IMG/VR virus record: IMGVR_UViG_3300025886_001957
Coordinates: 14,463-78,462 of that record
DNA length: 64,000 nucleotides
DNA from: a virus
Direction: 5' to 3' (one strand)
In this document: piece by piece, positions 1-64,000 of the stretch
Position numbering within the stretch: the first letter of the stretch is position 1
How the letters are laid out: every line of letters begins with the position of its first letter
Translations under genes and position numbers: made by a program
The notes under the pieces: model-generated
The model's input: only the letters and a program-made list of their open reading frames with translations
Database searches by the model: none
Told to the model about the DNA's origin: nothing

Positions 1-88
1 CGGTATATGTATCAGGATGTCTGATACCATATTTATTCATTTGATCTAATGCCCAGTCTGTTACTTCGTCTTTGTTTTTAAATTTCAT
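1..88 (-). CDS. Hypothetical protein, runs off the left edge (MKFKNKDEVTDWALDQ...)
   Basis: Read by hand; ATG at 88 with AGGAG SD and a promoter upstream. Confidence 0.6.
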   Translation of the reverse strand, partial: MKFKNKDEVTDWALDQMNKYGIRHPDTYT

Positions 89-106
89 TAAAGTCTCCTA
101 TAATTA

Positions 107-135
107 ACTATAACATTTTTTAAAGTATTTGTCAA
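107..135 (-). promoter_or_regulatory. Sigma70-type promoter TTGACA-N17-TATAGT
   Basis: Near-consensus boxes with 17-nt spacer upstream of the ORF starting at 88. Confidence 0.75.
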
Positions 136-263
136 GGTTTCATGCCTTTTCTAGTAAACTCTTTAGCACGTTTGATCTGTTGTTGTTCAGTTAGTCGACT
201 ACTCAACGAAAGATGCTGCTTCCATAATGCATACAATTTACTTTTTTTATTTTTTGTTTTCAT
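132..263 (-). CDS. Small basic hypothetical protein, 43 aa
   Basis: Read by hand (MKTKNKKSKLYALWKQHL...); fills the gap between neighbouring genes. Confidence 0.45.
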   Translation of the reverse strand: MKTKNKKSKLYALWKQHLSLSSRLTEQQQIKRAKEFTRKGMKP

Positions 264-438
264 TGATTTTTTGCCATGATAAGCTATTTGCATCAACTGG
301 AGTATTACCAATATATTCTTCGCCTGATTCTAAATCAATTAGTTTCCATTTTTGTGGAGTATCTGTTACTACTCCTAGTGTAAATTTTTTATTAAATCTT
401 TTAGCAGTTGTGCCGTCTTTTAATTTTCTATCATTCAT
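247..438 (-). CDS. Hypothetical protein, 63 aa
   Basis: ORF track; fits the co-directional gene run. Confidence 0.6.
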   Translation of the reverse strand: MNDRKLKDGTTAKRFNKKFTLGVVTDTPQKWKLIDLESGEEYIGNTPVDANSLSWQKINENKK

Positions 439-544
439 TTTTTGAGTTCTCTAATGCATATTTCATCATTCTTTCTGGTATCATACATATCCATATGTAC
501 AATGGCCAGAATATTAAATTACCAATTAGTATATCCCACCACAT
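431..544 (-). CDS. Small membrane protein, 37 aa
   Basis: Read by hand (MWWDILIGNLIFWPLYIWICM...); start overlaps the gap stop codon. Confidence 0.5.
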   Translation of the reverse strand: MWWDILIGNLIFWPLYIWICMIPERMMKYALENSKNE

Positions 545-1515
545 TATAAATTTCCTATATATCTTGCTACATCAACCATTCTACAACTAAATGCCCATTC
601 ATTATCGTACCAAGCTAATACTCGAACTAAATGATTATTAATTACTCTTGTTTGATCTGGTGCAAAGATGCAACTTTCTTGAGTAGTATTAAAATCACTA
701 CTTACTAATGGAAGTGCTTCGTAGCCGATAATGCTCTTCATATCAGTATCGGCATGCTCTTTAACAACTGAGTTTATTAGATTTTCATCAACTTCTTTTT
801 CAACTTGTACTGTTAAATCAACACAACTTACGTTTGGAATTGGTACACGTAATGCACTACCTTTAATTTTTCCTTCCATAGATGGATAAACGTCTTTAAG
901 CGCCGTCGCAGCACCAGTACTAGTTGGAATGATATTTACACCACTTGCCCGCGCTCGATAAGGATCTTTATGCTTTTTGTCAATGGTATTTTGGTCACCT
1001 GTATAACTATGTATAGTAGTCATTTGACCGGCTATAATTTGATAGTTTTCGTCTAGTACTTTTACTATTGGAGCAAGGCAATTTGTAGTACAACTTGCGT
1101 TACTTACTACACGATCATTTGATACTATATCAGTGTGGTTAACTCCATAAACTACAGTACGTTTACAATTGTTAGCCGGCGCACTAATAACAACTTTTCT
1201 AGCGCCGTTAATAGTATGTGCAATACATTTTATACCATCGTTATAAGCACCAGTACATTCTAACACTACATCTATATCATGCCATTTAATTTTATTAATA
1301 TCACGTTCTTCAGTCCACACTATAGGATCTGTTATTGGTCCATTATATCTGCCATGAACACTATCATATTTTAATAAATGCATATTTGTTTCTCTGCCAC
1401 CAGTAGCATTAATTTGTACAACTTGCATATCGTGACATTTATTCATAATGTATCTAGCTACACATCGACCAATCCTACCAAAGCCGTTTATACCAATCGA
1501 TAGCGGCCTAGACAT
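544..1515 (-). CDS. gap: Type I glyceraldehyde-3-phosphate dehydrogenase
   Basis: GINGFGRIGR Rossmann motif, SNASCTTNCLAP catalytic Cys motif, WYDNEW. Confidence 0.95.
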   Translation of the reverse strand: MSRPLSIGINGFGRIGRCVARYIMNKCHDMQVVQINATGGRETNMHLLKYDSVHGRYNGPITDPIVWTEERDINKIKWHDIDVVLECTGAYNDGIKCIAHTINGARKVVISAPANNCKRTVVYGVNHTDIVSNDRVVSNASCTTNCLAPIVKVLDENYQIIAGQMTTIHSYTGDQNTIDKKHKDPYRARASGVNIIPTSTGAATALKDVYPSMEGKIKGSALRVPIPNVSCVDLTVQVEKEVDENLINSVVKEHADTDMKSIIGYEALPLVSSDFNTTQESCIFAPDQTRVINNHLVRVLAWYDNEWAFSCRMVDVARYIGNL

Positions 1516-1687
1516 CTTCTTTACCTTCTTGTGCTTTCTTTTTTCGTCTTTGATAAAATCCGCCTGTATATTGTATATCTTCGGTACGGGCTCCGGGTGT
1601 TTTTACTTCAATTTTTCCGCCTTTGTTGAGATAGTCTTGTATGAGAGCATTGTCCTCATCGGACATTTTACGTGGTGTTGGATTCAT
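1508..1687 (-). CDS. Hypothetical protein, 59 aa (MNPTPRKMSDEDNALIQDYLNKGGKIEV...)
   Basis: Read by hand; ATGA overlap with the upstream gene. Confidence 0.65.
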   Translation of the reverse strand: MNPTPRKMSDEDNALIQDYLNKGGKIEVKTPGARTEDIQYTGGFYQRRKKKAQEGKEDV

Positions 1688-2205
1688 ATATTTAATTCCT
1701 TATATACCATTTGAACTCCTTTTGCTTGGAAATAAGCATCAGCTAGTGCGTTATGTAAATCACTTTGCATCGATTTACGAGGATCAACTTTAGCCATTGA
1801 AAATAGTGTTCGACTATCTCGAACTTGCCAGAATTGCCACGGAATGGCTTTGCCTTGTTGCCTTAGCATATCTTCAATAATTGTAATGTCAAATCCATAG
1901 CCATGACCCCAAAGTACATCTACTCCAACCATCCATTTTGGCAGAGTGTCTAAGAACACATTAACATGTTCTCGTCCTTCGGTTCCAAATGCTTCATCTT
2001 GAATTTTTTGATCTTGTTTGCCCCACCATAAAATAGTATCTTCGTTTACACTGCGATCTTGACTGTCAATATCTAGTTTATAATAAAATTCACTGTGAGG
2101 CTCTGCGTTTGAGTTTGGATCAAACTTAACTCCGCCTACTGTTAATACAACAGCATCAGGTTTAACATCTAATGTTTCTAAATCAATCATTGCATGGACT
2201 GGCAT
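1684..2205 (-). CDS. DEDDh 3'-5' exonuclease (Rv2179c-like)
   Basis: MIDLETL, FDITI, HNALADA motifs. Confidence 0.85.
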   Translation of the reverse strand: MPVHAMIDLETLDVKPDAVVLTVGGVKFDPNSNAEPHSEFYYKLDIDSQDRSVNEDTILWWGKQDQKIQDEAFGTEGREHVNVFLDTLPKWMVGVDVLWGHGYGFDITIIEDMLRQQGKAIPWQFWQVRDSRTLFSMAKVDPRKSMQSDLHNALADAYFQAKGVQMVYKELNI

Positions 2206-2211
2206 TTAGAA

Positions 2212-2589
2212 TTATCCTTTTATATTTTTTTTAGGGTTAACAAATTGTGACAGTTGAGGTGCTTCCCAGCCTTCGGGCTTTAGTACTTTACCATCTTCAC
2301 GTTTGTGAACTTTACCAGTGTCTGGATCAATCTTAGCAAAGTTTGTATCCATCACTTCTTTCCAGGCTGCTTCTCCGTCCCAACCTGCAGCACGTATCGC
2401 ACCCATAGTTACAACCAAGATGTCAACGAGTGCGTCAAGCTGTTCAACTTTGTCGTTGTCTTGGATAGCTTCTTCTAACTCGTCCGTTTCCTCACGAATT
2501 AGATCGAGATACATTTTGTAGTTTGCTTCACTTGGCGGCTGGTCACACGCTGAGCCAAATCGTTCGATATCGTTAAATGGATTAGTCAC
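2212..2589 (-). CDS. MazG/HisE-like all-alpha NTP pyrophosphohydrolase
   Basis: EETDEL...DALVDILVV acidic motifs; NFAK...REDGKVLKP. Confidence 0.85.
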   Translation of the reverse strand: MTNPFNDIERFGSACDQPPSEANYKMYLDLIREETDELEEAIQDNDKVEQLDALVDILVVTMGAIRAAGWDGEAAWKEVMDTNFAKIDPDTGKVHKREDGKVLKPEGWEAPQLSQFVNPKKNIKG

Positions 2590-2970
2590 TTATGCTTCCT
2601 TATCAAAATATTGACCGGCATTATATTCGGGCTTTTCAACATACTTTTGAGAATCAAATATTGCACTACTAGCTTCCATATTACGCATAGCTTCTCTTAC
2701 ACGATTCTGCATTGATTCTGCTAATAAACGTGCTTCTTCTCGTGACTCTACATTTAATAATACAGTACTACGGTCTACTTGATTAACTACTCGTAGAGGT
2801 CTATCTGGTGGTGGCACTGCATTAGGCGGTTGTGTTTCTGAATTTGGAAATTGAGCTCCGTAATTTTGTGCAGCTCTAATCCTCAATTGTTCAGCTATTT
2901 GTTCTTGCTGTTGCATCCATTTTTGATATACTACTCCGGGGATTGCTGCTGTTGCTTGTATTTCACTCAA
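2590..2970 (-). CDS. Hypothetical protein
   Basis: ORF track; tightly coupled to neighbours. Confidence 0.55.
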   Translation of the reverse strand: MSEIQATAAIPGVVYQKWMQQQEQIAEQLRIRAAQNYGAQFPNSETQPPNAVPPPDRPLRVVNQVDRSTVLLNVESREEARLLAESMQNRVREAMRNMEASSAIFDSQKYVEKPEYNAGQYFDKEA

Positions 2971-3326
2971 TGCTCATCTCCAAATTGTACTCCATCAGGC
3001 TTATCATCTGAATACATTAAAATACTTTCTGTTTCGATCATCCTTAGTTCTTTTTCACCATTACCGTCGTCGACATTAAAACTTCTAGTCCAACGTCCGT
3101 GTTCAACTAACACCCAATCACCTGTTTGATAATTATCTGTGTTATCTGGACCTTTGGCATGTACTTGTCCCCAGCGGGGATATATTCCTCTTGTTGAACC
3201 GTCGTCGCTACGTATTATAAGTCCTTTAGCAGTTGTTTGTTCACCAAAGTGCATATTAGTAACAATAACTCTATCTCCAATTGGATTAAGTTTTCCTTTA
3301 ATTGCTTTTGTGTAATTTAAAACCAT
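2967..3326 (-). CDS. groES: Co-chaperonin GroES-like protein
   Basis: LNPIGDRVIV...GLII...GQVHAKGP...GDWVL pattern. Confidence 0.8.
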   Translation of the reverse strand: MVLNYTKAIKGKLNPIGDRVIVTNMHFGEQTTAKGLIIRSDDGSTRGIYPRWGQVHAKGPDNTDNYQTGDWVLVEHGRWTRSFNVDDGNGEKELRMIETESILMYSDDKPDGVQFGDEH

Positions 3327-3658
3327 TATTCACCTTTTTTAATAAAATTACCTTCGTCATCTTCAATCCATTCAGCAGTTTCTTCAGCTGTAGCACCTTC
3401 GGTGTCTTTGTTATCAACAACTTCCTCTGATACAACTTCTTCATCTTTTACTGTTTCGGGATTTTGATAATATTCGCTCATGATATCTTCTCGTTTTCGT
3501 ATAATTGTACCGCCAGGCCCTAATTCGTCTCCTCGGGCATTTACACGAGCATTTCCTACAGCTGGAGTAAGTTCGTTTCTTGAAATAAGCAAATCAAGGT
3601 CAATATGCTTTCCTTGGGCTGTTTTATACATTTTTCGTCCTGGTGTTCGCATTGCCAT
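3326..3658 (-). CDS. Hypothetical phage protein
   Basis: ORF track; AAGGAG SD and TAAATA late-type motif upstream. Confidence 0.65.
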   Translation of the reverse strand: MAMRTPGRKMYKTAQGKHIDLDLLISRNELTPAVGNARVNARGDELGPGGTIIRKREDIMSEYYQNPETVKDEEVVSEEVVDNKDTEGATAEETAEWIEDDEGNFIKKGE

Positions 3659-3692
3659 AATTTTATCTTTCTCCTTGCGTCATTGCTGATAT

Positions 3693-4250
3693 TTATCTAA
3701 TGAATTCTTTCCAATCTAAGTCAAATTGGATTGAATTAATTCTATGTACTCCTATTAAGTATAACACATAACTTGCTACAGAGCTACCTCTACCTACACC
3801 CCACACGATATTATTTTTACGCATAAAGTCTACAAGATAGATCATATAACGTAGTAAATTTATCATATTATGTTTTTCAAATGCTAATAATTCTTCTTCA
3901 ACTCGTTGCCATTCTTTTGATAGCATACATGTTGCTAATGAACCTGTGTTAATATTTTCTGCTAATTTTGTTTTTAGAAATTCTTTAACTGAAATTTCTT
4001 TATATTCTTCGGGCATAAACCATTCACTTTGACATACATTATCAAATGTTTTTTCGTCTACATCTAGTGAGATATATTTTTGTAAACCCAAAAGTCCTTG
4101 TTCTTCCATTGCTGTGTTAAACTTATCTATATCATCATTTTGATCACAGAGGACTATATGACATTTATCTATATTTCCACTATAGATCATGTCAATTAAG
4201 TCGCGGTTAGTAAATCGCGGAATACCTAGCGAGTCTGTTTTCATAAGCAT
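3693..4250 (-). CDS. Stand-alone fragment of DNA polymerase III alpha (DnaE)
   Basis: RVEEEL...GVGRGSSVASYVLYLIGVH matches the DnaE GRGS region; PHP domain and PDIDxD motif absent. Confidence 0.75.
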   Translation of the reverse strand: MLMKTDSLGIPRFTNRDLIDMIYSGNIDKCHIVLCDQNDDIDKFNTAMEEQGLLGLQKYISLDVDEKTFDNVCQSEWFMPEEYKEISVKEFLKTKLAENINTGSLATCMLSKEWQRVEEELLAFEKHNMINLLRYMIYLVDFMRKNNIVWGVGRGSSVASYVLYLIGVHRINSIQFDLDWKEFIR

Positions 4251-4259
4251 ACATATATA

Positions 4260-4490
4260 TTAACTTACTTTGATAAGTTTGTCAATATCAGAATTGGATT
4301 TTTCTTGATTTATTTTTGTTTTAAGTCTATTTTGTAACTCTAATTTATAATCGTCAATTAGTAATACCATCTGTAATCTTATTTGTTCATTATCTGTCAT
4401 AAAATAAACTTTGTTAAGACGTTGAAGTTTTTCTTCAAGTTCACTAGTTGATATTAAACTTAGATTTTCAACGTGTGGATGAAGATTCAT
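4260..4490 (-). CDS. Hypothetical protein
   Basis: ORF track. Confidence 0.55.
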   Translation of the reverse strand: MNLHPHVENLSLISTSELEEKLQRLNKVYFMTDNEQIRLQMVLLIDDYKLELQNRLKTKINQEKSNSDIDKLIKVS

Positions 4491-5065
4491 TATGAGAATG
4501 CACCAATGTATCTAGCAAAAAATGTTATAGAATCATAAGTTGAAACTTCTATCATTAATGGTGCTGATTCCGATGTTACACGTATGTTAGATGTGCTAGT
4601 TATCCATGTATTACCATCAGTTAGTATAGTTGAACCAGCTGGGCCAACTAGTGATATAGTCTTCGGCGAAGAAACAGTTCCTCCACTTAGAAATAGTTTC
4701 ATTTTTCCATAACCATCAATTGGAAAATCACTAAATGTTAGAGTAATATCATTAGTAGCTTTTATAACAAACACATGTGCTTGTGACCATGATAAAGATA
4801 AATTTGCACTAACTCCGGTTGAGTTTGCAGTATTAGTACTTTCTTTATTTGCTAAAAAGTTTGCATAAGATATTGTGTTTCCTGCAAAATTGTTAGCAGC
4901 ATTTACTTTACACGATCCTGCTTGTAAATCTGTTATTTCGGTACTAGTGGTTGTAAGTGCAGTTTTAACAATATTAAAGTTATCACGAAATCCTTGACTA
5001 TCATTGTCAACTCCTGCTACTGGATAGTTTTCATCTATTGTTGAATAAGTAATATTGCTTGCCAT
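4490..5065 (-). CDS. Probable virion structural protein
   Basis: Thr/Ser/Asn-rich; TATAAATA late promoter at 5095..5088; lies in the baseplate block. Confidence 0.55.
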   Translation of the reverse strand: MASNITYSTIDENYPVAGVDNDSQGFRDNFNIVKTALTTTSTEITDLQAGSCKVNAANNFAGNTISYANFLANKESTNTANSTGVSANLSLSWSQAHVFVIKATNDITLTFSDFPIDGYGKMKLFLSGGTVSSPKTISLVGPAGSTILTDGNTWITSTSNIRVTSESAPLMIEVSTYDSITFFARYIGAFS

Positions 5066-5087
5066 TTTCTTTTCCTTTAACTTATGT

Positions 5088-5095
5088 TATTTATA
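5088..5095 (-). promoter_or_regulatory. T4-type late promoter TATAAATA
   Basis: Exact T4 late consensus 23 nt upstream of the start codon. Confidence 0.65.
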
Positions 5096-5099
5096 CTAT

Positions 5100-8000
5100 T
5101 TAAACATTGAATAACTTATTACCGAATGAAACAAATTGAGGATACATGTAATCGTTTGTTTGACTAATTAAGTATCGATTAACACGGTATTCGATACTTT
5201 TAAAATCAAAACTTGAATTTTTTATATTTAATGCTATTTCTGCAGATTTACCAGGAATTGTATACACTAGTGGTACTACAAATGCATAACCTAATTCTTT
5301 TAATCCAGTACCCTGTGCAGTACGCATCCACAACGGAGTAAAGTCATAAGAATTTGTTCCTATTGAATTAATTCTTTTTCTCATGTTATCTATGTTTGAA
5401 ATATGATAGCGAGAAAATCCAGTTTGACTAGTTTCAATAGCATCACTATCGATTGTTAATCCTCCTGACAGTGGCCTAAATCTCCAAGAAGTATTATCAT
5501 TAACATCATTATATGATTCACTGTGAATTGTAATAGTGCCTCTAGGTGAAATACTACTAAATGCCATATTTGTTTCGCCAGTATCTGGTTTTGCTGAATC
5601 AATTAATGGTACGTATACAACCTCGTACAATTTATTATTTGTACCAGGTTCATTAGCAAATGCAGTTAAAACATTGCCAAAATAATAACTTTTTTCTGTA
5701 TGGTTACGTCCGACTACTGATATATATTCGACCATATTTTTACGTATAATACCGGCATATACTAATGATTTAAGATCTCGTTGAATGCCAAAATTTGGAT
5801 CATTTTCTCTATAAATATTACGAGGTACAAATATTGAAGTATCATTAATAAACGAATTAAAAAGATTACGTTGATCAGTTTCAATCATTGGCAGAAAATG
5901 TATATCACTATAATTATTTTTATCAGTATCGTCAATTGTTAATGTAAATGTTCTTGAAATTTCGCTGTATTGAAATCTATCTTTAGCTTGTATTGTAAAT
6001 TTATATACTTTATCATACGATTGTGTATTATTATCAAATGTAGTAGTACCATTATCAAAATAACTTAATCCAGGATTAGCAACAGTTCCATTAATAACTA
6101 CAGTTCCAATTAATTCTCCAGTTGTTGTTAACTTAATACCTGGTGGTAATTTTCCTGAAGTTACAGTATATACTAAATTAGTATCCAAATTAATAGTAGT
6201 AGCTTTTACTGAAATTAAACTTGGCCTATTAGCTTTTAAAGTTCCTAAGTTTGCCGAAGTGTTCCAAGAAATTGTACTATCAACCTCTCCTATAACTTTT
6301 AAACTGAATGTTCGTGAATTAGTAGCTGTTTGTGATTCAATAATACCAAATGTTTTTTCAAAATAATTACCTATTGTAGCACCAATGCTAATACTTCTTG
6401 TTTGAGCTAATAATGCTGTAATAGTAGTAGTTAATTTAATTATATCAATATTAGCAGAAGTAGTTACAATAACATTACTACTATCAGTTGTTATAAATGC
6501 TGATTTAATTCTGTTGATATTTGTATTATTAGAAAATGCTGGAACAGTTATGTTTATGGTCTTTTGATTAGTTGATACTGTAGCATTAGAAAATATTTCA
6601 TATTCAGATGTACCAAAATATGATTGTAGGTTTTCTAGATCATTACCAGACCCTATAGTAGTATTTAATTGTACATTAGCATTAGCTTCTCCGGCTGTAA
6701 TACTATAGGTTATATAAGGATATACTTCCTCAATTAGATAATTTTCAGTTGACGAAAAAGTTAAAGTTTTATTTTTATAAAAATTTCGATCGTTTTCATC
6801 TAATGATTCACTAAAGAAATAGTTTTGTCCTATAGCTGCATCTTTATGTAGTACTAACGGTGAATATCCTTCTAGAGGTTGAAGAGGAGTACTAAATGTA
6901 ATTTCATCAAATATTGCACCTGATACTGCACCATTAATTATATAACTTTTACCTTCAAATACAACAGTTTGATCAACTAATGATGCAAGATCGTCAATAC
7001 CGTCAGCTAGTCCTAATGGTAATTTTACAATCTTAATAGTATAGTTGTTTGCAAGTATATCAGCACTACAAGAAGCGTATACAGTAACAGCGCCATCGTT
7101 GGTTGTGGTTCTAAGAGCAGTAAGTGTAAATTTATAATTTTCTGATACAGCAGGTTTATACGGAATTATTCCAGCTATTTCACCAGTTTTATTATCTAAT
7201 GTTAATCCTTTAGGAATTGCACTAGTAGTGCCATCATCATTTAGACCTTCAAGTGCATAACTAATTGTGCCTCTAACTGAATTTTGATCTTCAACATCAA
7301 AAAATAATGTAGCATAATTATTAGCTCGAATAGTGCCAAGGTCAGCTGCCGTTAACCATATTGGAACTCTTGTGTCTGTTGCATCAGCAGTAAATACTCC
7401 ATTTGATGCCTTCATTATTTCGTTATCAGCTTTTACAAATGTATCTGAAACTATAAATGCACTAAATGATCTTTTTACAAGAGAAATTCCATCAGTGATT
7501 GTTACTGTAAACTGATAGGTCCTATTTAATTTTCTGTAAGATCTTAGCACTTCTGATGTAGCACTATCGGTGTATTGTAAAGTATAATCAAACGGAATAT
7601 CAGTATACGGTGCAGAATCATAGCCTATATCAGCAGGGGTATAGATAGTTCCAGTTAGGTTAGCTTCTAAACTTAGAATTGGATCAACTTTGCCTGTAAT
7701 CTTTCCTGATTTTGTTAGTTCAAGACCAGGAGGTAGTTCTCCATCCTTGTTGCCAATATAATATTCTAACACATTGCCTGCTGGTAAATCAACATCAGTT
7801 GCTTCTAATTGATAATCAATATAACTGTTGTCAAGTACAAAATACAATTTGTTAGGTCCAATTCCTAACGCACCTGTAGGTGTTGCCCATTGTGGTTTGT
7901 CCTGGCCATTAATTAGTATCGACAGTGTACGATCTTGTATTCCACTTGATGACGTTGCACGAATTACAAATGTACTTTTTGTACTTCGTGCAACTTCAAG

Positions 8001-8174
8001 TGGAACACCTGTAATTTGATTATTTAACAAGTATAAACCTATGGGTAATTTTCCACTTTGTACAGTAGTAGTAATTCCAGATAGCGATTCAAGAGGCAGT
8101 GTTAAAGAAGTTTCATTTCTTTCTTCAATACTGGCAAGCTGATAATTGTTATCTACTGTCCACTGTGGTAGCAT
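5100..8174 (-). CDS. Large virion/baseplate protein with repeated Ig-like (putative Ig/He_PIG-type) modules
   Basis: Repeated SGKLPxGLxL...G.I.G and YxFTVT motifs; structural-gene context. Confidence 0.65.
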   Translation of the reverse strand: MLPQWTVDNNYQLASIEERNETSLTLPLESLSGITTTVQSGKLPIGLYLLNNQITGVPLEVARSTKSTFVIRATSSSGIQDRTLSILINGQDKPQWATPTGALGIGPNKLYFVLDNSYIDYQLEATDVDLPAGNVLEYYIGNKDGELPPGLELTKSGKITGKVDPILSLEANLTGTIYTPADIGYDSAPYTDIPFDYTLQYTDSATSEVLRSYRKLNRTYQFTVTITDGISLVKRSFSAFIVSDTFVKADNEIMKASNGVFTADATDTRVPIWLTAADLGTIRANNYATLFFDVEDQNSVRGTISYALEGLNDDGTTSAIPKGLTLDNKTGEIAGIIPYKPAVSENYKFTLTALRTTTNDGAVTVYASCSADILANNYTIKIVKLPLGLADGIDDLASLVDQTVVFEGKSYIINGAVSGAIFDEITFSTPLQPLEGYSPLVLHKDAAIGQNYFFSESLDENDRNFYKNKTLTFSSTENYLIEEVYPYITYSITAGEANANVQLNTTIGSGNDLENLQSYFGTSEYEIFSNATVSTNQKTINITVPAFSNNTNINRIKSAFITTDSSNVIVTTSANIDIIKLTTTITALLAQTRSISIGATIGNYFEKTFGIIESQTATNSRTFSLKVIGEVDSTISWNTSANLGTLKANRPSLISVKATTINLDTNLVYTVTSGKLPPGIKLTTTGELIGTVVINGTVANPGLSYFDNGTTTFDNNTQSYDKVYKFTIQAKDRFQYSEISRTFTLTIDDTDKNNYSDIHFLPMIETDQRNLFNSFINDTSIFVPRNIYRENDPNFGIQRDLKSLVYAGIIRKNMVEYISVVGRNHTEKSYYFGNVLTAFANEPGTNNKLYEVVYVPLIDSAKPDTGETNMAFSSISPRGTITIHSESYNDVNDNTSWRFRPLSGGLTIDSDAIETSQTGFSRYHISNIDNMRKRINSIGTNSYDFTPLWMRTAQGTGLKELGYAFVVPLVYTIPGKSAEIALNIKNSSFDFKSIEYRVNRYLISQTNDYMYPQFVSFGNKLFNV

Positions 8175-8183
8175 ATCTACCTC

Positions 8184-8585
8184 TTAACCTAGGTTGCCAA
8201 AGTCGGTAGTCATCTGCGTTGGATTTGTAAAGGTGCCATAGTCGACTATATTATTAAATGCTAAAAATTCAAGCCATGTTGTAACACTTGGTGTAATACC
8301 TGCATGATCAAACGCTAATGGCTCATTAAATCTTCCTGCACCGCCAGATATAGTAATTTCATCTGTGCCTTGCGTAACAGTTATTCCATGCCCAGCAGTT
8401 ATAGATCGAAGTGATTCAACTCCGTTAGCTTTATTTTTAAATATTTGTGCGCCTGCACCTACATTTGCAATAGAATAAGAATCAATTTCGGAAAAATTAG
8501 AATTAAATTTTACAAATGCATCTCTGAGATTATCACCAGTGCCGTCATTTGCCGAACTTCCGATATTAGCTAGTTGTATTGACAT
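8184..8585 (-). CDS. Baseplate/fibre-associated protein with T4 gp9/gp10-like N-terminal motif
   Basis: IQLANIGSSANDGTGDNLRDAFVKFNSNF; TATAAATA at 8615..8608. Confidence 0.7.
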   Translation of the reverse strand: MSIQLANIGSSANDGTGDNLRDAFVKFNSNFSEIDSYSIANVGAGAQIFKNKANGVESLRSITAGHGITVTQGTDEITISGGAGRFNEPLAFDHAGITPSVTTWLEFLAFNNIVDYGTFTNPTQMTTDFGNLG

Positions 8586-8607
8586 GTTTATACCTTTCTG
8601 TTTTATA

Positions 8608-8615
8608 TATTTATA
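8608..8615 (-). promoter_or_regulatory. T4-type late promoter TATAAATA
   Basis: Exact consensus upstream of the gene starting at 8585. Confidence 0.6.
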
Positions 8616-11600
8616 CTCTTCCGATGACTATTTCAACTACTCCGCGAGCATCATCAGTTTTATTTTCTAACGACTTTCCTAAAACGGTTCCTATTTTAGC
8701 TTCATTATCAACTATAGCATATCCAGGTATAGCACTAGTAACTAGTAAATCACCTTTTACAACATTACCTAATACTTTGCAAGGAACTCTGCCTTGCAAT
8801 GCTAGTCCTATTACAAATTCTCCTTGTAATGCGCTGTTCATTAAATGTGCAGGATTTGTAGTAACTACTCCTGCTGCTCTACGATCACCTTTACTGTCAC
8901 AAATTGTAACTTCACGGTCGCCGCCAAACACCAGTACAGTGCCTGGTTCATAATCAGCATCACTTAAATAATTCTCTGCAAGGTCAGCATATTGAGCGTT
9001 GGTTGCAGTACCGTGGAAAGTTTCAGCATATACAGCAAGCCATTTATTACCGCTTGCTCCGAGAGACGAACCACTGTTACCACTGCTTTGGTTAGTACGT
9101 GGTGTTATATCGCCGCCGGCGTTAATAATTATGTTTTCAAGCGTAAGTGTATTAGTATCTGGCTGGTATTTAAATCCATCATCAGTGAACAGGCCTAGAT
9201 CGCCTGTGGCATTTGCTGTAAAGTTTACAAAATGACTATCTGCGTGAGTATTACGGGCTGTAACTTCAACCGTTGACGATGCTGGATTGAAGCTACTACT
9301 TATACCAATGGTGATTGTGCCGCCAGATTCAGTCACCTCAATCTCGGCGGGCGTACCATTAAAGTTCATTGTGCCGCCTAATGCTACAGCAGTAGTTGAT
9401 CCTGCGCCACCAGCTTGAAGAGTAATAGTGCTGTTTGTAAGTTTTCCATTTGCAATCGATCCGGCCAGTTGAGCATTTGAGACACCTAATGGCTTAATTG
9501 ATACAGCACCACTACTGACCGCGAAGTCTCCTGAGCCAAAACTTGCAATACCTTTTACACTTGTAGTAGCATTGTTAAGGTCGAGCTTGCTTTGTGCAAT
9601 AGCAGCATCACTTTTAACATCATCATTTACAATAACACCTGTTGCTATGGCTGTTGTGATTGTATTAGCAGCACTTCTAGTTAGAGTTACATCACCACCA
9701 ACTGTGGCATTTTCCCATTTAGGAGCTGGTGGAGAACCAGCGGCATCGGCATTATACACTAATAAATCCGATGCCGCTAAACTGGTCATAGTAGTGTCAG
9801 TTAATTCCTCTAGCGTATCATATAGTGCAGTTTGGGCATCTACGTATGATTTATTTGCTGCATCACCGTTTGAAACTGGCGTACCAACTGAAGTAATTAG
9901 ATTTCCGCCCATAGCAAGTATGCCGGTCATTACGCCGCCGCTTGCTTTAACTGCGCCGCCTGCAAGTATGTCGTTTGGGTCGGTTAATGCACCGGTCCGG
10001 TCCCATCCTAAGCGTTTGTTAATATAACCTTCAATTGCCGTTTCGGTTGGAACAGTATCAGACTGAGCGTTAGTAAATGAAGTGTCAGTTGAGAACTCTC
10101 TTACTTGTACACCACGTTTAAAGCCAATACCGTCAATATTTGTCAATACAATAGCTGCATTAAATGTAATACTACCAGTACCTTGGTCAACTGTAAAGAA
10201 TCGACCTACGCGGAAGAAACCGTCTTGGTCTGTACTAGCAAAAAATGCTCTACCTCTATTGCGCTCTTGTACTTGTGCTTTTGCACTAGTTCCGTCTTCG
10301 TCAATTGCTTCAGATGCGGTAACCGTGCTATTAACAGGCTTTCCAAATATTCTATCAGGATAGTTTGTTTCATTATAAGTTCCGCTACCAATATCAAGGA
10401 AGTCATGACTTGTAGCACGGCATGTTGAAATATCAACAGTGACCGTAAACGGATCGTTAATTGGTCTTCCTAGCTCAATTGAAACATTTCGTCCAGTTGG
10501 ACTAACAACCGGTGCTGGTAATCCAGTTGGATTACTACCAGCGATGATATCATAACTTTTTGTAAATGTTAAAATTGATACGTTAGGACCACGTACTCTT
10601 GCTCTCATGGTTGTTTGGCCAGTTACATTAGGGTCGCTACTGCCAATGAATGGAATAGTTCTAGCTTCGTTGTTGTATAAATCGAACTGAAGATTGTTTG
10701 AACCTGATACTGCCTGTATGTAAAATTCTGATCCGTCTGGAAATACTGCGGTTGTAGTTTCGCCTGCTAATATTATTTTATTACCGGTTGTAAATCCTAC
10801 GTCGGTTGTAATAGTCATTCGATACACAGTACCGCCAAAGAAAGATATGCTAGATACATTAGCAACTGTGGTAACATGAGCATCATGATAATTTGATACA
10901 TTAAATACTGCACCTTCCCATGCAAATTCCATATCATTGCCTGCAAGTAATCTTGTTTTTTCATCTTCTGTAAATCTTCTTGTTAGAATAATGTTTTCAT
11001 CATTTGCTGTAGCGCCAAGTGTTCTAGTGTTTGTGCCGGCTAAAGTTTCTCTAGCAGCAACAGTTATTGTACCAATCATACCAACATGATTTGCACATTG
11101 ATAATAGTAAGTTCCAGTTGCCTCAGGCGACCAACTTACAACACCAGAAACTGTTCCTTGGTTGGTTGCAGCTGGTCCACTTACATCAGCGCCACCGTTG
11201 GCCACTCTAATGTGAAAAGGATGGCCTGCTGCGTCTACAGTAAAATTAACAGTGTCTCCTATTTTCATTGTAACTGCTGCGTTGGTGCCGCTTACTGCAC
11301 CAGTTAGTACGTATCCTGCGGTGCCTGAATTTGTAACATTGATGTTTATTGGTTTTCCTATTATTTCATACCCTTTGTCTGTGGTACTAGTACTTGCATA
11401 TGTTGTATCAGTATTAGTACTTAAACTACTAACCACAATATCGCCATGATCATTGTCAACTGGTATTGGAATATATTGATAATTACTGTCAAATGTCATT
11501 CGTGAGTCTAATGCATTATTTGCAACATTAATACCCGAAACAATAGTATTTTCAATTGACAGTGTTCTATACGTAATAGTTGGTGCTGCATTAAACACAA

Positions 11601-14600
11601 ACGCAGTACTTGGTCTAGTAACTGTACTAGAAGTTACTCCGTGAACTAATAACGCACTTTTGGCTTGATGTGTAATAATTTGGCCATGGTCAGTCACGGT
11701 AGTTAATCCAGATGAAGTAATACCAACTCCGGTGGTCATTGCAAGAGCCCATACTTTTGTTTGAATAGCACTACCGCTTTCACATAAAAGTGCTGGAACA
11801 GTAAGACCAGTATCAGTTACACTTACTACTTCGTAAGGTGAATATTTGTCGTCACTGTGTAGTATATTAATTTGGCTACCATTCATTGGATAATGTGAAA
11901 AATCGTAAGCATGTACAGTAGTTGTGCCTACTTTGCCTTCATGTCCTACTGAAACAACTGCAATTGGATCACTGGTTATAACATCATCACTGTCATTTTT
12001 ATTTGTAATATCATTTGCACTATCAGTAAATGTATTAGAAGTTACACTAAGATACAATACAGTATTGGCTCCGTCGGTTACAGAATATCGAAAAATACCT
12101 GAAGCATTAGTGCTAGCTTGTTCAAGTACATCATTAGCATCAATGTTTGCAGCATTAAATTCTACAGTGGTAATAGTAACACGTTGATCGACTTGATGGA
12201 ATTTTGCGGGTTGTATCATAGGCTGAAGTAGTGTACCGGCTAGAGGAACTTCATCGGGATCAGAACCTGCAGACACAAGTCCAAATGTACCATAGGAGTT
12301 ATTACCAGTTAACGATCTAATCTGTGAACCATTGTTTGAAAAATATCCAATATGACAATAGTATGTAAACACACTTACTAGTTCTGCTAGAGCATTGTTT
12401 GTTGCAATCACACCATATCCGTTGTCGTTAATTTGAGTATAGTCGTTAGCCAACATTGATTTATTGCCGCCGCCTTGTATTGTAATTAGTTCGTATGAAC
12501 TATCAATAGGTGTATTATATCCTTGATATCCTGATCCATCATTTTTTAATGGTCCACTTTTAGGATCAAGTACAAGTGTACAGCTTGAAATTAAATCCGC
12601 AGCACTATCGCCAAAATCTACAGCAGTTGAATCGTCGGGTACTGTGAAATCTTTAGTCACTGCACTCTGTTTATTTTTATAATCTTTAATTTGATTAACC
12701 TTGTATAGAAACCCTTGAATATAAAAACTACATGGTACTTTTGGTTTGCGTTGTCCTAAAATACTGTCATCAGGTGCTTCGACTTCAATTTCAAAGTCAC
12801 TTATTTTATCAACAATCACTGCTGGAATATTATAAGTATATCCATCAATGAATTGCCCGCCCGCAAACGATTTTGTAGTTCCTTTTGATTGTGAAAAACT
12901 TGAACATGTTTGTGCATATGGAGATCTTGTTAAAATTTGTCCTGTTGGATCAAGTACCATCATAAATCCGCCATGTCGTTGACAAGTAATATTACGTACT
13001 AGCACAGCATCATTACACATAAACACATCCATTTGATTGTTATCTTTTGGATGACTTGATGCATCTGCAGGATTTGTTAAGTAATGATAGCCATAATATC
13101 CATCTACTTTAGTGCTGTCTGTAGGATTAATTCGTTGGTTAAATTCTGTACCAACATTGGCATGTCCAGCTGTGGCAGTTGTAATTCCGTCAATAGTTTT
13201 GTCTCTATAAAAATATGTATACGCATGAGGACTAGTACTTCTGCCAGGTGCTGGTCTTACAATACAACGTCTAAATTCGTCACCTTTAATACTAACATTA
13301 TCAGGTACTCTGATAGGAAATTGTTCTTCATAAATTCCAGATTCAACTCTAACTGAAATTTGTTTCTTTTTAACATTATTTCCGTATTCGATTTCTTCAC
13401 CAATGATAAATTCTTTTACATCTAGTAGATTAACTTGAATTGTATCGCGGTCCATTTGTGGAGCAGTATCAAGACCTTTAACATATGAAAAAACTTCACC
13501 TATTGCGCCTGAAGTTTTACCTCTTATCACTTTTCCTGGATATATGTCAATATTTGGAAATTGGGCATTTTGAGTTCCTGATTGGTCTGTATATTTGTTA
13601 TCACCGCTAGTAACAAACAGTTTGTAATAATTATTTGATTCTAAGTCTTGTACAGTTACTTCAGTTGAGTCGCCAACGTTGCCTGTGACTATTTCGATTA
13701 TTTCATCAAATCGTTTACCTGCATATATATAATATTGATTTGAGGCAAATCCTGATCCTAGTGCTGTTGCAAGTACAGCTAGTGTTTCAGTTTTTGCTTT
13801 TGTTATTCCTGCTACGGTTTCTGTAAGTTGTCCTCTAGAATCAATAGCAAATTCTGCAGAAGGACTACTAAAATATCTATATCCAGCATATTTTGTAAGT
13901 GTATTATGCGCAGATGCTGTAGTACTTGCACTAAGATCCAATCTAATAGCATCTAATATAGTGCCAGTATCACGTCGACATGTAGCTTCGGTATACACAA
14001 AGTTTGGATAAGTTGTATTAATATGAGTAATTACATTATCAATAATAGTAGCTCGTGAACTTTTAATAGCATTAGCTACTGTGCCCCGTACTGTCTCAGT
14101 AGTTAGATCATATCCTACAACAAGTGCTCCGCCACCGCCGTCATTATCAATTGTAGTTGCAGTAGTTTTTACTCCTGAATTTTGATATGTAAGATCTTGT
14201 ACATAAGGACCAATATCAATATCTGATGCCCGTTGTATTAGCTCAGCTTTAATCATAGCTTTTGATATTGTTCTATATGCGTGTTTATTACTTCTTCCTT
14301 TTTTTCCTGGAGGCGAATTACTTTGTATATCATCGCCGTCTGTTGATACATATAAATTAGTAGTGCTTGAATGTGTCATATTATCAACATAAAACTTTGT
14401 AACAGCTTGCTTGTCGTCAGTTCCATTAGGTGTACCGTATCCTTCAAGAGGCGCAGGATGATCATGTAAGTTAATAGCACCAGTTGCAGTATCGCCAGCA
14501 GCATTTAGATACAGAGAATCTCCGTAACCTTTGTTAACTATTAAGTTATCTTCAGTTATTGATGCAAAATGCTTGTTATTATAGGCACTAATAAGTGCAG

Positions 14601-15039
14601 TTCTTTGAGTATTATCTAACATATTTGCTGCAATAACATCAGAGTACGCTGCTGCATCACCAATTTTAAGTGGGTTACCAGTAGCCGGTCTTGGGTCATT
14701 AATTAATTTAGGATTTATTACTTTAGCAACTAATTTATCACCTACTATTTCAAACAAAATTGTATTATCATTATTAGCTGAATCATTAGATTGTGCATCA
14801 GATACTAAGCTAAAGAAATCAATAGCTGATCCTGCTGAATTAACCATCACAATCTTACCTTGGTTTCCTACTGTTGTTTCTGGAGTATCACTTAATGAAG
14901 TAAATTTAATTGAACCGCCGAGTCCAAATACAGCATATATTTCGTTAAAATTTTCATTTACTTTTTTAAATGATTGTCTAATACTATCTCCGGTGCCATC
15001 ATTGCCTGCAGCACCAATATTAATCTCTTGCTTAGCCAT
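8611..15039 (-). CDS. 2142-aa tail/baseplate fibre-like protein: gp9/gp10-like N-terminus, internal cupredoxin-like domain, C-terminal intramolecular-chaperone-like domain
   Basis: KQEINIGAAGNDGTGDSIRQSFKKVNENF; HPFH...YYYQCANHVGM; YADLAENY...GVV..NP...LALQGRVPCKV C-terminus. Confidence 0.7.
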   Translation of the reverse strand: MAKQEINIGAAGNDGTGDSIRQSFKKVNENFNEIYAVFGLGGSIKFTSLSDTPETTVGNQGKIVMVNSAGSAIDFFSLVSDAQSNDSANNDNTILFEIVGDKLVAKVINPKLINDPRPATGNPLKIGDAAAYSDVIAANMLDNTQRTALISAYNNKHFASITEDNLIVNKGYGDSLYLNAAGDTATGAINLHDHPAPLEGYGTPNGTDDKQAVTKFYVDNMTHSSTTNLYVSTDGDDIQSNSPPGKKGRSNKHAYRTISKAMIKAELIQRASDIDIGPYVQDLTYQNSGVKTTATTIDNDGGGGALVVGYDLTTETVRGTVANAIKSSRATIIDNVITHINTTYPNFVYTEATCRRDTGTILDAIRLDLSASTTASAHNTLTKYAGYRYFSSPSAEFAIDSRGQLTETVAGITKAKTETLAVLATALGSGFASNQYYIYAGKRFDEIIEIVTGNVGDSTEVTVQDLESNNYYKLFVTSGDNKYTDQSGTQNAQFPNIDIYPGKVIRGKTSGAIGEVFSYVKGLDTAPQMDRDTIQVNLLDVKEFIIGEEIEYGNNVKKKQISVRVESGIYEEQFPIRVPDNVSIKGDEFRRCIVRPAPGRSTSPHAYTYFYRDKTIDGITTATAGHANVGTEFNQRINPTDSTKVDGYYGYHYLTNPADASSHPKDNNQMDVFMCNDAVLVRNITCQRHGGFMMVLDPTGQILTRSPYAQTCSSFSQSKGTTKSFAGGQFIDGYTYNIPAVIVDKISDFEIEVEAPDDSILGQRKPKVPCSFYIQGFLYKVNQIKDYKNKQSAVTKDFTVPDDSTAVDFGDSAADLISSCTLVLDPKSGPLKNDGSGYQGYNTPIDSSYELITIQGGGNKSMLANDYTQINDNGYGVIATNNALAELVSVFTYYCHIGYFSNNGSQIRSLTGNNSYGTFGLVSAGSDPDEVPLAGTLLQPMIQPAKFHQVDQRVTITTVEFNAANIDANDVLEQASTNASGIFRYSVTDGANTVLYLSVTSNTFTDSANDITNKNDSDDVITSDPIAVVSVGHEGKVGTTTVHAYDFSHYPMNGSQINILHSDDKYSPYEVVSVTDTGLTVPALLCESGSAIQTKVWALAMTTGVGITSSGLTTVTDHGQIITHQAKSALLVHGVTSSTVTRPSTAFVFNAAPTITYRTLSIENTIVSGINVANNALDSRMTFDSNYQYIPIPVDNDHGDIVVSSLSTNTDTTYASTSTTDKGYEIIGKPININVTNSGTAGYVLTGAVSGTNAAVTMKIGDTVNFTVDAAGHPFHIRVANGGADVSGPAATNQGTVSGVVSWSPEATGTYYYQCANHVGMIGTITVAARETLAGTNTRTLGATANDENIILTRRFTEDEKTRLLAGNDMEFAWEGAVFNVSNYHDAHVTTVANVSSISFFGGTVYRMTITTDVGFTTGNKIILAGETTTAVFPDGSEFYIQAVSGSNNLQFDLYNNEARTIPFIGSSDPNVTGQTTMRARVRGPNVSILTFTKSYDIIAGSNPTGLPAPVVSPTGRNVSIELGRPINDPFTVTVDISTCRATSHDFLDIGSGTYNETNYPDRIFGKPVNSTVTASEAIDEDGTSAKAQVQERNRGRAFFASTDQDGFFRVGRFFTVDQGTGSITFNAAIVLTNIDGIGFKRGVQVREFSTDTSFTNAQSDTVPTETAIEGYINKRLGWDRTGALTDPNDILAGGAVKASGGVMTGILAMGGNLITSVGTPVSNGDAANKSYVDAQTALYDTLEELTDTTMTSLAASDLLVYNADAAGSPPAPKWENATVGGDVTLTRSAANTITTAIATGVIVNDDVKSDAAIAQSKLDLNNATTSVKGIASFGSGDFAVSSGAVSIKPLGVSNAQLAGSIANGKLTNSTITLQAGGAGSTTAVALGGTMNFNGTPAEIEVTESGGTITIGISSSFNPASSTVEVTARNTHADSHFVNFTANATGDLGLFTDDGFKYQPDTNTLTLENIIINAGGDITPRTNQSSGNSGSSLGASGNKWLAVYAETFHGTATNAQYADLAENYLSDADYEPGTVLVFGGDREVTICDSKGDRRAAGVVTTNPAHLMNSALQGEFVIGLALQGRVPCKVLGNVVKGDLLVTSAIPGYAIVDNEAKIGTVLGKSLENKTDDARGVVEIVIGRV

Positions 15040-15050
15040 TTAATTATCCT

Positions 15051-15407
15051 TTACCATTGCGGTACTAAATTATCCATATCAAAGTTTACACTTACACCAC
15101 ATCCGCAACTTGACTGTGCGTTAGGGTTATTAATTTCAAAATTTGATCCTACTATTGTAGTTACATAATCAACTTCGGTGCCAACTAAAAACATTATACT
15201 TGAAGCATTAACTATAAACGAACAGTTGTTGTCAGTTTTAAATACTTCGTCATGTTTATCTAAATCAGCCGGAGTTTTAACTAATCCCCAATCGTATTCA
15301 AATCCTGCACATCCGCCACCTTTTAGGTTTAAACTTACTCCATAACAATCATTATTATCACAAAGTGTGTCTATTTGTTTTTTTGCTGCTTCTGTTAGTG
15401 TAATCAT
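15051..15407 (-). CDS. iscA: HesB/IscA-family iron-sulfur cluster assembly protein
   Basis: GGGCAGFEY and CGCGVS motifs. Confidence 0.92.
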   Translation of the reverse strand: MITLTEAAKKQIDTLCDNNDCYGVSLNLKGGGCAGFEYDWGLVKTPADLDKHDEVFKTDNNCSFIVNASSIMFLVGTEVDYVTTIVGSNFEINNPNAQSSCGCGVSVNFDMDNLVPQW

Positions 15408-15464
15408 TTACTTTCCTCTCTAATATTTATCCATAGGTTTTATAATCTTAATGTAAATATAGTT

Positions 15465-15752
15465 ATGTTTATAAAAGAATACACCATTGATACCTGGCAT
15501 CTAAGAAAATCAAAATTAGGAAATCAACATACATATTGTCGTAAAAAGACTATGGTAGTGTTATGTTGTGATAATTGTGATACTGAATTTACTCGACCAA
15601 AAGGCGATATGTCACCTGTTAGACTAAATGATAACTATTTTCATGTATGTAAAGATTGTGATGTTAAAAAATTTGCACAGAAAAAAGGAGTTGACAAAAG
15701 AAAAATATGGAAAATGTCAGCTAGTTCAGATCTGCCTATCAGCAAGTTTTAA
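15465..15752 (+). CDS. Hypothetical protein with two CxxC pairs (possible Zn ribbon)
   Basis: CDNC and CKDC; TAAATA motif upstream; divergent from iscA. Confidence 0.6.
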   Translation: MFIKEYTIDTWHLRKSKLGNQHTYCRKKTMVVLCCDNCDTEFTRPKGDMSPVRLNDNYFHVCKDCDVKKFAQKKGVDKRKIWKMSASSDLPISKF

Positions 15753-17003
15753 CATAAAGTCGTCAATTTTAGTAACTGTATCATCATTACTTAAAATGCT
15801 GTCTAGACGATTAATATCAACTAGTTCAGGATGAACATACCAGTCTTCGAATGGAGAATTTTCAACGGGCGAAACATTTGAGATTACACGCTGGTATCCT
15901 TTTGATTCTAATACAACTTTTGCTTGATGCTGCCATTGTCCTTTTGGATCAACATATTCGTCATGTTCGTAAGTTATCACTCTAAATTTATAATCATCAA
16001 ATGGTATACGAAGCATACAATTAAAAGTATTTTCAGCAGGCTCAATATCTAATTGTAAGTAGTCAATAATATTAGTGCTATAGTTATCTTTAAGTAGTTG
16101 TGCATAATCAATCGTAAGTGCATTGGCTAACAAACATTTATTTTTACGAGTATTATTATAATCAGTTACAAAATGTTCTTGAAATTCAATGCCTATTCCA
16201 CTCCATCCTCGTTGTTCTAACAAATAAGTATTATTGCATTTAATAGGCATTGCTGATCCTATTTCAAGATAGGTTCCGTTGTACTTTCCATTTAGCATAT
16301 ACAATACAAACATGTCCTGATATACTTGTGCATAATTTTGTACTATTTTATCACTGTCTTTGAATTTAAATTTTAGCCTATCGTGATAATCATTCAAATA
16401 CTGTTTAACTGATTTACTATCCGGGCCATGACCAAGTTGTTGCCTATTACGTACACAAGCATGATAGTAACTATTGTGCATAAGTGTATGTTCTTTTTCT
16501 AATAGGTGTGTAAAAATATCTCGACTTAGTTGTCCTTTTCCAATCCAATATGCTGCTACAGCTTTTTGGAATGTAATACCATAACGTCCAGGATATACAC
16601 ACGGTATAGATAGCGGAGATAAACTAAAATTACATATATTTTCTGCCATTACACACCAATAATAGCTTTGCTGATGATCATTTAATTTTTCATATAATTT
16701 ACTAATTAAAAAATAAGCTTCAGGTCGGCGCGGATCTGTGTCAATAGCCGAAAGCAGAAATGATTTTTCAGCAGTAGGACGCTTGCCTAATTTTTCATAA
16801 CACATTTGACACATTATAAGTGCAATATATATTTGACTATTGTCATTTGAATACTCAGCTACTTTTTGATAAAATAACGAAGCTGGAGCAAAAAGTTGTT
16901 GATTATAATATGCATGTGCAAGTTCTAGTTTAGAATCACAGTTGTCCATATCTTTAAAATATTTTTGTGTAAGTGTATCAATGTCCATGTATAAAACTTT
17001 CAA
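15726..17003 (-). CDS. TPR-like repeats fused to an FkbM-type SAM methyltransferase
   Basis: PRRPEAYFLISKLY TPR-like segment; YLEIGS, IDYLQLDIEP, ITYEHD. Confidence 0.7.
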   Translation of the reverse strand: MKVLYMDIDTLTQKYFKDMDNCDSKLELAHAYYNQQLFAPASLFYQKVAEYSNDNSQIYIALIMCQMCYEKLGKRPTAEKSFLLSAIDTDPRRPEAYFLISKLYEKLNDHQQSYYWCVMAENICNFSLSPLSIPCVYPGRYGITFQKAVAAYWIGKGQLSRDIFTHLLEKEHTLMHNSYYHACVRNRQQLGHGPDSKSVKQYLNDYHDRLKFKFKDSDKIVQNYAQVYQDMFVLYMLNGKYNGTYLEIGSAMPIKCNNTYLLEQRGWSGIGIEFQEHFVTDYNNTRKNKCLLANALTIDYAQLLKDNYSTNIIDYLQLDIEPAENTFNCMLRIPFDDYKFRVITYEHDEYVDPKGQWQHQAKVVLESKGYQRVISNVSPVENSPFEDWYVHPELVDINRLDSILSNDDTVTKIDDFMLKLADRQI

Positions 17004-17961
17004 ATTTAGTTATTGGTAATTTTAAAACATATCCAGTAAGATCAGTTTGTCCAAATGAAATATATACATCTTGATCAAGTTTACACAATCCACATGCAAA
17101 TTCAACTAATGAATCGGTAAATGTAAATCTTTTAGAGTGTGTTACAAGATTCCATGACTTATCCCAGACTATAAATTTATGATAGTATAGTAGATCGCGT
17201 TTATTAAGTTCAGTAGCAACTGGTACTGATTCGTGTATAATACCATAATAGTAATTGTTATGTTCTATTATTTGTCCGCCGCCACGCCAATCATAATCCA
17301 TTGGATAATAACTGCCCATATGTACATTTTCACAATATGAAGCTGTTTGATCAGTTTTAACAATTTGTACAGGGTTTGACCACTTAACAAAATGATAAGG
17401 CATGTGTAAAATAGGCATCCAATTTTTTTCACAATATGAATCTTCATTGCTGGGCAACGGTATACGCACTCTGCTTATTTCAACACATTCGTCATTATCA
17501 AATTCAACTTCAGACATTTCAATTCTAGCAACGCCGTTGGTGGTTGTATCTCGACGAGTACCACACAGATAACTTTTATTATTCCAAAATACCAATCTAG
17601 CATCTTCGAGCCCTATAAATTGCCATAATGGTTCAACATCGTTTGCTGAAGTATCTACTAAAAAGTAATCTTCGATAGTAAGATTGTTGTTTAATTTGCA
17701 AATATAATTATGTGTGGTAAAAATATTTTCATCTTCTTTATTACATAGTACATTTTTACCAAGTATATGATGAAAACGATCATTTTCAGCATGAAAAAGT
17801 GTATGACTCATATTGCGTAGACACATATACAGTTCGCCATTTTTCTCAGCAATTGACGGATTAGTTAATGCTGGGAATGATAAATCGTCTGCAGGAATTA
17901 TGATTGGCTTAACTACTCCGTTATTATTAATAGCGTAGTCAACTAGTCTTGATATATTCAA
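16978..17961 (-). CDS. Five-bladed beta-propeller glycosidase/phosphorylase-like protein (GH43/GH130-like)
   Basis: NPSI, GLEDARL, EKNWMP, WRGG motifs; TTG start. Confidence 0.6.
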   Translation of the reverse strand: MNISRLVDYAINNNGVVKPIIIPADDLSFPALTNPSIAEKNGELYMCLRNMSHTLFHAENDRFHHILGKNVLCNKEDENIFTTHNYICKLNNNLTIEDYFLVDTSANDVEPLWQFIGLEDARLVFWNNKSYLCGTRRDTTTNGVARIEMSEVEFDNDECVEISRVRIPLPSNEDSYCEKNWMPILHMPYHFVKWSNPVQIVKTDQTASYCENVHMGSYYPMDYDWRGGGQIIEHNNYYYGIIHESVPVATELNKRDLLYYHKFIVWDKSWNLVTHSKRFTFTDSLVEFACGLCKLDQDVYISFGQTDLTGYVLKLPITKFESFIHGH

Positions 17962-17966
17962 TTTTT

Positions 17967-18131
17967 TTAATCTTTTTTCCAGATAGTCCAGGCACCATAT
18001 GCAATTGCTGCATATGCAATAAGTTTAGTTAATGGTGAAAAAATAATTATAGCGGCGCCAGCAGCGACCATGATTACGCCGTCAATTGTTGATCGTTCAG
18101 CGAGGCGCTGGCTTATCCAATTTTTGATCAT
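17967..18131 (-). CDS. Small membrane protein, 54 aa
   Basis: Read by hand (MIKNWISQRLAERSTIDGVIMVAAG...WKKD). Confidence 0.65.
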   Translation of the reverse strand: MIKNWISQRLAERSTIDGVIMVAAGAAIIIFSPLTKLIAYAAIAYGAWTIWKKD

Positions 18132-18378
18132 TAGTTAATCTCCTAATTCTTTTATCGTGCTCGTATACACTAGTTTCTAGTCTACGTAATTTATGTTCAA
18201 TTCCGTTTACATATGCTTGAGTTGGTATCTGACGCTCTTGTCCATCTTCACCTAACATTGTAAATGAATCTACACCTTGACCTTTTAATCCTCCTAAAAC
18301 TCTATTAGGATTTTTTTCTTGTATCGCCGGTTTGGGCTGGTTTTGTGCTGCATACATTTTTTTAATAAAATTGTTCAT
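18097..18378 (-). CDS. Hypothetical protein
   Basis: ORF track; ATAAATA upstream. Confidence 0.6.
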   Translation of the reverse strand: MNNFIKKMYAAQNQPKPAIQEKNPNRVLGGLKGQGVDSFTMLGEDGQERQIPTQAYVNGIEHKLRRLETSVYEHDKRIRRLTNDQKLDKPAPR

Positions 18379-18385
18379 AATGTAT

Positions 18386-19414
18386 TTATGCTGCTAATGA
18401 TTCCTGTGTTAAACTATAGAGTTGACCACTTGCTAAATTCTTACATTTTGCTTCGACCATAATGTCAGCCCAGTCCCAATGTGACAATGCCCACCGGTTA
18501 CATGCATCATTCCAGCAGTAGTCTGAATGAGCTCTAAGTTTTTGTTTTTTGTAGCCTTGCTCTAGTAGAGTAGTCATATCAGGCATAGTGTTTTCACTAT
18601 GTCCTTCTAAGTACTCAGGACGACAAAGGCTGTAATGCATAGCAGGACGCACGCCACGCCAACTATCAATAATGCGATTGATTCTTTTGTCATTTGCTTT
18701 TATATACTCTCCTGTATTTACCCAGTGATGATGTATGTCTAATACCAATGCACAATGATCTGCAAGTTCGAGACTTGCTTCGAGACCCCATTTGTTTTCG
18801 TCGTTTTCGATTGTAATACAGTTACGTGCTTCAGGAGACAAACGAGGAAGTACATCTTTAATACCTTGCGGGCCTTTTCTGCCACTAATATGTACATTAC
18901 ATTTAAAGTCTTGCCATTGTTGACCGTAGCCCATCCAGCGAAGTAAGTTAACATGGTATTCAAATTCTTCAATTGAACGTTCTACGATTTCTGGATTATC
19001 TGAAGCAAGGACTGTAAATTGGCCTGGGTGCATGGAGAGTCGAACATCGAGTGCTCTTGCTGCTTCTCCGACTTTTGCATATTCTCTTTCACAGTATGCC
19101 ACCACGTCAGGCCGAGACCAAAAATACTTCCAGCTAGACTCGGTAGCACATGGAAGTTGATTACTACCCAATCGGACCATTCTAAGTTCAAACGGAAGAC
19201 TTCCAACATACTCGACCAATCTCTTTGCTGCCGCAGCGTTGTGAACCATAATGTCCCACAATCTTTCTTCTGCAACATCTCTACTTTGTCTATTTAGCCA
19301 AGCAACAGTAGTACACTTTTCTGTAAGTGGACGTTGTAGTTCTTCAAGTACTTTTTTCTTCTGGGTCTGATTATGATGCATGTACTTACATGCAAAGCCT
19401 ATACGTTTAATCAT
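18386..19414 (-). CDS. uvsE: UV-damage endonuclease
   Basis: RIGFAC, RLSMHPGQF, ITIENDE, LVLDIHHHW, RAHSDY. Confidence 0.92.
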   Translation of the reverse strand: MIKRIGFACKYMHHNQTQKKKVLEELQRPLTEKCTTVAWLNRQSRDVAEERLWDIMVHNAAAAKRLVEYVGSLPFELRMVRLGSNQLPCATESSWKYFWSRPDVVAYCEREYAKVGEAARALDVRLSMHPGQFTVLASDNPEIVERSIEEFEYHVNLLRWMGYGQQWQDFKCNVHISGRKGPQGIKDVLPRLSPEARNCITIENDENKWGLEASLELADHCALVLDIHHHWVNTGEYIKANDKRINRIIDSWRGVRPAMHYSLCRPEYLEGHSENTMPDMTTLLEQGYKKQKLRAHSDYCWNDACNRWALSHWDWADIMVEAKCKNLASGQLYSLTQESLAA

Positions 19415-20093
19415 TTATTATGCCTTTTATTTTCCATGGTGTAAAACATACACTGCCTAAACTGATATGATGTGCGCCTGCATTTATATAATCTTGTGCA
19501 TCTTGTTTGCACGTTACTCCTCCACCGGCAATAACTTGTACATGTGGATGTGTTTGTTTAATGTAAGTAATTATCTTCATTGTATATGGTACCAGTACTT
19601 TGCCACTAAGTCCGCCTTTGGATGTTTGTAATGTATTACTTGCATGTATAGTATTATAGCCTGATTCTATTAATTTGTCAACTAGTTTTTCGTCTGCTAT
19701 AGGAGATATTTTAGCAATACACCATTTACGTTTAGAACTATTAAATATATTAAATCCAGGTAATAACTGATCAACCTGCTTGTCTAAGTTAGGACAACTA
19801 ATGTTTATTTCAACACTAGTATCAGATGGTATAAAACTTTCAAATGTATACCAATCATTTTTATCTATTGCAGCTAGGCTCATTATATTATTATGGCTAT
19901 GCTGTGTAATTGCATGAAGTATACCTTTGTTACGCAATCCTATTTTATTGCGCCATCCTGTTTTAGTGTAACGTAGGGTTTTAGCTATTTGTTTATATAG
20001 TCCGGGTCTTGGTTGTACAGTCCAACTACCAGTAACACTAATAGCATTTTTAAATTTTAAGTAATTTCCAAATGGGGCTGATATAAAATACAT
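19407..20093 (-). CDS. Dihydroorotate dehydrogenase-like FMN-dependent TIM-barrel protein
   Basis: EINISCPN, KISP, SNT, GGLSG, IAGGGV. Confidence 0.75.
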   Translation of the reverse strand: MYFISAPFGNYLKFKNAISVTGSWTVQPRPGLYKQIAKTLRYTKTGWRNKIGLRNKGILHAITQHSHNNIMSLAAIDKNDWYTFESFIPSDTSVEINISCPNLDKQVDQLLPGFNIFNSSKRKWCIAKISPIADEKLVDKLIESGYNTIHASNTLQTSKGGLSGKVLVPYTMKIITYIKQTHPHVQVIAGGGVTCKQDAQDYINAGAHHISLGSVCFTPWKIKGIIND

Positions 20094-20095
20094 TT

Positions 20096-20302
20096 TTAAT
20101 TTTTCTCAAGACCTGCAATATATCCATCCAATGGTAAAATAGTTACAGTATGATGCATACGGCCTTCTTCCCACATTTCGCAGGCTTCAAGGCCTGCTGC
20201 ATCTGCTTTTTCTTTTGTGGTGTAGACACCGACAATTTTATATGGATTGTCGGTGACTAGGTTTGTTACCTGCACAATAAACATGTTTACTGTTTCATTC
20301 AT
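20096..20302 (-). CDS. Hypothetical protein
   Basis: ORF track. Confidence 0.5.
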   Translation of the reverse strand: MNETVNMFIVQVTNLVTDNPYKIVGVYTTKEKADAAGLEACEMWEEGRMHHTVTILPLDGYIAGLEKN

Positions 20303-20819
20303 TTATTAAGTCCTCTAAGTTTATTGGAGCAAAATTTGTTTGCTCTACACATACGCATTTATAAGGACCTTCAGGAGAAGGGTTACTATGTATATGTCCG
20401 TGTACGTTTAAAATTGGATCCTTGCCAAATCTGTGTGTCTCAGCAAGTGTACTTGCATGTTGTGGTGTATGTGATAGTAGCAATCCTTTATCACTTATAT
20501 CTTTCCAAAGCATCATGCTTTTAAAAAACGGAGCAAGAAATTTAGGATTGTCATGATTGCCCATAATTAAATGTTTCTTTCCTGGCAACTTAGCAAAGTT
20601 ATTTTCTAACCATTCAACTTTATCAGGCCCAAACAACACATCGCCTAAATGATAAACAGTGTCAGTAGATTTAATTACGTCATTCCAGTTATCAAACATA
20701 GCTTCGTTCATTTGATCTACATTATCAAATTCTCTCGGAGGCTTACCTGCATAATCCTTAAATGTAAGAATTGCTGCATGATTAAAATGTGTATCGCTTA
20801 TAACCCATGTATTTTTCAT
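20295..20819 (-). CDS. Calcineurin-like metallophosphoesterase
   Basis: SDTHF, LGD, GNHD, SHTP, HGHIH. Confidence 0.88.
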   Translation of the reverse strand: MKNTWVISDTHFNHAAILTFKDYAGKPPREFDNVDQMNEAMFDNWNDVIKSTDTVYHLGDVLFGPDKVEWLENNFAKLPGKKHLIMGNHDNPKFLAPFFKSMMLWKDISDKGLLLSHTPQHASTLAETHRFGKDPILNVHGHIHSNPSPEGPYKCVCVEQTNFAPINLEDLINE

Positions 20820-20873
20820 AGCTGTGCCTTTGTTATTGCCTATATAACTTTGTAACAGGTTATACTATATATG

Positions 20874-21737
20874 TCAACCCCAATTATTTTTAGGCCATTC
20901 GTCAACGCAATCATGTATATCAGGGTTGCCATGAAATACTGCTATACTAGTTTCGTCTAGTATAACTGGAATACCCGGAGCTCTAAAATTTCTTTTTCCA
21001 TTTATTAATGAAAGATCGTGTTTAGCTCTCATTTCCCATTTGTAACTTTGTATCCATTCGTCCGGCCAAAAAATATGATTGTGTATTTCTTTAAACATAA
21101 AATCTTGATCGCCATGTAACCGCTTGGTCCAATGTGTTATATCTCCAATAAATTTTTGATATATATCTTTTAATGATCCAATTTTTATTCTAAATACCGA
21201 ACTGTTCATTCTATCATAACCAGCTCTTGCAAATCTATTAAAGTCTCTGATAATAATAAAATCATTATCAGGTCTATAATAAAAAAGATTATCAATATTT
21301 CTAAAAACAATCAAGTCTAAATCTAGAAATAATAACGTACCAGTAAACGGTAACTCGTCGCTTAAAAACCAAACTTTGAACCACCATCCTAGCACAGGAA
21401 GTTTTGGTAAATTGTATGTTTTAATATTTTTATCAAGTCCAGTATTGTCATCAGTAAAGCATACAAATTCATGCGGTATGGTTAAATTTCTACTAACCAT
21501 ACTGTGTAACTTATTAACATACTCTGCACTATACTTGTTACCCCATTTTAGACAACACACATATTTAATATCAGTTTGTGCAGTTGGTATGGTATCTACT
21601 TGTAATAACTTGGATTGTTTTTGTTTGCGCTTGCGTAACTTTCTTTGCTCTTTTGTTTCACCAGGCAGATAAACCTTAGTCATTAAAAGACATTTTTTGT
21701 ACTGTAAATGGTGTGTAGATAGCACTATTAGCACCAT
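20874..21737 (-). CDS. Glycosyltransferase (GT8-like); true start probably about 21683
   Basis: CLKWGNKYS, WWFK, FLDLD, NSSV, GDQD, FHGNP. Confidence 0.8.
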   Translation of the reverse strand: MVLIVLSTHHLQYKKCLLMTKVYLPGETKEQRKLRKRKQKQSKLLQVDTIPTAQTDIKYVCCLKWGNKYSAEYVNKLHSMVSRNLTIPHEFVCFTDDNTGLDKNIKTYNLPKLPVLGWWFKVWFLSDELPFTGTLLFLDLDLIVFRNIDNLFYYRPDNDFIIIRDFNRFARAGYDRMNSSVFRIKIGSLKDIYQKFIGDITHWTKRLHGDQDFMFKEIHNHIFWPDEWIQSYKWEMRAKHDLSLINGKRNFRAPGIPVILDETSIAVFHGNPDIHDCVDEWPKNNWG

Positions 21738-22152
21738 GTTCTGAACACTCGCAGCTTTCGCACCAGCAACGTCCGTTTGTTACTTCTCTAATAAGTTCGT
21801 TTGCAAATTTCCATGCATGGTATGCAAACATCTCTGCACCAACACCATTTAATACTGTAATTTCAGCAAGTCCCATGTTCTCAAGTTCTGCAAACTTATA
21901 TAAGTATGGATCATCTCTATCAATAACAGTTTTATGATCAAACATATCTTCTAACCAGGCCTTGAGCGGTTTAAGGCCTCCAAAGTCTACTGCCCAGTTC
22001 TTATCATCAAGATCTGTGCATCCAAATATAAATTTAAATCCTAAGCTATAGCCATGTAGTAAATGACAGTGTGAATGATCTGCATTAGGTTGTCGAAACA
22101 CTGCTGATAATCCTATTTGTGATCCATATGTTTTAGTTGAATAGAACGCCAT
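21676..22152 (-). CDS. queD: 6-carboxytetrahydropterin synthase (QueD/PTPS family)
   Basis: CHLLHGY, DFGGLK, FDH, EMFA, CSEH. Confidence 0.85.
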   Translation of the reverse strand: MAFYSTKTYGSQIGLSAVFRQPNADHSHCHLLHGYSLGFKFIFGCTDLDDKNWAVDFGGLKPLKAWLEDMFDHKTVIDRDDPYLYKFAELENMGLAEITVLNGVGAEMFAYHAWKFANELIREVTNGRCWCESCECSEHGANSAIYTPFTVQKMSFND

Positions 22153-22175
22153 ATTAATACTCCTGTGTTAACTAT

Positions 22176-22204
22176 ATTATATATGATTTTTAAGTAGTTG
22201 TCAA
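22176..22204 (-). promoter_or_regulatory. Sigma70-type promoter TTGACA-N17-TATAAT
   Basis: Perfect consensus upstream of queD. Confidence 0.85.
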
Positions 22205-22518
22205 TCAAACTTCGGAGGCTTGATCATATTTTTTTTAAGTTCGTCGAGTTCTAATTTAAGTTCTTCTAGTCCATTTGCTGCACTAGACATTTTACGAATT
22301 ACTATTCTTACAGTATAAATTGTCCAGAACCACCAAGTAGTAGCAGTAATTGCAGTTAGTAGTAAACTAATGTAAAATAATATATCTAGTTCTACAAAGT
22401 CAATCCATAATAATAATATTGATATTATTATAAAACATACTGGAGCAAGTTTTGCATATAAATCCCAACGTGCTATTTGTTTTTCGATCTTTAAATTTAA
22501 ATCAGCGTCGGTGTTCAA
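22201..22518 (-). CDS. Membrane protein with two TM segments and a coiled-coil tail
   Basis: ORF track; hydrophobic stretches. Confidence 0.55.
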   Translation of the reverse strand: MNTDADLNLKIEKQIARWDLYAKLAPVCFIIISILLLWIDFVELDILFYISLLLTAITATTWWFWTIYTVRIVIRKMSSAANGLEELKLELDELKKNMIKPPKFD

Positions 22519-22627
22519 AATCAGTACTTCCTTAACTTTTGATAAAGGAGATGTGTGTTGAACTCCTATGTATTATATAATATATTTATCATTGCTACAA
22601 GTTGTTTTCTAATTAGTTATGAATATG

Positions 22628-22948
22628 TTATTGTACTATATTTACATTATTAATTCTATCATATCTAAAACTGCGCCATCCTTTGGCATTTACATCCCAT
22701 ACGTTAATTACTGCATCAGATATTTCTCGAATCTTTTTTTGACTAAGAGGATCAGACTTTGTTGCCATTGGTTTTATATCTTCACGCAATGTACAAGTCA
22801 TTATACGTTTGTCACCATTAAGTTTAGTAAAGTCAACTTCTAACACATTTTTTTCTAGTTGTAATTTTAGGTCTGTTTTAGTAGGAATACCTTTTAAGGT
22901 AGCTACCGTCTCATTCACGATGTTTGACGATTTTGTCTGCGAGTCCAT
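22628..22948 (-). CDS. SH3/WYL-like small phage protein
   Basis: [17 protein letters not shown]...[14 protein letters not shown]. Confidence 0.65.
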
Positions 22949-23501
22949 AATCTACTGCCTCCTGTGCTGTCATAAATGTATCTCTATCCATATCTCTTTC
23001 AAGTTCTTCGTAGGTTTTTCCAACACTGTTATGATGTACATATAAATTTGTAAGCATCTTTTTCATTGAAGTAATTTCTTTGTATTGTATTTCAATGTCG
23101 CTTTGCATTCCACGTGCGCCGCCGCTTGGTTGATGGATCATTGTCCTGCTATGCGGTAATACACTACGATGACCTTTAGCACCCGATTGTGCTAAGAAGC
23201 TACCCATTGAACAAGCTTGTCCCATTACAATAGTATGTACATCATTTTTTACAAATTGCATAGTATCATAAATTGCCATACCTGATGTAATAACACCTCC
23301 GGGACTATTAATCATTAGTGTAATTGGCTTTTTATTGTTTGATGATTCTAAAAATAATAATTGTGCTACAATTAAGTTAGCCATGCCATCTTCAACTTGA
23401 CCATTTAACATAACAATACGATCTTTCATTAGACGACTATAAATGTCGTATGATCGTTCGCCGCGTGATTCTTGTTCTACTACCATAGGTACTAATGGCA
23501 T
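22911..23501 (-). CDS. clpP: ATP-dependent Clp protease proteolytic subunit
   Basis: YDIYSRL, INSPGG, ACSMGS (catalytic Ser), MIHQP, DRD. Confidence 0.96.
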
Positions 23502-23502
23502 T

Positions 23503-23739
23503 TTATTCTCCTATTTCTTCTAGTTCGTAATATTCCATTACTTCATTTGTTTGAGATTTAGCTATAGCTTCGGCTTTCTTCCAATCAGCTTCTTCTAAGT
23601 TAAATTCAATTATTTTATCAATCCTAACGTCCTCAACTTCGGGCCATCCTAATGATTGAAGTGCATATGTTACAGTCTGTCCAGCATTGTCGAGTATTCC
23701 TCGACGAATACATATCATTACTTTATATCGTGTTACCAA
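23503..23739 (-). CDS. purS: FGAM synthase subunit PurS-like protein
   Basis: RRGILDNAG...[15 protein letters not shown]...NEVMEYY. Confidence 0.7.
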
Positions 23740-24197
23740 GTTACAGTTCTTTTTGCTGGCATTTGAAATAAAGCAGTAACACCATCGGTTGCTTGCGTTC
23801 TAGCAAAAATACACCAGCCAAACCAACCTTTGTCTTCAATATCTTTCTTAATAATTTCAATTTCCGTAAACTCACGAAAGCTTGTTCCAGTAGTCCAAAC
23901 ATCGTCAACAATAAGAACAGGATCGTTATCGTGTCCTGAAACATAATGACTCAATGCATTTTGTAATTTTACACCGCCTCTGGGAATACCAACTACTTTA
24001 GAAAATTGTCGAGTTTCAATCTCAGAAATCATTTTAGCAAAACATTCCCATTCTGCATCTGAAATTGCGTCACACTCAATCTTCCACGTTAGGTCTAATC
24101 CAGCATGTGACTTAAAATTACACTGCTGAAATAAATCAATTTTTGGTTCGTCGAGTACAGTTATATTTAATTTGTCATAATAAGATTCTAAACCCAT
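23733..24197 (-). CDS. Type I phosphoribosyltransferase (orotate-PRT-like)
   Basis: VGIPRGG and VLIVDDVWTTGTS PRPP loop. Confidence 0.82.
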   Translation of the reverse strand: MGLESYYDKLNITVLDEPKIDLFQQCNFKSHAGLDLTWKIECDAISDAEWECFAKMISEIETRQFSKVVGIPRGGVKLQNALSHYVSGHDNDPVLIVDDVWTTGTSFREFTEIEIIKKDIEDKGWFGWCIFARTQATDGVTALFQMPAKRTVTW

Positions 24198-24209
24198 GTA
24201 TCTTTCCTT

Positions 24210-24437
24210 TCATCCACTTACATATGTTGTACCATCATTAAATTTAGCATAAAAATTTTTTTGTTCGTGTATTCTGCCTAGTACTTCTTGTATCTCATGC
24301 ATCTCTGCTCTAAGTTGTTCTGAAGTTTCTCCCTGAGCAATAGCTAATCCTCTTCTACCTGCTTTTGCTCTTAGAGCCTGTTCGATTATTTCAATATCTC
24401 TAATTGATAAATTAAAAGTTGTATTTGGTTTTACCAT
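24210..24437 (-). CDS. Hypothetical protein
   Basis: ORF track. Confidence 0.6.
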   Translation of the reverse strand: MVKPNTTFNLSIRDIEIIEQALRAKAGRRGLAIAQGETSEQLRAEMHEIQEVLGRIHEQKNFYAKFNDGTTYVSG

Positions 24438-24451
24438 TTTAAAAAACTCAT

Positions 24452-24643
24452 TTAGTGAACGCCTTCTGAATATATTACAGGTATAGCAAGAAAGAGCATG
24501 CCAAATATTAGTGCAATCATAAGAATGACAGGAAATTGAGATAGCAAAGGTTTATGAAAGTCAAAAAGTCTGATATACTCGTGTACTCTGTATGCTACAA
24601 TTTTATTTTTAATCTTCTTCATATTGTATCTATCTCCTCCCAT
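24452..24643 (-). CDS. Small membrane protein
   Basis: ORF track; one TM segment. Confidence 0.45.
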   Translation of the reverse strand: MGGDRYNMKKIKNKIVAYRVHEYIRLFDFHKPLLSQFPVILMIALIFGMLFLAIPVIYSEGVH

Positions 24644-24813
24644 GTTCTAATAAAAAAACTACTACCTAGTTTATCAATCTCTGCTTGAGGATAACCCTCA
24701 GAAACTAACCAACTAATCATGTTGAAATCGTTTTCTAGTAAATAATATTCTTCATGCACAGGCTTAGGAAATCCATACTTCCAACCGCTTGGCGGATCAA
24801 CCATCAGTGTCAT
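24619..24813 (-). CDS. Hypothetical protein (DPPSGWKYGFPK)
   Basis: ORF track. Confidence 0.55.
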   Translation of the reverse strand: MTLMVDPPSGWKYGFPKPVHEEYYLLENDFNMISWLVSEGYPQAEIDKLGSSFFIRTWEEIDTI

Positions 24814-24979
24814 TGATTAGTACTCCTATACATGGTACAACTATTGACATTTTACAGTATTTAGGATAATCATCATAGCTCATAACAATCATCATTGGTA
24901 TGCCGATCATAATGAAAGCTATAATAGCTATAGCTTTTCCTAAATCTTTTGTTGTACAGTAATTATGTTCGTTGCTCAT
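24797..24979 (-). CDS. Small membrane protein
   Basis: ORF track; AAGGA SD. Confidence 0.55.
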   Translation of the reverse strand: MSNEHNYCTTKDLGKAIAIIAFIMIGIPMMIVMSYDDYPKYCKMSIVVPCIGVLINDTDG

Positions 24980-24989
24980 AAGTGTTCCT

Positions 24990-26165
24990 TTATATCACTT
25001 TTAGAATTATTGTGTCAGAATTAAATCTACCATTAAGTTTTGTATCTGTTGTTGGTATGTTTTCTATAAACTTTCTTAGTGCAACTTTACCTGCAGTCTT
25101 AAACTCTCGTAATTGATCAGCTGGTTTACGTAGTGTTTTTTGAATACTTTTCTTTTCATCAAAAAATTGTAATGTAGTTCCTTTAACCTGCAGTGTAGTA
25201 TGTTCTTGTGCTATATATTTTCCTAACTTTCGAGTTTTAATATTAAACACCCACAACTCACTTGCTCCGATAATTCCTGCAGGATTTATACTAGCAACTT
25301 TATACTTCTCGTCAGCTTTAAGATACTTGAGCTTTTCAACTAACTTGTCTGCACTTTTAGGCTTTGCTTTACGCGGCTTGCGTGTTGCTTTTGCACTTTC
25401 AATAATAAAGTCAAGTGCTGCGAGCAGTTCATTAATTGCAATGGTATAATTTTTAATGTCGCCTTTTTTAAGATGACTATATCCTTCTTTAAGTTGAAGC
25501 CATTGATCAGCAGTATGCTCATCCATCTTTTTTAGTTTACCCGGAGTAGGATACTTTGCTAAGTCTTCAAAGTCAATTAGCTCGTCTTGATAAAACTTAC
25601 GCATCTTACGTGCATGTGCTTGTGTTACTCCTTTTGTTAAAAAGTGTCCTTTAAAGTCAAACCCTTTAGGATCAAAGTTTTTTTTGTTTGTAACAAATCC
25701 ATCAAGCCACGTGTCAATGTCTTCAACATAACTTTGTGCCTGTTCGTATATACGTTCTTGTATGCTTGGTTTGTGTAAAGTTTTTACAACAGCTTGTTCA
25801 TCTTTTTTCTCTTTTTGAACGAGCTTTCCTTGTTCAACTAGTGCGTTAATTCTTTTGGGCAATCCGTCGATATACGACTCGTGTACTAGTTCAACGTGAT
25901 CATTCATTATCAGCCATGCAGCAGTTGCCCAACTACTGTTCATACCAATTTTGTAATCAGGTAATCGATTTATAGCAACTAGTGCTTCTTTGGGCCAATG
26001 CATCTTAATGTATTCTTTTACAGTATTTCCCCACTCACGACTTTCAACTTCGTAGTGAACATACTGTTGGCAACGAATCCAATCTTGTTTAACTGGCATT
26101 GCTGCCATTCCAGTTGTTCGTCGTGATGCACGGACTGTTTTCTTTTTACGAGTTGCTTTGGCCAT
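24990..26165 (-). CDS. Hypothetical phage protein, 391 aa
   Basis: ORF track; has its own sigma70-type promoter. Confidence 0.7.
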   Translation of the reverse strand: MAKATRKKKTVRASRRTTGMAAMPVKQDWIRCQQYVHYEVESREWGNTVKEYIKMHWPKEALVAINRLPDYKIGMNSSWATAAWLIMNDHVELVHESYIDGLPKRINALVEQGKLVQKEKKDEQAVVKTLHKPSIQERIYEQAQSYVEDIDTWLDGFVTNKKNFDPKGFDFKGHFLTKGVTQAHARKMRKFYQDELIDFEDLAKYPTPGKLKKMDEHTADQWLQLKEGYSHLKKGDIKNYTIAINELLAALDFIIESAKATRKPRKAKPKSADKLVEKLKYLKADEKYKVASINPAGIIGASELWVFNIKTRKLGKYIAQEHTTLQVKGTTLQFFDEKKSIQKTLRKPADQLREFKTAGKVALRKFIENIPTTDTKLNGRFNSDTIILKVI

Positions 26166-26198
26166 AATTTAGATCCTCTGTGTGTTTAACTTAATACT

Positions 26199-26227
26199 AC
26201 TATATAGTCATACATCTATTTTGTCAA
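26199..26227 (-). promoter_or_regulatory. Sigma70-type promoter TTGACA-N17-TATAGT
   Basis: Near-consensus boxes, 17-nt spacer. Confidence 0.8.
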
Positions 26228-26379
26228 CCATGTTCTTTGGATAACCTATACTTACAATAGTAATCCCATGCTTCCCACATACCGTATGCAAGCAATGGGC
26301 CAATGTACGGAACAAAAAATAGATTAAGAAGTACCCATGCCCATATTACTATAATTACTGTATCATAAATTCTTATCAT
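26224..26379 (-). CDS. Small membrane protein, 51 aa
   Basis: Read by hand (MIRIYDTVIIVIWAWVLL...); TAATG coupling to the ligase stop. Confidence 0.55.
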   Translation of the reverse strand: MIRIYDTVIIVIWAWVLLNLFFVPYIGPLLAYGMWEAWDYYCKYRLSKEHG

Positions 26380-27692
26380 TAGATCTTCTCGCCTGGTTCG
26401 AATCCTCTAAATGTTTTAAATCGAGGAAATCGTAAACTATAAGTTTCATCTTGATTTTGTGTTACAGCGTCGGCACGAACTTCAACCAACTGGCCAATAA
26501 GATCATTACGGCTAGACCAAAATACGGATCTGTTATCATCCGTAAAGCCGCTGCCAACATTAACCCTAATGTCCTTCCCGTCATCCACGCCGCTGCACAC
26601 AACAGCCCCGAGCTTGCCTTTATTTCGGCCTGTTCCTTCTTCAACTTCAATAACCTCCAGTGTTACTTCAATAAACGGTTTTGCTTTAAGCCAAGAATGT
26701 GTACGCTTACATTCATATGGTGCATCGATATCCTTAATCATAACTCCTTCATAGCCGCCGTCTACGGCTGCTTTATTTAACTGTACAAAGCGTTCTTGAC
26801 CTTCTGACGTGTCCAAGTCAACATCTTCCCAATCAAGTGCTTGTACGTGCGCTAGTTGTTCTGTATTGTCACGTACCCAATGCGATGTATAAAGACTGCG
26901 AGTTGATTGAGGCTTATCCCATGTACCTTCTTTGAATTTATCTAGTGGAATCATATCAAACAAGTGTAGCACAGCATCAGTAGATTGTTTACCGTCTTTG
27001 CGATGTAGTTGCTTCATAAGATCTTGGAAGTCTGCACTCATTACTTCTCCATCTAAAACTAAATCATACGGAGCAGGCTTAGATACTAGTACTGACTCAA
27101 TTTCTGCAATAATGTGTCCAAAGTTATGGAATTGTTTTCCATTGCGGCTAAACATTTCTACTTTATTACCACGTATAATTGTAATAACACGCACACCGTC
27201 AAGTTTAATTTCAATTTGTTTTTTACCTGACATTTTCTTTTCGTGTTTGGCAGAATCGTGTGCTAACGAACAAGTAAATGTTGGAATTGTATATTGTGGA
27301 AACTGTTTAGCAACCTTGTTTACTGTCTTTTCACTTGTTCCACAACGTAAGTCTTTGATTAAGATTCGTCGATAAAACATATTCCATTGCTCAACAGTAG
27401 CAATGTTCATTGTTAATTCAATAGCATCTCGTGCAGCATGGCCTGTAAGTTCTCTTGCAATAAGTTTATTAGCTAGTTCTGCAAATACAGGCCATGCAAG
27501 ACCTTGTCCGTCGACTGTTGCTTCAGGAACCTGTTTAACGCCATACGTTACAAGCGGATCAAGTGCCATTTGTACACCTTCAAAAAACTCATCTAGCCCT
27601 TGGGTCATTGCATCTTCAATAATAGCTTCCTTAGCAAGACGTGAATTATCTGCTTCAAGCCTACGGATAATTTCGTGCGGTTGTGTTCTCAT
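26379..27692 (-). CDS. ATP-dependent DNA ligase
   Basis: EIKLDGVR (adenylated Lys), LDGE, YEGVMIK, WLKAK, LRFPRF. Confidence 0.95.
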   Translation of the reverse strand: MRTQPHEIIRRLEADNSRLAKEAIIEDAMTQGLDEFFEGVQMALDPLVTYGVKQVPEATVDGQGLAWPVFAELANKLIARELTGHAARDAIELTMNIATVEQWNMFYRRILIKDLRCGTSEKTVNKVAKQFPQYTIPTFTCSLAHDSAKHEKKMSGKKQIEIKLDGVRVITIIRGNKVEMFSRNGKQFHNFGHIIAEIESVLVSKPAPYDLVLDGEVMSADFQDLMKQLHRKDGKQSTDAVLHLFDMIPLDKFKEGTWDKPQSTRSLYTSHWVRDNTEQLAHVQALDWEDVDLDTSEGQERFVQLNKAAVDGGYEGVMIKDIDAPYECKRTHSWLKAKPFIEVTLEVIEVEEGTGRNKGKLGAVVCSGVDDGKDIRVNVGSGFTDDNRSVFWSSRNDLIGQLVEVRADAVTQNQDETYSLRFPRFKTFRGFEPGEKI

Positions 27693-27701
27693 AACATTTC
27701 C

Positions 27702-27896
27702 TTAATTAAAGATTTCAAAACCTTCGTCAATTAGATCTCGATATTTTTGTTCTGCTTCGGCGTCTTCGTCAAACTCCATCGAAAATTGCCATTCAATATC
27801 TTCCCAAAAATCAAAAAGAGTTTTAGGATCTTTTTTTGATCCAGTAATAGAAACACTACATAACCCTTTTTGTAGTATAATCATCTTTTTATTCAT
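27702..27896 (-). CDS. Hypothetical protein
   Basis: ORF track. Confidence 0.5.
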   Translation of the reverse strand: MNKKMIILQKGLCSVSITGSKKDPKTLFDFWEDIEWQFSMEFDEDAEAEQKYRDLIDEGFEIFN

Positions 27897-27966
27897 ATCA
27901 ATATCTTCTTTGTTGTTTGCGTTATATGTAACTTACTACATAATAATATAGAAGTCAAGAAGTTTT

Positions 27967-28050
27967 TGGTGGGCGATCCAGGAATCGAACCTGGCGTGCG
28001 TCTCCGCGGAGGATTTACAATCCCCTGTCACACCTTGTAACATATCGCCC
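27967..28050 (-). tRNA. tRNA-Tyr (GTA)
   Basis: GGGCGAT/ATCGCCC acceptor stem, TT-GTA-AA loop, long variable arm, GGTTCGATTCC, encoded CCA. Confidence 0.92.
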
Positions 28051-28055
28051 ATATT

Positions 28056-28146
28056 TGGCAACCCGTTAGCCGCATGTCTTTTGGACGGACACATCTGACC
28101 CCTACGCTATGTAGGATTTGTTTCACATAGTAGAATGCCACGGGTC
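28056..28146 (-). ncRNA. CCA-terminated structured RNA with an acceptor-like stem but no T-loop
   Basis: GACCCGT/ACGGGTT stem + G + CCA, two internal hairpins; lies between two tRNAs. Confidence 0.55.
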
Positions 28147-28170
28147 CACAGCATTGCTCTACTTTGTATT

Positions 28171-28244
28171 TGGCATCGGTGCAGGGAGTCGAACCCCGGC
28201 TTTCAGTTTTGGAGACTGACGTGCTACCGTAACACTTCACCGAC
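28171..28244 (-). tRNA. tRNA-Trp (CCA)
   Basis: GTCGGTG/CACCGAT stem, TCAGT-CTCCAAA-ACTGA arm, GGTTCGACTCC, encoded CCA. Confidence 0.95.
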
Positions 28245-28255
28245 ATAACTTTTTT

Positions 28256-28320
28256 ATGAATACACTCCCAGTTTATCAGATCTGTTGCTTAGTGCTATAC
28301 ACATAGCAGAGTGTACTCAT
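28256..28320 (-). ncRNA. Putative three-way-junction RNA element
   Basis: ATGAGTACACTC/GAGTGTATTCAT closing stem enclosing the TGCTAT/ATAGCA and CAG/CTG hairpins. Confidence 0.4.
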
Positions 28321-28356
28321 AAAAAAAGCCCCTAATAAAATTAATTACTAGAGGCT
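28321..28356 (-). terminator. Intrinsic terminator (attenuator 3:4 stem)
   Basis: AGCCTCTAGTAA-TTAATT-TTATTAGGGGCT followed by a T-run. Confidence 0.8.
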
Positions 28357-28384
28357 GCTTAAAATAACTTTTTAAAAAGTCACG

Positions 28385-28444
28385 TCAAGACATACCCCCT
28401 AATAGCGGCCAATATGTAATATATATTGTATTAGTCTTGATCAT
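28385..28444 (-). CDS. Putative attenuator leader peptide MIKTNTIYITYWPLLGGMS
   Basis: GAGAG SD 8 nt before the ATG, promoter just upstream, terminator just downstream. Confidence 0.6.
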   Translation of the reverse strand: MIKTNTIYITYWPLLGGMS

Positions 28445-28465
28445 GTTATCTACTCTCTGTTGTTA

Positions 28466-28500
28466 TATTTATATAATACACTATTATTTGATGATGTCAA
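28466..28500 (-). promoter_or_regulatory. Overlapping sigma70 (TTGACA-N16-TATTAT) and late (TATAAATA) promoters for the leader/tRNA unit
   Basis: Both motifs read directly from the sequence. Confidence 0.7.
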
Positions 28501-28507
28501 CCTTTAT

Positions 28508-29065
28508 TTAATGCCACTGAGGTCCGTGTACCCATCCAACTAAACTATAACGTATACCTTCGGTCACTGGTTTAACTTGATGAAATACATAGCTTGGAAA
28601 CACAATCATATCACCTTTATTGAGTTTTGCTGTCTGAATACGGTCAGGTATATCAGGTGCTCCGTTTTCTGTTTCAAACTCGCCACCTTTAAAATCGTCA
28701 TTAAGTAAAATTGTAAAACTTACTTTGCGTACAGTCTCTCGAGTAAAGTCTAAATGATTATCAGTATGCCATCGATAATTTTGCTCTTTTTTACCATCGT
28801 ATTGTGTAAATTGTAATGGTTCTAAGAGGTCAATATTAAAATGCCAATGCTTGTTATTTGCTGTTTGTACTACTTTAGATATAACTTTTAGCAATGGTCC
28901 TGTTTTTTCAGATAATTCAATCCAACTTATATCACTATCACGTTGGCTATGATCGTCGGTACATGTAGCAGTTTCAATAGCAGGTGCAAGTTTATGAGTT
29001 AAATCAATAAGATCTTGATCAAAAACGTTTTTATATACTATATGGGTTAAACTTCGTATAGTCAT
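28508..29065 (-). CDS. 2OG-Fe(II) oxygenase (PKHD/prolyl-hydroxylase-like)
   Basis: WHTD, KGGEF, FPSYVFHQV, RYSLVGW. Confidence 0.9.
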   Translation of the reverse strand: MTIRSLTHIVYKNVFDQDLIDLTHKLAPAIETATCTDDHSQRDSDISWIELSEKTGPLLKVISKVVQTANNKHWHFNIDLLEPLQFTQYDGKKEQNYRWHTDNHLDFTRETVRKVSFTILLNDDFKGGEFETENGAPDIPDRIQTAKLNKGDMIVFPSYVFHQVKPVTEGIRYSLVGWVHGPQWH

Positions 29066-29721
29066 CTAAGTTTTCCTTTAAATCCAGGAGGTACTGCTAA
29101 CGACATTCTACCGTCAAACAGATTGTTTGTTCCGTAAGGACCGTTAACATCATTATAATGTAAAAATACCTGGGCATGCCTTGTTCCTTGAAATTTTTCT
29201 CTCCAATGTTCAATCTCTTCACCTTTATACACTATCATATCTCCTGGATTTAGATATATCGGAGTGCCTGTATTTCCAACTTCTCCCGAACCATCGACCC
29301 ACATTGGCCAATTATATGTTTTGTCATCATTTTCATAACCTATACACAATGTAGTTGAAATTTCACACGATGGTCTATCTTTATGCCTCTCTAAGGTGTC
29401 GCCATTTTTATATAGACGCCAGTAGGAATAAGTTGGTGCTAATTGAAGTCCTGTGGTTTTTTCTAACACTGAAGCAGACTTGCCTAATAATGCTTCCATT
29501 ACACCGTCAGCATAACAGGAATATGTATCAACTACCTGTGGATCATTAAATCCGCCGTCAGTTTCTGGTCGATAATATTCATAATTATTATTTAATAATA
29601 AACTTGCTCTACCAGACCTTAATAAACAATAATTGTAAATAAATTCAGTAAACTCTTTAGTGAGAAAATTTCTCACTACTGCATAATTATGTTGTTTAAA
29701 AAATTCTTGATCAGTTGACAT
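29062..29721 (-). CDS. 2OG-Fe(II) oxygenase-like protein (marine-phage type)
   Basis: HKDRPSCEIS, GDMIVYKG, EHWR, QVFLHY. Confidence 0.78.
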   Translation of the reverse strand: MSTDQEFFKQHNYAVVRNFLTKEFTEFIYNYCLLRSGRASLLLNNNYEYYRPETDGGFNDPQVVDTYSCYADGVMEALLGKSASVLEKTTGLQLAPTYSYWRLYKNGDTLERHKDRPSCEISTTLCIGYENDDKTYNWPMWVDGSGEVGNTGTPIYLNPGDMIVYKGEEIEHWREKFQGTRHAQVFLHYNDVNGPYGTNNLFDGRMSLAVPPGFKGKLR

Positions 29722-29732
29722 TGATTATCCTT

Positions 29733-30596
29733 TTAATAGCTTTGAGCAAGTCGCCACATTAAATATTCTTTTGATTCAATTGGCGGATAGTGCGGCGATT
29801 CGTGAAATCGCAAGTTTTCTACTATAGTTCCAGGTGTAGGATCTACAAAGTGCGGCATACTGTAACGTGGCAAATGTATATGACTGTTTACAACTCTGTG
29901 TTTAGTTGATTTAAAATAATTATTTGTCCATCGTTGTAGTAAATCACCAATGTTTACAACCACGCCATTATCAGCATAAGGAACAGGATGCCAGTTACCT
30001 TTAATATCTTGTACTTCCAATCCGGGTACGTCATTAATTTGCCAAAGCAATGTAATAGTTCCATAGTCACTATGTTCTCCAATTCTCATTTGGCGATCGT
30101 TAATATGACCATCATATGCCGGATAATGAATTACTCTTGTAGTATTAAAAGGTTTTAAATGTGCATCAACTAATGTAGTTCCACATTTGAGTATTTGATC
30201 AAATCTCTCTAATATTCTTAGTGTAAGTTTGTCAGCTACATTAATACTTTCAAGTGCTGTTGCTTTAAAGTTTGGCAACTCAGTCGGCCATAAATGATTT
30301 GGCATACGTTGGTTATTATAGTTAAAACTTTCTTTCATATCTTTTGGAGCAGTTGGGTCAACATTTTCGGCCCCCATAATACTATAGCCTAAATTAGTAT
30401 CACCTTCATACGGATATTTGTTTTTAATTTTAAGATCAAGTTCGAAGAAATTTTTCATTTCGTCAAACCAACAGTTTATATCAGATTGTTCTGTGTCGGT
30501 TAAGCAATTGGTAAAAACAGCAAATCCAGTACTAGTATATGCATCTTCAATATGTTGATCTGAGTACGAAGATTTAAAGTCAATCACCGGAATCAT
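29733..30596 (-). CDS. Isopenicillin-N-synthase-family 2OG-Fe(II) oxygenase
   Basis: HSDYGTITLL, VNIGDLL, STKHRV, RYSMPHF. Confidence 0.9.
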   Translation of the reverse strand: MIPVIDFKSSYSDQHIEDAYTSTGFAVFTNCLTDTEQSDINCWFDEMKNFFELDLKIKNKYPYEGDTNLGYSIMGAENVDPTAPKDMKESFNYNNQRMPNHLWPTELPNFKATALESINVADKLTLRILERFDQILKCGTTLVDAHLKPFNTTRVIHYPAYDGHINDRQMRIGEHSDYGTITLLWQINDVPGLEVQDIKGNWHPVPYADNGVVVNIGDLLQRWTNNYFKSTKHRVVNSHIHLPRYSMPHFVDPTPGTIVENLRFHESPHYPPIESKEYLMWRLAQSY

Positions 30597-30778
30597 TTTT
30601 TATGTTCTTTCTTTTCTTTAATACAATTATTAATTAATTGCTTTTGGTCTCTAATCAATTTTTGTTGATTCTCTAATTCTATATATTGTTTATCAAGTTC
30701 TGATAATTGTGGGAATTCAATAATTTTAGTCATATTATTCCTTTCATAATAGTAGTAGCCCTTAGGGCTACTACACAC
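30593..30778 (-). CDS. Hypothetical coiled-coil protein (start uncertain)
   Basis: ORF track. Confidence 0.45.
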   Translation of the reverse strand: MCSSPKGYYYYERNNMTKIIEFPQLSELDKQYIELENQQKLIRDQKQLINNCIKEKKEHKK

Positions 30779-30784
30779 TTTTTA

Positions 30785-31858
30785 TTATTGTGGTACTTTT
30801 GCATCAATACCTTTGACATAGTATTGCATACTGTCAAGATGTGCTCTATCGGCAATCTCGCCATCGGCTAATACTTGGTTACCTTGATTGTCCCAAAGAG
30901 GACCAGTAAATGCAAAGTATTCACCGTCACGAATTGCATCATGTACTTCTTGTGCTTTTGCAGCTACGTTGGCTGGCATATTTGTAAATGGTGCCATTTC
31001 GACAGAACCATCATTCATATGACCAAAATATGTTCCAGTTTTCCATGTTCCGTTAATAACTTGTCCTACCTTTTCAATATAGTATGGACCCCAGTTATCA
31101 ATAGTTGCTGTTAGCTGGGCATCAGGAGCAAATTGACTTTGGTCACTTGCTTGACCAAATCCTACTTTGCCCATTTTTTCTGCTGTTTGTAACGGCGCTG
31201 GAGAATCGGTGTGTTGTGCAATAACATCACAGCCTTGACTCATTAGTGCTCTTGCTGCATCAGATTCTTTACCTGGGTCGTACCAAGTCATAACCCATAC
31301 AATATCAATATCCACATCAGGATTTACAGTTTTTGCTCCTAAGTAATAGGTATTAATTTCACGAATTACTTCTGGAATTGGATAGGCTGCAACATAGCAA
31401 ATTTTATTTGTCTTGGTCATCATACCTGCAATTACACCTTGGACGTGACGAGCTTGATAAAGACGTAGACCGTAGTTTGCAAAATTAGGACCTGATTTGT
31501 AACCAGTTGCGTGTTCAAACTTTACATTTGGAAATTGTTTTGCAACTTTTTCCATAGCATTCATATAACCAAACGATGTTGCAAAAATAATATCATGGCC
31601 GCTCATGGCCATTTGTCTAATAACTCGTTCAGCATCTGGACCTTCAGATACACTTTCAATGTAAGTAGTTTCAACTTGGTCACCGTATGCTGCTTCTACT
31701 TGTTGACGACCGATATCATGACGATATGTCCATCCATGGTCTCCAACTGGTCCAACATACACAAATCCAACTTTAACTTTGTCAGATCCTGCAGATGCTG
31801 ATGATAATGATACTATTGATACAAGTGCAATAGTTAAGATATTTGTTAGTAAATTCAT
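30785..31858 (-). CDS. BMP-family ABC transporter substrate-binding protein (purine-nucleoside type)
   Basis: Signal peptide; GPVGDHGW, IFATSFGY, WYDPGKE, DVIAQHTDS. Confidence 0.9.
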   Translation of the reverse strand: MNLLTNILTIALVSIVSLSSASAGSDKVKVGFVYVGPVGDHGWTYRHDIGRQQVEAAYGDQVETTYIESVSEGPDAERVIRQMAMSGHDIIFATSFGYMNAMEKVAKQFPNVKFEHATGYKSGPNFANYGLRLYQARHVQGVIAGMMTKTNKICYVAAYPIPEVIREINTYYLGAKTVNPDVDIDIVWVMTWYDPGKESDAARALMSQGCDVIAQHTDSPAPLQTAEKMGKVGFGQASDQSQFAPDAQLTATIDNWGPYYIEKVGQVINGTWKTGTYFGHMNDGSVEMAPFTNMPANVAAKAQEVHDAIRDGEYFAFTGPLWDNQGNQVLADGEIADRAHLDSMQYYVKGIDAKVPQ

Positions 31859-31876
31859 TAACGTTCCTTTCTTTTG

Positions 31877-32182
31877 TTAATCATGTTCGCCGTTGTTTCT
31901 ACGGCCATTATACCCGTCAATTCTTTTAAAAATATCAGGGTTACGTTTAGCGGTATCAAATGTACCGACCGTGATTACAATTGCTCCAAGTAAAAATGTG
32001 TGTGCAATTGCGTTAATTCCCCAAAACATAATGCTCCCCATATAAAGAGAACACACAGATACCCACATCCATGCAAGAATTTGCATTATTAAATGCCTAA
32101 CCTGTAAATTTGGAATATTTTTAAGCGGATTAATGTTAGCATCCATTACACTATTCCACGATTCGTAAATCCATTGTCTCAT
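31877..32182 (-). CDS. Membrane protein
   Basis: ORF track; two TM segments. Confidence 0.65.
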   Translation of the reverse strand: MRQWIYESWNSVMDANINPLKNIPNLQVRHLIMQILAWMWVSVCSLYMGSIMFWGINAIAHTFLLGAIVITVGTFDTAKRNPDIFKRIDGYNGRRNNGEHD

Positions 32183-32331
32183 TTTAGTTCCTCATCTTTG
32201 TTTAATTGTTGTATTTGTTTACTTCCCGATTGTGAATCACTAATATTTTTTTGAAAATTCTTAGTTCGTTGGATATGGTAATGATCAGACATCTGTTTGT
32301 TTAGTTCTTTTTTAATTTCATCTTCTGTCAT
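32179..32331 (-). CDS. Hypothetical protein, 50 aa
   Basis: Read by hand; GGAG SD and ATGA overlap with the next gene. Confidence 0.5.
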   Translation of the reverse strand: MTEDEIKKELNKQMSDHYHIQRTKNFQKNISDSQSGSKQIQQLNKDEELK

Positions 32332-32340
32332 GTCTACTCC

Positions 32341-33078
32341 TTATTTTTTCCATAACCAGTCATCATTATTACCATCATTATGATAGTTTTGTAAACTTCC
32401 CCAGCATTTATAACCTAATGATTGTAGATACGCAAATTCTTGACTTGAACTTGTTTCGCTATGGCTATTTTCAGATATAATTACTGCATTATTGTTTACA
32501 ATAGTTTGCTCGGCACCTTTTAAACATTCTAAATTAAATCCTTCAGTGTCAAGTATAAGAAGGTCGAGTCGCGGTAGATTAAAGCTATCAAGTGGCATAG
32601 CCTGTACATCAATAGTTTTCTCAATTTGTATATTATTCATATACGGATCTGGACTGACAAAGCGATGTTGTCCAGTAGATAAACAATTATATGAAGGAGC
32701 ATTAACAACTTCAAATTGACGTAACCCTGGTGTATCACTTAGACCCATTTGATATTTTAAAACATTATCTTGTTGACAGTTTTTATTTAAACAGAAAAAG
32801 TTTAATGGATCAGGTTCAAAGGTGTATACCAAATTAAACATAGTTGATAGTAAAAATGGATATACTCCTTGCCAGCCTCCGGCTTGTACAGCTACGCCTC
32901 TTTCGGCAACATGTTCAATAATTGCTTTATCAAATTTATTAACCCAATCATGACGTATATTATTAAACGTAAAAAATTCTGGATTTTCGCCGGCAAGTGT
33001 CCATGGACCCCAGTTGTAAATCGGATGCCAATGAGTATAAGTTAATGCATCATATGTTTTAAGGGCTGATACTTGCAA
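32341..33078 (-). CDS. FkbM-family SAM methyltransferase
   Basis: VQAGGWQG, YTFEPD, LILDTEG. Confidence 0.85.
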   Translation of the reverse strand: MQVSALKTYDALTYTHWHPIYNWGPWTLAGENPEFFTFNNIRHDWVNKFDKAIIEHVAERGVAVQAGGWQGVYPFLLSTMFNLVYTFEPDPLNFFCLNKNCQQDNVLKYQMGLSDTPGLRQFEVVNAPSYNCLSTGQHRFVSPDPYMNNIQIEKTIDVQAMPLDSFNLPRLDLLILDTEGFNLECLKGAEQTIVNNNAVIISENSHSETSSSQEFAYLQSLGYKCWGSLQNYHNDGNNDDWLWKK

Positions 33079-33097
33079 TATTCTGTTTACCTTTGTT

Positions 33098-33182
33098 TGG
33101 TGCGAGTAAAGGGACTTGAACCCCCACGCCTTGCGGCACTAGAACCTAAATCTAGCGTGTCTACCAGTTTCACCATACTCGC
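33098..33182 (-). tRNA. tRNA-Leu (TAG)
   Basis: GCGAGTA/TACTCGC stem, CTAGA-TTTAGGT-TCTAG arm, variable arm, GGTTCAAGTCC, CCA. Confidence 0.95.
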
Positions 33183-33192
33183 TTTTGTTATT

Positions 33193-33221
33193 ATATTAAC
33201 ACTTAACGTATTGATTGTCAA
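33193..33221 (-). promoter_or_regulatory. Sigma70-type promoter TTGACA-N17-TAATAT for tRNA-Leu
   Basis: Boxes read directly; TG extended -10. Confidence 0.7.
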
Positions 33222-33241
33222 CTATTTATTTTTGTTTAATT

Positions 33242-33472
33242 TTAAGAGTTTAGTTTTAGGTTTAATACGAAATTTTCAACCAACAGTTTTACAATAGTTC
33301 CCATGGCAATCCATAACTGCTGGTCGTTGGGCAATTCGTTAAACTGTTCGACTACACTAGAAGCCATTAATTCAAATGTTGCTTGTTCTTCAAGAGGCAA
33401 CTCTCCCCAATCAATTGGATCATTTAGTTGTGCTTCTTTTGCCAGTTCGGCTAGTTGAGCAACTGTTATCAT
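33242..33472 (-). CDS. Hypothetical protein
   Basis: ORF track. Confidence 0.6.
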   Translation of the reverse strand: MITVAQLAELAKEAQLNDPIDWGELPLEEQATFELMASSVVEQFNELPNDQQLWIAMGTIVKLLVENFVLNLKLNS

Positions 33473-33687
33473 TTATAAATCCTTTTTTGACCAGTACTAT
33501 AGTTTAATTCGTCATTTGGATCTAATCCAAATTTTGTAATACACAAGTTAGCAACTGCTTCGGGTATTTCTATATGTTCTTTACTTTTAGGTATCCATAT
33601 ACCTTTTAACGTTCCGTCTTCGCCGACGATTAATCCATAATCGTCATCAGATAGTGTTACTTTAAAATCTACATACTTGTGACTCAT
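33469..33687 (-). CDS. Hypothetical protein
   Basis: ORF track; AGGAG SD. Confidence 0.6.
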   Translation of the reverse strand: MSHKYVDFKVTLSDDDYGLIVGEDGTLKGIWIPKSKEHIEIPEAVANLCITKFGLDPNDELNYSTGQKRIYK

Positions 33688-33845
33688 AATAGTCTCCTAC
33701 TAATTAAATAATATTTAGTCTTACGTTTATCCCAATGTTCTTAGTAAATTTTTTAAACGAGCTATTTCAGCTGTAGTTAAACACATTACTGGAATATTTA
33801 GTAATTTATTAACTGACTGTATTAGAAACTCTCGATCATCTTGTG

Positions 33846-34148
33846 TCATCTTTTAGATAGTTCTTCTGATATTTGATCACGTTGCTTTTCAACTTGTGCT
33901 AATGATTTCCACAAATGATCATTTATTTCCTTTTCATTTTTTAGTTGTTGTTCAAGATTAATAATATGCTCAGCAGCTTTCCATTCAAAACTATCTATGC
34001 ATTTGAAAAGATATTTTTCGCCGGCCATGTTCTTGAGTGCAACAACCATTTCGGATTGAGGCTTGCGTGGTGTAATATCGTTGTATACTTGTTTTACACC
34101 AGCATGTTCATTTTCTTCTTTTTCAAAACCGTGAGTATTAATGTCCAT
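33846..34148 (-). CDS. Hypothetical protein
   Basis: ORF track. Confidence 0.6.
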   Translation of the reverse strand: MDINTHGFEKEENEHAGVKQVYNDITPRKPQSEMVVALKNMAGEKYLFKCIDSFEWKAAEHIINLEQQLKNEKEINDHLWKSLAQVEKQRDQISEELSKR

Positions 34149-34336
34149 TATTTGTTAGCTTCGGCAATAATTTGTTTCCGACCTTTTTCGCCAATATGTA
34201 CATCTAGAATTGTTTTTACTTTTTCTAGCATTGCACATGCTAACATTAGTGCATCTTTATGATCGTCACACATCATAATCTGTCTATCAATTGGTTCGCA
34301 CAATTGTTGCATTCGTGTTATTACTTTTTCGCTCAT
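34148..34336 (-). CDS. Hypothetical protein
   Basis: ORF track. Confidence 0.55.
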   Translation of the reverse strand: MSEKVITRMQQLCEPIDRQIMMCDDHKDALMLACAMLEKVKTILDVHIGEKGRKQIIAEANK

Positions 34337-34848
34337 TATTGCATTCCTTTTAAAATATTATTATATGTATCGTATACTTTAGATGTTAATTCATCAAGTG
34401 TTCCGTTGTTGTTGATAACGTGGTCTGCCATCTCTTTGGTTAGTGTCATACTGCTTGAATCTTCTGTGGGTAGATGTTCTGACCTATCTACCCAAATTGC
34501 CGCATCAAAAACATGTTGTTCACGCATTGCATCAAATTCTCTTACGTTTCGTAGTCCACAATAAATATCATGTTCTGAAAAAATAGCCTTACCCAACTTA
34601 GCTGGATCATGTTCACAGAAACTTGATATAGCATTATACCATTCAGCTCGATGATTATGCCGATCGTTATAACATTCTTCTAGCGTTGTATAATTATATT
34701 TAGACTTTAAATCATCATATATAAATCGATTACAAGCAAACATACTGCTTGATATGAAACTTAATTTAAAATTATCACACAGTATATCTGATACTGTGTC
34801 TTTACCATGTCTGCCATGGCCAATTACTAATAACTTAGGCAACTTCAT
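34336..34848 (-). CDS. P-loop kinase, deoxynucleoside monophosphate kinase-like
   Basis: GHGRHGKDT Walker A; INNNGTLDEL. Confidence 0.7.
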   Translation of the reverse strand: MKLPKLLVIGHGRHGKDTVSDILCDNFKLSFISSSMFACNRFIYDDLKSKYNYTTLEECYNDRHNHRAEWYNAISSFCEHDPAKLGKAIFSEHDIYCGLRNVREFDAMREQHVFDAAIWVDRSEHLPTEDSSSMTLTKEMADHVINNNGTLDELTSKVYDTYNNILKGMQ

Positions 34849-35434
34849 TTACAACCTTCTTATGCAGTGTTTTATATATTCCTGGATTTACGTGCAGCAC
34901 ATGTGGCATCATTTGATGCCTAATATAGTTACGATTATAACATAGTTCATTGTTACTGTCATCCAAAATATAATCAATATTATTTAAGTTTAACCAAAGT
35001 TCAAAGTCTCTTTTTCGAGTAAGTCTAAAAGGACGAATAATATGATTGCGACGATACGGAATCCATTTTCCAGTTCCGTGTAAGCTACTGAAGATCCAAG
35101 TTTCAACACAGTCGTCAAGGTGATGGCACGTAATTAATGGTTTGTCAGTAAAGTTATCAAAAAATTTATAACGCTGCTCTCGCCAAAAATCTTCTTTGCT
35201 ACGACCTGGAGGAATTGTTCCTTTTACTCCTCCTAACAGATAGTTAATATCGTTTTTTTGACAATAGTTTTCTACAAACCGTTGTGCTTTATCTGCATGG
35301 GCTGTGCCGTGATTGTAATGTAGTACAGTTACGTCGTGATTACGATTAAGAAAATTAAGGCAAGCCATACTGTCAACACCGCCTGAACATGCTAGATATA
35401 CCGAACGTGGAATTCTACCTTGTAACTTAATCAT
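34835..35434 (-). CDS. tilS: tRNA(Ile)-lysidine synthase, catalytic PP-loop domain only
   Basis: ACSGGVDSM, HHLDDCVET, IRP, DDSN, RNYIRH. Confidence 0.85.
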   Translation of the reverse strand: MIKLQGRIPRSVYLACSGGVDSMACLNFLNRNHDVTVLHYNHGTAHADKAQRFVENYCQKNDINYLLGGVKGTIPPGRSKEDFWREQRYKFFDNFTDKPLITCHHLDDCVETWIFSSLHGTGKWIPYRRNHIIRPFRLTRKRDFELWLNLNNIDYILDDSNNELCYNRNYIRHQMMPHVLHVNPGIYKTLHKKVVNEVA

Positions 35435-35633
35435 TAGGCCACTTAACTAAGATAACCTCGTCGTCTGTGTCAGTGTTGTTATCTTTTGTTTTAAGATATC
35501 CTTGTTCGATTAGATCGTCAATTACTAATTCAACAATATCTTTTGTAATCTTGTCTTTAGACATAGTATAACCAAAAACAGTAAAGATGATAGCAGTTCC
35601 TAGTAGCCAAAGATACATTTCATTTATAAACAT
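35427..35633 (-). CDS. Small membrane protein
   Basis: ORF track. Confidence 0.55.
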   Translation of the reverse strand: MFINEMYLWLLGTAIIFTVFGYTMSKDKITKDIVELVIDDLIEQGYLKTKDNNTDTDDEVILVKWPND

Positions 35634-35645
35634 TATACTGTTCCT

Positions 35646-36362
35646 TTATACTTTGTAGATTTTTACATAGTTGAGACGTGTTTCGTTTGCATCAAACAGT
35701 CTGTTTTTTGTCTGAGACTTTACTTTACCTTTTACTCGTTTCATATCGTTTACATTATACTCATATTTATTCATGAATGATAAAAGGTTTCCGTCCATTA
35801 CAGCAACATAGTTGTATGATTCCCACTGTGAACTATAACGCTTGTCGAGAATTTTTACAACACCTTCAATTACATCTTTTTCTTTACCCAAGTGTTGGCT
35901 GTTGCGATACTCAACACGTATTTCTTTCTTTAGGCTACTTTCGTGTTGATCACGTTTTACAAACTCTGGAATAAATGCAACACGACCTAATTTATCAGCA
36001 GACACAGTATCCTGTGATACAGCGTCAATCATGTCACTTTTAAAGTTGTCCAAGTTACCAAGTCCTAGCATTACATAACGCTTCATCCATTTTTGAATTT
36101 CAGCTACTTGAATATAGTCTTCTTCAGTAGGAGTAGGACGTACATAGTCGGATGGCAAATATTGCGGATCTTTGTGGAAAGCAAACTTCACAATCTCTTT
36201 GTTTGAAAATTTTGTGTTGTTTTCTACTTCGCTAAACCTACGTGTTTCCTTGATGTATGAACGATTAATACGTTGTGCTGCACATGCCATAGCAAGTGCT
36301 TCTTGTGTAGTAACAGTGGTTGACTGAACCACTTTATTAAGATCGATGCCTTGTTTAAACAT
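35646..36362 (-). CDS. Hypothetical phage protein
   Basis: ORF track. Confidence 0.65.
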   Translation of the reverse strand: MFKQGIDLNKVVQSTTVTTQEALAMACAAQRINRSYIKETRRFSEVENNTKFSNKEIVKFAFHKDPQYLPSDYVRPTPTEEDYIQVAEIQKWMKRYVMLGLGNLDNFKSDMIDAVSQDTVSADKLGRVAFIPEFVKRDQHESSLKKEIRVEYRNSQHLGKEKDVIEGVVKILDKRYSSQWESYNYVAVMDGNLLSFMNKYEYNVNDMKRVKGKVKSQTKNRLFDANETRLNYVKIYKV

Positions 36363-36422
36363 TGTGTGCCTTTCTAAGTTGCCTAAGTATTTAATCTACA
36401 CTAGCATACAGATACTAGCAAG

Positions 36423-37217
36423 TCAACCATGTTTTTCTAATTTCTTTTTATTCTTGTAATATTGCTTTTTACGTTCTGCAATTTTTTCTTTATTATTCTT
36501 GAGATATTCTGCAATTTTTTCTTTATTATCTTTGCGATATTGCTTTTGATATTCTGCAAGTTTTTCTTTATTATTCTTGCGATATTCTGCAAGTTTTTCT
36601 TTATTATCCTTGCGATATTCTGCAATTTTTTCTTTATTATCCTTGTGATATTGCTTTTGATATTCTGCAATTTTTTCTTTATTATTCTTGTGATATTGCT
36701 TTTGATATTCTGCAATTTTTTCTTTATTATCCTTGCGATATTGCTTCATATCTTCTGCAATTTTTTCTTTATTATTCTTGCGATATTGCTTTTTCTGTTC
36801 TGCAATTTTTTCTTTATTATCCTTGCGCCATTGCTTTTTATTTTGTTTGTATCGTGCTAAAATTTCTGGATCTGATGACAGGCTTCCAGTAAACAACCCA
36901 TGTTTATAAAATGAACTGTTTTCACCTGACTGATCAACATATCTAGGATCTCCTAAACTACGGTTGTAATATTTGTTCCATCGACGTGCTTTTCTATTTT
37001 TTAAAAGTTCGTGTTCTAGAATACATATTTCCTCATCTGTACCGTAAGCAAGTATTCGTCTGCGAACACCTGTAGGAATATTGTCCTTTTTAAATCTCTT
37101 CCAAATCGTAGACGAATGTGTATAAGAATCGTCAGGTGTGCCTTTGTGTTTACCTAAATAGAATTTTTTATTATTAGAGTCAAACCATAAATAAACAAAA
37201 GAATCATTTTTAGACAT
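36423..37217 (-). CDS. GIY-YIG (Seg-like) homing-endonuclease-type protein with a repetitive charged C-terminus
   Basis: FVYLWFD...FYLGKHKG...YTHSS N-terminal pattern; nine NKEK(I/L)AE repeats. Confidence 0.7.
   Translation of the reverse strand: MSKNDSFVYLWFDSNNKKFYLGKHKGTPDDSYTHSSTIWKRFKKDNIPTGVRRRILAYGTDEEICILEHELLKNRKARRWNKYYNRSLGDPRYVDQSGENSSFYKHGLFTGSLSSDPEILARYKQNKKQWRKDNKEKIAEQKKQYRKNNKEKIAEDMKQYRKDNKEKIAEYQKQYHKNNKEKIAEYQKQYHKDNKEKIAEYRKDNKEKLAEYRKNNKEKLAEYQKQYRKDNKEKIAEYLKNNKEKIAERKKQYYKNKKKLEKHG
36474..36830 (-). repeat. Coding tandem repeat, nine units of 45 or 33 nt
   Basis: Recurrent tgcaattttttctttattatc; encodes (xxKQ)Y(R/H)K(D/N)NKEK(I/L)AE. Confidence 0.95.
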
Positions 37218-37655
37218 TTATTCTAATCCTCGTTGTGTCCATTTTTTGTGAGATAAATTATGTTCTTCTGCCCACATAATAAACAACTCATGTTCTCTAT
37301 CATGTGCTTCAATCTCACTAGGTCTATCCCAGTAATCGCATCCTTGATTACTAGTTTGAGTTAATTCACCATGCTCATATTGTTTTACATGCACTAGCTC
37401 ATGGGCTAGTGTAGTTAGCATCTCTCGTAGACGTAAACTACGTTTTATATCAATCTCGTACTCGCCGTCGTCAAGTTGTACACACCCGCCAACTGATTGA
37501 TCGTTTGTTAGTCTACGAAAATTAATTTCAATCTCTGGATAGATGTTAAATTTACGACAAACAAAAATAGCCATACTTTCGGCATAATCGTATTGTGAAG
37601 TTGTAGCGCCATTAACTGTAATCATTATACTGTCTCTAATAGTTTCAACAAGCAT
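37218..37655 (-). CDS. Zincin-like metallopeptidase-motif protein
   Basis: LAHELVHVKQ HExxH motif; downstream PSEIEA. Confidence 0.65.
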   Translation of the reverse strand: MLVETIRDSIMITVNGATTSQYDYAESMAIFVCRKFNIYPEIEINFRRLTNDQSVGGCVQLDDGEYEIDIKRSLRLREMLTTLAHELVHVKQYEHGELTQTSNQGCDYWDRPSEIEAHDREHELFIMWAEEHNLSHKKWTQRGLE

Positions 37656-37684
37656 ACTATAGCAGAAACCATACTAGATGTCAA
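37656..37684 (-). promoter_or_regulatory. Sigma70-type promoter TTGACA-N17-TATAGT (start of the adjacent ORF is probably further downstream than 37655)
   Basis: Near-consensus boxes, 17-nt spacer. Confidence 0.7.
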
Positions 37685-37685
37685 T

Positions 37686-37904
37686 CTATAATCTAAAAGT
37701 TATTCGACCTTTATCTAAATCATAAGGCGTCATATCAAGTTTTACTCGATCACCTGCAACTAGTCTAATACGAAATTGTCGCATCTTGCCGCCTGTGTAG
37801 CATATCACATTATGTCCATTATCTAGTTCTACTTTGAATGTTTGGTTAGGCAGTACTTCTTTAATTTCACCTTCAACTTCTATAATATCACTATTCTTTG
37901 CCAT
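37686..37904 (-). CDS. infA: Translation initiation factor IF-1
   Basis: [30 protein letters not shown]...GDRV. Confidence 0.95.
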
Positions 37905-38184
37905 CTACATCTTTCTTTGACATAGTAATAGAACCGTTGTCGTCTTGGGAGATTTTTATTATATCCCCGGGTACCCAATCCATTTTTTCTAATATCTCAG
38001 GTGGTATTGTCATTAAAATATTATCATCATCGCCATCTATATCTGAAAATATTTCATTAACATTATAATCTTTTATCAAGCTTGTTTCCTTTCTGCAAGT
38101 TAATGAAATATTTATCCGTTTGCATAAATAGTAGTGTAGAGCGTGAGGTGCGCAAAATAATATGCAACAATGGACACATGACAA
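37891..38184 (-). CDS. AbrB/MazE-like small protein (true start probably downstream of 38184)
   Basis: [22 protein letters not shown]. Confidence 0.55.
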
Positions 38185-38283
38185 AAAAAAGTGTAGCTTG
38201 ATTGCTGCATTACCTATTGGCTTTATTGTTGGGTTATTAATTGGAATAATGATTATAATATGTACATTGTACTAAGGAACTGA

Positions 38284-38562
38284 ATGAATTTTTTAAGTTT
38301 AGTAACAGATGTAGGATTTCCAATAGCAGGTGCTCTTGCTGCAGGCGGCTTTGTTTTTTTAACACTTAAATTTATATTAGCAGGCGTTACAGATTCAGTT
38401 ACTACACTTAAGAACATTATTGGAAGTTTAGATAACAGAGTACAAACTATGAATAATGATTTAGTAAAAATAGATGCTTTACTAAGTTATGCGTTAAATG
38501 TTAGGCCTAATATAGATAGGATAGCAGCAAATGAAGGGAAAGAAGATGCCAGACGTGACTGA
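38284..38562 (+). CDS. Small membrane protein with GFPI motif (holin-like, BhlA/YvrJ-type)
   Basis: VGFPIAG, TM segment, coiled coil. Confidence 0.6.
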   Translation: MNFLSLVTDVGFPIAGALAAGGFVFLTLKFILAGVTDSVTTLKNIIGSLDNRVQTMNNDLVKIDALLSYALNVRPNIDRIAANEGKEDARRD

Positions 38563-38740
38563 TAATAGAGGTAAACTTGAAGTAGCAGTAAGAATTTTAG
38601 GCAATGAACTTATAGCTATCGAAATGAATGTTGACGACTTTAAAATGAAATGGTTAGCTGTTGGTGTAATTGCTATTGTTGCACTAGGTTATGCAGCTAG
38701 TGTATTTGGCCCTGCATTAGTAAATATATTTGGTTCGTAG
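38531..38740 (+). CDS. Small membrane protein
   Basis: ORF track; C-terminal TM segment. Confidence 0.6.
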   Translation: MKGKKMPDVTDNRGKLEVAVRILGNELIAIEMNVDDFKMKWLAVGVIAIVALGYAASVFGPALVNIFGS

Positions 38741-38742
38741 AA

Positions 38743-39066
38743 ATGTACGAAATTGATCTTGCAAAAATAGTAAGTGATTACGGATTTCCAATAATAGCTG
38801 CTGTTGGCATGGGCTATTTTATATTCTTTATATGGAAGTGGGTTACTGAAACTATTGATCCTGTAATTGGCGAAACAATGGGTACATTAATTAGACTTGT
38901 TGATCGTGTACGCATGTTAGACAACGATCTAATTAGACTAAACAGTAAACTAAGTATGGTTTTAGAATATAGAGCAAAACTTAATCCACAACGTGAAGAC
39001 GAATTACAACGTCTAGTAGATGAATACAAACACTCTTCGGCAGAATTCGATAGTACTGGAAAATAA
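38743..39066 (+). CDS. Paralog of the 38284 GFPI membrane protein
   Basis: YGFPII...LVDRVRMLDNDLIRL aligns with LDNRVQTMNNDLVKI. Confidence 0.6.
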   Translation: MYEIDLAKIVSDYGFPIIAAVGMGYFIFFIWKWVTETIDPVIGETMGTLIRLVDRVRMLDNDLIRLNSKLSMVLEYRAKLNPQREDELQRLVDEYKHSSAEFDSTGK

Positions 39067-39089
39067 ATTTGTAATTTATAAATAATAAT

Positions 39090-39362
39090 ATGAGATATTA
39101 TTTAGGAAATTGTGAATATAAATGGTCGCATGTTAACACAAATTCAGAACCTTTATGGATACGTCGAGAGTTAGGCGAAGAACTTACTAAACAATGTAAT
39201 CAAGATGGATTTAATTTAGTTTATCTAAGAACCTGCAGTCAAACATTGCCCAGTGACATATATTGCCGTTGTGATATTTATGTAGACATTGATGAAGGTA
39301 GAGATCATACTGTGTTTGCTTTAAAATACGCAGACAAAATTGCGTTAGGAGAACCGCTATGA
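39090..39362 (+). CDS. Hypothetical protein
   Basis: ORF track; TATAAATA at 39077-39084. Confidence 0.6.
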   Translation: MRYYLGNCEYKWSHVNTNSEPLWIRRELGEELTKQCNQDGFNLVYLRTCSQTLPSDIYCRCDIYVDIDEGRDHTVFALKYADKIALGEPL

Positions 39363-39589
39363 TATGGATGGATTATAATATAACTCAAGCTGGTAGTAGT
39401 TTTAGAGTTGAAGGAGACTGGCCAGGCGAAGTTATGGGACTTGACAAACAAGGTAATCCTGGATTTAAAGATAATCCTTTATACAAACCTGGCGATGTGT
39501 TTATTGTAAATAATGGCGGATGGCTAGTTAAGACCGACGAAGTTAACGCATTATTATTAAAACACGAATCTACTTCGAAGTCGCAATAA
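39359..39589 (+). CDS. Hypothetical protein
   Basis: ORF track; ATGA overlap. Confidence 0.55.
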   Translation: MIWMDYNITQAGSSFRVEGDWPGEVMGLDKQGNPGFKDNPLYKPGDVFIVNNGGWLVKTDEVNALLLKHESTSKSQ

Positions 39590-41615
39590 ACACACCGTTC
39601 CAATCAGTAGGCAAGTCTTGTGTTTTTTGAAATTCGCAACGTTCTATCCACATGTTATAATATCCTTCTAACTTAGCATCAAAATGTCGCATAAGTTTAT
39701 TACACAAGTCAATTGCTTCGTCAAATTCTTGTAATCTATATGCTTGATGCATACGTTGATGCATCTCTTGGCTTTTGCGTTGCGCTGGAGTTTTTTGAAC
39801 ATCTAACACTGTCCATATTCCAATTCCTATAGTTTTGCCCTTGACTGCTAAGTCATCTATTTTTAAATAGAAAAAGTCATTTTTAGTTTGCTGATATGTA
39901 GCATCACCAACAAGCAGGACACATCCATATTCTTTACATTTACTTTCTATTCGTGCTGCTGTTGAAACAGAATCTCCGAGGACGTCATAACTGTGTCGCT
40001 GTGTACTTCCCATCTCGCCCAAATAACCAAGACCAGTATTAATGCCAGCCCCCATACCAACGGGTGGCCTACCTTCTGCTGTAATTTTCTCATTAAATAA
40101 CTCCACTGCTTTAAGCATGTCAAGACCGCATTGTACTGCGGTTTTTGGATGTTCAGGATCATCTATAGGTGCATTGTGTATGTGCATACTAGCATCACCA
40201 ATGTACTTAATTATCATTCCATCCATATCTAATACTGGTTGCGTAATTGCATCCATGTATGAGTTCATAACCTTTGTTAGTCCTTTTACATCGTCGCCAA
40301 ATGATTCACCTAATGGAGTGAAGCCACGTAAATCACTGAACACAATGCTAACTTCTTTCTTCATACCTTCTTTGATTAGTGCAGGATTTTCCTGTAGCAT
40401 ACGCACCACTGTTGGTGATGCATATCCTGCAAACTGTTTTTTAATTTCTTGTTTTTGTAAAAACTCATCTAAGAACTTAGGTATATATCTTGCTAGTCCT
40501 ACCGTAATTAAAAACACAGCAGGAATAAATCCATCAATCAATATCAGGTGCTCAGAAAACATCCAGTAACTAAATCCTATGCTGCTGCCCACGGACACTA
40601 CAAAGAAGGCTATACCTATGTATGTCCAACGAGCTATTAATATCATTGCAATTCCTACAATAATAAATGCAGCGATTTCACCCCAAGCCTTTGCATCAGG
40701 ATGTCTTACTATATTAGATTCGTTAAAAACTGTACCTAATAGTGTAGCTTGTAATTCGTGTGGAAATATACTTCCTTTAGCTGTAGCAATTGGTTGTGTA
40801 ATACCAGCAGCGGTAGGACCTACAAATACTACAGCACCAGCGAAATCATCAGGTAACTCTACAGCACTTGCTTTTATATTTTGTTGACTCCAATCAATCC
40901 ATACTCTTCCAACTGTATCTGTTTGTAGGAATCCAAATTGTGGTATACGTAGTTTATCTACTCCTAACTCATTTAGTTTAATTTGGAAGCTAGGATCACC
41001 TGCTAGTACACGTAGTACTTCCATTGTTACATTTGGATATAGCGTGCCGTTTGATTCTAGTATTAACGGAGCTCTGCGTGTTACTCCATCAATTTCGGCA
41101 AATGTATTTGTTATACCACTACCATATGCATTATTTTCAATAGTCGGAACGTTTGCAATAATACCCGGAGCATTAGGAATCATGTGCATGTATTCTGGAT
41201 TTATAATTGCTGCACCTGGATTAATTGGAGTATTTTTATCTTTTGTAGAACCTAGCATTGTTACTATCACAGGGTAGTTCTGCATGGTTAATGCAAGTAC
41301 ATCATCTTGAGATGATCTATCATTCTCTGACATTAACACATTAAACACCACAAGTCCAGCGCCTCTGGCATATAAATCCTCTATAAGGCTAGCATAATCG
41401 CCTCTTGGCCATGGCCATTGACCACGTGCCTCTAAACTTGGTTCATCGATGTTTACTGTGTAAATGTTATTTTGTACAGAAGTTTGATTTATAATTAATG
41501 TATCAAAATATTTTAATCGAATACTTTCTAAAAAATTAGGATTTGATAGATATACATAACTTAATACACATAATAATAATACACTCCAGACAGACGAAAA
41601 GATAATTTTATGCAT
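39570..41615 (-). CDS. CHASE2-domain class III adenylate cyclase
   Basis: N-terminal TM, CHASE2 (IDEPSL...GQWPWPR, DGVTRR), 3 TMs, FSDLRGFT, KYIGD, YDVLGDSVSTAARIES. Confidence 0.92.
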   Translation of the reverse strand: MHKIIFSSVWSVLLLCVLSYVYLSNPNFLESIRLKYFDTLIINQTSVQNNIYTVNIDEPSLEARGQWPWPRGDYASLIEDLYARGAGLVVFNVLMSENDRSSQDDVLALTMQNYPVIVTMLGSTKDKNTPINPGAAIINPEYMHMIPNAPGIIANVPTIENNAYGSGITNTFAEIDGVTRRAPLILESNGTLYPNVTMEVLRVLAGDPSFQIKLNELGVDKLRIPQFGFLQTDTVGRVWIDWSQQNIKASAVELPDDFAGAVVFVGPTAAGITQPIATAKGSIFPHELQATLLGTVFNESNIVRHPDAKAWGEIAAFIIVGIAMILIARWTYIGIAFFVVSVGSSIGFSYWMFSEHLILIDGFIPAVFLITVGLARYIPKFLDEFLQKQEIKKQFAGYASPTVVRMLQENPALIKEGMKKEVSIVFSDLRGFTPLGESFGDDVKGLTKVMNSYMDAITQPVLDMDGMIIKYIGDASMHIHNAPIDDPEHPKTAVQCGLDMLKAVELFNEKITAEGRPPVGMGAGINTGLGYLGEMGSTQRHSYDVLGDSVSTAARIESKCKEYGCVLLVGDATYQQTKNDFFYLKIDDLAVKGKTIGIGIWTVLDVQKTPAQRKSQEMHQRMHQAYRLQEFDEAIDLCNKLMRHFDAKLEGYYNMWIERCEFQKTQDLPTDWNGVFIATSK

Positions 41616-41631
41616 ATTAACTTCCTTTTAG

Positions 41632-41829
41632 TTATTCATTTTGTATATTAATTGGAACGCAATACGCCCATGTCCTAAATTCTATTGGTGCAGATGAATA
41701 CGTACTCTGTTTACTTATCTCTTTGGCAACATGTATACATTCAGAAATATTATTGTAGTGTGTATCATTACTAATTTTTGTTGGGTTTGACATTCCTATC
41801 ATTACTACTAATAAAAATACAGATTTCAT
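41632..41829 (-). CDS. Small secreted protein with two Cys
   Basis: ORF track; hydrophobic N-terminus. Confidence 0.55.
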   Translation of the reverse strand: MKSVFLLVVMIGMSNPTKISNDTHYNNISECIHVAKEISKQSTYSSAPIEFRTWAYCVPINIQNE

Positions 41830-41830
41830 G

Positions 41831-42313
41831 TTACCACTTTCCAGTTCCTACTCCGATTATAAACACAATTGCTCCTAGTGCTGTTGCTGCCAAGACTGCT
41901 AATACAACAATTGCAAGAGTATCAAGAAATGCTTTCCTTTGTTGTTCTTGCTTATACACAGTTGCTTCACGTTGCTTTCGAATCTTGCGGCGCATTTCTT
42001 TAAGTTCTTCCATAGTGCCCCAGCCAAATCGATAGTTTAATAAGGTTGCAAGTTCTTTTTCTTGTTCCATTAATTTCTTTTCATGTATTAGTAGATTAAA
42101 AGCTTCTTCTTCGACACTACGAGACTGTAATATTTTTTTAAAGATAGGAGGTTTTTTTTGAGACGTTTGCGCATAGCGAAAGTCAGCTGATGCTGTATAC
42201 CATTTGCCTAATTGCTTTGCTACGTTCTCAAAATCTTGCCCTGCATTTACAAATTTTTTAACAGTACTAAACGCTACTGTAGCAGCAGATATTGCTGAAA
42301 TTGGATCTATCAT
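41831..42313 (-). CDS. Hypothetical membrane-anchored protein
   Basis: MIDPISAI N-terminus, C-terminal TM segment. Confidence 0.65.
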   Translation of the reverse strand: MIDPISAISAATVAFSTVKKFVNAGQDFENVAKQLGKWYTASADFRYAQTSQKKPPIFKKILQSRSVEEEAFNLLIHEKKLMEQEKELATLLNYRFGWGTMEELKEMRRKIRKQREATVYKQEQQRKAFLDTLAIVVLAVLAATALGAIVFIIGVGTGKW

Positions 42314-42335
42314 GTTTTTCCCTCAACAGTATTTA

Positions 42336-42686
42336 TTATTTTCCTATAGGTATTTCAACGCCTATAACAATACCAGTTTTTATATTGCCTGTCCTATTAC
42401 GTTCGTATGCTGGCGCTATAAACATTTTTAAATTTTCTGTATTATATATGACTCTTATATATGGAGAAACTTTATCAAATGTTGTATATCCTGTTACACC
42501 TCCAATTTCAAAACTAAAGTTTTCACCAGTTGGTATATTAATTCCTCCATACCAGCTTAATCTATTAATACTATTATAATATACACCACTTATTGTACTA
42601 CCTTCTAAAAATCGAATATGTGGATGTATGCTATTATATTCGTTAGTTACTCCTAAGTGTGTGCTAAGTGCTAGTCCTAAAATCAT
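42336..42686 (-). CDS. Small outer-membrane beta-barrel-like protein
   Basis: Alternating aromatic/Gly beta-strand pattern. Confidence 0.45.
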   Translation of the reverse strand: MILGLALSTHLGVTNEYNSIHPHIRFLEGSTISGVYYNSINRLSWYGGINIPTGENFSFEIGGVTGYTTFDKVSPYIRVIYNTENLKMFIAPAYERNRTGNIKTGIVIGVEIPIGK

Positions 42687-42698
42687 TTGTAATACCCT

Positions 42699-43886
42699 TT
42701 AATTTTGTAATATCGAAACAGAACAACCTGCTGTATTTGTACAACTTCCAGTAAGACTGTATGTTTGAGCAGTACTACTATTCTGTTCAGTAGTTACACT
42801 ATATGCGCCACCCCCATTGGTTACATTAATTTCCATATTATGTGCGCCGTTGCCGTGTTGCAATGCATCAACTGTATGCCCGTCTCCTGTTACTAGTACA
42901 TCGGCAAATAAACTGTTAGAACTCTTCTGTGTTAACTCAATGTTATTATTGTCGCCGGTTACTTCAATAAATCCCTGGTGCTGTCCATTTTTACGTTGTT
43001 CATGTAATATATCATTATTATCACCTGTAACAATGTTTGCCAAATGTTTTGAACCACTACAGCAACTAGTTTTTTGATCTGTTTGAGTATGTTTATAAAC
43101 ATTATTATCACCTGTAACTGTTACGTATGCTTCGTGATCGCCGCCTTCGATTGTATCAACTGTGCCGCTGCCGTATTTTCCTTGCCAACTTATTACACTG
43201 TTATTACCTCCAATAACAACTCCACGTAGAAAATTACTTTCGCCGTCACCGCCCTGATATACATCAATAGTATTATCATCTCCGATTAGCATACCTTCAA
43301 ATTGTTCGTATTGTGAACCATTTTGTGTAACTGTAAGAGTATTACGATCGCCAGTAATAGGTGTGCTGTCTATGCCACTAGTACTATGATTATTACCATC
43401 TTGATCAATTGTAATAGTGTTATCATCGCCGTTAACTTCTACATATGCTTCGTTATCATCTCCGTCTTGTGAAACTGTAATAGTTTGATCATAGTCGCCG
43501 CCATTGCCTAGCTCGGCATATACTGTATTGTCATCGCCGGTTTGTGTTAAAATAATCTTTGCATTATTACCGTGACTATCTGCCACAGCAATATTTCTAT
43601 CACCAGTTTGACTAATTGTTTGCTGTCCATTCCCGGCACTTTGATATAATCCTATACTATTATTATCACCTGTTTGTGTGTAAGAATTATCTTGATTATT
43701 TCCATGTAGTGTAGCTTTAGCTGTGCTACTATGAAGATGACTTATAGTATTATCTTGGCCATCTTGATCTATAGTCAAGTTGGTATTATTTCCAACTTGC
43801 TTAATATAGATATCATTTGCATAACTACCACTCGCGTTGAATAATAGTAATACTATTGCCAGTGGTTGTACCCAACCTATAATCAT
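42699..43886 (-). CDS. Long curlin-repeat protein (CsgA/CsgB-like); probable start 43886, ORF track extends to 43970
   Basis: Signal peptide and many QxGxxN / GDxN repeats (QTGDNNS, QTGDRNI, QDGDDNE). Confidence 0.8.
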   Translation of the reverse strand: MIIGWVQPLAIVLLLFNASGSYANDIYIKQVGNNTNLTIDQDGQDNTISHLHSSTAKATLHGNNQDNSYTQTGDNNSIGLYQSAGNGQQTISQTGDRNIAVADSHGNNAKIILTQTGDDNTVYAELGNGGDYDQTITVSQDGDDNEAYVEVNGDDNTITIDQDGNNHSTSGIDSTPITGDRNTLTVTQNGSQYEQFEGMLIGDDNTIDVYQGGDGESNFLRGVVIGGNNSVISWQGKYGSGTVDTIEGGDHEAYVTVTGDNNVYKHTQTDQKTSCCSGSKHLANIVTGDNNDILHEQRKNGQHQGFIEVTGDNNNIELTQKSSNSLFADVLVTGDGHTVDALQHGNGAHNMEINVTNGGGAYSVTTEQNSSTAQTYSLTGSCTNTAGCSVSILQN

Positions 43887-44967
43887 AGTATTCAAAGTCT
43901 TGTTGCTCCATGTCGATCGTATATCCATAGTTTTGATCAAGTCGTAATCTAAAATAATTATCGCTTCCATTATCCTCTCGACTAATCTCCCAACTACCTT
44001 CCCATTCTTCTAATTGTATTCCTGTTGTTAAATCTATGCCGGTTTGGTATTGCTTAAAAAATAAAGAATTTTGTATATCTAATTCATTACTAAGTCTAGC
44101 CATAAGTGCTGCATTTAGTGCATCAAGCATATCATATAGTACATCGGCAAAAATGTAATCTGTTTCATCAAGCTGTGTTGACCAAATTCCGTCAATACTG
44201 TCTTGAAGTGCATCAGCATCTAACCCATCAAATTCTAGCATATCGATACCTAAGAAATCATATTGTGCTCTTGCTTTTCTTAGGATTTCAGCTTCTTCGT
44301 CTTCGTAAGGAGTGCGCTTTCTTAGAATTAATAACTGTGTAAGATTTTGTTCTTCTATATCAAGTATAAGAGGTTTTGATGGCGGTTGATTGCTAGTGCT
44401 AGTCATAGTTGTTTGAAAAGATTGATTCATAATAACTATACCTGCATCAGTCTCAACTTCTATTTCTCCTGTATAACATACTCCTTGATCATTGCAACTC
44501 GGTAGTAAGGTTATCATTGATCCTCCAAGTTCGTCAACTACCATTGCAAAATCTGTGCCGCGGACATTAATAGTTGCACTTGGCGTTCTTATATTAACAT
44601 TTTGTCTAAAGTTTTTAGCAATTTGGCCACTAGCATATCTAATTCCTCCAAGGCTTGCTTTAATACTTAATTTACCTATTCCGTTAGCTGGGTCGTATAC
44701 AAATTCATCAATTAATAGTCGACTATGTTCTGTTAAATCAACCCTAGTATCATCAATAAAATCAATTTGCATAGTACCTCGTGCTGTTACAGCAGTGTCA
44801 AGGCTTTGTACACCAATTCCTTTATCGCCAACTACTACGTCATTGCCTCTTTCAAGAACTCCTGACCCTTGTATTTTCCCAATTTGTCCAGCAGAATCAA
44901 CAGCAGCAAATGCTATCGAGGTTAGACAACCTAAGTTAATCAGACTGATTAATATTAACTGAACCAT
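43825..44967 (-). CDS. Secreted FecR-domain protein
   Basis: Signal peptide; FIDDTRVDLTEHSRL, IRTPSATINVRGTDF. Confidence 0.8.
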   Translation of the reverse strand: MVQLILISLINLGCLTSIAFAAVDSAGQIGKIQGSGVLERGNDVVVGDKGIGVQSLDTAVTARGTMQIDFIDDTRVDLTEHSRLLIDEFVYDPANGIGKLSIKASLGGIRYASGQIAKNFRQNVNIRTPSATINVRGTDFAMVVDELGGSMITLLPSCNDQGVCYTGEIEVETDAGIVIMNQSFQTTMTSTSNQPPSKPLILDIEEQNLTQLLILRKRTPYEDEEAEILRKARAQYDFLGIDMLEFDGLDADALQDSIDGIWSTQLDETDYIFADVLYDMLDALNAALMARLSNELDIQNSLFFKQYQTGIDLTTGIQLEEWEGSWEISREDNGSDNYFRLRLDQNYGYTIDMEQQDFEYYDYRLGTTTGNSITIIQREW

Positions 44968-45682
44968 CGTCGCCTGTCATTTCTAAATTTACTTTGTTGT
45001 CATTTATTCCACTTTGTGTTATGTCAATTAGATTGCCGCCTCCTGTGATATCTAATGTAACTGCATGTCCTCCGCTGTCTCCATCGCCACTAATGTCTAT
45101 ATCAATTAAGTTTCCACCGGCGTCGGTACTATTACCTGATGCTACGTCATTTAGAGTAGTTGAACTAGATGTACTACTATTATCTACAGTAACAGTAACG
45201 TCTGCATTAGTCCCGTCTACTTCGGCTTGTATAACATTTCCATCGCCGTCAATTGTAAATGCTGCTACTAAATTTTGTGCATCATTTGTTTCACCAGCAA
45301 AAATATCAAATGTATTATCATCGCCAGTTGTTGTAATGTTAACAGTCACATTATCACAATTAACACCGTTGGTTGAATCACATTTCATATCAACGTTGTT
45401 TGAATCTCCAGTAAATGTCCATGTTCCTGTGTAGGTGCTACCATCAATAATTGCATCTATTTTATTTGTATCACCAGTTTGTGTAATTGCAAAAGTCATT
45501 GAATCGCCAGAGAGCATGGCATCTTTTGTGCTATCGCCAATTTCATTATTTTGCCCATCTTGTATTATATCTAAATCTAATGTGTCGCCAACTTGTTCGA
45601 TATAAATTTCATTTGCTAACAAACTTGATCCAAATAATATTAAAGTAGCAATTATTATTATTTTTATTTTCATTGCCCTCAC
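44936..45682 (-). CDS. Curlin-repeat protein (CsgB-like)
   Basis: Signal peptide; NEIYIEQVG, QDGQNNEI, QTGDTNKI, QSGINDNKV. Confidence 0.78.
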   Translation of the reverse strand: MRAMKIKIIIIATLILFGSSLLANEIYIEQVGDTLDLDIIQDGQNNEIGDSTKDAMLSGDSMTFAITQTGDTNKIDAIIDGSTYTGTWTFTGDSNNVDMKCDSTNGVNCDNVTVNITTTGDDNTFDIFAGETNDAQNLVAAFTIDGDGNVIQAEVDGTNADVTVTVDNSSTSSSTTLNDVASGNSTDAGGNLIDIDISGDGDSGGHAVTLDITGGGNLIDITQSGINDNKVNLEMTGDDGSVNINQSD

Positions 45683-46488
45683 CTAAACTCTTTAAATTTC
45701 CAAAGACCCTTTCTTTCGCCCTCGTACACCATTTCAACTACTCCGGCCTCAATAGCTGCTCTTACAGCATAATTTACTGGTTCGTTAATTGACCATCCAA
45801 TTTCGCTTTCAACTGCTTTAGTTCCCATATCAAAAAACTTAAAAACATCAGTTCCTGAACGATAGCTAGCAATAGTTTTTTCAGTTGCTACACTAAATAG
45901 TACCCTTCCTGTACTAACACTTACTATTCTCATTACTACAGTTACATAGTCAATTCTATATTCATCTTGCAACCCTAGTCCTAAGTAACGTGCTCCAACT
46001 CCTCCAGTTGAAACATTACTATCATAACCAACAATACCGCCTTCCAGTAAAAGTCCTGCAAACAACATTGGCTTAAGGGCAGTTGGACCATGTGGTTTTT
46101 CTTTTTCATATGTATCTCTTGTGTTTCTTATTAGTTGTCGTTCTTTAATCAAATGCTCCATGCCAACACGCTCTACAACTTCAAACCAAGTTCCATTTCC
46201 GACTTCCTGTAATGCTTTAATTACCCATACTTCGGATCCTTGTGTAACTGCACTACTAAGATTTGCTATCTTGTCTGCAGGTTTACGCTGACCCGTTTTA
46301 TCTAAAAAATTATAAACAGCAATAGTCATCTTTTTAGCATCAAGTTCAGGCACGGCATCTAGACGTATCTGCTCAGGTGCCGTTTGTATTCTTGCTGGAC
46401 CTACTGACTTTTTGATATCTTGAGATTTCTGCCATCCAGTACAACTTGTTAGAATACACACAACCAATATTAATATTATATTTTTCAA
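45679..46488 (-). CDS. csgG: Curli secretion channel lipoprotein CsgG
   Basis: Lipobox LTSC; DKTGQRKP, SSAVTQG, LLEGGIVGYD, VSVSTGRV. Confidence 0.92.
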   Translation of the reverse strand: MKNIILILVVCILTSCTGWQKSQDIKKSVGPARIQTAPEQIRLDAVPELDAKKMTIAVYNFLDKTGQRKPADKIANLSSAVTQGSEVWVIKALQEVGNGTWFEVVERVGMEHLIKERQLIRNTRDTYEKEKPHGPTALKPMLFAGLLLEGGIVGYDSNVSTGGVGARYLGLGLQDEYRIDYVTVVMRIVSVSTGRVLFSVATEKTIASYRSGTDVFKFFDMGTKAVESEIGWSINEPVNYAVRAAIEAGVVEMVYEGERKGLWKFKEFR

Positions 46489-46961
46489 AATGCAAACTCT
46501 CCACTGCCCGGAATATTAATTTCAGTATATCCATCATCGCCATCTACAATAATTGTAATTTCACCAGTATCAGGATTTTTAGCCCAGGTTATTTCAGCAC
46601 CTTCAATATTGGCACTCCCGCTATCAGGTGGAACACATTCAGTGTCGTCAGCCTCGCATGTAGCAAACATAGCATCAACAAGTTGCTTGCTCATTGTAGC
46701 ATATATTCTACTTTCAAGATTACGCATAAATTTTGTAAGTATTGAACTATCGCCTTCTCGTTCTAATGCTCTGTTAGCTGCTTCAGCATCTTTACGACGA
46801 TCTTCTCGTCTATTGTACTGTAGTTGTTCTACGCTTAATACATGAGTTGAATATCCATTTCCATAGTGAAATGCTGGGCTTTTAAATCCCCATCCTAGCT
46901 CACTTGAATATGTTACTGATCCTATAAAGATTAGTATAATAATTAATATTGGTAGCTTCAT
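46485..46961 (-). CDS. csgF: Curli assembly component CsgF
   Basis: Signal peptide then ELGWGFKSPAF; FMRNLESRIYATMSKQL. Confidence 0.8.
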   Translation of the reverse strand: MKLPILIIILIFIGSVTYSSELGWGFKSPAFHYGNGYSTHVLSVEQLQYNRREDRRKDAEAANRALEREGDSSILTKFMRNLESRIYATMSKQLVDAMFATCEADDTECVPPDSGSANIEGAEITWAKNPDTGEITIIVDGDDGYTEINIPGSGEFAF

Positions 46962-46973
46962 GCTAATATTTAG

Positions 46974-47669
46974 CTATAGTTTAGGGAATAATAAGTCTCT
47001 ACAAAATATTTCTACATCATTCTCAGGTAATCCAAGACTTTTCATTACAGCTGGTGTATGAGGATTCATCTGTTGATTTGTACAATAATAGTTGTGCATT
47101 TTTTTATTATACTCAACATCTAAGATATCTTGATATGTTGAATACTTGGTAATTTCTTCTAAATAATACACAGTGTTAGATAAAACAATATCAATAATTT
47201 GATCTATTTCTTCTGTAGTACTAACATTACTAGCAGAAATCATCCACGGTGTAAATATATTACTTGCCCATTCGGGTAACACTCTTTCCTTAGTTGGTGT
47301 ATAATCTCTTACACTCTCTTGAAACCCTTGAATCATTGGATGATCTATGCCGCCGCTAGTTTCGCTAAAATCATGAAATGCACCTGTAATTTTATTTTTA
47401 CCGGCAATAACGTCGAAGCCATAAATGGGTCCATTGTTATCCATGGATGGAAACATACAAACATGCATCATCCATAGACCTTTAGTATCCCTAGCATCAA
47501 CTACATCAACATGTGCTCGGCGAATGTGTTGATTAACCCATGTTCTATTAATCCAATTGTTATGATTAAATTGTGCTAATGCTGGTTCATGATATTCAGC
47601 AGCATTATCGTTGAGTAGTTTAATAATTTGATTTTGACAATCAACAAGTTTATTCCATATAAGGCTCAA
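46974..47669 (-). CDS. Ferredoxin-dependent bilin reductase (PcyA/PcyX-like)
   Basis: RRAHVDVVD, MMHVCMFP, PIYGFDVIAG, GAFHDFS, LPEWA..IF, NPHT. Confidence 0.85.
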   Translation of the reverse strand: MSLIWNKLVDCQNQIIKLLNDNAAEYHEPALAQFNHNNWINRTWVNQHIRRAHVDVVDARDTKGLWMMHVCMFPSMDNNGPIYGFDVIAGKNKITGAFHDFSETSGGIDHPMIQGFQESVRDYTPTKERVLPEWASNIFTPWMISASNVSTTEEIDQIIDIVLSNTVYYLEEITKYSTYQDILDVEYNKKMHNYYCTNQQMNPHTPAVMKSLGLPENDVEIFCRDLLFPKL

Positions 47670-48207
47670 TGTCCAACTCCATTAATTCTTGAAATAATTT
47701 AGTTGCAGATTCAAATACATAGATTGCTTCAGTAGCCATATCATCTGTGGTCTTGCTTCTTATTATTTCTTTTAATGCTGCTTTATCGCCGTCAAACTGA
47801 TACATTTGTTTTGACCCTGGTACCTTACGTGCTATCATTTGCCCTCCGCTTAGGTCTCCCATATGAAGTGTATAGATGTGTGCTGTTAACAATACAGGAT
47901 CTTGCATAATTTCTTTCATATGCAAAATATATTCATGAGTGCTAGGTAGTACAACAGGTGATTCGTTGTGATTCCATAATTCGTTAAAATCTTGTTCAAT
48001 TTTTAAATGACGACTTACTCCAGGAAGATCGTCAAATATTCCATGAGAACTTGCAAGTGTTTCTAATAATTTATATTTTTTATGTTGATTCCACAAATAT
48101 GTAGCATATAACTCAGGATTAATTTTTCCACTCATCAATACTTTAACAAATTTTTGTCTTTCTGCATTTCGATGTTGATCATGAGTTAATTCTTTTAATT
48201 TACTCAT
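47650..48207 (-). CDS. Heme oxygenase (HO1/HemO type)
   Basis: LKELTHDQHRNAE proximal His; HIYTLHMGDLSGGQMI. Confidence 0.92.
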   Translation of the reverse strand: MSKLKELTHDQHRNAERQKFVKVLMSGKINPELYATYLWNQHKKYKLLETLASSHGIFDDLPGVSRHLKIEQDFNELWNHNESPVVLPSTHEYILHMKEIMQDPVLLTAHIYTLHMGDLSGGQMIARKVPGSKQMYQFDGDKAALKEIIRSKTTDDMATEAIYVFESATKLFQELMELDIEPYME

Positions 48208-48515
48208 TCTTCTTCAATCTTTATTCGTAAAGGAAATCCATTATCTCGACTTAGTGTAGTTGCTTCAACAGATTTTTGTTCAGCAATTTCGTAACTGTAT
48301 ATACCAACTACTCCTGATCCTTTTTCATGAATTTCAAGTGTTAACGAAAGTGCTGATTCTTCTGAATGTTTAAATAATTCGGTTATTAATGATATTACAA
48401 AATCCATTGGAGTTTGCTCATCGTTAAGAAATACTACCTTATAACGACTTGGCTCGTCAATATTAATTTTAATTTTATCATTTATTTTTATATCTAAGTC
48501 AACATCTGTGGTCAT
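48204..48515 (-). CDS. clpS: Clp protease adaptor ClpS
   Basis: YKVVFLNDEQTPMDFV, IHEKG.GVVG.YSYEIAE. Confidence 0.92.
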   Translation of the reverse strand: MTTDVDLDIKINDKIKINIDEPSRYKVVFLNDEQTPMDFVISLITELFKHSEESALSLTLEIHEKGSGVVGIYSYEIAEQKSVEATTLSRDNGFPLRIKIEEE

Positions 48516-48529
48516 TTTTAAATCCTTTT

Positions 48530-48554
48530 ATTAGGGGGAGTTATTCCCCCTAAT
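48530..48554. repeat. 10-bp perfect hairpin between hsp20 and clpS
   Basis: ATTAGGGGGA-GTTAT-TCCCCCTAAT; no U-tract on either strand. Confidence 0.75.
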
Positions 48555-48569
48555 GTACTTAGTTAATAT

Positions 48570-49013
48570 TTATTTAAGTGTGCTGACAGTTGAAATATTA
48601 ATTTTTTTAGGTTGATCAGCTTCAGGAACTTCTCTAACTAAATGAATATTTAACATTCCTAATTCAAGTGTAGCATTTTCAACCTCAACATTATCGGCTA
48701 GTGTAAACTCTTTTTTAAAGTTACGACCAGCAATACCTTGATGTAAATAGTTTATACTGTTGTCATTAATCGTTGTTTTACGACCTTCAATTCTTAAAAC
48801 ATTCTTTTCTTTTAGAATATCTAAATTGTCCATATCAAATCCTGCAACAGCTAACGAAATTAAGTATTCATTTTCGTTGAGTTCTATTAAATTATATGGT
48901 GGATAATTAGTAGCTGATGTAGTTGTAAAACGTTCCATCTGATCAAATAAATTATCAAATCCAACTGAGGTTCTATGAAAATTAGGGAAGTCTATTGTTT
49001 GTAATCTTGTCAT
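48570..49013 (-). CDS. Small heat-shock protein (Hsp20/IbpA family)
   Basis: NYPPYNLI, LAVAGF, LHQGIAGRNF; ATG at 49013 has an AAGGAGA SD. Confidence 0.93.
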   Translation of the reverse strand: MTRLQTIDFPNFHRTSVGFDNLFDQMERFTTTSATNYPPYNLIELNENEYLISLAVAGFDMDNLDILKEKNVLRIEGRKTTINDNSINYLHQGIAGRNFKKEFTLADNVEVENATLELGMLNIHLVREVPEADQPKKINISTVSTLK

Positions 49014-49019
49014 GTTATT

Positions 49020-49077
49020 TCTCCTTATATAAGCAAGATATAGTGGACCCAATAAGGCGTCCACTAGTATTTATTTA
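49020..49077 (-). promoter_or_regulatory. TAAATA late-type promoter and ROSE-like thermometer leader of hsp20
   Basis: 8-bp hairpin followed by TCTTGCTT-ATAT-AAGGAGA. Confidence 0.65.
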
Positions 49078-50967
49078 AGATTCTTGGGTAAATTCTGCAT
49101 CTACAATTTCAGCATCATCTTTATTAAGATCGTTTGGTTCTTCTGGTTTTTCTCGTTCTGCCTTAATTTTGAATACAACTTCCATTGCTGTTAACAGTTC
49201 TTTGGTTTTTTCTTGCATATTATCAGTGTCATCAGTTTTAGCTGATTCTAAACAAGTTGAAGTTGCTTCTTCAATTGCAGTTTTTTCATCTTCGGACAAA
49301 TCGTCTTTTACTTCGTTATAGTCTTTTTGTAGTTGAGCAACAGTTGATTCTGTTCTATTTCTTTCATCGACAATTTTTCTGCGCTGCATATCATTTTCAG
49401 AATTTTCTTCAGCATCTTTAATCATCTGTTCAATTTCGCTCTCAGATAGTCCGCCACCAGATTCGATAGTAATATTCTGTTCTTTACCTGTGCCTTGATC
49501 CTTTGCACTTACTGAAAGAATTCCGTTAGCATCAATATCAAATGTTACCTCAATTTGTGGAACTCCTCGTGGCGCTGGTGCAATACCATCTAAGTTAAAT
49601 GTACCAAGCATTTTGTTGTCACTAATAAATTCTCTTTCACCTTGACCTACTGTAATAGTTACTGTTGGTTGACCGTCATCAGCTGTACTAAATACCTGAC
49701 TTTTCTTTGCAGGAATTGTAGTGTTTTTGTCAATAAGTTTTACCATGACACCGCCTACTGTTTCAATACCAAGCGATAGTGGTGTTACATCTAATAACAG
49801 TATATCTTTATTATCGCCAGCAAGTACTGATCCTTGTAGAGCAGCACCCATAGCAACTGCTTCGTCTGGATTTACATCCTTACGAGGTGCTTTACCAAAA
49901 AACTTTTCTACCGCAACTTGGACTGCTGGCATACGAGTTTGACCGCCAACTAATATAACTTCATCAATATCTGAGATACTAAGTTCAGCATCTTTAATTG
50001 CAACTTCGCAAGGCTTAATTGTTCTAGCAACTAAGCCTTCAACTAGACCTTCAAAAGTTGAACGTGTAATTTTTGATGTAAAGTGTTTTGGACCTGTTGT
50101 ATCGGCTGTTAGATATGGTAAGTTAATATCTGTTTGTGCTCCAGAGCTTAGTTCAACTTTGGCTTTCTCGGCAGCTTCTTTAAGACGTTGTAATGCCATG
50201 TTATCAGAAGATATATCAATTCCAGATTCTTTCTTAAATTCTGCAATTATCCAATCAACTAATACTTGATCAAAATCTTCACCACCTAGAAGTGTATCGC
50301 CATTTGTTGATAATACTTCAAACTGTTGTTCACCGTCCATTTCGTCAATTTCAATTATTGAAACGTCAAATGTTCCGCCACCTAAGTCATACACTGCAAT
50401 TTTACGTGTACCAGTAACACCTTTTTCAACACCATATGCTAATGCTGCTGCTGTTGGCTCGTTGATAATACGCAATACTTCTAAACCTGCAATCTTACCT
50501 GCATCCTTAGTTGCTTGACGTTGCGAGTCATTAAAATATGCTGGAACTGTGATAACAGCTTGTGTTACTTCCTCACCAAGATAATCTTCAGCGTTTGTTT
50601 TAATTCTACGAAGAATTTCTGAAGAAACCTGTTGTGGTGCATATTGTGATCCATTTGCTTCAATCCAAGCATCGCCGTTCTTTGCTTTTACAATTTTATA
50701 AGGACTATTCTTAATATCCTTTTTAACAGTTTTGTCGCTAAACTTACGTCCAATTAAACGCTTTACTGCGTGAATAGTGTTTGAACTATTTGTAACTGCT
50801 TGTCTTTTTGCTGCTGCTCCAACTAAAATATCGTCATCAGTGTATGCAACAATACTTGGTGTAGTACGTCCTCCATCTGCATTTTCAATAATTTTGTGAG
50901 TTGTTCCGTTGACTACTGCTAAACACGAATTAGTAGTCCCTAGGTCAATGCCTATTACTTTTGCCAT
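49075..50967 (-). CDS. dnaK: Hsp70 chaperone DnaK
   Basis: [32 protein letters not shown]; ATG at 50967 has an SD. Confidence 0.98.
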
Positions 50968-50972
50968 TTTAT

Positions 50973-51025
50973 TCTCCTTTATAAGCAAGATATGTTGAAC
51001 CCATTACGGCGTTCAACATTATTTA
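50973..51025 (-). promoter_or_regulatory. TAAATA late-type promoter and ROSE-like thermometer leader of dnaK
   Basis: 9-bp hairpin followed by TCTTGCTT-ATA-AAGGAGA. Confidence 0.65.
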
Positions 51026-52111
51026 TCAGTTTGTATAAACTGAGTTAAATTGTTGAGTACAACGGATAAATGTTGTACATTTACTCAATTGTTTTAATTT
51101 TATTGCACCAGCGTATGTACAAGTAGATCTTAATCCTCCAAGAAGATCTTGTATTGTATATGCTACTTCACCTCTATAAGGAACAAGTACTTCACGACCT
51201 TCAGCTGAACGATAATCCTTGAGACCGCCAAAGTGTTTTGTATTTGCTGCTTCGCTACTCATACCGTAGAACTGTACAAACTTTTTTTCTTTGATAACAC
51301 GGGATTCATTTTCAAACTCATCTGTGATATATCTTTTTGTAATTACTTTGCCGCTGCCTTCGTTGTGTCCCGCAAGCATTCCTCCGAGCATAACGAAATC
51401 AGCACCACCTGCAAACGCTTTGGCAATATCGCCAGGACAAGTGCAACCACCATCAGCAATGATATGACCGCTAAGGCCGTGAGCAGCATCGGCACACTCG
51501 ATAACAGCTGATAGTTGTGGATAACCCACTCCTGTTTGAATACGAGTAGTGCAAACAGACCCGGGACCAATACCAACCTTAACAATATCTGCGCCAGCAA
51601 GAATCAATTCCTCTGTCATTTCTCCAGTAACTACGTTACCTGCTATAATCACTAATTTTGGAAACTGATCACGTACTTTACGCACCCTTGCCGCAAAGTG
51701 GTCACTGTATCCGTTTGCGATATCCATACATACATATTTTAAGTTATCGCCTACGTGGGCCTGTACATTGACTAACTTTAAAAAGTCAGCATCACTTGAG
51801 CCAATACTCATAGCAACATTAGCTGTACGCTCGGGTATATTGATATTAAAGTATTCTACAAGTTGTTCGGCTGAGTAAGTTTTAACTAAACATGTAAAGA
51901 TGTTACCTTCGGCAAGTTTGTTTGCCATTTCAAATGTACCAACACCATCCATGTTACTTGCCATAATCGGCACACCTTCGTATTCTGCTTTACTGTTTCT
52001 AAATTTAAACTTACGGTCTAGGCGTACTTGGCTACGACTTTGTAGTGTACTACGTTTTGGTCTTATAAGCACATCTTTATAGTCAAGGCGAATTTCTTGG
52101 TCGATACGCAT
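51026..52111 (-). CDS. guaC: GMP reductase
   Basis: [37 protein letters not shown]. Confidence 0.93.
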
Positions 52112-52112
52112 A

Positions 52113-52349
52113 TTAAAGCTCGTTTGATTTTTGTTTTAGTTTTTTTGCTCTGCGTATTGCAGCAAGCTTTGATAACCTTCTTTTGGTTCCTTTGGACTGA
52201 TAAAATTCTCTTTGTTTCATCTCTTGAAACAGTCCGTCATCGGCTAATTTCTTTTTTAGTTTTCGTAATGCTTTAGCAATGTCATTGTTATAAACATCGA
52301 CTTTAAAGCCTTTGCTAAATGTTGTGTCTGTTTTTAAATGTTTACTCAT
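52113..52349 (-). CDS. rpsU: 30S ribosomal protein bS21
   Basis: [16 protein letters not shown]...[16 protein letters not shown]. Confidence 0.85.
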
Positions 52350-52743
52350 TATTTCCTCTATCTATTAATATATTGTTGAGCCATTGTAAGTCATAGACTT
52401 TGTTATTGCTTATTAAATTATAAGGTGTAACCGAGTCGTTTGTCAAGTAAAAAGTGTCTGGTTGTGCAATAAAATACGATGAAAATTTACGAACCGCTGG
52501 ATTACAATTATCCAAGTCAATAATAGTAGATTTTATATTTTTTTGTTGACTTATTGATAATAACCAAGGTATCTCATGTTCGTCAAACCATGTTTCAAAT
52601 AGAAATATATTCAAGTCAATGGTTAAATGATCAATTGACTGTTGTAACATTTCTTTAAGGTGTTCGGTTGGACAAATAAGTAAAATACTAAGTGTGTCAT
52701 TTAATAATACATCAGGTGGTGTAATTATTGTAATATTATTCAT
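52342..52743 (-). CDS. Hypothetical protein
   Basis: ORF track. Confidence 0.6.
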   Translation of the reverse strand: MNNITIITPPDVLLNDTLSILLICPTEHLKEMLQQSIDHLTIDLNIFLFETWFDEHEIPWLLSISQQKNIKSTIIDLDNCNPAVRKFSSYFIAQPDTFYLTNDSVTPYNLISNNKVYDLQWLNNILIDRGNNE

Positions 52744-52749
52744 ACTATT

Positions 52750-54918
52750 CTAATTCCATGGAAGTTTATCTATTTTACCTTTTATATATCTCATTTTCCA
52801 TATCTTGATACTTTGATCTGGATTGTTCTGTTTCCATTCATGTTTTTTGTTGTTATACTCATTGTCTTTTTCTAATCTAGATAGATGTTCTTGGCGTTGC
52901 TTTTCATCTTCATTATTAGGTATAAATTCTTCGTCGGCTTTAGGAATTACTGGTACCATTCCTTGGGAAGTGTCTCTTCCATTATCATTGGTTCTAAGTT
53001 GTTTATTATTAATTGTAGTTGTTTCACTGTCATTGCTGGCTTGCTCTGTGGCAACTTCTTTACTTCCTTTGTCGGATTGTTCGTTGTTGTCTGTGTTGAC
53101 ATCATCAGGTCTATTATACTGGTCATTTCTGGTATCTCCGTCATCGTATCCAGGATTATTAACAATAGCTTGCGCCCGTTGTCTTTCATAATCTGTTCGA
53201 CTATTAGTCTGATCGTGTTTTTCTTTTGCACGATACATAAATGTATATTGGCTAGCAATTAGCAGTAACACAGCTAATGGATCAAAAACTAGAATTATTA
53301 TTAAGATTACCCATCTTACTGCCTCTTCTAATATAGTTTGATCTGCTTTTTCGCCATATACAAATTCTGCGAGATATTTAACAGGACCAACTTCTGCTTC
53401 TAGCTTACGATAATCAGCTTGTAAAGCATATTTTTGTTCTGTTAGTTCGTCAATAGTATTATTAGTTGTACGTATTTTATTTTGTTGTTCAGTAACAAAT
53501 TGTTCAACATCTTCATCTTTTCCTACAGTTAAATTATCTCTTAATCGCTGTATCAAAGAATTGCTTGCTGCAATTTGTGTATCTGCACTAGTGCGTAAAT
53601 TGGCTATTGTTTGTCTAGCAGAAATAATTTTAGGATTTTCTGCTTTACGTAAATTTGCAATAGTTTCTTGTATTGTTTTTTGTTGACTACGGATATTTGG
53701 AATACTATTATCTATTATTGTTTGAATATTAGTAAGTATTTGCTTACGAGAGTTAGTAGCTTCAGTTGTAGCCTTGTTACGTATTCTGTCAATATCTACT
53801 ACTATCTGCTGTTTACGTTTTGTAATGTTATCAGTTTGTTCTCCACGTAAATTATTTACTAGTGTAGTAAGTCTTTGCCTTTCAGTGTCAAACGCAGTTT
53901 GAGCTTGTTGACGTAATTCAGTTGCTTGTGTTTGTAATTCATTAATGCGAGTTTGTTGTGCTTCAACCCATGCATCAAGAGCACGTTGAGTATTTGAACC
54001 AAATTTACCGTCACTGTTTACACCAATAATAGCTTGACCAATTTTAATTTGTTCTTTTTCATTACTTTGTAATTTATTTGTAATTACTGTTAGGTTTTCT
54101 TTTAAATCTGCTACTTGCTGTAACATTTCATCAGCTAGTGTTGTATCGATACTTAGTAAACTTATTCTTTCTTCATATTCATTTGCTTGAGTATTAATAC
54201 GTCCTAGATTTTCTTCTAGTTGTTCACTTTCGTCAATGTACGGCTGTACTTGTTCTTCAACACTTGACGCACTTACTGAATCAAGTTGAGTTCTATAATC
54301 TTTTACTACGCTTTCTAATCTAGTAATTTCGTCGTTAAAACTTGTTAATTCTTTTTCATGCGAAGTTATTTGTTTTTCAACTTTGAGTAACTCTGCTGTA
54401 ATAATGCTGTTTTGTTCAGCTATTGCAGGATCTATTCTATCATATGCTGTATCAATACGTATTTGTTCTTTGTCAATTTGTTCTTGTATAGCATCATTGC
54501 CGCTGCCTACACTTGCTTCAGCTTCGTTTATGCGTGTTTCAGATCTTGAAATAATCTGTTCTTGTCGTATTATTTCTTCGTCAATCCGGTCTATTTGAGC
54601 AATGCCTTCATCGGCAGCACTTGTTTGTTCTATATGTGCCTTTGAAAGAAATCCAAAAATACCCATACTGGTTATAAACATAAGAATAAAAACAGCTAGT
54701 GTAAGGTAAGTTTTTAACCACCAAGTTGCTTGTTTCCAGTATCGATGTAACCATACCGCGGTAATTAATTTACCTACTTCAAGTACACCTCCCATAATCA
54801 TGATAGGAATTGCAGCCGCAGCAAAAATAGCCATAAGTCCAGCTACTGAATAATAAATTGCTACTGCACTTATTGAAAGAGCAGTAACCAGTGTAAGTAT
54901 TCCTAAAAATATATTCAT
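52750..54918 (-). CDS. Multi-TM, long coiled-coil envelope protein with a putative peptidoglycan-binding motif
   Basis: Three N-terminal TMs, heptad-rich body, IGVNSDGKFGSNTQRAL, C-terminal TM. Confidence 0.65.
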   Translation of the reverse strand: MNIFLGILTLVTALSISAVAIYYSVAGLMAIFAAAAIPIMIMGGVLEVGKLITAVWLHRYWKQATWWLKTYLTLAVFILMFITSMGIFGFLSKAHIEQTSAADEGIAQIDRIDEEIIRQEQIISRSETRINEAEASVGSGNDAIQEQIDKEQIRIDTAYDRIDPAIAEQNSIITAELLKVEKQITSHEKELTSFNDEITRLESVVKDYRTQLDSVSASSVEEQVQPYIDESEQLEENLGRINTQANEYEERISLLSIDTTLADEMLQQVADLKENLTVITNKLQSNEKEQIKIGQAIIGVNSDGKFGSNTQRALDAWVEAQQTRINELQTQATELRQQAQTAFDTERQRLTTLVNNLRGEQTDNITKRKQQIVVDIDRIRNKATTEATNSRKQILTNIQTIIDNSIPNIRSQQKTIQETIANLRKAENPKIISARQTIANLRTSADTQIAASNSLIQRLRDNLTVGKDEDVEQFVTEQQNKIRTTNNTIDELTEQKYALQADYRKLEAEVGPVKYLAEFVYGEKADQTILEEAVRWVILIIILVFDPLAVLLLIASQYTFMYRAKEKHDQTNSRTDYERQRAQAIVNNPGYDDGDTRNDQYNRPDDVNTDNNEQSDKGSKEVATEQASNDSETTTINNKQLRTNDNGRDTSQGMVPVIPKADEEFIPNNEDEKQRQEHLSRLEKDNEYNNKKHEWKQNNPDQSIKIWKMRYIKGKIDKLPWN

Positions 54919-54959
54919 ATAATTATCATAATATCAAGGTACGGTGCGCATTTACTTTT

Positions 54960-55322
54960 TTAGTTGCGCCGCATAGTACTAGCTTCAATAGCTTGTTTTT
55001 TACTTGTAACGGGCATAAGATTGCTTTTATGAGTAGTTGCAATACCAATAATATAAGTCCCTGTATATTGTTGCCTTTCTTTAGCAGCGCCTGCGCCTGC
55101 AATTTTATTACTTAATTTTACACCAGTTCTATTATCTTTATAGTCTGGTATATTATTTATGTCTATTTTTTCAGTCTTACTAGTATTAGCTCCTTTAACA
55201 CCCATCTTTTTAAGCCATTTTTCGTGCTCAGTTTGGGCTTTCTGTTGTCGTGCGTTAAGTTTCTTTTTCTTAGAATTATATCTAGTTGTAGTCAAGTATG
55301 GTCCAACAAGATGCATTGACAT
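54960..55322 (-). CDS. Basic hypothetical phage protein
   Basis: ORF track. Confidence 0.65.
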   Translation of the reverse strand: MSMHLVGPYLTTTRYNSKKKKLNARQQKAQTEHEKWLKKMGVKGANTSKTEKIDINNIPDYKDNRTGVKLSNKIAGAGAAKERQQYTGTYIIGIATTHKSNLMPVTSKKQAIEASTMRRN

Positions 55323-55332
55323 ATTAAAACTC

Positions 55333-55605
55333 CTATACCATTATGCCAGGTTTTACTTTTTGTGTATTAACAACTGGCACTCGTCTTGACGGATCACCAT
55401 CTTTTTCAACACAGCCAATTTCTAACGTAGTATAAGTACCCTGGCCGTAAATGTCATCTAAGTGTATAACTAATTTGGAAGATAAGTCAACTATATTATT
55501 CTGTGTGTAATATAGGCATTGTTCTTTATTAGAAAAGTTTTTACCTTCGAGTACAAGTCTTTCGTCAGTTTCAACTATAAAAAATAAAGAATACAACATC
55601 CACAT
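55333..55605 (-). CDS. Small secreted protein with two Cys
   Basis: ORF track. Confidence 0.55.
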   Translation of the reverse strand: MWMLYSLFFIVETDERLVLEGKNFSNKEQCLYYTQNNIVDLSSKLVIHLDDIYGQGTYTTLEIGCVEKDGDPSRRVPVVNTQKVKPGIMV

Positions 55606-55612
55606 AGTAACA

Positions 55613-56062
55613 TTATCCAGAAAATGGGTCGAATTGTGTACCGTTAGTAATCAAACATGCCATGCCGTTTGAATGTACTACTAATGTCCATTTTCCGCTA
55701 TTTTGATCTACATAAAAACTAACTGGTGACTTGAATGGTTGTGCAAATTGTGGTGGGCGTCCTGGAGGGATCATATAAAATAATCCTTCAGCACTAAAAA
55801 GTTTCTTTTCATTGTTTTCATTGGTTAGTAAATTTATTACATATTCTTCAGTATCGCAGGGTATACGTTGAGCCTGCATAGACGGATTTCGTGGAATATC
55901 TGTCTTATCTTTTTCTGGTGCCAAAATTCCTGGCGGTGCTGGTGGTAGTGTTTCTTGATATATTTCAGGATCTCCAGACATATCTTGGGCTTTAACTGAT
56001 ATGCTAGCAGTACAGGATACTAGCAACAGTGTAGTAGTAAATATTAATAAGTTTTTGATCAT
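55613..56062 (-). CDS. Putative lipoprotein
   Basis: Lipobox-like LVSC; GGAG SD; promoter TTGACT-N17-TACAAT at 56113..56085. Confidence 0.6.
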   Translation of the reverse strand: MIKNLLIFTTTLLLVSCTASISVKAQDMSGDPEIYQETLPPAPPGILAPEKDKTDIPRNPSMQAQRIPCDTEEYVINLLTNENNEKKLFSAEGLFYMIPPGRPPQFAQPFKSPVSFYVDQNSGKWTLVVHSNGMACLITNGTQFDPFSG

Positions 56063-56109
56063 TTAATATACTCCTCTATTGTTAATTGTATAATATAATC
56101 ATAATAAAG

Positions 56110-56550
56110 TCAACCTAAATGATCTATTTTAACAACTCCTTCGGAAATTAAACGTTCTCGATTAGCCAAATGAGCAGCAGCTACGTCATCTTTATTTTGT
56201 CCATGATACGGCACACAATGACCTTCTTCAATCATAACTTCGGTAGCCATACGTCCATCTTCGGTTACAAAATCACCTAGTACTCTTCCAAATTTACCTT
56301 TCATGTCTTCGCCGTTTTTATTAATCTCAGTTTTAAGTATTGTTGTTTCGCCTAATAATTCTTGTAATCTTTTCTTAGCAGCTAACCCAAATTGTTTTTC
56401 TGTTAAATCTCTAGTTCTGCTTTCAGGAGTATCAATCCCCATAACTCTAACTCTTTCGTCTGATAATACAATTCCAAACCCTAAATCAATATCTACATCC
56501 ACAGTATCACCGTCTATAACTTTTATAACCTTTGCCCTATATTCATACAT
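56110..56550 (-). CDS. Thermonuclease (SNase-like)
   Basis: VIDGDTV, RVMGIDTPE, KFGRVLG. Confidence 0.9.
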   Translation of the reverse strand: MYEYRAKVIKVIDGDTVDVDIDLGFGIVLSDERVRVMGIDTPESRTRDLTEKQFGLAAKKRLQELLGETTILKTEINKNGEDMKGKFGRVLGDFVTEDGRMATEVMIEEGHCVPYHGQNKDDVAAAHLANRERLISEGVVKIDHLG

Positions 56551-56608
56551 TTTAAAACCCTCATATATATTTATCGGAATATAAAAAAAGAGACTACAAA
56601 AAACTGTT

Positions 56609-56998
56609 TTATTTTTGTAGTAATATTTTAAAGTTTAGTTGCAATCCCTTGTCACCAGCAGCAAACACCTCGGGCTTTGTGATACGAGATACTTTTGATT
56701 TGTTTTCTGGTTTTTGTTGAAACTGAGAAAATGCATAACTTATTTCAGTTTCCATAATATTTTTAAATCTAAATGCTCTATCGCATTCGCAGAGTATTTG
56801 AAAATTCCAACTTGATTGAGTTTTAGTTTTTTCGTATACTGGTTCACCAAGAATTATATCAACAAACTTAACACCTTGACGAGAGGCTCCTCTAAGTGAT
56901 TGTTTAATTATTTCTCCAACAACAGTTTTAGTCGCTAGATTAATTGCCTGTTGTTTTGCTTCTCTATGTGAAGCACTTAAAGATTTAAAAAATCCCAT
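56609..56998 (-). CDS. Hypothetical protein
   Basis: ORF track. Confidence 0.55.
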   Translation of the reverse strand: MGFFKSLSASHREAKQQAINLATKTVVGEIIKQSLRGASRQGVKFVDIILGEPVYEKTKTQSSWNFQILCECDRAFRFKNIMETEISYAFSQFQQKPENKSKVSRITKPEVFAAGDKGLQLNFKILLQK

Positions 56999-57009
56999 GT
57001 ATGTAAGCC

Positions 57010-57358
57010 CTCGTAGTCGGCACTTCTGTTGCCAGGCAGTACCCGCCCCGGAAAGCCTATTTAGGCTGCCATTGCCATGTCTGGCGCATAATTGTCATTT
57101 GCAATTATAGTTGTTGACCAATAACGCAGTCATCCGGTAAACTCCACTCTATCTTCACACTGGTCGATCCTATTTCGGCCCCATCAAAGATACACTATCC
57201 TGCCTCCTCTTAACATTTAGTTAAGTATCAACAATCAGGTTCAAAACATCTCGCAATGTCAGTTTTATCAACTACTAAGTAGCATAGTATATCTATGGTG
57301 GAGCCGTCCGGTACCGCCCCGGAGTCCCATATGTGTCCATTTTGCTTCAACATTTACA
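57010..57358 (-). ncRNA. ssrA: Circularly permuted (two-piece) tmRNA
   Basis: Acceptor piece ending GGCTCCACCA at 57296; coding piece starting GGGGCCGAAATAGGATCGAC at 57182; tag ANDNYAPDMAMAA* at 57102..57061; outer ends approximate. Confidence 0.92.
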
Positions 57359-57362
57359 AGTA

Positions 57363-57393
57363 TATTTATATATTAATTTATGGGTATTGTCAA
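57363..57393 (-). promoter_or_regulatory. tmRNA promoter: TTGACA-N17-TATAAA overlapping a late TATAAATA
   Basis: Both motifs read directly from the sequence. Confidence 0.75.
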
Positions 57394-57578
57394 GTCTCAA
57401 TGGCATCTTTTAATGTACATTTATATTCAACAGCATCCCATCTACCATCTGGTGGTATTAATTGGTATATTGGGAGCATGTCATAACAATCTTGTTTAGA
57501 ATCAAACCACTGTACATCTTGTGTAATACAGTCCGATTGTAAACAAACTGTTAGCAATATGTGCCACATTATTTCCAT
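57390..57578 (-). CDS. Small secreted protein with four Cys
   Basis: ORF track. Confidence 0.55.
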   Translation of the reverse strand: MEIMWHILLTVCLQSDCITQDVQWFDSKQDCYDMLPIYQLIPPDGRWDAVEYKCTLKDAIET

Positions 57579-58675
57579 CAGTTACGAGCCATATGTTTAG
57601 GTTCAGTGTCTACTAATGCTTGCTGATACGGATTAACATCTAAATACTTGCCCCATTCACTATAGTAATGACGCATACCAACTTCGTCATGTATTGTTGA
57701 GTTTTCATGTCTTCCATGTAAGATATGTCTATCTTCTGTACCTTCTCTCATTGTTGTGCCTTGTCCAGATACGCCTAATAAATCTTCATGTAAGTTGCGT
57801 CCAAATGGTCCCCAAATTGTATTATGATGCTTGATACGAGTTTGTCTTTCTTCTGGAGTGTCTTTGCGTAATCCATATCCTCTAAATTCAATTAGTACGC
57901 TGTTAGGTCCTAGTGGAGTAACACTATCACTACGGTAAGCACTACCACGCAAGTTAAAGTTAAAGCCTGGAAACAAGTCTACCATATACCATTGGTTAGG
58001 CGGCAAGTTAGGAAAACTTAATTCTCCTCTATCACCTTCTTTATCAAATTCGGTATAGTTGACTGTAAAACTACTTACATTTACATGTCCATTATCAAAC
58101 GGTACATTTTTTCTAGCAAAATATTCATCATTAAACCCAGTTACGCGATTGAAATAGTGCATAAAGTCGTGGTAGAATTCACTGTTAGTATCATGCCATA
58201 GTTTGTAGTTGGTGGGAATAATTGCTTTGTGATAATGAAATATTTCTAGTTCTTCTGTATCAATAGCATCTGCAATACAATCAAATGCACCTGCTGTCCA
58301 TTGTTCTACATCCATTGTAGGATTAGGATCTAGTGTTACCCAAACCATACCACCATGCTTTATTTCACTGTATAGTTCTGAATTGCTAGTCGCAATAGGG
58401 GCCTTTAATGTTCCTGTAGGAGTTATTACATCGTAGTTATAATATGCTTTTACTCCGTTACCTGTATTGTAAACAATAATATTATGTCCAGCAATTTGTG
58501 ATGTACGATAATCGAATTTATTATACATTTCACTAATATGGCATACTGGTACCCATACTTTACTAAAAATGTTTTCAACTTCTTCATTGAATATTGTTTG
58601 ACTAGAATATATTTCGCTACTAAGTGATTCTACGTTAGGTTTTTTTAACCAATTCTTATGATTACGTGGTGGCAT
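57578..58675 (-). CDS. Ring-hydroxylating oxygenase alpha-subunit homolog lacking the Rieske cluster ligands
   Basis: IFSKVWVPVCH, NYKLWHDTNSEFYHDFMH, NLHEDL; no CxH/CxxH motifs. Confidence 0.78.
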   Translation of the reverse strand: MPPRNHKNWLKKPNVESLSSEIYSSQTIFNEEVENIFSKVWVPVCHISEMYNKFDYRTSQIAGHNIIVYNTGNGVKAYYNYDVITPTGTLKAPIATSNSELYSEIKHGGMVWVTLDPNPTMDVEQWTAGAFDCIADAIDTEELEIFHYHKAIIPTNYKLWHDTNSEFYHDFMHYFNRVTGFNDEYFARKNVPFDNGHVNVSSFTVNYTEFDKEGDRGELSFPNLPPNQWYMVDLFPGFNFNLRGSAYRSDSVTPLGPNSVLIEFRGYGLRKDTPEERQTRIKHHNTIWGPFGRNLHEDLLGVSGQGTTMREGTEDRHILHGRHENSTIHDEVGMRHYYSEWGKYLDVNPYQQALVDTEPKHMARN

Positions 58676-58771
58676 GTTAATGTATCTCCTTGTACTATAT
58701 TTAATTTAATATAGCACAGGAAATGTCATTAACCTAATACAAAGATGACAATAGCTAATAGATAATATCTA

Positions 58772-59122
58772 TTATTCATTATTGTAAAATGCATCAACTG
58801 TTGCATCTAGTACTGTATCTAATGCTAAATCTTTAAAATCTTCGTGTAATTTTATTGACTCAGTTGGAGACAGTACTACATTATCTTCTTCTTCATTGTC
58901 ATCTTGAATGTCAAAGAACATTACTAATTCGTCCTGTGTTAGTACATCATCAGCAGCAGCAGTTGCCCATGCAGCTGAAATTAATATTAACTGACATCCT
59001 AGTTCTGAGTCTAGTATTTTGTGTTTAACAATATATCTAATTGTCTGACGTCTTACATCATGATAGTATTGTACTCTTTTACCAACATTAAGTAAGTATC
59101 TTTTAGTATTTTGAATTCCCAT
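58772..59122 (-). CDS. Hypothetical acidic protein
   Basis: ORF track. Confidence 0.6.
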   Translation of the reverse strand: MGIQNTKRYLLNVGKRVQYYHDVRRQTIRYIVKHKILDSELGCQLILISAAWATAAADDVLTQDELVMFFDIQDDNEEEDNVVLSPTESIKLHEDFKDLALDTVLDATVDAFYNNE

Positions 59123-59301
59123 TATAAGTCCATTTTCTGTTCTTGAATCTCCTGTCTACGTGTCGGTATAAGAGATTTTATTTCATTAAGAGTTTGTCTT
59201 GCACGAACCGCACTTACTTTAATACCTTTATCTTCAAATTTTTCACATTCTAAAAGGTAAACCGAAAATAATAATTTTAACTGTTCGTGTGTATCGCTCA
59301 T
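59122..59301 (-). CDS. Hc1 (histone H1-like) family small protein, 59 aa
   Basis: Read by hand: EKFEDKGIKVSAVRARQTLNEIKSL..TRRQEIQE; coupled to both neighbours. Confidence 0.55.
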   Translation of the reverse strand: MSDTHEQLKLLFSVYLLECEKFEDKGIKVSAVRARQTLNEIKSLIPTRRQEIQEQKMDL

Positions 59302-59891
59302 TTTTCTACTAATACTGAATTATATAATTTTTCCCAGTTTGTAAACCTAGGTATCGTATCTCTTTTATTATCTAGCATCTTATTATGTTGATGTGAAATA
59401 AGTACACTGTTTAAGCCATATTTTAATCCTGTATTTGCATTTTCTAATTTGTCTTCAACCCACAGTAGGTTTGTATTTTGATACTTAACTAGTTCGTCAT
59501 CCTTATCTGCGCCAACATCAAGAAAAATATATTTTTCAAATGCTGTTTTACCAAATAATCTTTCTGTGTTTTCAATACGTAGTTTGCCAGCCCATGGACT
59601 ACGCGATAATGATGTAATCATATGAAACACGTATCCGTGTTCTTCGTGTAGTTTTTTTACATACTTGATTGCATCACGCAGTGGTGGCAACCATCCAATT
59701 CTTGACGACTCATTAAAGTGTTTGATTATTTTTGTTTTTTCATCTTCAGTTATGCTGTATTTTTTAGCCATGTTATACGAAGTTGCATACTCTTGATTAA
59801 TAGTATAACTGTTATCAATCATCCATTCACTAAATGTACGCTCCCAGTCCATGAGCACGCCATCGCAGTCTGTTAGTATTATCTTAGTCAT
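59298..59891 (-). CDS. HAD-family 5'(3')-nucleotidase-like protein (T4 30.2-like)
   Basis: ILTDCDGVL, ITS, WVEDK. Confidence 0.8.
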   Translation of the reverse strand: MTKIILTDCDGVLMDWERTFSEWMIDNSYTINQEYATSYNMAKKYSITEDEKTKIIKHFNESSRIGWLPPLRDAIKYVKKLHEEHGYVFHMITSLSRSPWAGKLRIENTERLFGKTAFEKYIFLDVGADKDDELVKYQNTNLLWVEDKLENANTGLKYGLNSVLISHQHNKMLDNKRDTIPRFTNWEKLYNSVLVEK

Positions 59892-60447
59892 AAATGTTAT
59901 CCTCTTCGTCAAAGTCATGATCTCTATAGTTCATGGTTGTTTCATTAAAACATTGATCGTGATATTCTTTTAATGCCGATTTAACTGCATAATAATCTTT
60001 TGGATCTTTGTACAGTGCCTTTGGCATACTATCACATGCTAGTGTTGTTTTAATTTGATTACAATCAAGACACAGTGTTTGACAGTTACTTGGATCGTTA
60101 CTGCCTGCATATTTTTGAGGAACAATATGATCTACTATTAACATACCCCATGCTACTCTATCACGTACTAATTTACTAGTGATTCTTTGTACAACTGGAT
60201 GATCCCAAGGATTAAACCCACAAAAATCACAACTACATTTCTTGTTAAAAGTATATTGCCTATCTGTTCTTGCTGGTCCGCCATATTCTCGCATAAGACC
60301 TTGATGTGTTTCGCAAAATCTACTACCGGGTCCTCTGTAACTACTTACTGGCTCGTTGCACCAAGGAAGGAGACACTTGCAACTAGTTTTATTCTTCTTC
60401 TTTGGAAGATCCTTTTGTACTAGTCTTTCAAAAAAATACTTACTCAT
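59884..60447 (-). CDS. HNH endonuclease
   Basis: CDFC...VDHIVP...SNCQTLCLDCNQIKT. Confidence 0.85.
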   Translation of the reverse strand: MSKYFFERLVQKDLPKKKNKTSCKCLLPWCNEPVSSYRGPGSRFCETHQGLMREYGGPARTDRQYTFNKKCSCDFCGFNPWDHPVVQRITSKLVRDRVAWGMLIVDHIVPQKYAGSNDPSNCQTLCLDCNQIKTTLACDSMPKALYKDPKDYYAVKSALKEYHDQCFNETTMNYRDHDFDEEDNIYD

Positions 60448-60470
60448 TTTATCTCTCTGCTTATATTTTA

Positions 60471-60499
60471 ATTATACTATGATATGCTATGTATGTCAA
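60471..60499 (-). promoter_or_regulatory. Sigma70-type promoter TTGACA-N17-TATAAT
   Basis: Perfect consensus. Confidence 0.85.
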
Positions 60500-60522
60500 A
60501 TAATTAAACAAAGTAGGCAGTA

Positions 60523-61002
60523 TTAAACTGCCATTTCTGTTTGTGTTACGTATTCATCAATATATGTATATGCTTCTTGTAAACTAGATTGCTTGGTCCT
60601 GCCAAATCCTAATTCACCATACTGCTCTGTCAAGTGAGAATCTATAAATTGTGTTACATAACAATGATCGTTGCCGTTTGCATCGTATTCCTCATACCAA
60701 CATCCTTCGATCTCTTGTTTGAGTTTGTAACCCTTGTACTCAAAAATATCTTTGGTTGGCTGTGCATCAAGTGGACCTATAGGCATACGTTGCAGTTCAT
60801 CTTCATCTTCTGCATCCATTTCAGTAAACTCGTCGTCTTCAAACAGATCATCATTTTCGTCTTCGTCATCATAAGGATCTACATACCTAGTTGATGTATC
60901 TGCCATTGCCATCATGTTGGCAAACAGTACACCACACCCACCAAAGATACAAATCATAAGTATAATCTGTGTTAGGTTAGATAATGTTGTATTCAAGTCC
61001 AT
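60523..61002 (-). CDS. Membrane-anchored acidic protein
   Basis: N-terminal TM segment, D/E-rich linker. Confidence 0.6.
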   Translation of the reverse strand: MDLNTTLSNLTQIILMICIFGGCGVLFANMMAMADTSTRYVDPYDDEDENDDLFEDDEFTEMDAEDEDELQRMPIGPLDAQPTKDIFEYKGYKLKQEIEGCWYEEYDANGNDHCYVTQFIDSHLTEQYGELGFGRTKQSSLQEAYTYIDEYVTQTEMAV

Positions 61003-61160
61003 TATACTACTCCTTGTGGTAACAGTTTATAAATTACTGAGCATATGTTTAGTGCAGCAACACCTGATAATACAGCAGCCATGTGCAGTTTATCTTCTCT
61101 AATCATTGCCCATATACTAAGGAATGCAATCCATACATTAAATACCATTACTATTGTCAT
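61002..61160 (-). CDS. Small membrane protein, 52 aa
   Basis: Read by hand; AGGAG SD; overlaps both neighbours. Confidence 0.55.
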   Translation of the reverse strand: MTIVMVFNVWIAFLSIWAMIREDKLHMAAVLSGVAALNICSVIYKLLPQGVV

Positions 61161-61273
61161 TTGTATCTCCTAAACATATCAAACATCATCCATATTATAA
61201 ATCCTAGTTGTGCTATTAGTGTAAGCACGCCTATGCTTATTACACTAATGGCAAACCATTGTAACATTTCCAT
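61157..61273 (-). CDS. Small membrane protein, 38 aa
   Basis: Read by hand; AGGAG SD. Confidence 0.55.
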   Translation of the reverse strand: MEMLQWFAISVISIGVLTLIAQLGFIIWMMFDMFRRYK

Positions 61274-61359
61274 TATCTGTCTCCTACATCTATACACATT
61301 GCTACTATAGCAATTACTACAGGAATTGCAACCATTAAGATTATAAGTTCATTAGTCAT
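61273..61359 (-). CDS. Small membrane peptide, 28 aa
   Basis: Read by hand; AAGGA SD. Confidence 0.5.
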   Translation of the reverse strand: MTNELIILMVAIPVVIAIVAMCIDVGDR

Positions 61360-61462
61360 TTAATTGATCCTTTAATGCAAGTGAACATGCCCAGCAACCA
61401 AGGCAAAAGCCAAATGCTGTACCCAATGTGGCTCCTACAAGCCACCATAAAAATATAGTCAT
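61352..61462 (-). CDS. Small Cys/Gly-rich membrane peptide, 36 aa
   Basis: Read by hand; GAGGA SD. Confidence 0.5.
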   Translation of the reverse strand: MTIFLWWLVGATLGTAFGFCLGCWACSLALKDQLND

Positions 61463-61642
61463 TTAGTAGTCCTCTTCATCATCTTTTTTGATAAAAAGTT
61501 GATCTGTGTTGTTTGCTATAAACAGCCAAACTAATACGCCATAGCACATTAAGTATCCTGCGAGCGCATCTAGTACAATAAGCCAAATACCAAGTCCGCC
61601 AAAAAATAGTGTAAACACAATCCATAATGGGTTAATTTGCAT
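61463..61642 (-). CDS. Small membrane protein, 59 aa
   Basis: Read by hand; AGGAG SD; first gene after the promoter. Confidence 0.6.
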   Translation of the reverse strand: MQINPLWIVFTLFFGGLGIWLIVLDALAGYLMCYGVLVWLFIANNTDQLFIKKDDEEDY

Positions 61643-61674
61643 TTTATTCTCCTGCTATGTTAAGTTATAGCAGT

Positions 61675-61703
61675 GTTATAGCATCCTATGAAAGTATTGT
61701 CAA
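61675..61703 (-). promoter_or_regulatory. Sigma70-type promoter TTGACA-N17-TATAAC
   Basis: Near-consensus boxes. Confidence 0.8.
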
Positions 61704-61717
61704 CCAATATTTTTTTA

Positions 61718-62647
61718 TTATCCAGGATAATTGTATCCTTTTGCTTCTAAAGCCGTTACTGCCCAAGGATAACTCGACAGACCTGTCCAACTACCATTGG
61801 AACCCCATGCTCGAAGTGCGCCTCCGCGTATATCTAAATGAGTAAATGTATTGTATATTCCTATTGCTGTAAATCCTGCATCAACTGCGGCTTGTATGAA
61901 CTGTTGACGTTGTGCTGTTGTTAGTCCTGTCTGAATAATATCCACAGCATTTGCCTGCATATGTTGACTAGCTTTGGCACCGCCAACACTTTCATTATAT
62001 GCCGGTGATCTATATCCACTAGTAACCTGTAATTGATAACCAACAGCTTGAGATACTGTTTCTAAATTTGAAATCACTTGGGGCTTAACTCTACTGTCTG
62101 TATGAGGAAGCCAGTATATATATTGTCCGTTTTCATTACTTGGTTGTGGACTAGGCACATCGCTTACTGCGTTTGCATCCTGTGCTCCTGATACTCCATT
62201 TGTAGGGCTTGTATTACTATATCTTGCACTACTAATTCCACCGTCGCCATATTCTACCCCTTCTGATGTATCAGGATCTAGTCCTTGTGCTACTTCAGCA
62301 TCTCTGCCTTGTAGTATGTCTATTGCATCAGCTTCAGTAATGTTAAGGCTAGAAAATCCCATTGCTATTGCTACTGCATCGGCAACATTTCCTGCTGCAA
62401 CATCTCCGCTTCCTGTTGCTGTGTGACCGCATACTGTATTTCCATCACCTTCATTACACACTGCAATACCACCGATAAAAATTTTGGCACTGCCTGCTAC
62501 AATATTTTGAGGAAGGTGTGGCGAATCTCCATGTCCAGCAACAACATCATTATGAACAATTACTAGATTGCCGTTGGCATAAACAGTACTTTGACTTGCT
62601 GTTAATCCGCCGCCTGATGTGTCAATGTCTGTGGTAATTCCTGGCAT
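61718..62647 (-). CDS. PAAR-like spike-tip domain fused to an M15-family Zn peptidase
   Basis: N-terminal H/H/C/H PAAR-like pattern; TSGYRSPAYN, SQH, AVD, HLD. Confidence 0.8.
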   Translation of the reverse strand: MPGITTDIDTSGGGLTASQSTVYANGNLVIVHNDVVAGHGDSPHLPQNIVAGSAKIFIGGIAVCNEGDGNTVCGHTATGSGDVAAGNVADAVAIAMGFSSLNITEADAIDILQGRDAEVAQGLDPDTSEGVEYGDGGISSARYSNTSPTNGVSGAQDANAVSDVPSPQPSNENGQYIYWLPHTDSRVKPQVISNLETVSQAVGYQLQVTSGYRSPAYNESVGGAKASQHMQANAVDIIQTGLTTAQRQQFIQAAVDAGFTAIGIYNTFTHLDIRGGALRAWGSNGSWTGLSSYPWAVTALEAKGYNYPG

Positions 62648-62649
62648 TA

Positions 62650-62988
62650 TTAAGTAACGATTCCTGTTGTTGTGGTGGTATACTGTTTACTTATCTCCGA
62701 TTCAGTTTTAGCAACACAACTAACAGAATTAGATTGCAGTACAAATTTTCCAGTTGGCGGCACTGAGAACATAAATGGGGCTAGTGCTAGTGCTTCGTTT
62801 TGAAAAACAAGCACCATTGGTTTACTAACTGTGTATCCTGTTGTATCGTGTGATGTTAAACGTGCAACAATCTCTTCTCCTGAGTTCATTTTAAACGACA
62901 CAATATCGTTATCTTTGTATGGTGTTTCAATAATCATTATTTTTCCTTTATGATAATGTATAGCCGGTGCCGTTGTAACCTGTTTCAT
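62650..62988 (-). CDS. Hypothetical Sm-like-fold phage protein (true start probably about 62937)
   Basis: KMNSGEEIVARL pattern. Confidence 0.6.
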   Translation of the reverse strand: MKQVTTAPAIHYHKGKIMIIETPYKDNDIVSFKMNSGEEIVARLTSHDTTGYTVSKPMVLVFQNEALALAPFMFSVPPTGKFVLQSNSVSCVAKTESEISKQYTTTTTGIVT

Positions 62989-63205
62989 TAAGATAGGTTA
63001 CAAATTTATCGTAGCCGCCAACTTTTGTCCCAATTACTATAATTTGAGGGAATGTCTTTGCATCTGGAAATTTTTCTAAAATTTCTTCTCTTGTAAAATC
63101 AACATCTAGTTGCTTGTACACATAATTTAAATTTCGAGATTCGCACAACTGTTTTGCTTTTTCGCAAAAATTACATCTAGGCTTACCCCAGATTTCAACA
63201 GTCAT
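62948..63205 (-). CDS. Glutaredoxin
   Basis: CNFC active site, TFPQI, GGYD. Confidence 0.92.
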   Translation of the reverse strand: MTVEIWGKPRCNFCEKAKQLCESRNLNYVYKQLDVDFTREEILEKFPDAKTFPQIIVIGTKVGGYDKFVTYLNETGYNGTGYTLS

Positions 63206-64000
63206 AAATCAAATCCTTTAAATGTATCTGTACCAACATCTTGTTTAATTGCTCCAACTGTATAACTACTAATTTCAGTTTCTTGTGGTGCAACTTGTAC
63301 TTCAGAGCCGCTGATCCATTTTTGTGTCCACGGTAATGGATTAGTTTTTACTGAATACGGAGATTTTAAACTTACATTATTCATCCGACGTGTGCAGATC
63401 CATTCAATATAATCACTCAGTAATTGGGCATTAAGTCCTATCATAGATCCGTCTTTGAACAAATATTCAGCCCATTCTTTTTCTTGATCAACTGCATCGA
63501 CAAACATTTGAATACATTCTTCTTCAGTTTCTACTGCAATTCTTGCAAAATCAGGATCATCCTTTTTAAGAAGTTTAAGAAGTAACTGAGTTGAAGCAAG
63601 ATGTAAATTTTCGTCACGGGCAATAAGTTTAATAATTTTAGCATTGCCTTCCATCTTCTTTAGTTCAGCAAATGCCCAACTACAGGCAAAGCTTACATAA
63701 AATCTTACACCTTCAAGAATATTCACACTCATTAGTGTCAACCAAAGTTTCTTCTTTAATTCGTACAAGTCTACTGTAACATTACGTTCCCCATTGATTT
63801 GATGTGTACCTTCGCCAAGTAAATTATACCAAGCACTTGACTCAATAAGGTCATCGTAGTATTTTGATATATCGCCGGCACAATCAACAATCTCTGATAT
63901 TTCCATCATTTCGTCGAAGATTATAGACGGGTTTGCATACACATTTTGTATAATATGTGTATATGAACGTGAATGTATTGTTTCACTAAATGTCCAAGTT
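63202..64000 (-). CDS. nrdB: Ribonucleotide reductase class Ia beta subunit, 5' end outside the window
   Basis: SETIHSRSYTHII (read to the window edge), ILEGVRFYVSF, IARDENLH, QVAPQETE. Confidence 0.95.
   Translation of the reverse strand, partial: TWTFSETIHSRSYTHIIQNVYANPSIIFDEMMEISEIVDCAGDISKYYDDLIESSAWYNLLGEGTHQINGERNVTVDLYELKKKLWLTLMSVNILEGVRFYVSFACSWAFAELKKMEGNAKIIKLIARDENLHLASTQLLLKLLKKDDPDFARIAVETEEECIQMFVDAVDQEKEWAEYLFKDGSMIGLNAQLLSDYIEWICTRRMNNVSLKSPYSVKTNPLPWTQKWISGSEVQVAPQETEISSYTVGAIKQDVGTDTFKGFDL

Follow-up and report, generated by a model that had tools for sequence, protein, structure and literature searches.

The tRNA operon of an uncultured marine phage carries a 115-nt unit that very probably specifies a conserved structured RNA with a tRNA-type 3′ end. 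The unit lies in the 64,000-nt stretch of DNA analysed here (the window), which is part of a 96-kb, AT-rich IMG/VR record. A reading made from the letters of the window alone (the sequence-only reading) had pointed to a 7-bp acceptor-like stem followed by a discriminator G and an encoded CCA inside a tRNA cluster. These features are indeed present on the minus strand: GACCCGU pairs with ACGGGUU, the G and the CCA follow, and the element sits between tRNA-Trp(cca) and tRNA-Tyr(gta), both encoded on the same strand. Taken as a whole, the locus is best read as the gene for a non-decoding structured RNA, a tRNA mimic that is transcribed with the phage tRNAs and bears a tRNA-type 3′ end, an interpretation that we consider about evenly balanced between right and wrong. 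There is precedent both for stable RNAs other than tRNAs in phage tRNA clusters and for tRNA mimicry by viruses. What is new is the family itself, which is absent from Rfam 15 and of which we found no description in the literature searched, together with its predicted leader-built pseudoknot and its setting in marine large phages.

CheckV puts the source record at 26% completeness, and among cultured phages no DNA ligase exceeds 34% identity to the one it encodes. Uncultured relatives of the phage number in the hundreds, with records of up to 268 kb. The features of the unit and its operon are collected in Table 1, where p denotes the position within the unit and equals 28171 minus the window coordinate. 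The neighbourhood also contains genes of other kinds. A run of auxiliary-looking genes occupies 28508–31858 (minus strand) next to the tRNA operon, with two proteins of the 2OG-Fe(II) oxygenase family (28508–29065 and 29733–30596, minus strand) and a Bmp/PnrA-like substrate-binding lipoprotein (30785–31858, minus strand), and an FkbM-type methyltransferase is encoded at 32341–33078. Further away, at 56970–57397 (minus strand), lies a circularly permuted (two-piece) tmRNA of alpha-proteobacterial type with the tag peptide ANDNYAPDMAMAA (ARAGORN; Rfam alpha_tmRNA, 131.8 bits), an unusual phage cargo which hints that the host is alphaproteobacterial. The downstream tRNA-Tyr gene is called by ARAGORN, scores below the Rfam tRNA gathering score and gives a sub-threshold tRNA-Sec-like match of 35.3 bits.

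Table 1. Window coordinates of the conserved unit, its parts and the surrounding tRNA operon.
Feature	Unit positions	Window coordinates	Strand	Basis or remark
Whole conserved unit, 115 nt	p1–115	28056–28170	−	Alignment of 8 distinct homologs
Leader, 24 nt	p1–24	28147–28170	−	Begins directly after the tRNA-Trp CCA
Acceptor-like stem P1, 5′ strand	p25–31	28140–28146	−	GACCCGU
Acceptor-like stem P1, 3′ strand	p105–111	28060–28066	−	ACGGGUU
Discriminator G and encoded CCA	p112–115	28056–28059	−	G at 28059, CCA at 28058–28056; conservation stops here
Body strand pairing back to the leader	p32–47	28124–28139	−	
Hairpin H2	p56–70	28101–28115	−	CCUAC/GUAGG
Long arm P3	p71–103	28068–28100	−	9-nt loop CGUCCAAAA at 28079–28087
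tRNA-Trp(cca), upstream, same operon		28171–28244	−	ARAGORN; Rfam tRNA, 58 bits
tRNA-Tyr(gta), downstream, 5 nt past the unit's CCA		27967–28050	−	ARAGORN
Promoter-like site heading the tRNA operon		28500–28473	−	TTGACA-16-TATTAT, 11/12 matches (consensus scan)
Terminator-like hairpin heading the tRNA operon		28356–28327	−	12-pair stem, then a T run (consensus scan)

Homologs were collected by several searches. BLAST of the 91 nt first proposed as the element, run against 160 related loci, returned one copy, in L016. A junction-based pattern scan of metagenome contigs gave nine loci, one of which (L170) is the L016 contig again, and a leader-based scan of viral contigs added one more, more divergent copy, L175. 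Three scans of viral contigs, with interior, leader and 3′ patterns, were positive beyond the window only on the L016/L165 and L175 contigs; when a pattern of the acceptor strands only was applied to viral contigs, three of the four matches were chance hits inside GC-rich coding sequence. The resulting alignment (A2) comprises eight distinct sequences from marine virus and metagenome contigs, most of them at least 85% alike. L167, L171 and L172 are identical within the unit.

The limits of conservation are sharp. It starts right after the CCA of the upstream tRNA and ends at the unit's own GCCA, which is invariant in all eight sequences. Median pairwise identity is 88% within the unit but falls to 64% over the 80 nt before it and to 56% after it. 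The 91-nt extent originally assigned to the element was too short: the 24-nt ‘spacer’ before it is nearly invariant in all homologs regardless of the upstream tRNA, and because it is conserved as well as the body, the unit is taken as 115 nt. An upstream tRNA abuts every copy, its isotype varying among Trp, Gly, Ser-UGA, Ser-GCU and Cys; the unit directly follows tRNA-Trp in the window, in L016 and probably in L166. The sequences downstream all differ, being a tRNA-Tyr, Pro, Gly, Thr or Cys gene, an ORF or a promoter-like TTGACA...TATAAT. A conserved reading frame is ruled out by three 1-nt deletions in the L173 unit.

A covariance model of the family (CM R1) scores the unit at 112–145 bits. 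Applied to the window, 80 ligase-linked relatives and five whole related virus records, it found no further copy; one 74-nt match, at E 0.75, was not counted as a copy. The unit is absent from a related 268-kb genome that is 75% complete, and in close relatives, with ligases 94–97% identical to that of the window, tRNA-Trp is immediately followed by tRNA-Tyr, without the unit. Since most relatives lack it, the unit is dispensable, that is, accessory. BLAST against cultured phages matched only the tRNA-Trp portion. Pattern scans of about 186,000 bacterial and archaeal genomes yielded no copy, one scan giving 0 matches and the other 13, which were judged to be chance matches as they showed no similarity beyond the pattern itself.

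Covariation supports the acceptor stem, the P3 arm and a helix between leader and body. P1 (p25–31/105–111) is 100% paired in the eight sequences. Its pair 26/110 is A-U in three, G-C in three and G.U in two of them, and pair 25/111 is G.U in five and G-C in two; in L173 one base pair has been deleted on both strands, leaving an acceptor stem of 6 bp. The leader pairs with the body through p3–12/38–47 (HA) and p17–21/32–36 (HB′). HA is 95.8% paired and contains one double change; at its pair 8/42, A-U is replaced by U-A in L169 and by G.U in L175. HB′ is 100% paired and shows only one-sided changes, U.G to C-G, in two sequences. The computed energy of the leader:body duplex lies between −11.9 and −15.1 kcal/mol in all eight, the divergent L175 included.

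Because the 5′ strand of the acceptor stem sits in the loop of the leader helix and pairs with the 3′ end, the predicted topology is that of an H-type pseudoknot, with HB′ as S1, p22–24 as the 3-nt loop L1 and P1 as S2. No nucleotide separates p31 from p32, as can be read directly from the sequence. Given this missing gap and the short L1, stacking of the leader stem (5 bp) on the acceptor stem (7 bp) is possible and would make 12 bp, which is the length of the acceptor/T arm of a tRNA. The leader probably belongs to the fold, and for this reason, together with the predicted pseudoknot, both the boundaries and the interior fold of the sequence-only reading needed revision. Two other pairings were tried here and set aside. 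A leader hairpin of p17–24/29–36 pairs well, but it clashes with the covarying acceptor stem, and only its lower 5 bp were kept; an extension of the acceptor stem (p32–34/101–103) was dropped in favour of p71–74/100–103, which has a compensatory change.

In the interior, the long bulged hairpin proposed earlier (p38–46/59–69) turned out to be the weakest part of that fold. It is 87.5% paired across the homologs, and each of three upper pairs is mismatched in two or three of the eight sequences; the leader:body helix and hairpin H2 fit the same nucleotides better. H2 (p56–60/66–70) is 97.5% paired and has no double change, so that its support is moderate, and the L167-type copies (L167, L171 and L172) contain an A.C mismatch in it. 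Nowhere does the unit vary as much, in sequence and in length, as in the 4–5-nt loop of H2 (AUAGC, AUUGC, ACAGC, AGUGC, UCAG and UCCG), which is what a loop under no constraint would show. Read on the plus strand, the complement of H2 followed by ATTTGTTTCA (28101–28124) scores as terminator-like; with no plus-strand gene leading into the site, this score most likely just reflects the hairpin of the RNA itself.

The small GUGUC/GACAU hairpin fared better: it covaries at three pairs, and we extend it into the long arm P3, with a lower stem (p71–74/100–103, obtained from RNAalifold), an internal loop and an upper stem (p78–83/93–98). The three doubly changed pairs of the upper stem define two alleles, GUGUC/GACAU and GCACC/GGUGU, and in the lower stem a C-G pair has become U-A in L175. 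The P3 loop holds U-CCA-A or U-CCA-U in all eight versions.

The complete model has 36 pairs that are 98.3% paired across the alignment, and six doubly changed pairs spread over four helices. None of 500 shuffles reached this result, and slid partners paired at 29–49%. Because the alignment has eight sequences, most of which share 85% identity or more, the independent changes behind each helix number one to three. G.U pairs are numerous and are valid only when the tRNA strand is read, which identifies it as the strand of the RNA. Relative to shuffled sequence, folding energy gave z = −0.7 for the 91-nt and −0.6 for the 115-nt extent, no better than chance, so the case is carried by conservation and covariation and not by stability.

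The two P3 alleles have a history of their own. Of the 115 nt of the unit, 96 show no difference between the window and L016, and the 9 differences all fall in the remaining 19, spanning p80–96 and confined to the upper stem and loop of P3 (28073–28093, minus strand; L016:469–489). Outside the unit, the ligases of the two contigs are about 79% identical and their tRNA-Trp genes widely different. Across the family the stem alleles do not track the rest of the unit sequence. Being out of step in this way points to recombination, and suggests that P3 is a small exchangeable module that has been swapped between copies.

The element is not recognised as a tRNA or as a member of a described RNA family. 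ARAGORN with default settings called no tRNA at 28056–28146, and its relaxed (-ps and -ps80) and mitochondrial (armless) modes found 0 genes in all eight homologs. Rfam 15 gave no match over the element at E ≤ 10, whether 601 nt or 126 nt were searched (the latter with the laxest filters), and the Rfam tRNA clan (RF00005) was likewise negative on the element at that threshold. Of the features of a tRNA, the unit has the acceptor stem, the discriminator base and the 3′ CCA; ARAGORN and Rfam detected no D-arm, no 5-bp anticodon stem with a 7-nt loop and no T-arm with a GTTCRANNC-type loop. The view of the sequence-only reading that this is a CCA-ended tRNA mimic and not a tRNA is upheld by the covarying acceptor stem, the invariant G73-CCA and the lack of a detectable T-arm or anticodon arm.

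Several other identities were considered. The GUAGAGCA within the leader resembles a tRNA D-arm, and no consistent cloverleaf could be built from it. Ribozyme readings (HDV-like/theta, hammerhead, hatchet, pistol and twister) had no Rfam match at E ≤ 10. By inspection, the helix order does not suit an HDV-like fold, because a P3 cannot be accommodated between the 5′ strand of P2 and the 3′ strand of P1, and the hammerhead core is absent. An attP or integration site was rejected because the 3′ half of a tRNA, with its T-arm, is missing and because covariation that respects G.U pairing speaks for an RNA.

Marine metatranscriptomes also contain the element: in two runs of one study, assembled contigs cover it, which speaks to its presence and not to its ends, strand or level. 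One such contig is identical to the window over 28066–28156, another matches the L169-like variant, and a third (X15 record 2, 28054–28197) joins the body, the leader and the start of tRNA-Trp. The X15 and X16 contigs do not cover the flanking protein genes at 27793–27947 and 28475–28600, an absence that carries no weight. Depth in these RNA libraries is high on tRNA-Tyr, where the contigs differ from the window at 4–8 positions in the listed pieces.

The nearest known counterparts by position are rnaC (species 1) and rnaD (species 2) of phage T4, which like the unit are small non-tRNA genes placed directly after a tRNA in a phage cluster and on the tRNA strand. The parallel with T4 drawn by the first reading thus stands for the place in the operon, but it does not extend to homology: CM R1 run with filters off on T4 68500–74500, which includes both genes, returned only noise (at most 5.3 bits), and its best match overlapping rnaC scored 2.5 bits (E 9.3). 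There are differences in detail as well. T4 rnaD is encoded as far as ...CACC, then A; rnaC keeps a canonical GGGTTCGAATCCC T-arm, as judged by eye, whereas the marine phage RNA has none; and the gap between rnaD and rnaC is 6 nt, compared with the 24-nt leader of the marine unit.

In predicted architecture, the closest likeness is to the tRNA-like structures of plant RNA viruses (TYMV; Rfam Tymo_tRNA-like and TLS-PK), which form their acceptor arm with a pseudoknot, so that its 5′ side runs on into further RNA, a topology that fits the fold proposed for the unit; an NCCA end is common to both. Those structures form a genome terminus, whereas the phage RNA would be a free-standing small RNA within the tRNA operon of a DNA phage, and its pseudoknot partner, unlike theirs, is the 5′ leader. 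The Rfam models of these structures gave no match to the unit at E ≤ 10. To our knowledge, pseudoknotted tRNA-like structures of this kind have so far been described only from the genome ends of plant RNA viruses. Plant-virus tRNA-like structures are recognised by RNase P (PMC11143913). A third comparison is with the C4 antisense RNA of phages P1 and P7, likewise a phage-encoded non-tRNA, the 5′ end of which is made by RNase P (PMC11143913). C4 is encoded in an immunity region and the marine unit in a tRNA operon, with neither an Rfam match nor an antisense target found for the latter.

The canonical tRNA-Trp encoded 24 nt upstream of the 91-nt body shares with the unit a 7-bp acceptor stem, G1.U72, G73, CCA and a loop with U-CCA-A; unlike it, the unit has no D-arm, T-arm or T-loop, and its UCCAA arm is misplaced. 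Aberrant tRNA-like genes occur in related arrays too. Four tRNA-Trp(cca) genes of 85–86 nt (L082:4755–4839, L002:101–185, L003:3552–3636 and L175:9865–9950) include a variable region of 13 nt, which gives them a class-II-like shape not normally seen in bacterial tRNA-Trp. The long tRNA-Trp of L082, L002 and L003 occupies the place that the 74-nt tRNA-Trp and the unit have in the window, and in L175 it lies directly before the unit. ARAGORN also reports tRNA-Ile(tat) genes of 92–94 nt (L010:3841–3934 and L166:297–388), far over the normal length of tRNA-Ile, which may be further aberrant or intron-bearing tRNA-like genes.

How might such an RNA be made? The case for its maturation by the tRNA machinery to a tRNA-like 3′ end combines four features: an acceptor stem that covaries, a G-CCA that never changes, a place in tRNA operons and a tRNA-like spacing to the neighbours. 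Release from the polycistronic transcript would fall to host tRNA-processing enzymes: RNase P would cut ahead of G25 (28146), inside the 3-nt loop of the pseudoknot, and the 3′ end would arise in the same way as those of the adjacent tRNAs. The leader may then remain base-paired as a second strand, or may remain uncut. Substrates of this sort have precedent, as RNase P cuts pseudoknotted tRNA-like structures as well as the phage non-tRNA RNAs C4 and M3 (reviewed in PMC11143913).

Decoding is unlikely, since a T-arm is missing from the unit and the one loop that resembles an anticodon loop is misplaced. The product may instead be a tRNA mimic that binds a tRNA-handling protein and does not enter the ribosome, candidate partners being a host defence nuclease that targets tRNAs or an aminoacyl-tRNA synthetase. 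The main identity elements for bacterial TrpRS are G73 and the C-C-A anticodon. Given the G73, the U-CCA-A/U loop and an array usually shared with tRNA-Trp, a mimic of tRNA-Trp is the most specific guess, and most plausibly it is tRNA-Trp that is mimicked, although these hints are circumstantial. The U-CCA-A motif was noticed post hoc and could equally be a T-loop-like U-N-C-R-A. Nor would the mimicry be strict, in view of the 6-bp acceptor stem of L173 and the A.C mismatch in H2 of the L167-type copies. A role as a decoy would be plausible; bacterial defences that cut tRNAs in the anticodon loop or the CCA tail, and phage tRNAs that evade them, are documented (PMC10264068, PMC11555353, PMC12851939). 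Any one specific function is at best unlikely to be the right one. A fuller version, in which the phage RNA would be a pseudoknotted tRNA-like structure of a DNA phage, cut by RNase P into two strands that the leader helix keeps together and either charged with Trp or acting, by its CCA tail and Trp-like loop, as a sponge for a host immune nuclease or toxin that attacks tRNA tails or anticodon loops, must be seen as a long shot.

Four alternatives compete with the tRNA mimic. The best placed, though still improbable, is an antisense regulator in the manner of the C4 RNA of P1 and P7, released by RNase P and pairing through its loops with phage or host mRNA. A CCA-ended acceptor-like stem suits an RNase P substrate, the invariant single-stranded segments (p48–55 and the UCCAA loop) could serve for pairing, and the two P3 alleles resemble a swapped specificity module. 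However, an exact-complement search of the 96-kb record, about a quarter of the genome, found no stretch of 12 nt or longer that is complementary to the unit, the four 11-mer complements are about what chance predicts, and the Rfam C4 model did not match.

Slightly less probable again is a working, heavily rewired tRNA-Trp, which TrpRS would charge by way of its acceptor stem, its G73 and a P3 loop serving as CCA anticodon loop, and which would read UGG. It would account for the U-CCA-A or U-CCA-U that every version retains, for the discriminator G and the G1.U72 found also in the adjacent tRNA-Trp, and for the presence of a tRNA-Trp gene in the same array in six of the seven contexts with enough upstream sequence; in L016, L167 and L173 an extra closing pair (U.G or U-A) even yields a 7-nt loop, GUCCAWA. 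Yet two alleles have U at position 37, the others have loops of 8–9 nt, and the UCCAA arm adjoins the 3′ strand of the acceptor, the position of a T-arm and not of an anticodon arm. The missing T-arm and T-loop, the negative results of the armless mitochondrial mode and of Rfam tRNA (E ≤ 10), the 6-bp stem of L173 and the canonical tRNA-Trp already encoded alongside count against it as well.

We give the same low standing to a cis-acting element that guides cleavage of the polycistronic tRNA precursor by RNase E or RNase P and is then degraded. In its favour, the unit always abuts the CCA of the upstream tRNA, and the leader starts with AAUA, as does the sequence after other tRNAs of these arrays. 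Against this, most related arrays do without the unit, the upstream isotype varies, there is sometimes no tRNA downstream, and the acceptor stem, which covaries and is followed by an invariant G-CCA of its own, speaks for a matured product and not for a spacer. A decaying tRNA gene or functionless remnant of tRNA recombination, which would explain the location in a tRNA array and an acceptor stem as the only part kept, is disfavoured and very improbable, given the excess of identity in the unit over its flanks, its occurrence in at least eight different contexts, the compensatory changes in four helices and the co-conservation of a leader that is not tRNA.

The tRNA mimic therefore remains our preferred reading of the locus. 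That phage tRNA clusters contain a few stable RNAs other than tRNAs was recognised 50 years ago. The family described here adds an unrelated new example, from abundant uncultured marine large phages, which has clear boundaries, natural variants and a testable fold. In the conflict over tRNA cutting, a conserved RNA that has retained the acceptor end of a tRNA alone, perhaps with an anticodon-like loop, suggests itself as a candidate decoy, and it would offer a compact natural scaffold for asking how a tRNA end built from a pseudoknot is read by RNase P, the CCA-adding enzyme and synthetases.

Follow-up and report, generated by a model that had tools for sequence, protein, structure and literature searches.

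Introduction

Transcription attenuation by translated leaders is known for amino-acid genes, with the E. coli trp operon and its leader trpL as an example. In E. coli, an attenuator of this type with the leader pheM is also present before pheST, where it acts on an aminoacyl-tRNA synthetase, a chromosomal gene of the bacterium. For the leader peptide TnaC, Trp12 is critical and Asp16 and Pro24 are conserved; TnaC senses free tryptophan, and the ribosome stalled at its stop codon blocks Rho. For trpL of Sinorhizobium meliloti, it was shown that the terminated leader RNA, rnTrpL, is stable and that rnTrpL and the peptide peTrpL can act in trans (PMC6614838, PMC7298713). The use of attenuation on tRNA genes is probably unpublished, since no description of it, in phages or otherwise, was found in a search of the literature.

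Phage tRNA genes are usually seen as constitutive helpers in codon usage or as spares against tRNA-cleaving defences. To our knowledge, next to nothing has been described about the control of their expression. A survey of pelagimyophages contains no mention of an element like the one presented here (PMC7029224). This element is located upstream of the tRNA-Trp gene of an uncultured phage. From its sequence and that of its relatives, it is likely to be a ribosome-dependent leader-peptide attenuator, which would couple the synthesis of tRNA-Trp and of the tRNAs following it to the speed of UGG decoding.

Organization of the locus

The stretch of DNA analysed, referred to as the window, has a length of 64,000 nt and is contained in a 96-kb viral contig from IMG/VR. 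The initial annotation had listed a promoter, a Shine-Dalgarno (SD) sequence, a 19-codon open reading frame (ORF), a terminator, tRNA-Trp and tRNA-Tyr in this order, and all of these parts were found on the minus strand. In window coordinates, the features are the following:

28500-28495, minus strand: promoter -35 box TTGACA, separated by a 16-nt spacer from the -10 box; both boxes together have 11 of 12 consensus matches
28478-28473, minus strand: promoter -10 box TATTAT, sigma-70-type
28473-28466, minus strand: T4-late-like motif TATAAATA, overlapping the -10 box
28457-28453, minus strand: Shine-Dalgarno-like GAGAG, 8 nt before the ATG; AAGGA in relatives
28444-28385, minus strand: leader ORF of 19 codons plus TGA, MIKTNTIYITYWPLLGGMS; ATG at 28444-28442, TGA at 28387-28385
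28414-28412, minus strand: Tyr11 codon UAU, candidate control codon next to Trp12
28411-28409, minus strand: Trp12 codon UGG, the proposed control codon, invariant in relatives
28445-28381, minus strand: P1 domain (segments 1:2, anti-antiterminator), -18.0 kcal/mol
28445-28434 and 28391-28381, minus strand: P1 outer helix of start-codon arm and stop-codon arm, enclosing P1a and P1b
28428-28410, minus strand: P1a, inside P1
28409-28394, minus strand: P1b, CCNCC with the G-run, inside P1
28380-28367, minus strand: P3, a small A/U hairpin at the tip of the antiterminator
28404-28346, minus strand: antiterminator hairpin (segments 2:3), -19.6 kcal/mol
28356-28327 (hairpin) and 28327-28321 (U7), minus strand: intrinsic terminator (segments 3:4) with a 12-bp stem and a 6-nt loop, -15.9 kcal/mol
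28320-28245, minus strand: structured insert of 76 nt from the U-tract to tRNA-Trp, -22.4 kcal/mol; many relatives lack it
28244-28171, minus strand: tRNA-Trp (anticodon CCA), first gene of the operon
28170-28051, minus strand: structured spacer of 120 nt from tRNA-Trp to tRNA-Tyr, -29.9 kcal/mol
28050-27967, minus strand: tRNA-Tyr (anticodon GTA), second gene of the operon

The region from 28500 to 28466 had been annotated as a dual promoter. Both the sigma-70-type promoter and the overlapping TATAAATA are present, while their dual use is only plausible; in the relatives, TTGAC of the -35 box is retained in 61 of 64 elements and TATAAATA in 29 of 64. Close to the promoter, the short ORF is preceded by a ribosome-binding site, and it is predicted to be translated. 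The SD sequence of the window, GAGAG, is weak. The next promoter-like site begins at about 27957, past tRNA-Tyr. The leader region has a minimum free energy of -39.1 kcal/mol compared to -25.1 kcal/mol for shuffled sequences (z = -4.3), and none of 200 shuffles folded as well.

Distribution of the element and its association with tRNA-Trp

The first relatives were reached through the neighbouring ligase gene. In these, the homologous stretch extends from the -35 box through the U-tract, and tRNA-Trp is always next. A scan of viral contigs with a motif internal to the leader, blind to tRNAs, identified 64 distinct elements, and 144 distinct elements were obtained from viral and metagenome contigs, all of them sequences of uncultured marine phages. 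After 62 of the 64 elements, tRNA-Trp(CCA) was detected by ARAGORN; of the remaining two, one locus is truncated and the other contains a tRNA-Trp missed by the program. In the set of 144, tRNA-Trp is the first gene after the element in every readable relative. An alignment of upstream regions in related phages, proposed as a check in the initial annotation, revealed that the leader ORF and segment 2 are conserved. Since the covariance model gives one copy per locus, the element is not a repeat.

A match to the leader was not found in cultured phages, and for the neighbouring ligase the identity to any cultured phage does not exceed 35%. The leader motif was searched as an exact match in 185,579 bacterial and archaeal species genomes and was absent from them, so that no host-derived origin was found.

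The tRNAs located behind tRNA-Trp vary and include Pro, Cys, Ser, Tyr, Met, Ile, Gln, Arg and others, and tRNA-Trp never has another tRNA before it in these phages. Of the 69 tRNA-Trp genes that are first in a run, 52 have a strong terminator in the 120 nt upstream, compared to 3 of 87 other first-in-run tRNAs. Analogous leaders were sought before the other tRNAs of these phages, and none was found. Some relatives are leaderless and have a plain promoter of the same kind 8-10 nt before tRNA-Trp; the leader is therefore an optional control module inserted between promoter and tRNA-Trp. In the window, tRNA-Leu(TAG) at 33221-33098 on the minus strand is leaderless and immediately preceded by an extended -10 promoter close to the consensus. 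This is the same arrangement as in the leaderless relatives and an internal contrast to tRNA-Trp.

In about half of the first 64 elements, tRNA-Trp starts 0-2 nt past the U-tract, and the remaining ones contain structured inserts of 20-95 nt before tRNA-Trp. In many relatives, the mature tRNA begins directly at the hairpin and its U-tract, which would fit an element for the processing or stability of the tRNA precursor, for example a 5' leader for RNase P or RNase E, with an incidental ORF; structured spacers are also common in these tRNA clusters. However, a GC-stem followed by U7 is a canonical terminator, it is rare before other first-in-run tRNAs, as given above, and the conserved SD, start codon and frame as well as a UGG that is shifted but kept would be left unexplained. 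This explanation is considered highly improbable.

The leader ORF and its Trp codon

A readable ORF is present in 142 of the 144 distinct elements, and all 142 contain Trp. In the relatives, the ORF comprises 15-24 codons and starts with ATG or GTG, and an SD-like word is located upstream of the start in nearly all of them. Insertions and deletions in the ORF are mostly in frame and reach the same stop; two small groups are frame-shifted and end at new stops, which are located in the P3 loop or shortly before segment 2.

Trp is the sole invariant residue of the ORF and is found at codon 10-13. Two lineages differ in having C-W-P or W-C-P at this site, where TGT-TGG is changed to TGG-TGC by two substitutions, which shifts the UGG by one codon. 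With the shift to W-C-P, P1a acquires an A.G mismatch and P1b loses its first pair. Since Trp is retained despite the mismatch, the codon is kept at a structural cost. Furthermore, the third base of UGG is invariant though it is not required for pairing, and the pairs formed by its U and first G never covary, while neighbouring pairs do. The invariant UGG is cognate to tRNA-Trp(CCA), which is always the first gene behind the leader. The initial annotation had preferred Tyr8 as the stall site with the better geometry. This was not borne out, since Tyr8 is variable and common in relatives without tRNA-Tyr, and Trp12 is conserved instead.

The variation in the ORF has no periodicity over the three codon positions (0.385, 0.405 and 0.396 bits), so that the peptide is not under selection on the protein level. 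A functional micropeptide as the main reading was rejected on the basis of the absent periodicity and of Trp as the only invariant residue.

The default fold

The homologues were folded individually, and the same default state was obtained, consisting of P1, P1a, P1b, P3 and the terminator. In P1b, the CCNCC located directly after UGG pairs with an invariant G-run. In 63 distinct sequences, aligned with a covariance model in an alignment that was fitted to the structure and is biased in its favour, 90.9% of the cells are paired in the terminator-state structure, compared to 41-51% when the partners are slid. Double changes occur in 14 pairs of the terminator state, a number reached by none of 500 shuffles. 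The change from ATG to GTG covaries with a change from U to C in the partner arm (AU 43, GC 17). In the terminator, which with its 12-bp stem and U7 is located between the leader ORF and tRNA-Trp, six pairs have double changes in the relatives.

For two of the pairings that had been assigned to segments 1:2, TCAAGAC/GTCTTGA (P1) and CAATAT/ATATTG (P1a), compensatory changes were found in the relatives. The pairing CTAATA/TATTAG, which had been given as the core of 1:2, is absent from the minimum-free-energy fold and is not conserved. Segment 2 had also been described as a near copy of the 3' arm of the terminator; this holds for the window, but the relatives share only the G-run.

The antiterminator and the position of the ribosome

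In the alternative fold, the linker and the basal GCCCC in the 5' arm of the terminator become the partners of the G-run and of the 3' arm of P1. The 2:3 pairing TATTAGGGG/CCTCTAGTA of the initial annotation is present in the window, but it is only the base of a longer hairpin at 28404-28346. Folding under a ribosome mask had been suggested there as a further check. With the RNA truncated at the terminator loop and a ribosome positioned so that UGG is in its A site, folding gave the antiterminator in 59 of 60 sequences, and its energies range from -15 to -25 kcal/mol in 12 representatives. In the 63 aligned sequences, 84.5% of its cells are paired compared to 41-59% after sliding, and its column-wise covariation is not above that of shuffles. 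In 54 of 60 sequences, its stability exceeds that of controls with a shuffled linker. In lineages in which P3 and the linker are replaced, the new sequence is again complementary to the 3' arm of P1. The antiterminator would explain the strong conservation of the linker, which otherwise is single-stranded. An internal promoter, TTGACG-16-TATTTT, was considered as the reason for the conservation of the linker and was rejected, since lineages with a replaced linker lose the -10 box and keep the complementarity to segment 2.

The P1 domain, the antiterminator and the terminator are mutually exclusive and all conserved, with similar median energies in the family of -19.2, -20.2 and -17.7 kcal/mol, respectively. 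The antiterminator excludes the terminator and the helix overlapping the ORF, and its overlap with the 12-nt terminator arm is limited to the basal 5-9 nt. With the stalled ribosome in place, the terminator state is still about 12 kcal/mol more stable, so that the switch must be kinetic. A kinetic switch would need a pause of RNA polymerase, for which a site is assumed.

The distance from a codon in the A site to the leading edge of the ribosome is about 12 nt, the spacing seen in toeprints. In the relatives, the first base of UGG is located 12-22 nt from the first G of the G-run and never closer. A stall at Trp12 had been expected in the initial annotation to cover part of segment 2; instead, a ribosome with UGG in its A site ends one nt before the G-run. 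The stop codon begins 11 nt past the G-run in 56 of 60 sequences, and therefore a terminating ribosome covers segment 2. The spacing of UGG and of the stop codon thus follows the two placement rules of classical attenuators, by which a stall at the control codon frees segment 2 and a ribosome at the stop masks it.

These structures also bear on the question whether promoter, ORF and terminator form an independent small gene, coding for a micropeptide or a structured small RNA, with the tRNAs being transcribed by constitutive read-through of a leaky terminator. The unit has its own promoter and terminator, and the product released by termination or by RNase P would be a stable RNA of about 145 nt with a hairpin and a U-tail. 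Attenuator RNAs and leader peptides acting in trans have been described for Sinorhizobium meliloti (PMC6614838, PMC7298713). However, the peptide is not conserved as a protein but only in its Trp, and a small gene would need neither a conserved alternative hairpin overlapping the base of its own terminator, nor a 12-nt spacing rule, nor a position abutting tRNA-Trp every time. We regard a separate gene as quite unlikely.

Proposed mechanism

A ribosome-dependent attenuator before phage tRNA genes, as put forward in the initial annotation, is strongly supported by the conserved SD, start codon and frame, the invariant Trp, the mutually exclusive structures, the footprint geometry and the exclusive link to tRNA-Trp. 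We infer that the ORF is translated, that ribosomes stall at UGG, that a polymerase pause keeps transcription and translation in step and that read-through responds to the stall. In the proposed mechanism, transcription of the leader of about 145 nt would start at the host-type promoter, and a ribosome would load at the SD and AUG as both emerge and translate the 19-codon ORF. If no ribosome loads, P1, formed by the start-codon arm and the stop-codon arm, and P1b would form, followed by the terminator, and transcription would stop before the tRNAs. A ribosome running through to the stop codon, which is located inside segment 2, would cover the G-run and the 3' arm of P1, so that the terminator would form as well. 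When charged tRNA-Trp is scarce, the ribosome would wait at the single UGG, holding segment 1 and ending before the G-run. Segment 2 would then pair with the linker and the basal GCCCC, and RNA polymerase would read into the tRNA genes. This would constitute a negative feedback, in which tRNA-Trp is made when the decoding of UGG is slow.

The same switch might depend on the ribosome but respond to another signal, like the general capacity for elongation or initiation, slow bond formation at Trp-Pro(-Pro) or Trp-Cys-Pro involving EF-P, or free Trp as sensed by TnaC. Pro codons follow Trp or Trp-Cys in most leaders, the position of Trp at codon 10-13 is comparable to that in TnaC, and with a single control codon any early slowing of the ribosome would favour the antiterminator. 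However, pairing with the G-run also accounts for the CCN codons, and the G-run would be masked by a ribosome that has stalled at the stop codon or after Trp has moved to the P site, which would favour termination. In addition, the terminator is of the intrinsic type, unlike the Rho-dependent one of tna, and the decoding of UGG is the simplest explanation for the exclusive link to tRNA-Trp. A signal of this kind is judged to be unlikely.

The single UGG of the leader is a weak point of the attenuator proposed here. Classical attenuators usually have two or more control codons, and with only one the response would be shallow unless tRNA-Trp is truly limiting.

Parts of the locus are covered by assembled contigs from four marine metatranscriptomes. 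In a relative that lacks the insert, one contig spans the leader, the terminator and tRNA-Trp; it also extends upstream of the predicted start, and DNA carry-over is possible. The metatranscriptome contigs of a relative skip exactly the stretch of the 76-nt insert.

Flanking codons and the following tRNAs

The codons at positions -1, +1 and +2 of Trp were compared with the cognate tRNAs of the operon in 120 elements, using Fisher's test. For Cys, the odds ratio (OR) is 33 (p = 7.5e-7), with a flanking Cys codon in 63 of 64 operons containing tRNA-Cys. Tyr has an OR of 31 (p = 1.7e-5; 7 of 9 clusters) and Ser an OR of 13 (p = 2.7e-5). For Pro, the OR is 0.96 (p = 1), the Pro codon being nearly universal. 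Met and Ile revealed no association in the 120 elements; their tRNAs are present in some operons, and their codons never occur beside UGG. For Asn, no association of codon and tRNA was found in the same set. Phylogenetically independent contrasts point in the same direction and are too few for significance.

The idea of the initial annotation that leader codons track the identity of the downstream tRNAs agrees with the counts for Cys, Ser and Tyr, including those for Tyr11 and tRNA-Tyr, but it is not significant when relatedness is allowed for and is taken as a lead only. Tyr11 is rarer than Tyr8 in the relatives, and a role of Tyr11 as a control codon, as read from these codon counts, is only suggestive. 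A wider reading is that the leader is a programmable sensor of decoding capacity, in which the flanking codons evolve to match the tRNAs of the operon and replacement tRNAs are switched on when the matching host tRNAs run short. Such a depletion could follow, for example, from a mismatch in codon usage, from host shut-off or from defence nucleases that cleave tRNAs. For the leader RNA of about 145 nt, a further function in trans after its release would be conceivable. This wider reading is regarded as possible but doubtful.

Phage context and neighbouring features

The ferrochelatase of the viral contig resembles that of Pelagibacter myophages, and related contigs have a size of up to about 275 kb. 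A permuted tmRNA of the alphaproteobacterial type is located at 57397-56970 on the minus strand (RF01849, 131.8 bits), with the tag peptide ANDNYAPDMAMAA. The presence of this tmRNA suggests an alphaproteobacterial host.

The stop codon of a gene for a 2OG-Fe(II) oxygenase (28508-29065, minus strand) lies just before the promoter of the leader. Upstream of the tRNA module, at 28508-30596 on the minus strand, two different 2OG-Fe(II) oxygenase genes of 185 aa and 287 aa flank an unassigned ORF of 219 aa. The gene for the 185-aa oxygenase is present at this position in the closest relative only.

The 76-nt insert was also identified between terminator and tRNA-Trp in the relatives L101, L146 and L170. 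Diverged copies are located elsewhere, at L097:116-172, L119:1132-1195 and L192:3515-3572; in L097 and L119/L120, they lie between tRNA-Glu and tRNA-Ser. In L096, L102 and L087, the place before tRNA-Trp is taken by another structured insert, which is unrelated and has a length of about 90 nt. The inserts are possibly spacer RNAs of the tRNA clusters that are mobile or undergo processing. For the 120-nt spacer, a copy with 92% identity was found right after tRNA-Trp in L096 and L238; part of this spacer had been described separately in the initial annotation as a mimic of a tRNA with a CCA end.

In the closest relative, of which the leader is 96% identical, and in two leaderless relatives, the ordinary 74-nt tRNA-Trp is replaced by a tRNA of 85-86 nt with a CCA anticodon and a long variable arm (L002:3755-3839, L129:2187-2271 and L121:24-109). 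A tRNA of class-II shape reading UGG is unusual.

Comparison with known systems

In a scan of Rfam at the gathering score, only tRNA and tmRNA families were identified. Weak matches at permissive thresholds to SpF39, PyrR, the trpB motif and the PyrG leader, with E values of at least 0.3, were dismissed as generic alignments of a hairpin plus terminator.

Like the T-box (RF00230), the phage element would choose between terminator and antiterminator by the status of a tRNA. The T-box, however, binds the uncharged tRNA through a specifier loop and contains the T-box sequence, whereas the phage element has a conserved ORF; no match to RF00230 was found at E values up to 10. With TnaC, the element has in common a short leader peptide with a Trp near codon 12. 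In contrast to TnaC, the phage peptide ends with Gly-Met-Ser and has neither Asp16 nor Pro24. Its ORF is followed by an intrinsic terminator, and a ribosome stalled at the stop codon would promote termination.

The trpL of Sinorhizobium meliloti is a Trp attenuator of the alphaproteobacterial type, and the phage carries a tmRNA of the alpha-type; no sequence similarity between the two leaders was seen. The action in trans known from S. meliloti leaves a second role possible for the phage leader. The multivalent attenuators of thr, with Thr and Ile codons, and of ilvGMEDA, with Ile, Leu and Val codons, are comparable in that the phage leaders possibly contain several kinds of control codons, but in the phages the association of codons and tRNAs is not significant allowing for relatedness. 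The pheST attenuator is a described case of leader-peptide attenuation of a component of the translation apparatus; its target is a synthetase, however, and the gene is bacterial.

The E. coli trp attenuator (trpL; RF00513) has a leader ORF close to the promoter with Trp control codons, mutually exclusive segments 1:2, 2:3 and 3:4 and an intrinsic terminator, all of which are found in the phage element. In both systems, the stop codon is located such that segment 2 is masked by the ribosome that terminates there, and of the terminator only the basal part of the 5' arm is included in the antiterminator. The switch of the phage would be kinetic, as it is in the trp operon. With the covariance model Trp_leader (RF00513), no match to the phage leader was obtained even at E = 10, and there is no sequence similarity. 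In contrast to trpL with its two Trp codons, the phage leader has one UGG, it is phage-borne, and its start codon is sequestered in the default fold. While trpL controls biosynthetic enzymes, the phage element would regulate tRNAs, so that the molecule sensed is also the product. If this is true, the phage would gauge the speed of codon decoding by means of the ribosome and feed it back on the matching tRNA. With about 145 nt the element is compact, it exists in many natural variants including the leaderless arrangement, and it could serve as a portable sensor of tRNA availability. Compared to trpL, a textbook mechanism would then be extended to a new class of targets, the decoder instead of the amino acid, and to viruses.

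Follow-up and report, generated by a model that had tools for sequence, protein, structure and literature searches.

The DNA analysed here, a stretch of 64,000 nucleotides (the window) from the 96-kb IMG/VR virus record IMGVR_UViG_3300025886_001957, quite probably carries a copy of the viral type VIII (curli) secretion module known from marine pelagiphages, here in a large, presumably jumbo, marine myophage. Family comparisons together with a structural model support a complete curli system including the fibre subunits. The four genes csgF, csgG, cur1 and cur2, as named in an earlier note on this DNA, were all found on the minus strand of the window, within one co-directional, partly overlapping string that runs csgF, csgG, cur1, FecR-domain gene, cur2, accessory ORFs and CHASE2 cyclase. 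The earlier note had csgF and csgG followed by the two curlin genes; the order holds, but the two curlin genes are kept apart by a gene for a FecR-domain protein (43825-44967), and although the curli genes lie where the note had placed them, the unit continues further, to the CHASE2 cyclase (39570-41615). Its central proposal, that the phage brings a pore as well as fibre subunits of its own, is borne out by the family matches, the predicted beta-solenoid of cur1, the Sec-type leaders and the conserved gene order.

CsgF, a secreted protein that caps the pore and serves as nucleation factor, is encoded at 46485-46961 (minus strand; 158 aa with a signal peptide) and scored 34.6 bits against Pfam PF10614 (cut-off 25.8). 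Its N-terminal segment, F-K-S-P-A-F..G-N-G-Y, is invariant in 9 viral homologues, and a CsgF profile matched the CsgF chain of structure 6l7a with an E-value of only 0.14. The outer-membrane lipoprotein pore itself, CsgG (45679-46488, minus strand; 269 aa, TTG start), scored 163.9 bits against PF03783 and aligned over almost its full length with the E. coli CsgG structures 3x2r/4uv3/6l7a (E 2.1e-47). The lipobox, intact as had been claimed, reads L-T-S-C, with Cys16 invariant in 9 viral homologues. Compared with E. coli, the constriction has Ala for Tyr and Leu for Phe; Asn alone is retained, and this Asn is itself variable among viral homologues.

That two signal-peptide curlin-repeat genes are present was likewise confirmed. 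Fibre subunit 2, cur2 (42699-43886, minus strand; 395 aa from the likely ATG at 43886, in an open frame extending to 43970), scored 69.1 bits over 7 stretches against Curlin_rpt and matched the Pontibacter korlensis CsgA structure 8c50 with an E-value of 1.6e-8. For fibre subunit 1, cur1 (44936-45673, minus strand; 245 aa from the likely ATG, in an open frame extending to a GTG at 45682), the profile check suggested in the earlier note came out at the margin, whereas CsgG, CsgF and cur2 were recognized: singly, cur1 stays below the Curlin_rpt threshold at 12.9 bits, and in a six-frame scan its stretches total 20.8 bits, the cut-off being 20.7. Yet a cur1 profile built from 11 orthologues had CsgA structures as its top two PDB matches (8c50, E 1.5e-4; E. 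coli CsgA 8enq, E 0.023), and several orthologues of 56-69% identity contain PF07012. The family has at least 980 metagenomic relatives, and its invariant columns are the Q, G and N of the repeats, successive motif copies being spaced 22-28 residues in the first five repeats. The two genes are paralogues (E 8e-16, 34% identity), both have 8c50 as best PDB sequence match, sharing with it repeats of the D/N/Q-rich Q-x-G-x-x-N type, and Curlin_rpt matches in the whole 96-kb contig are confined to their frames. In both, the motif N-[DE]-I-Y-I-x-Q-V-G directly follows an A-x-A type cleavage site (mature starts N-E-I-Y-I-E-Q-V-G in cur1 and N-D-I-Y-I-K-Q-V-G in cur2). The mature proteins, of ~225 and ~372 aa, are very acidic (pI ~4.1-4.2, D+E 13-18%), with an Asp-rich turn motif G-D-x-N. 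An AlphaFold model of cur1 (pLDDT 75, pTM 0.73) is all-beta, with strand-turn-strand throughout; a Foldseek search with it against the PDB returned nothing significant. In VIA-align, 8c50_A was joint top (Z 17.5) with the highest identity in the list (26%), although this applies to the aligned part only, the rmsd is high (8.8 A) and a SufD-type beta-helix scores equally. The fold evidence therefore predicts a beta-solenoid, not specifically a curlin.

This leaves room for a reading in which export does take place, yet the curlin-repeat proteins function as beta-solenoids that are soluble or bound to the surface (as adhesins, decoys or ion-binding proteins) and form no polymerising amyloid. The acidity and Asp-rich turns, a fold search unable to separate curlin from other beta-helices, and the length of cur2 with its irregular C-terminal half would fit such a role. 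However, two solved CsgA fibre subunits are the best PDB sequence matches, the most conserved feature is the Q/G/N repeat ladder, and the genes are clustered with those for CsgG and CsgF, for which curlin is to our knowledge the sole known cargo. We thus regard this reading as unlikely and favour polymerising fibre subunits. The cur1 protein has a conserved Cys pair ~8 residues apart which, if oxidised in the periplasm, would impede transit of the protein through a narrow pore; cur2 contains four Cys.

All five secreted proteins carry Sec-type leaders, as judged by inspection, and four of them contain Cys pairs, conserved among homologues for cur1, CsgF and the FecR-like protein, which fits an extracytoplasmic location. 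The overlapping reading frames described earlier are real for csgF/csgG, where the TTG start of csgG sits over the csgF TGA stop, for cur1/FecR (32 nt) and for FecR/cur2 (~62 nt, counted from the likely cur2 ATG at 43886), whereas a gap of 5 nt probably lies between csgG and cur1, the likely cur1 ATG at 45673 being preceded by the Shine-Dalgarno sequence AGGTGAGGG. A TAAATA motif does lie upstream, as CTAAATA at 46973-46967, but its proposed role as a late promoter is unsupported, because TAAATA is rarer on the strand than base composition predicts (51 observed versus ~92 expected) and the copy upstream of csgF leaves just 5 nt between its end and the ATG of that gene. Promoter and terminator scans gave background levels only. 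G+C content is flat over the module, indicating an old resident of the phage and no recent insert. Judged from sequence, the gene string is conserved over hundreds of viral contigs: CsgG relatives are encoded on at least 586 IMG/VR contigs, and among the 37 viral IMG/VR loci with enough flank, the gene order is the same in 34, cur1, the FecR gene and the cyclase are each present in all 37, and cur2 in 34.

The FecR-domain gene (43825-44967, minus strand), which overlaps the curlin genes on either side, encodes a predicted periplasmic protein of 380 aa with a signal peptide and a FecR domain at residues 60-146 (PF04773, 32.2 bits, cut-off 24; phrog_37870, E 6e-90). Bacterial relatives align to about residues 20-210 only; the C-terminal half (~170 aa) is extra with respect to them and common only to phage-module relatives. 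The last gene of the co-directional module (39570-41615, minus strand) encodes a class III adenylate/guanylate cyclase of 681 aa with a CHASE2 sensor (PF05226, 122.4 bits; PF00211, 60.8 bits), in which, as in the majority of phage copies (7 of the 8 that were aligned), Ser stands at the position of the transition-state Asn of bacterial relatives. A secreted FecR-domain protein encoded beside a CHASE2 membrane sensor is also found in bacteria, as in the Burkholderia LysM-FecR/CHASE2 histidine-kinase 'BiofilmReg' operon (PMC5192318); Sinorhizobium has the CHASE2 cyclases CyaD1/D2/K and a FecR-domain Clr target, SMc02177 (PMC5498481). Of 72 bacterial loci that the FecR profile retrieved, 16 have a CHASE2-cyclase no more than 300 nt away from the FecR gene and 27 have one inside the ~10-kb flanks; none of these loci carries CsgG or CsgF, the count for bacteria being 0 of 76 loci.

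Three ORFs (116, 160 and 65 aa) lie between cur2 and the cyclase. The first, o116 (42336-42686, minus strand), possibly encodes a PagP-like small outer-membrane beta-barrel (phrog_3600, PagP, E 1.2e-5; an Atlas lead pointed to PagP/PagL clusters) and occurs in some module copies only, namely beside cur2 in 10 of the best 80 viral loci and also in locus L013. The second, o160 (41831-42313, minus strand; phrog_32327, E 8e-12), has a C-terminal membrane anchor and a variable place, other loci having it either upstream of csgF or following cur2. Beyond the cyclase, on the opposite strand (38284-39066, plus), are two paralogous genes for small single-pass membrane/coiled-coil proteins of 92 and 107 aa, both matching phrog_18771 (E 1e-30 and 2e-29), with a 69-aa ORF between them. 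In the best 80 viral loci this pair always accompanies the module, lying immediately upstream of csgF in some and, in inverted orientation, downstream of the cyclase in others, and it occupies the position drawn as 'HK' by Wittmers et al. (PMC9599517). Its holin-like or PspB-like resemblance is a weak lead only.

Viral carriers of the type VIII system include HTVC008M, Melnitz, pelagimyophage MAGs and HTVC023P-type podophages (PMC9599517, PMC7029224, PMC9004378). HTVC008M and Melnitz have the identical order CsgF-CsgG-curlin-FecR-curlin-CHASE2 cyclase, all six proteins of the pelagiphage and methylophage modules are homologous to those of the window (E 1e-15 to 1e-223), and the CsgG identities are 52.5% (HTVC008M) and 47.8%. 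Unlike in the pelagiphage modules, the window has the three extra ORFs, the small membrane genes inverted downstream of the cyclase, and Hsp20-ClpS-heme oxygenase-bilin reductase genes upstream. The record encodes a clamp loader, a ribonucleotide reductase, an endolysin, a ligase and tail fibres, in keeping with its phage identity. The carrier differs too, as it looks like a jumbo phage and not an HTVC008M-type myophage: its clamp loader is closest to those of PA5oct (287 kb) and Atu_ph07 (490 kb), CheckV puts the 96-kb record at 26% completeness, and a 322-kb contig shares the same gene neighbourhood. With csgBAC-csgDEFG of E. coli and Salmonella, the module shares a homologous CsgG lipoprotein pore, a CsgF-family cap and two paralogous secreted curlin-repeat subunits, cur1 and cur2 resembling CsgA and CsgB in this. 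In contrast to those systems, searches for CsgE and CsgC found neither in the contig, the constriction residues are changed, the curlins are larger, far more acidic and without a Gly-rich N22-like leader, their first repeat directly following the signal peptide, and the operon additionally includes genes for a FecR-domain protein and a cyclase.

According to the reading we prefer, the proteins of the module would be exported during infection via the host Sec system, and CsgG, once lipidated and sorted to the outer membrane, would form a nonameric channel plugged from outside by the conserved N-terminal peptide of CsgF. As in alphaproteobacterial systems, no CsgE adaptor would be needed for unfolded curlins to cross the pore, and once on the infected cell they may polymerise to curli-like fibres. 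With the FecR-domain protein and the CHASE2 cyclase, the secretion genes may have acquired a periplasmic sensor pair of bacterial type, which probably links an envelope or fibre-related signal to cAMP. Points that weigh against this reading are the sub-threshold Pfam score of cur1 taken singly, the changed constriction of CsgG, the cur1 Cys pair, the failure to find CsgE or CsgC in the contig, the Ser in the cyclase and the lack of clumping in Melnitz-infected OM43 (PMC9004378).

A different view, that CsgG/CsgF is a repurposed gated outer-membrane channel, serving lysis timing or the passage of molecules in or out, with the curlin-repeat proteins not its cargo, has precedent in the pinholin or secretin idea of Buchholz et al. 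(PMC9004378) and the uptake proposal of Zaragoza-Solas et al. (PMC7029224). The altered constriction loop, the CsgE gate not found in the contig and, as a weak lead, the two holin-like or PspB-like proteins linked to the module would agree with it, as would the finding that Melnitz-infected OM43 showed no clumping by cytograms or TEM (PMC9004378). However, both studies took the fibre genes as missing (PMC9004378, PMC7029224), whereas two signal-peptide curlin-repeat genes are present here. These genes are retained alongside the pore in 34-37 of 37 loci and show translational interleaving. Furthermore, CsgF, a protein required to nucleate fibres but not to assemble the pore, has been kept with its conserved N-terminal peptide, and we consider a mere channel improbable. 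Finally, it is very improbable that the curlin-repeat proteins belong to the virion, as fibres or decoration proteins, and that the cluster is structural, even though the module adjoins baseplate and tail genes in HTVC008M and Melnitz and beta-helices are frequent in phage tail spikes, which occupy lower ranks of the cur1 fold search, since the conserved N-terminal Sec-type leaders of cur1 and cur2 are incompatible with cytoplasmic virion assembly and the neighbours in the window are chaperone and bilin genes, not structural ones.

The module, fibre genes included, is not new, having been published for ocean phages in 2022. Tominaga et al. had reported csgA, csgG and csgF (printed csrA, csrG and csrF) in a T4-like marine viral genome in 2020 (PMC7198788), and Wittmers et al. 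described CsgF-CsgG-CsgA/B-FecR-CsgA/B-cyclase in myo- and podo-pelagiphages, with the module at all 65 GOV2.0 stations and related copies transcribed in Pacific metatranscriptomes (PMC9599517). The remark that the theme was 'not wholly new' was thus right about prior reports but understated their degree, the fibre genes, FecR and the cyclase being already in print. What the present analysis adds is modest: a jumbo-like carrier, a curli-free FecR-domain/CHASE2-cyclase pair that is common in bacteria, and two small membrane genes tied to the module. Aggregation, 'sibling capture' and superinfection defence have been proposed as roles (PMC9599517). If the curlins do form amyloid and leave through CsgG, the fibres may serve the infected cell in aggregation, in shielding from superinfection or grazers, or in sinking.

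The curli genes form a single uninterrupted string of co-directional genes on the minus strand, carried on a 96,158-bp IMG/VR virus record that CheckV estimates to be 26% complete and that also encodes a phage DNA ligase, endonuclease, clamp loader, ribonucleotide reductase, endolysin and tail-fibre proteins. csgF (46485-46961; Pfam CsgF, PF10614, 34.6 bits against a cut-off of 25.8) is followed by csgG (45679-46488; CsgG, PF03783, 163.9 bits against 20.8), by cur1 (open frame 44936-45682, 248 aa), the first of two genes for curlin-repeat fibre subunits, by a gene for a FecR-domain protein (43825-44967; FecR domain at residues 60-146) and by the second subunit gene, cur2 (open frame 42699-43970, 423 aa; Curlin_rpt, PF07012, 69.1 bits against 20.7). 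Three short ORFs on the same strand (116, 160 and 65 aa) come after cur2 and ahead of a minus-strand gene (39570-41615) in which Pfam finds both a CHASE2 and a class III cyclase domain, and two small genes for membrane and coiled-coil proteins of phrog_18771 lie on the plus strand at 38284-38562 and 38743-39066. G+C content is flat, at ~0.35-0.36 in module and flanks alike. The curli gene cluster described in the earlier note is confirmed, with three corrections, the Curlin_rpt, CsgG and CsgF profiles all scoring above their cut-offs.

The start of csgG is a TTG that overlaps the csgF stop codon; it is preceded by GGAG, and the resulting N-terminus is common to homologues. For cur1 the most likely start is the ATG at 45673, which has the Shine-Dalgarno sequence AGGTGAGGG ahead of it and gives a protein of 245 aa, the same length as the nearest database relative. 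For cur2 it is most likely the ATG at 43886, giving 395 aa; cur2 homologues overlap their FecR genes by 49-61 nt, comparable to the overlap obtained from this ATG. Overlapping reading frames had been noted in the cluster and, because of the start codons assigned here, the true overlaps are limited to three, namely csgF/csgG, cur1/FecR (32 nt) and FecR/cur2 (62 nt).

That both subunit genes encode curlins with a signal peptide, as first read from the sequence, was borne out, clearly for cur2 and more marginally for cur1. Against the PDB, cur2 matches the CsgA structure of Pontibacter korlensis (8c50) with an E-value of 1.6e-8; its match to E. coli CsgA (8enq) is weak. By itself cur1 falls below the Curlin_rpt threshold (12.9 bits), and in a six-frame scan its three repeat matches sum to a marginal 20.8 bits against the cut-off of 20.7. 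A profile built from 11 cur1 orthologues has, as its best two PDB matches, 8c50 (E 1.5e-4) and 8enq (E 0.023), and PF07012 is present in the precomputed annotation of several cur1 orthologues of 56-69% identity. The two proteins are paralogous (34% identity, E 8e-16), positions that never vary in the cur1 family are almost exclusively the Q, G and N of the repeats, and the motif x-G-[DNSGQ]-x-N recurs in cur1 with a spacing of 22-28 residues across the first five repeats. An AlphaFold2 model of cur1 made from the alignment is all-beta, with ~18 strands in a strand-turn-strand arrangement (pLDDT 75, pTM 0.73), and the predicted fold is a two-sheet beta-solenoid. Foldseek returned no PDB match to this model at E<=0.001. 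In an exhaustive VIA-align search two structures tied at Z 17.5: CsgA (8c50_A; rmsd 8.8 A over 188 aligned residues, 26% identity) and a flattened beta-helix of SufD type (rmsd 2.6 A). Because of this tie, and because other beta-helices rank below, the fold evidence argues for a beta-solenoid only, and it is sequence and gene context that identify cur1 as a curlin specifically.

A hydrophobic leader can be seen by inspection at the start of all five proteins, and Sec-type export of these proteins is predicted from these leaders and their conservation. Immediately after the leader, cur1 and cur2 have a common mature N-terminus, N-[DE]-I-Y-I-x-Q-V-G, and neither has a Gly-rich N22-like segment. 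Cys pairs conserved among homologues of cur1, CsgF and the FecR-like protein are consistent with an extracytoplasmic location. The lipobox of CsgG, reported earlier as intact, was read by eye as L-T-S-C at residues 13-16 and holds up, its Cys being invariant in nine viral homologues. Residues 2-265 of CsgG align with E. coli CsgG chains (E 2.1e-47). The constriction loop of E. coli CsgG comprises Y51/N55/F56. In the alignment with the E. coli structure 3x2r, K-P-Y-P-A-S-N-F stands opposite K-P-A-D-K-I-A-N-L, so that the Asn is kept, the Phe is replaced by Leu and the Tyr is lost; the Asn is itself variable among viral CsgG homologues. The phage pore may have an altered or wider constriction. 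The CsgF match to PF10614 spans profile positions 3-132 of 132, and the most conserved part of the protein, F-K-S-P-A-F..G-N-G-Y, occupies the position of the E. coli pore-binding peptide, with the N-terminal F..P.F.G.G invariant among homologues. A CsgF profile matches the CsgF chain of the CsgG structure 6l7a weakly (E 0.14), and phmmer found no CsgF in the PDB. No match to CsgE or CsgC (PF10627, PF10610) was obtained at E<=1 across the 96-kb record, itself a fragment. Their absence is not disqualifying, since alphaproteobacterial curli systems likewise do without CsgC, CsgD and CsgE (PMC9599517).

The module is widespread among viruses. A CsgG-profile scan of IMG/VR confirmed at least 586 contigs, and conservation was counted in the best 80 of these loci, which have the same gene order, CsgF-CsgG-CsgA/B-FecR-CsgA/B-cyclase. 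Of these loci, 37 continue for 7.5 kb or more beyond csgG on its downstream side; every one of them has cur1, a FecR gene and a cyclase gene (37/37), cur2 is present in 34, and all four occur together in 34. Among cultured phages, close CsgG proteins are found only in HTVC008M (52.5% identity) and Melnitz (47.8%), both of which have the same six-gene order as the module studied here. The order is also that of the pelagiphage T8SS module of Wittmers et al. 2022, and the proteins are homologous. A paralogous pair of phrog_18771 genes accompanies nearly every viral locus, placed next to csgF on its upstream side or, as in this record, in inverted orientation past the cyclase gene. Their products are small single-pass membrane proteins with a coiled coil and an N-terminal G-F-P-I motif. 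They occupy the place of one or two 'histidine kinases' in the drawing of Wittmers et al. (PMC9599517), yet no kinase domain was matched in Pfam; their neighbours in the protein atlas are viral clusters, one of them auto-named as a PspB fragment, with weak leads to the YvrJ and BhlA-holin families. The ORF of 116 aa (42336-42686, minus strand) directly follows cur2, and it neighbours cur2 in a subset of the other phage loci as well. It resembles PagP weakly (phrog_3600, E 1.2e-5), the atlas likewise gives a lead to PagP/PagL clusters, and a signal peptide is not obvious. The 160-aa protein (41831-42313, minus strand; phrog_32327) has a C-terminal membrane anchor, and its gene changes place within the module, being located ahead of csgF or behind cur2 in other loci.

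The gene between the two curlin genes encodes a protein with a cleavable-looking leader in which the FecR domain is the only domain that Pfam finds, and which, judged from these features, is a secreted FecR-domain protein. Its AlphaFold model is poor (pLDDT 55.6, and below 50 in the C-terminal half). The C-terminal G-N-x-I-x-I-I-Q was considered as a curlin half-repeat and rejected, as hhalign with the cur1 alignment matched signal peptides only (probability 2.6%). The cyclase keeps both metal-binding Asp residues, the Lys/Asp pair and the Arg, roles that we assume from class III cyclases. At residues ~545-556 it reads G-D-S-V-S-T-A-A-R against G-D-x-V-N-x-A-x-R in all seven bacterial homologues aligned, and the Asn, presumably the transition-state residue, is replaced by Ser in seven of the eight phage copies aligned, this one included. 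A FecR profile run against prokaryotes, with each species represented by a single genome, gave 253 relatives, and 80 of them were retained. The bacterial relatives cover only approximately residues 20-210 of the phage protein. In 16 of 72 bacterial loci no more than 300 nt separate the FecR gene from a full CHASE2-cyclase gene, and in 27 such a gene lies in the flanks. Related pairings have been described in the 'BiofilmReg' operon of Burkholderia, which combines a LysM-FecR protein with a CHASE2 histidine kinase (PMC5192318), and in Sinorhizobium, where CHASE2 cyclases have a FecR-domain cAMP target (PMC5498481). The FecR/CHASE2 part of the module would be a sensor pair borrowed from bacteria, rather than a regulator of iron.

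One could go further and imagine that the FecR-like protein would act in the periplasm as a curlin escort or anti-aggregation factor of a system devoid of CsgE and CsgC, and would also partner the CHASE2 cyclase by presenting its ligand, so that cAMP would report periplasmic curlin load or fibre assembly; the whole would be a 'sense and secrete' unit that monitors itself and has passed among three or more phage lineages, including jumbo phages. Three observations hint in this direction: the FecR gene overlaps both curlin genes, the N-terminal half of its product is the portion found alongside CHASE2 cyclases in bacterial genomes, and an alphaproteobacterial MAG contig (L016) has, at 8949-11814, a curlin-like, a full-length FecR-like and another curlin-like gene in a row, a triad lacking pore and cyclase. 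The flanks of this triad contain no CsgG, CsgF or CHASE2 cyclase gene, and the same genome has a distant CsgG-family match, with an internal stop, on another contig. Prediction of a complex between CHASE2 (residues 25-325) and the FecR domain (24-215) gave a score of 0.01, which speaks neither for nor against pairing. We consider this scenario improbable. A bacterial origin of the whole cassette was rejected: CsgG or CsgF was found beside the bacterial FecR gene in none of 76 loci by six-frame profile search, and the top four 'bacterial' matches (L012-L015), filed as Pirellulales, Rhodobacteraceae, Flavobacteriaceae and Luteolibacter MAGs, are almost certainly phage contigs that were binned wrongly. 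Besides the curli module they have many further genes in common with this phage, and any host call taken from them would be in error. A reading as a ferric-citrate-type FecR anti-sigma or 'iron' regulator is not supported: such regulators have a cytoplasmic anti-sigma domain, one transmembrane helix and then a periplasmic FecR domain, and the phage protein has neither an anti-sigma domain nor a membrane helix.

A TAAATA late-type motif had been noted upstream of the cluster; a late promoter for csgF is not supported by it. The motif does occur, as CTAAATA at 46973-46967, and it abuts the csgF ATG at a distance of 5 nt. Counts of both TAAATA and CTAAATA are below the composition-based expectation, TAAATA being depleted on the minus (coding) strand of the window with 51 copies against ~92 expected, and scans for consensus sigma-70 promoters and terminators stayed at background (shuffle) level. 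These scans yielded no assignable transcription signal, and transcription of the module may come by read-through from upstream genes. As a separate observation, the window contains four exact copies of TATAAATA, two of which lie ~30 nt upstream of gene starts (5095, 8615). No RNA runs containing the stretch, or csgG together with cur1, were listed; its DNA was found in marine metagenome runs of 13 studies.

Immediately upstream of csgF are genes for a ferredoxin-dependent bilin reductase and a heme oxygenase (46974-48207, minus strand). Of the 70 loci whose upstream flank is long enough, 23 have the arrangement Hsp20-ClpS-heme oxygenase-bilin reductase-csgF, as does an ENA contig of 322,495 bp. 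The closest cultured matches of the clamp loader are in the jumbo phages PA5oct (55%) and Atu_ph07 (47%), and HTVC008M is absent among the best matches listed. Because of this kinship, the neighbourhood shared with the 322-kb contig and the CheckV estimate, the evidence, with the clamp loader as its single marker gene, points to a jumbo myophage rather than a phage of the HTVC008M type (~140 kb). By that marker the carrier would differ from those of Wittmers et al. 2022, being neither an HTVC008M-type myophage nor an HTVC023P-type podophage.

The view that phages carry a curli module with a pore and subunits of their own is supported, and has already been published (Wittmers et al. 2022). Zaragoza-Solas et al. 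2020 (PMC7029224) and Buchholz et al. 2022 (PMC9004378) took the module to be devoid of CsgA/B and proposed a role in uptake, 'sibling capture' or lysis timing. Tominaga et al. 2020 reported csgA, csgG and csgF (printed as csrA, csrG and csrF) in a T4-like marine viral genome (PMC7198788). In myo- and podo-pelagiphages, Wittmers et al. 2022 described fibre genes of the CsgA/B type together with FecR and the cyclase; they found components at all 65 GOV2.0 stations, reported that related copies are transcribed, and suggested aggregation or a defence against superinfection (PMC9599517). The module found here is a further member of this known viral kind, in a probably jumbo carrier. Its value is confirmatory, in that the fibre genes are present, contrary to the two earlier papers that regarded the module as incomplete, and the cassette probably reaches jumbo phages. 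Any mechanism past gene identity we infer from sequence. If phages make their hosts produce amyloid fibres, some of the ocean's most abundant bacteria could change in their aggregation, sinking, grazing and superinfection, and carbon flow could be affected through these changes, an idea already in the literature.

Follow-up and report, generated by a model that had tools for sequence, protein, structure and literature searches.

ROSE-like 5' leaders of hsp20 and dnaK in a marine jumbo phage and their predicted role as RNA thermometers

Two similar leaders at the hsp20-dnaK locus

The window, i.e., the whole 64-kb stretch of DNA analysed here from a 96-kb viral record, stems from a marine jumbo phage, a kind of phage in which dnaK is frequent. 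All genes at the hsp20/dnaK locus are encoded on the minus strand, and the leaders of hsp20 (about 49011-49074) and dnaK (about 50965-51026) were confirmed there. In both, a promoter-like NATAAATA box is followed by hairpin I, the segment UCUUGCUU, 3-4 nt, the Shine-Dalgarno (SD) sequence AAGGAGA and the AUG (Table 1). The coordinates of box, hairpin I, anti-SD, SD and start codon bear out the common layout that the initial annotation had ascribed to the two leaders. It had also given the distance between AAGGAGA and ATG as 6 or 7 nt; the measured values are 6 nt for hsp20 and 5 nt for dnaK, unless the SD sequence is counted as AAGGAG. The exact 12-mer TATCTTGCTTAT occurs only twice in the 96-kb record, namely in these two leaders.

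Table 1. Genes and leader elements of the hsp20-dnaK locus (positions in the window).
Feature	Position	Strand	Description
hsp20	48570-49013	-	Pfam HSP20 (4e-14); 147 aa, IbpA-type small heat-shock protein
hsp20 start and first codons AUGACAAGAU	49004-49013	-	complementary to AUCUUGCUUAU
hsp20 ATG	49011-49013	-	
hsp20 hairpin II	49020-49038	-	UCUU(G)CUU with SD AAGGAGA, loop ATAT (AUAU)
hsp20 anti-SD TCTTGCTT	49031-49038	-	opposite SD AAGGAGA (49020-49026)
hsp20 hairpin I	49041-49066	-	8-bp stem TAGTGGAC/GTCCACTA, bulged G, CC/GG, 5-nt loop TTATT
ATAAATA box, hsp20 leader	49068-49074	-	T4-late-type, promoter-like; overlaps dnaK stop codon region
dnaK (Hsp70)	49075-50967	-	Pfam HSP70 (6e-252); 630 aa
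dnaK ATG	50965-50967	-	
dnaK hairpin II	50973-50990	-	UCUU(G)CUU with SD AAGGAGA, loop ATA (AUA)
dnaK anti-SD	50983-50990	-	SD at 50973-50979
dnaK hairpin I	50992-51019	-	9-bp stem ATGTTGAAC/GTTCAACAT, bulged G, CC/GG, 5-nt loop GTAAT
ATAAATA box, dnaK leader	51020-51026	-	

A new covariance model and a genome scan for additional copies had been suggested at the outset. The model R1, for which 17 leaders from other phages were used and the window sequences left out, assigns 54.5 and 50.6 bits to the two leaders of the window (E-values of about 1e-12 and 1e-11), and an R1 search of the 96-kb record recovered both of them and no third copy. The next R1 match (30731-30777, 17.7 bits) turned out to be a simple hairpin preceding a small ORF and, as it lacks an anti-SD, was rejected. 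A looser scan of the same record for UYRCU near an SD sequence returned the two leaders and two doubtful cases outside the window. A groES-like gene (2967-3326), considered as a further carrier, is coupled translationally to its upstream gene and possesses no such leader. The nearby clpS leader (48515-48575) displays a strong 5' hairpin as well.

The sequence ATAAATA is depleted in the window (24 copies observed versus 46 expected); the coding strand carries 19 of these copies, 17 of them intergenic, a distribution that makes the earlier suggestion of a late promoter plausible. Transcription would begin a few bases past the late-type NATAAATA box or would read through from the upstream gene; a start 6 nt past the box, the distance known from T4, would leave the primary transcript without the outer pairs of hairpin I. 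Other genes preceded by an ATAAATA box have leaders of only 16-31 nt. A scan for consensus promoters and terminators called neither a sigma-70-type promoter nor a terminator at the leaders. Metatranscriptome contigs of a 95%-identical relative, from which 5' ends cannot be read and in which DNA carry-over is possible, span the dnaK-leader-hsp20 as well as the upstream gene-leader-dnaK junction.

A leader family linked to heat-shock genes

At least 56 distinct members of this leader family are present in IMG/VR. A motif scan of IMG/VR that was blind to gene content retrieved 60 loci, nearly all with the full architecture, and the link to heat-shock genes is exclusive in phages, where the downstream gene is always hsp20 or dnaK (of 42 small heat-shock genes, 41 are HSP20 according to Pfam). 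Relatives of the phage dnaK that were picked by protein alone (65-73% identity) carry the leader in 12 of 12 cases, so that the extension of this leader to dnaK, as put forward in the initial annotation, is real. Eight distinct dnaK-hsp20 tandems possess the leader on both genes. Among cultured phages, again selected by protein, the leader precedes hsp20 in seven of eight, i.e., in Melnitz, Syn19, Phosso, P-SSM4, Mosig, S-PM2 and, weakly, HTVC115P. When the dnaK-hsp20 stretch was used as query against GenBank phage DNA, only distant dnaK matches of 60-80% identity were obtained, none of them spanning most of the query, and family member L060 had no match in the same kind of search. Marine cyanomyoviruses are known to have hsp20 among their core genes (PMC3037559). 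The leader itself appears to be common in marine phages but undescribed there, and our search of the literature on thermometers in cyanophages or on phage hsp20 found nothing relevant.

The compensatory change that had been noticed between the two hairpins of the window turns out to be massive across the family. Hairpin I is 98% paired in 56 distinct sequences with both-sided changes in six of eight pairs, a degree of covariation that was reached by none of 500 shuffles and that collapses once the pairing partners are slid. Its apex, consisting of a Y-G pair, a bulged G, CC/GG and a loop of 4-7 nt, is conserved. Alignments of the leaders with MAFFT (A1 and A2) misaligned hairpin I structurally and were replaced. 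Hairpin II is 98.6% paired in a wider sequence set, in which U.G is replaced by C-G in seven sequences and double changes are few. Because hairpin II is nearly invariant, an invariance that arises partly from the way the first sequence set was collected, covariation tells little about it. Variants of the anti-SD within the family comprise UCGCU, where the U.G pair becomes C-G, and UUACU, where the bulged base is an A.

This pattern of change bears on the idea that the palindrome acts in DNA, where it might serve a CIRCE/HrcA-like repressor as operator or belong to a sigma-32-type promoter. Inverted repeats are frequent among heat-shock operators, and here one adjoins a promoter-like box. However, the sequence of the stem varies freely while its pairing is kept, including G.U pairs that are meaningful only in RNA, and the conserved CTTG lies only 12-15 nt 5' of the ATG, so that a promoter at this place would give a transcript devoid of an SD sequence. 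Together with the negative consensus scan for sigma-70-type promoters and terminators, these points make a role in DNA very improbable.

Related leaders are also found in cells. R1 matches regions before rpoH, hsp20 and clpB in small AT-rich genomes of α-proteobacteria, and an rpoH leader from this group obtains 33.9 bits with the Rfam model ROSE_3 (threshold 43). When 596 Gb of prokaryote genomes were scanned for the exact motif, 74 matches were obtained, roughly what chance would give, and only three of them are true members according to the model.

Kinship with ROSE elements

Elements of the ROSE-like class reside in the 5' UTR of genes for small heat-shock proteins (IbpA/Hsp20) and consist of two to four hairpins, the SD sequence being part of the gene-proximal one, where a U(U/C)GCU anti-SD pairs imperfectly with the SD sequence and leaves a bulged G; translation is repressed in the cold and released by heat when the SD hairpin melts (PMC3669281). 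The phage leaders have two hairpins, and hairpin II, the one nearest to the gene, holds AAGGAGA. In both copies, the SD sequence faces U(U/C)GCU with its bulged G. The hsp20 copy precedes a small heat-shock gene as in the class, and the dnaK copy departs from the class in this point. Structure, family-wide comparison and links to Rfam models thus support the ROSE-like reading proposed initially, and by these resemblances we assign the leaders to the ROSE-like class as a new phage-borne member, for which a response to temperature is predicted.

The Rfam search suggested earlier gave no direct match for the window copies. At gathering thresholds, only tmRNA and tRNAs were detected in the whole window, and a scan at E<=10 of positions 48900-51200 and of the hsp20 leader alone yielded no match to ROSE (RF00435), ROSE_2 (RF01832) or ROSE_3 (RF02523) and a single chance-level match of 16 bits to freshwater-2. 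Other members of the family come closer, with ROSE_3 scores of 41.3, 38.9, 37.6 and 37.0 bits, all below the threshold of 43. The corresponding E-values range from 4e-5 to 1e-3 for family members and the cellular rpoH leader, several phage members lying between 4e-5 and 5e-4. Reciprocally, R1 matches two genuine Pseudomonas ROSE_3 elements, the matches in both directions being below threshold. In contrast, ROSE_2 reached only chance level on two other phage dnaK leaders (23-25 bits with a threshold of 65, E-values of 0.6-1.8).

Kinship with ROSE_3, the element of Pseudomonas ibpA, is also shown by structure. Both kinds of leader form two hairpins, joined by a single-stranded linker, in the 5' UTR of a gene for an IbpA-type protein. 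They have in common the apex of hairpin I, in which a U or C paired to G and a bulged G lie below CC..GG, so that the bulge is situated two pairs below the loop (U-G-CC..GG-G), and phage member L020 even displays the exact Pseudomonas apex UGCC-GAAGUC-GGG. Common to both is also CU(U/C)GCU opposite AGGAG, in the same register and with a bulged G, and in both the AUG is unpaired in the fold that masks the SD sequence. In contrast to ROSE_3, the phage leaders are viral and AT-rich, occur on dnaK as well and are predicted to rely for transcription on a late-type phage promoter box, not on sigma-32. Their hairpin II comprises only seven pairs with a loop of 3-4 nt and no G-C clamps, and its predicted stability is about half.

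Other known thermometers are more remote. Classical ROSE and the ROSE_2 element of E. coli ibpA, which belong to α- and γ-proteobacteria, share U(U/C)GCU, the bulged G, the gene-proximal hairpin and the association with small heat-shock genes; classical ROSE differs by three to four hairpins within 70-120 nt, a higher GC content and an AUG that is often paired too. The leaders of cyanobacterial small heat-shock genes, i.e., hsp17, avashort and avalong, are likewise very short; the anti-SD of avalong is ROSE-like and has a bulged base, and in hsp17 both SD and AUG are masked (PMC4152365, PMC4477652). These cyanobacterial thermometers have other sequences and no conserved apex in a hairpin I, and they were not detected as relatives in our searches. 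The only phage RNA thermometer that we know to have been described is that of lambda cIII (Lambda_thermo in Rfam), which switches between two alternative folds, acts in the opposite sense and controls no chaperone gene. It has no sequence or structure in common with the leaders described here.

Predicted masking of the translation start and possible feedback by Hsp20

In the mechanism that we propose, hairpin I would be a stable 5' stem-loop with a conserved apex, whereas in hairpin II UCUUGCUU would pair imperfectly with AAGGAGA through seven pairs, including one G.U, and a bulged G and would thereby hide the ribosome binding site. As hairpin II is short and AU-rich, it should be shut only when cold and open up within the span of sea-water temperatures, and Hsp20 and DnaK would then be translated more strongly together. 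Nearest-neighbour folding predicts about -5 kcal/mol for hairpin II at 5 °C and about 0 at 37 °C; for hsp20, -3.8 kcal/mol at 15 °C and -0.7 at 37 °C are predicted, and for dnaK, where hairpin II is the minimum-energy structure only at or below 10 °C, -3.1 kcal/mol at 15 °C. The predicted median of the family is -4.1 kcal/mol at 15 °C, compared with -8.5 at 30 °C for the validated Pseudomonas hairpin, and the phage hairpins do without the flanking G-C pairs that were found to be necessary in the Pseudomonas thermometer (Krajewski et al. 2013; PMC3669281). The initiation region is not more structured than that of other genes in the same phage loci, the computed cost of opening the stretch from SD to AUG being lower. 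Taken together, it seems probable to us that the two leaders are members of a large subfamily carried by phages, whose short ROSE-like 5' UTRs with two hairpins are of the ROSE_3 kind and act by the mechanism proposed.

Since the computed masking is not unusual, one might regard the leader as a general feature of mRNAs, i.e., a 5' hairpin that stabilises the message, or a site of processing, adjoining a strong ribosome binding site and with no part in sensing stress. Hairpin I is located at or near the predicted 5' end, and the strong 5' hairpin of the neighbouring clpS leader would fit such a role too. Yet in phages the element is confined to the leaders of hsp20 and dnaK and in bacteria to those of rpoH, hsp20 and clpB, the 96-kb record contains two copies and no third, the anti-SD with its bulged G is kept across very different hosts, and genes elsewhere with the same box make do with their much shorter leaders of 16-31 nt. 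We therefore regard this explanation as improbable.

For hsp20, the anti-SD segment may pair with AUGACAAGAU instead and so hide the start codon, and in the minimum-energy fold of the window hsp20 leader the SD sequence is indeed open and the AUG masked. The working structure of hsp20 could accordingly be the longer helix of AUCUUGCUUAU with AUGACAAGAU, in which the start codon is hidden and the SD sequence lies in the loop. This helix is the predicted minimum-energy fold throughout 0-42 °C, exceeding the stability of hairpin II by about 3.8 kcal/mol at 15 °C. In hsp20 genes whose products start with MTR, the codons ACA AGA are used in 17 of 17, while elsewhere in these genes ACA accounts for 55% of Thr and AGA for 40% of Arg codons, and CAAGA is present in other registers in genes starting with MNKI and MTTR. 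On the other hand, the 17 MTR-type sequences are relatives of one another, and early codons are commonly rich in A in any case. The complementary codons are absent from more than half of the hsp20 leaders (MNYT, MVNT and MTMN starts), yet UCUUGCUU is kept in them, and dnaK leaders show at most a short pairing of 5 bp with the first codons. What is constant across the family is the pair of anti-SD and SD, not the start-codon helix, and we consider the latter rather doubtful as the working structure.

A further possibility concerns the product of the gene itself. In E. coli, IbpA represses translation of ibpA, ibpB and rpoH by binding to their thermometer-bearing 5' UTRs, a repression that depends on the stem-loops, on Arg93 and on the IXI motif (PMC10474464, PMC10410725). 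The Hsp20 encoded in the window is 40% identical to E. coli IbpA and, in an alignment, keeps an Arg at the position of R93 and an INI motif at its end. The phage Hsp20 proteins aligned are 30-47% identical to IbpA and have an IXI-type tail, and eight of eight possess Arg in the R93 column, where IbpB has Gln. Because the phage Hsp20 is of the IbpA type, feedback by the small heat-shock protein is a live alternative. The leader would then be mainly a binding site for Hsp20, which represses hsp20 and dnaK until it is titrated by unfolded or aggregating proteins, and it may sense the folding load during infection instead of temperature, or possibly both as in E. coli. As in the self-repression of E. 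coli IbpA (Miwa and Taguchi; PMC10474464, PMC10410725), ROSE-type leaders are present on several heat-shock genes, and both systems keep the critical Arg and the IXI motif. The E. coli rpoH leader, however, is not ROSE-like, whereas the phage hsp20 and dnaK leaders are near copies of each other. The set of cellular genes with the leader (rpoH, hsp20 and clpB) parallels the targets of IbpA, the weak hairpin II would benefit from a protein clamp, and the conservation of the apex sequence of hairpin I from Pseudomonas to phages goes beyond the need of a purely structural role, although conserved apices arise for folding reasons too. Binding of Hsp20 is compatible with a thermometer; as the main function of the leader, it is an option that we take seriously while judging it unlikely.

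More speculatively, and with rather low confidence, the leader might be the operator of a phage proteostasis circuit independent of the host sigma-32. Hsp20 would hold down translation of hsp20 and dnaK via hairpin I and the anti-SD, late unfolded virion proteins or warming would titrate Hsp20 so that both phage chaperones are turned on jointly, and the cellular rpoH, hsp20 and clpB leaders would represent the same ancient device of small heat-shock protein and RNA. If true, this device would span Pseudomonas, Rickettsiales-like bacteria and phages of cyanobacteria, SAR11, OM43 and rhizobia.

Returning to the predicted ROSE-like thermometer, we know of no virus with a second class of RNA thermometer besides lambda cIII, so that the phage leader would be only the second, and to our knowledge no earlier thermometer has been described for a chaperone gene of a phage and none of ROSE type directly on dnaK. 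R1 could found a new Rfam family or broaden ROSE_3. That Pseudomonas and phages have the apex of hairpin I in common suggests that the 5' hairpin has a function for which the ROSE field lacks an explanation so far, and hairpin II, being very weak and AU-rich, would exemplify a natural thermometer adjusted to cold water. The leaders would offer a direct, testable link between sea temperature or folding load and phage protein production in abundant viruses of the ocean.

Two leaders and their family in phages

On the minus strand, the leaders of hsp20 and dnaK are built alike: an ATAAATA box is followed by a hairpin (hairpin I), the 12-mer TATCTTGCTTAT, three to four bases, the Shine-Dalgarno (SD) sequence AAGGAGA and ATG, which bears out the order of elements claimed in the initial annotation. 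Its further claim, that hairpins of unlike sequence keep full pairing and a common loop pattern, is seen in both leaders; the hairpin I stems, TAGTGGAC/GTCCACTA and ATGTTGAAC/GTTCAACAT, differ in sequence with complete pairing, and their common apex consists of C, a bulged G, CC, five bases, GG, and G. The observation as a whole is confirmed. The 12-mer, which carries the anti-SD, occurs only twice in the whole 96-kb record.

A scan of IMG/VR for the anti-SD-plus-SD motif, in which downstream genes were disregarded, gave 60 loci, nearly all with the identical full architecture. Seventeen leaders from these loci, the window's own being left out, trained the new covariance model that the initial annotation had called for (R1), and R1 recovers the window's two leaders at 54.5 and 50.6 bits. 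The genome scan for further copies, also proposed there and run with R1, found only these two in the 96-kb record; the next-best match (17.7 bits), a plain hairpin without anti-SD, was rejected as a copy. The record's groES-like gene is not preceded by the element. Outside the window, a hairpin, AUCGCU, 8 nt, and UAGGAGA precede a gene of unknown function encoding 127 amino acids, an arrangement that may be a chance look-alike.

Across all fetched loci R1 detects 83 copies (56 distinct), and the gene downstream of every copy encodes Hsp20 or DnaK; Hsp20 was confirmed by Pfam in 41 of 42 cases, the sole exception being a 72-aa fragment. Two samples were independent of the motif. Twelve phage dnaK relatives, at 65-73% identity, were identified by protein, and all of them carry the leader; it is also present in seven of eight cultured phages chosen by Hsp20 similarity, i.e., Melnitz (47.5 bits with R1), Syn19 (38), Phosso (33.7), P-SSM4 (33.2), Mosig (31.2), S-PM2 (23.3), and, weakly matched, HTVC115P; S-TIM5 is without it. 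Eight distinct dnaK-hsp20 tandems carry the leader on both genes. Because these protein-anchored samples agree with the motif scan, hsp20 and dnaK of phages usually have this leader. In cyanomyoviruses, hsp20 belongs to the core genes (PMC3037559). In some family members an extra small hairpin (e.g., GGGCA..TGCCC) between hairpin I and the anti-SD results in a three-hairpin leader.

Pairing, kinship with ROSE elements and cellular counterparts

Among the 56 distinct sequences, 98% of the hairpin I cells are paired and six of eight pairs have changed on both sides; the covariation values were reached by none of 500 shuffles, and the signal collapses once the partners are slid by 1-3 columns. 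Hairpin I is proven by covariation. Its apex is kept in sequence across the family (a pyrimidine-G pair, one bulged G, CC/GG, and a loop of 4-7 bases). Hairpin II, UCUU-G-CUU with AAGGAGA, shows little covariation because its sequence is nearly invariant, an invariance owed in the first set in part to motif-based collection. Its usual change, U.G to C-G, corresponds exactly to the U/C choice in U(U/C)GCU, and the protein-anchored samples have the same motif with the variants CUCGCUU, CUUACUU, and UUUGCUU. In a wider set including cellular and cultured-phage members, 98.6% of its cells are paired, with a few double changes.

Three features define ROSE-like thermometers: they lie upstream of sHsp genes, they consist of two to four hairpins, and their last hairpin has U(U/C)GCU facing the SD; a short form with two hairpins is found in Pseudomonas ibpA (PMC3669281). 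The two-hairpin consensus of Rfam ROSE_3 has the same bulged-G apex in hairpin I as the phage family and, in the same register, CUYGCU against AGGAG in hairpin II; the apex of two genuine Pseudomonas elements, UGCC-GAAGUC-GGG, is identical letter for letter to that of phage locus L020. With ROSE_3, whose threshold is 43 bits, four hsp20 leaders of phages reach 37-41 bits (E 4e-5 to 5e-4) and one alphaproteobacterial leader 33.9 bits; conversely, R1 gives the two Pseudomonas elements 18-19 bits, with E near 1e-3. The Rfam ROSE search proposed at the outset gave no score for the window's own two leaders with any ROSE model. The ROSE-like reading is thus supported by structure and kinship. The window's leaders are classed as divergent, AT-rich ROSE-like elements, whose link to ROSE_3 runs through intermediate family members, not through scores above the Rfam threshold. 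The match of the hsp20 leader to Rfam freshwater-2 is at chance level; since the freshwater-2 consensus has a AAGGAGAAAA..AUG ribosome site as its 3' half, this Rfam family may be a 5' leader from phages.

In prokaryote genomes the exact motif has 74 matches in 596 Gb, about the chance expectation, and three of them are real elements according to R1. Six of 151 sampled alphaproteobacterial genomes contain an R1 match, and the genomes with cellular matches are all small (1.2-2.0 Mb) and AT-rich, some being labelled Rickettsiales. Because these matches precede rpoH, hsp20, and clpB, the module accompanies heat-shock genes in cells as well, and not only those for sHsps. To our knowledge, no ROSE-type leader directly on rpoH or clpB has been reported.

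Genomic setting and transcript start

The phage, present in marine metagenomes of at least eight studies, is probably a jumbo phage, since the 96-kb record is rated ~26% complete by CheckV. Its permuted, alphaproteobacterial-type tmRNA gene points to a host among the alphaproteobacteria, for example SAR11.

Features of the window, and related loci elsewhere
Feature	Location	Strand	Basis or remark
Block of heme oxygenase, clpS, hsp20, dnaK, IMPDH/GMP-reductase-like gene, ribosomal protein bS21	47650-54918	-	Pfam
clpS leader	48515-48575	-	
hsp20	48570-49013	-	Pfam
AUG ACA AGA of hsp20	49004-49013	-	complementary to AUCUUG of leader
hsp20 leader compared with freshwater-2	49011-49062	-	16.4 bits (threshold 49.9)
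dnaK	49075-50967	-	Pfam
Permuted tmRNA gene	57015-57397	-	Rfam alpha_tmRNA 131.8 bits, tmRNA_permuted 119.3 bits
ATAAATA box at 5' edge of tmRNA gene	57363-57369		
Look-alike arrangement in the 96-kb record	G000:C1:88584-88610	-	outside window
Three-hairpin members	L040, L067:2621-2697, L068:1429-1503, L070:1429-1503, L071:1411-1488, L078:3451-3526		
Cellular two-hairpin leaders before rpoH (three)	L155, L157, L163		R1
Cellular two-hairpin leaders before hsp20 (four)	L156, L158, L160, L162		R1
Cellular two-hairpin leader before clpB (one)	L161		R1

The late promoter proposed in the initial annotation agrees with the distribution of ATAAATA, which is rarer in the window than expected (24 copies vs 46) and lies on the coding strand in 19 of 24 cases, 17 of these 19 being intergenic; this fits a T4-late-type promoter, a role that is predicted. 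The distance to the start codon is mostly 16-31 nt, the leaders of hsp20, dnaK, and clpS being longer (51-54 nt). That of clpS, 51 nt after its box, contains a hairpin that is strong and GC-rich (ATTAGGGGG/CCCCCTAAT) immediately 5' of the SD and is without ROSE-type anti-SD. In T4, transcription starts six bases after the late-promoter box, and with a T4-like start the inner three or four pairs of hairpin I would stand at the 5' end of the primary transcript. Because the outer pairs, which would precede such a start, still covary, either the true start is farther upstream or read-through transcripts play a part. Contigs from RNA libraries, belonging to a relative with 95% identity, bridge both gene junctions, with ends not visible in the contigs and DNA carry-over possible.

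A proposed translational gate

The leader is best read as a translational gate, in which hairpin II would conceal the SD in the cold and open upon warming, so that phage Hsp20 and DnaK levels would rise together. This thermosensing function is inferred, and the thermodynamic predictions are only partly encouraging. Hairpin II has a predicted energy near -5 kcal/mol at 5 °C, between -3 and -4 at 15 °C, and near 0 at 37 °C, weaker than that of the validated Pseudomonas hairpin (-8.5 at 30 °C); by these values it would either be tuned to sea-water temperatures or be too weak against the ribosome without help. The computed cost of opening the region from SD to AUG does not exceed that of the other genes in these phage loci. 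In the predicted fold of the window's hsp20, the anti-SD segment pairs better with AUGACAAGAU, masking the start codon, and MTR-type hsp20 genes may have such a second, AUG-masking helix. AUG ACA AGA is complementary to the leader's AUCUUG in the window, at loci L007, L009, L010, L014, and at others, and CAAGA recurs in other registers in hsp20 genes starting MNKI and MTTR. That all 17 MTR-type genes use exactly ACA AGA after AUG hints at selection on the second helix in this clade.

Alternatively, phage Hsp20 might bind the leaders and repress translation until titrated, for which homology to E. coli IbpA offers good support. In E. coli, translation of ibpA, ibpB, and rpoH is repressed by IbpA bound to their thermometer-bearing leaders and resumes when aggregates titrate the protein; Arg93 and the IXI motif are needed for this repression (PMC10474464, PMC10410725). 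Phage Hsp20 proteins are of the IbpA type, with the Arg93 equivalent and the IXI motif retained, and an apex conserved in sequence, like that of hairpin I, is what a protein would be expected to recognise. The thermometer and Hsp20 feedback could act together.

In the part of the journal literature covered, no paper was found that connects phage hsp20 or dnaK with ROSE elements or RNA thermometers. As a phage-borne element it is a new member of the known ROSE-like class, with a hairpin II that is unusually AU-rich and, by prediction, unusually weak; it extends the targets of the class to dnaK in phages, and to rpoH and clpB in alphaproteobacteria with reduced genomes.
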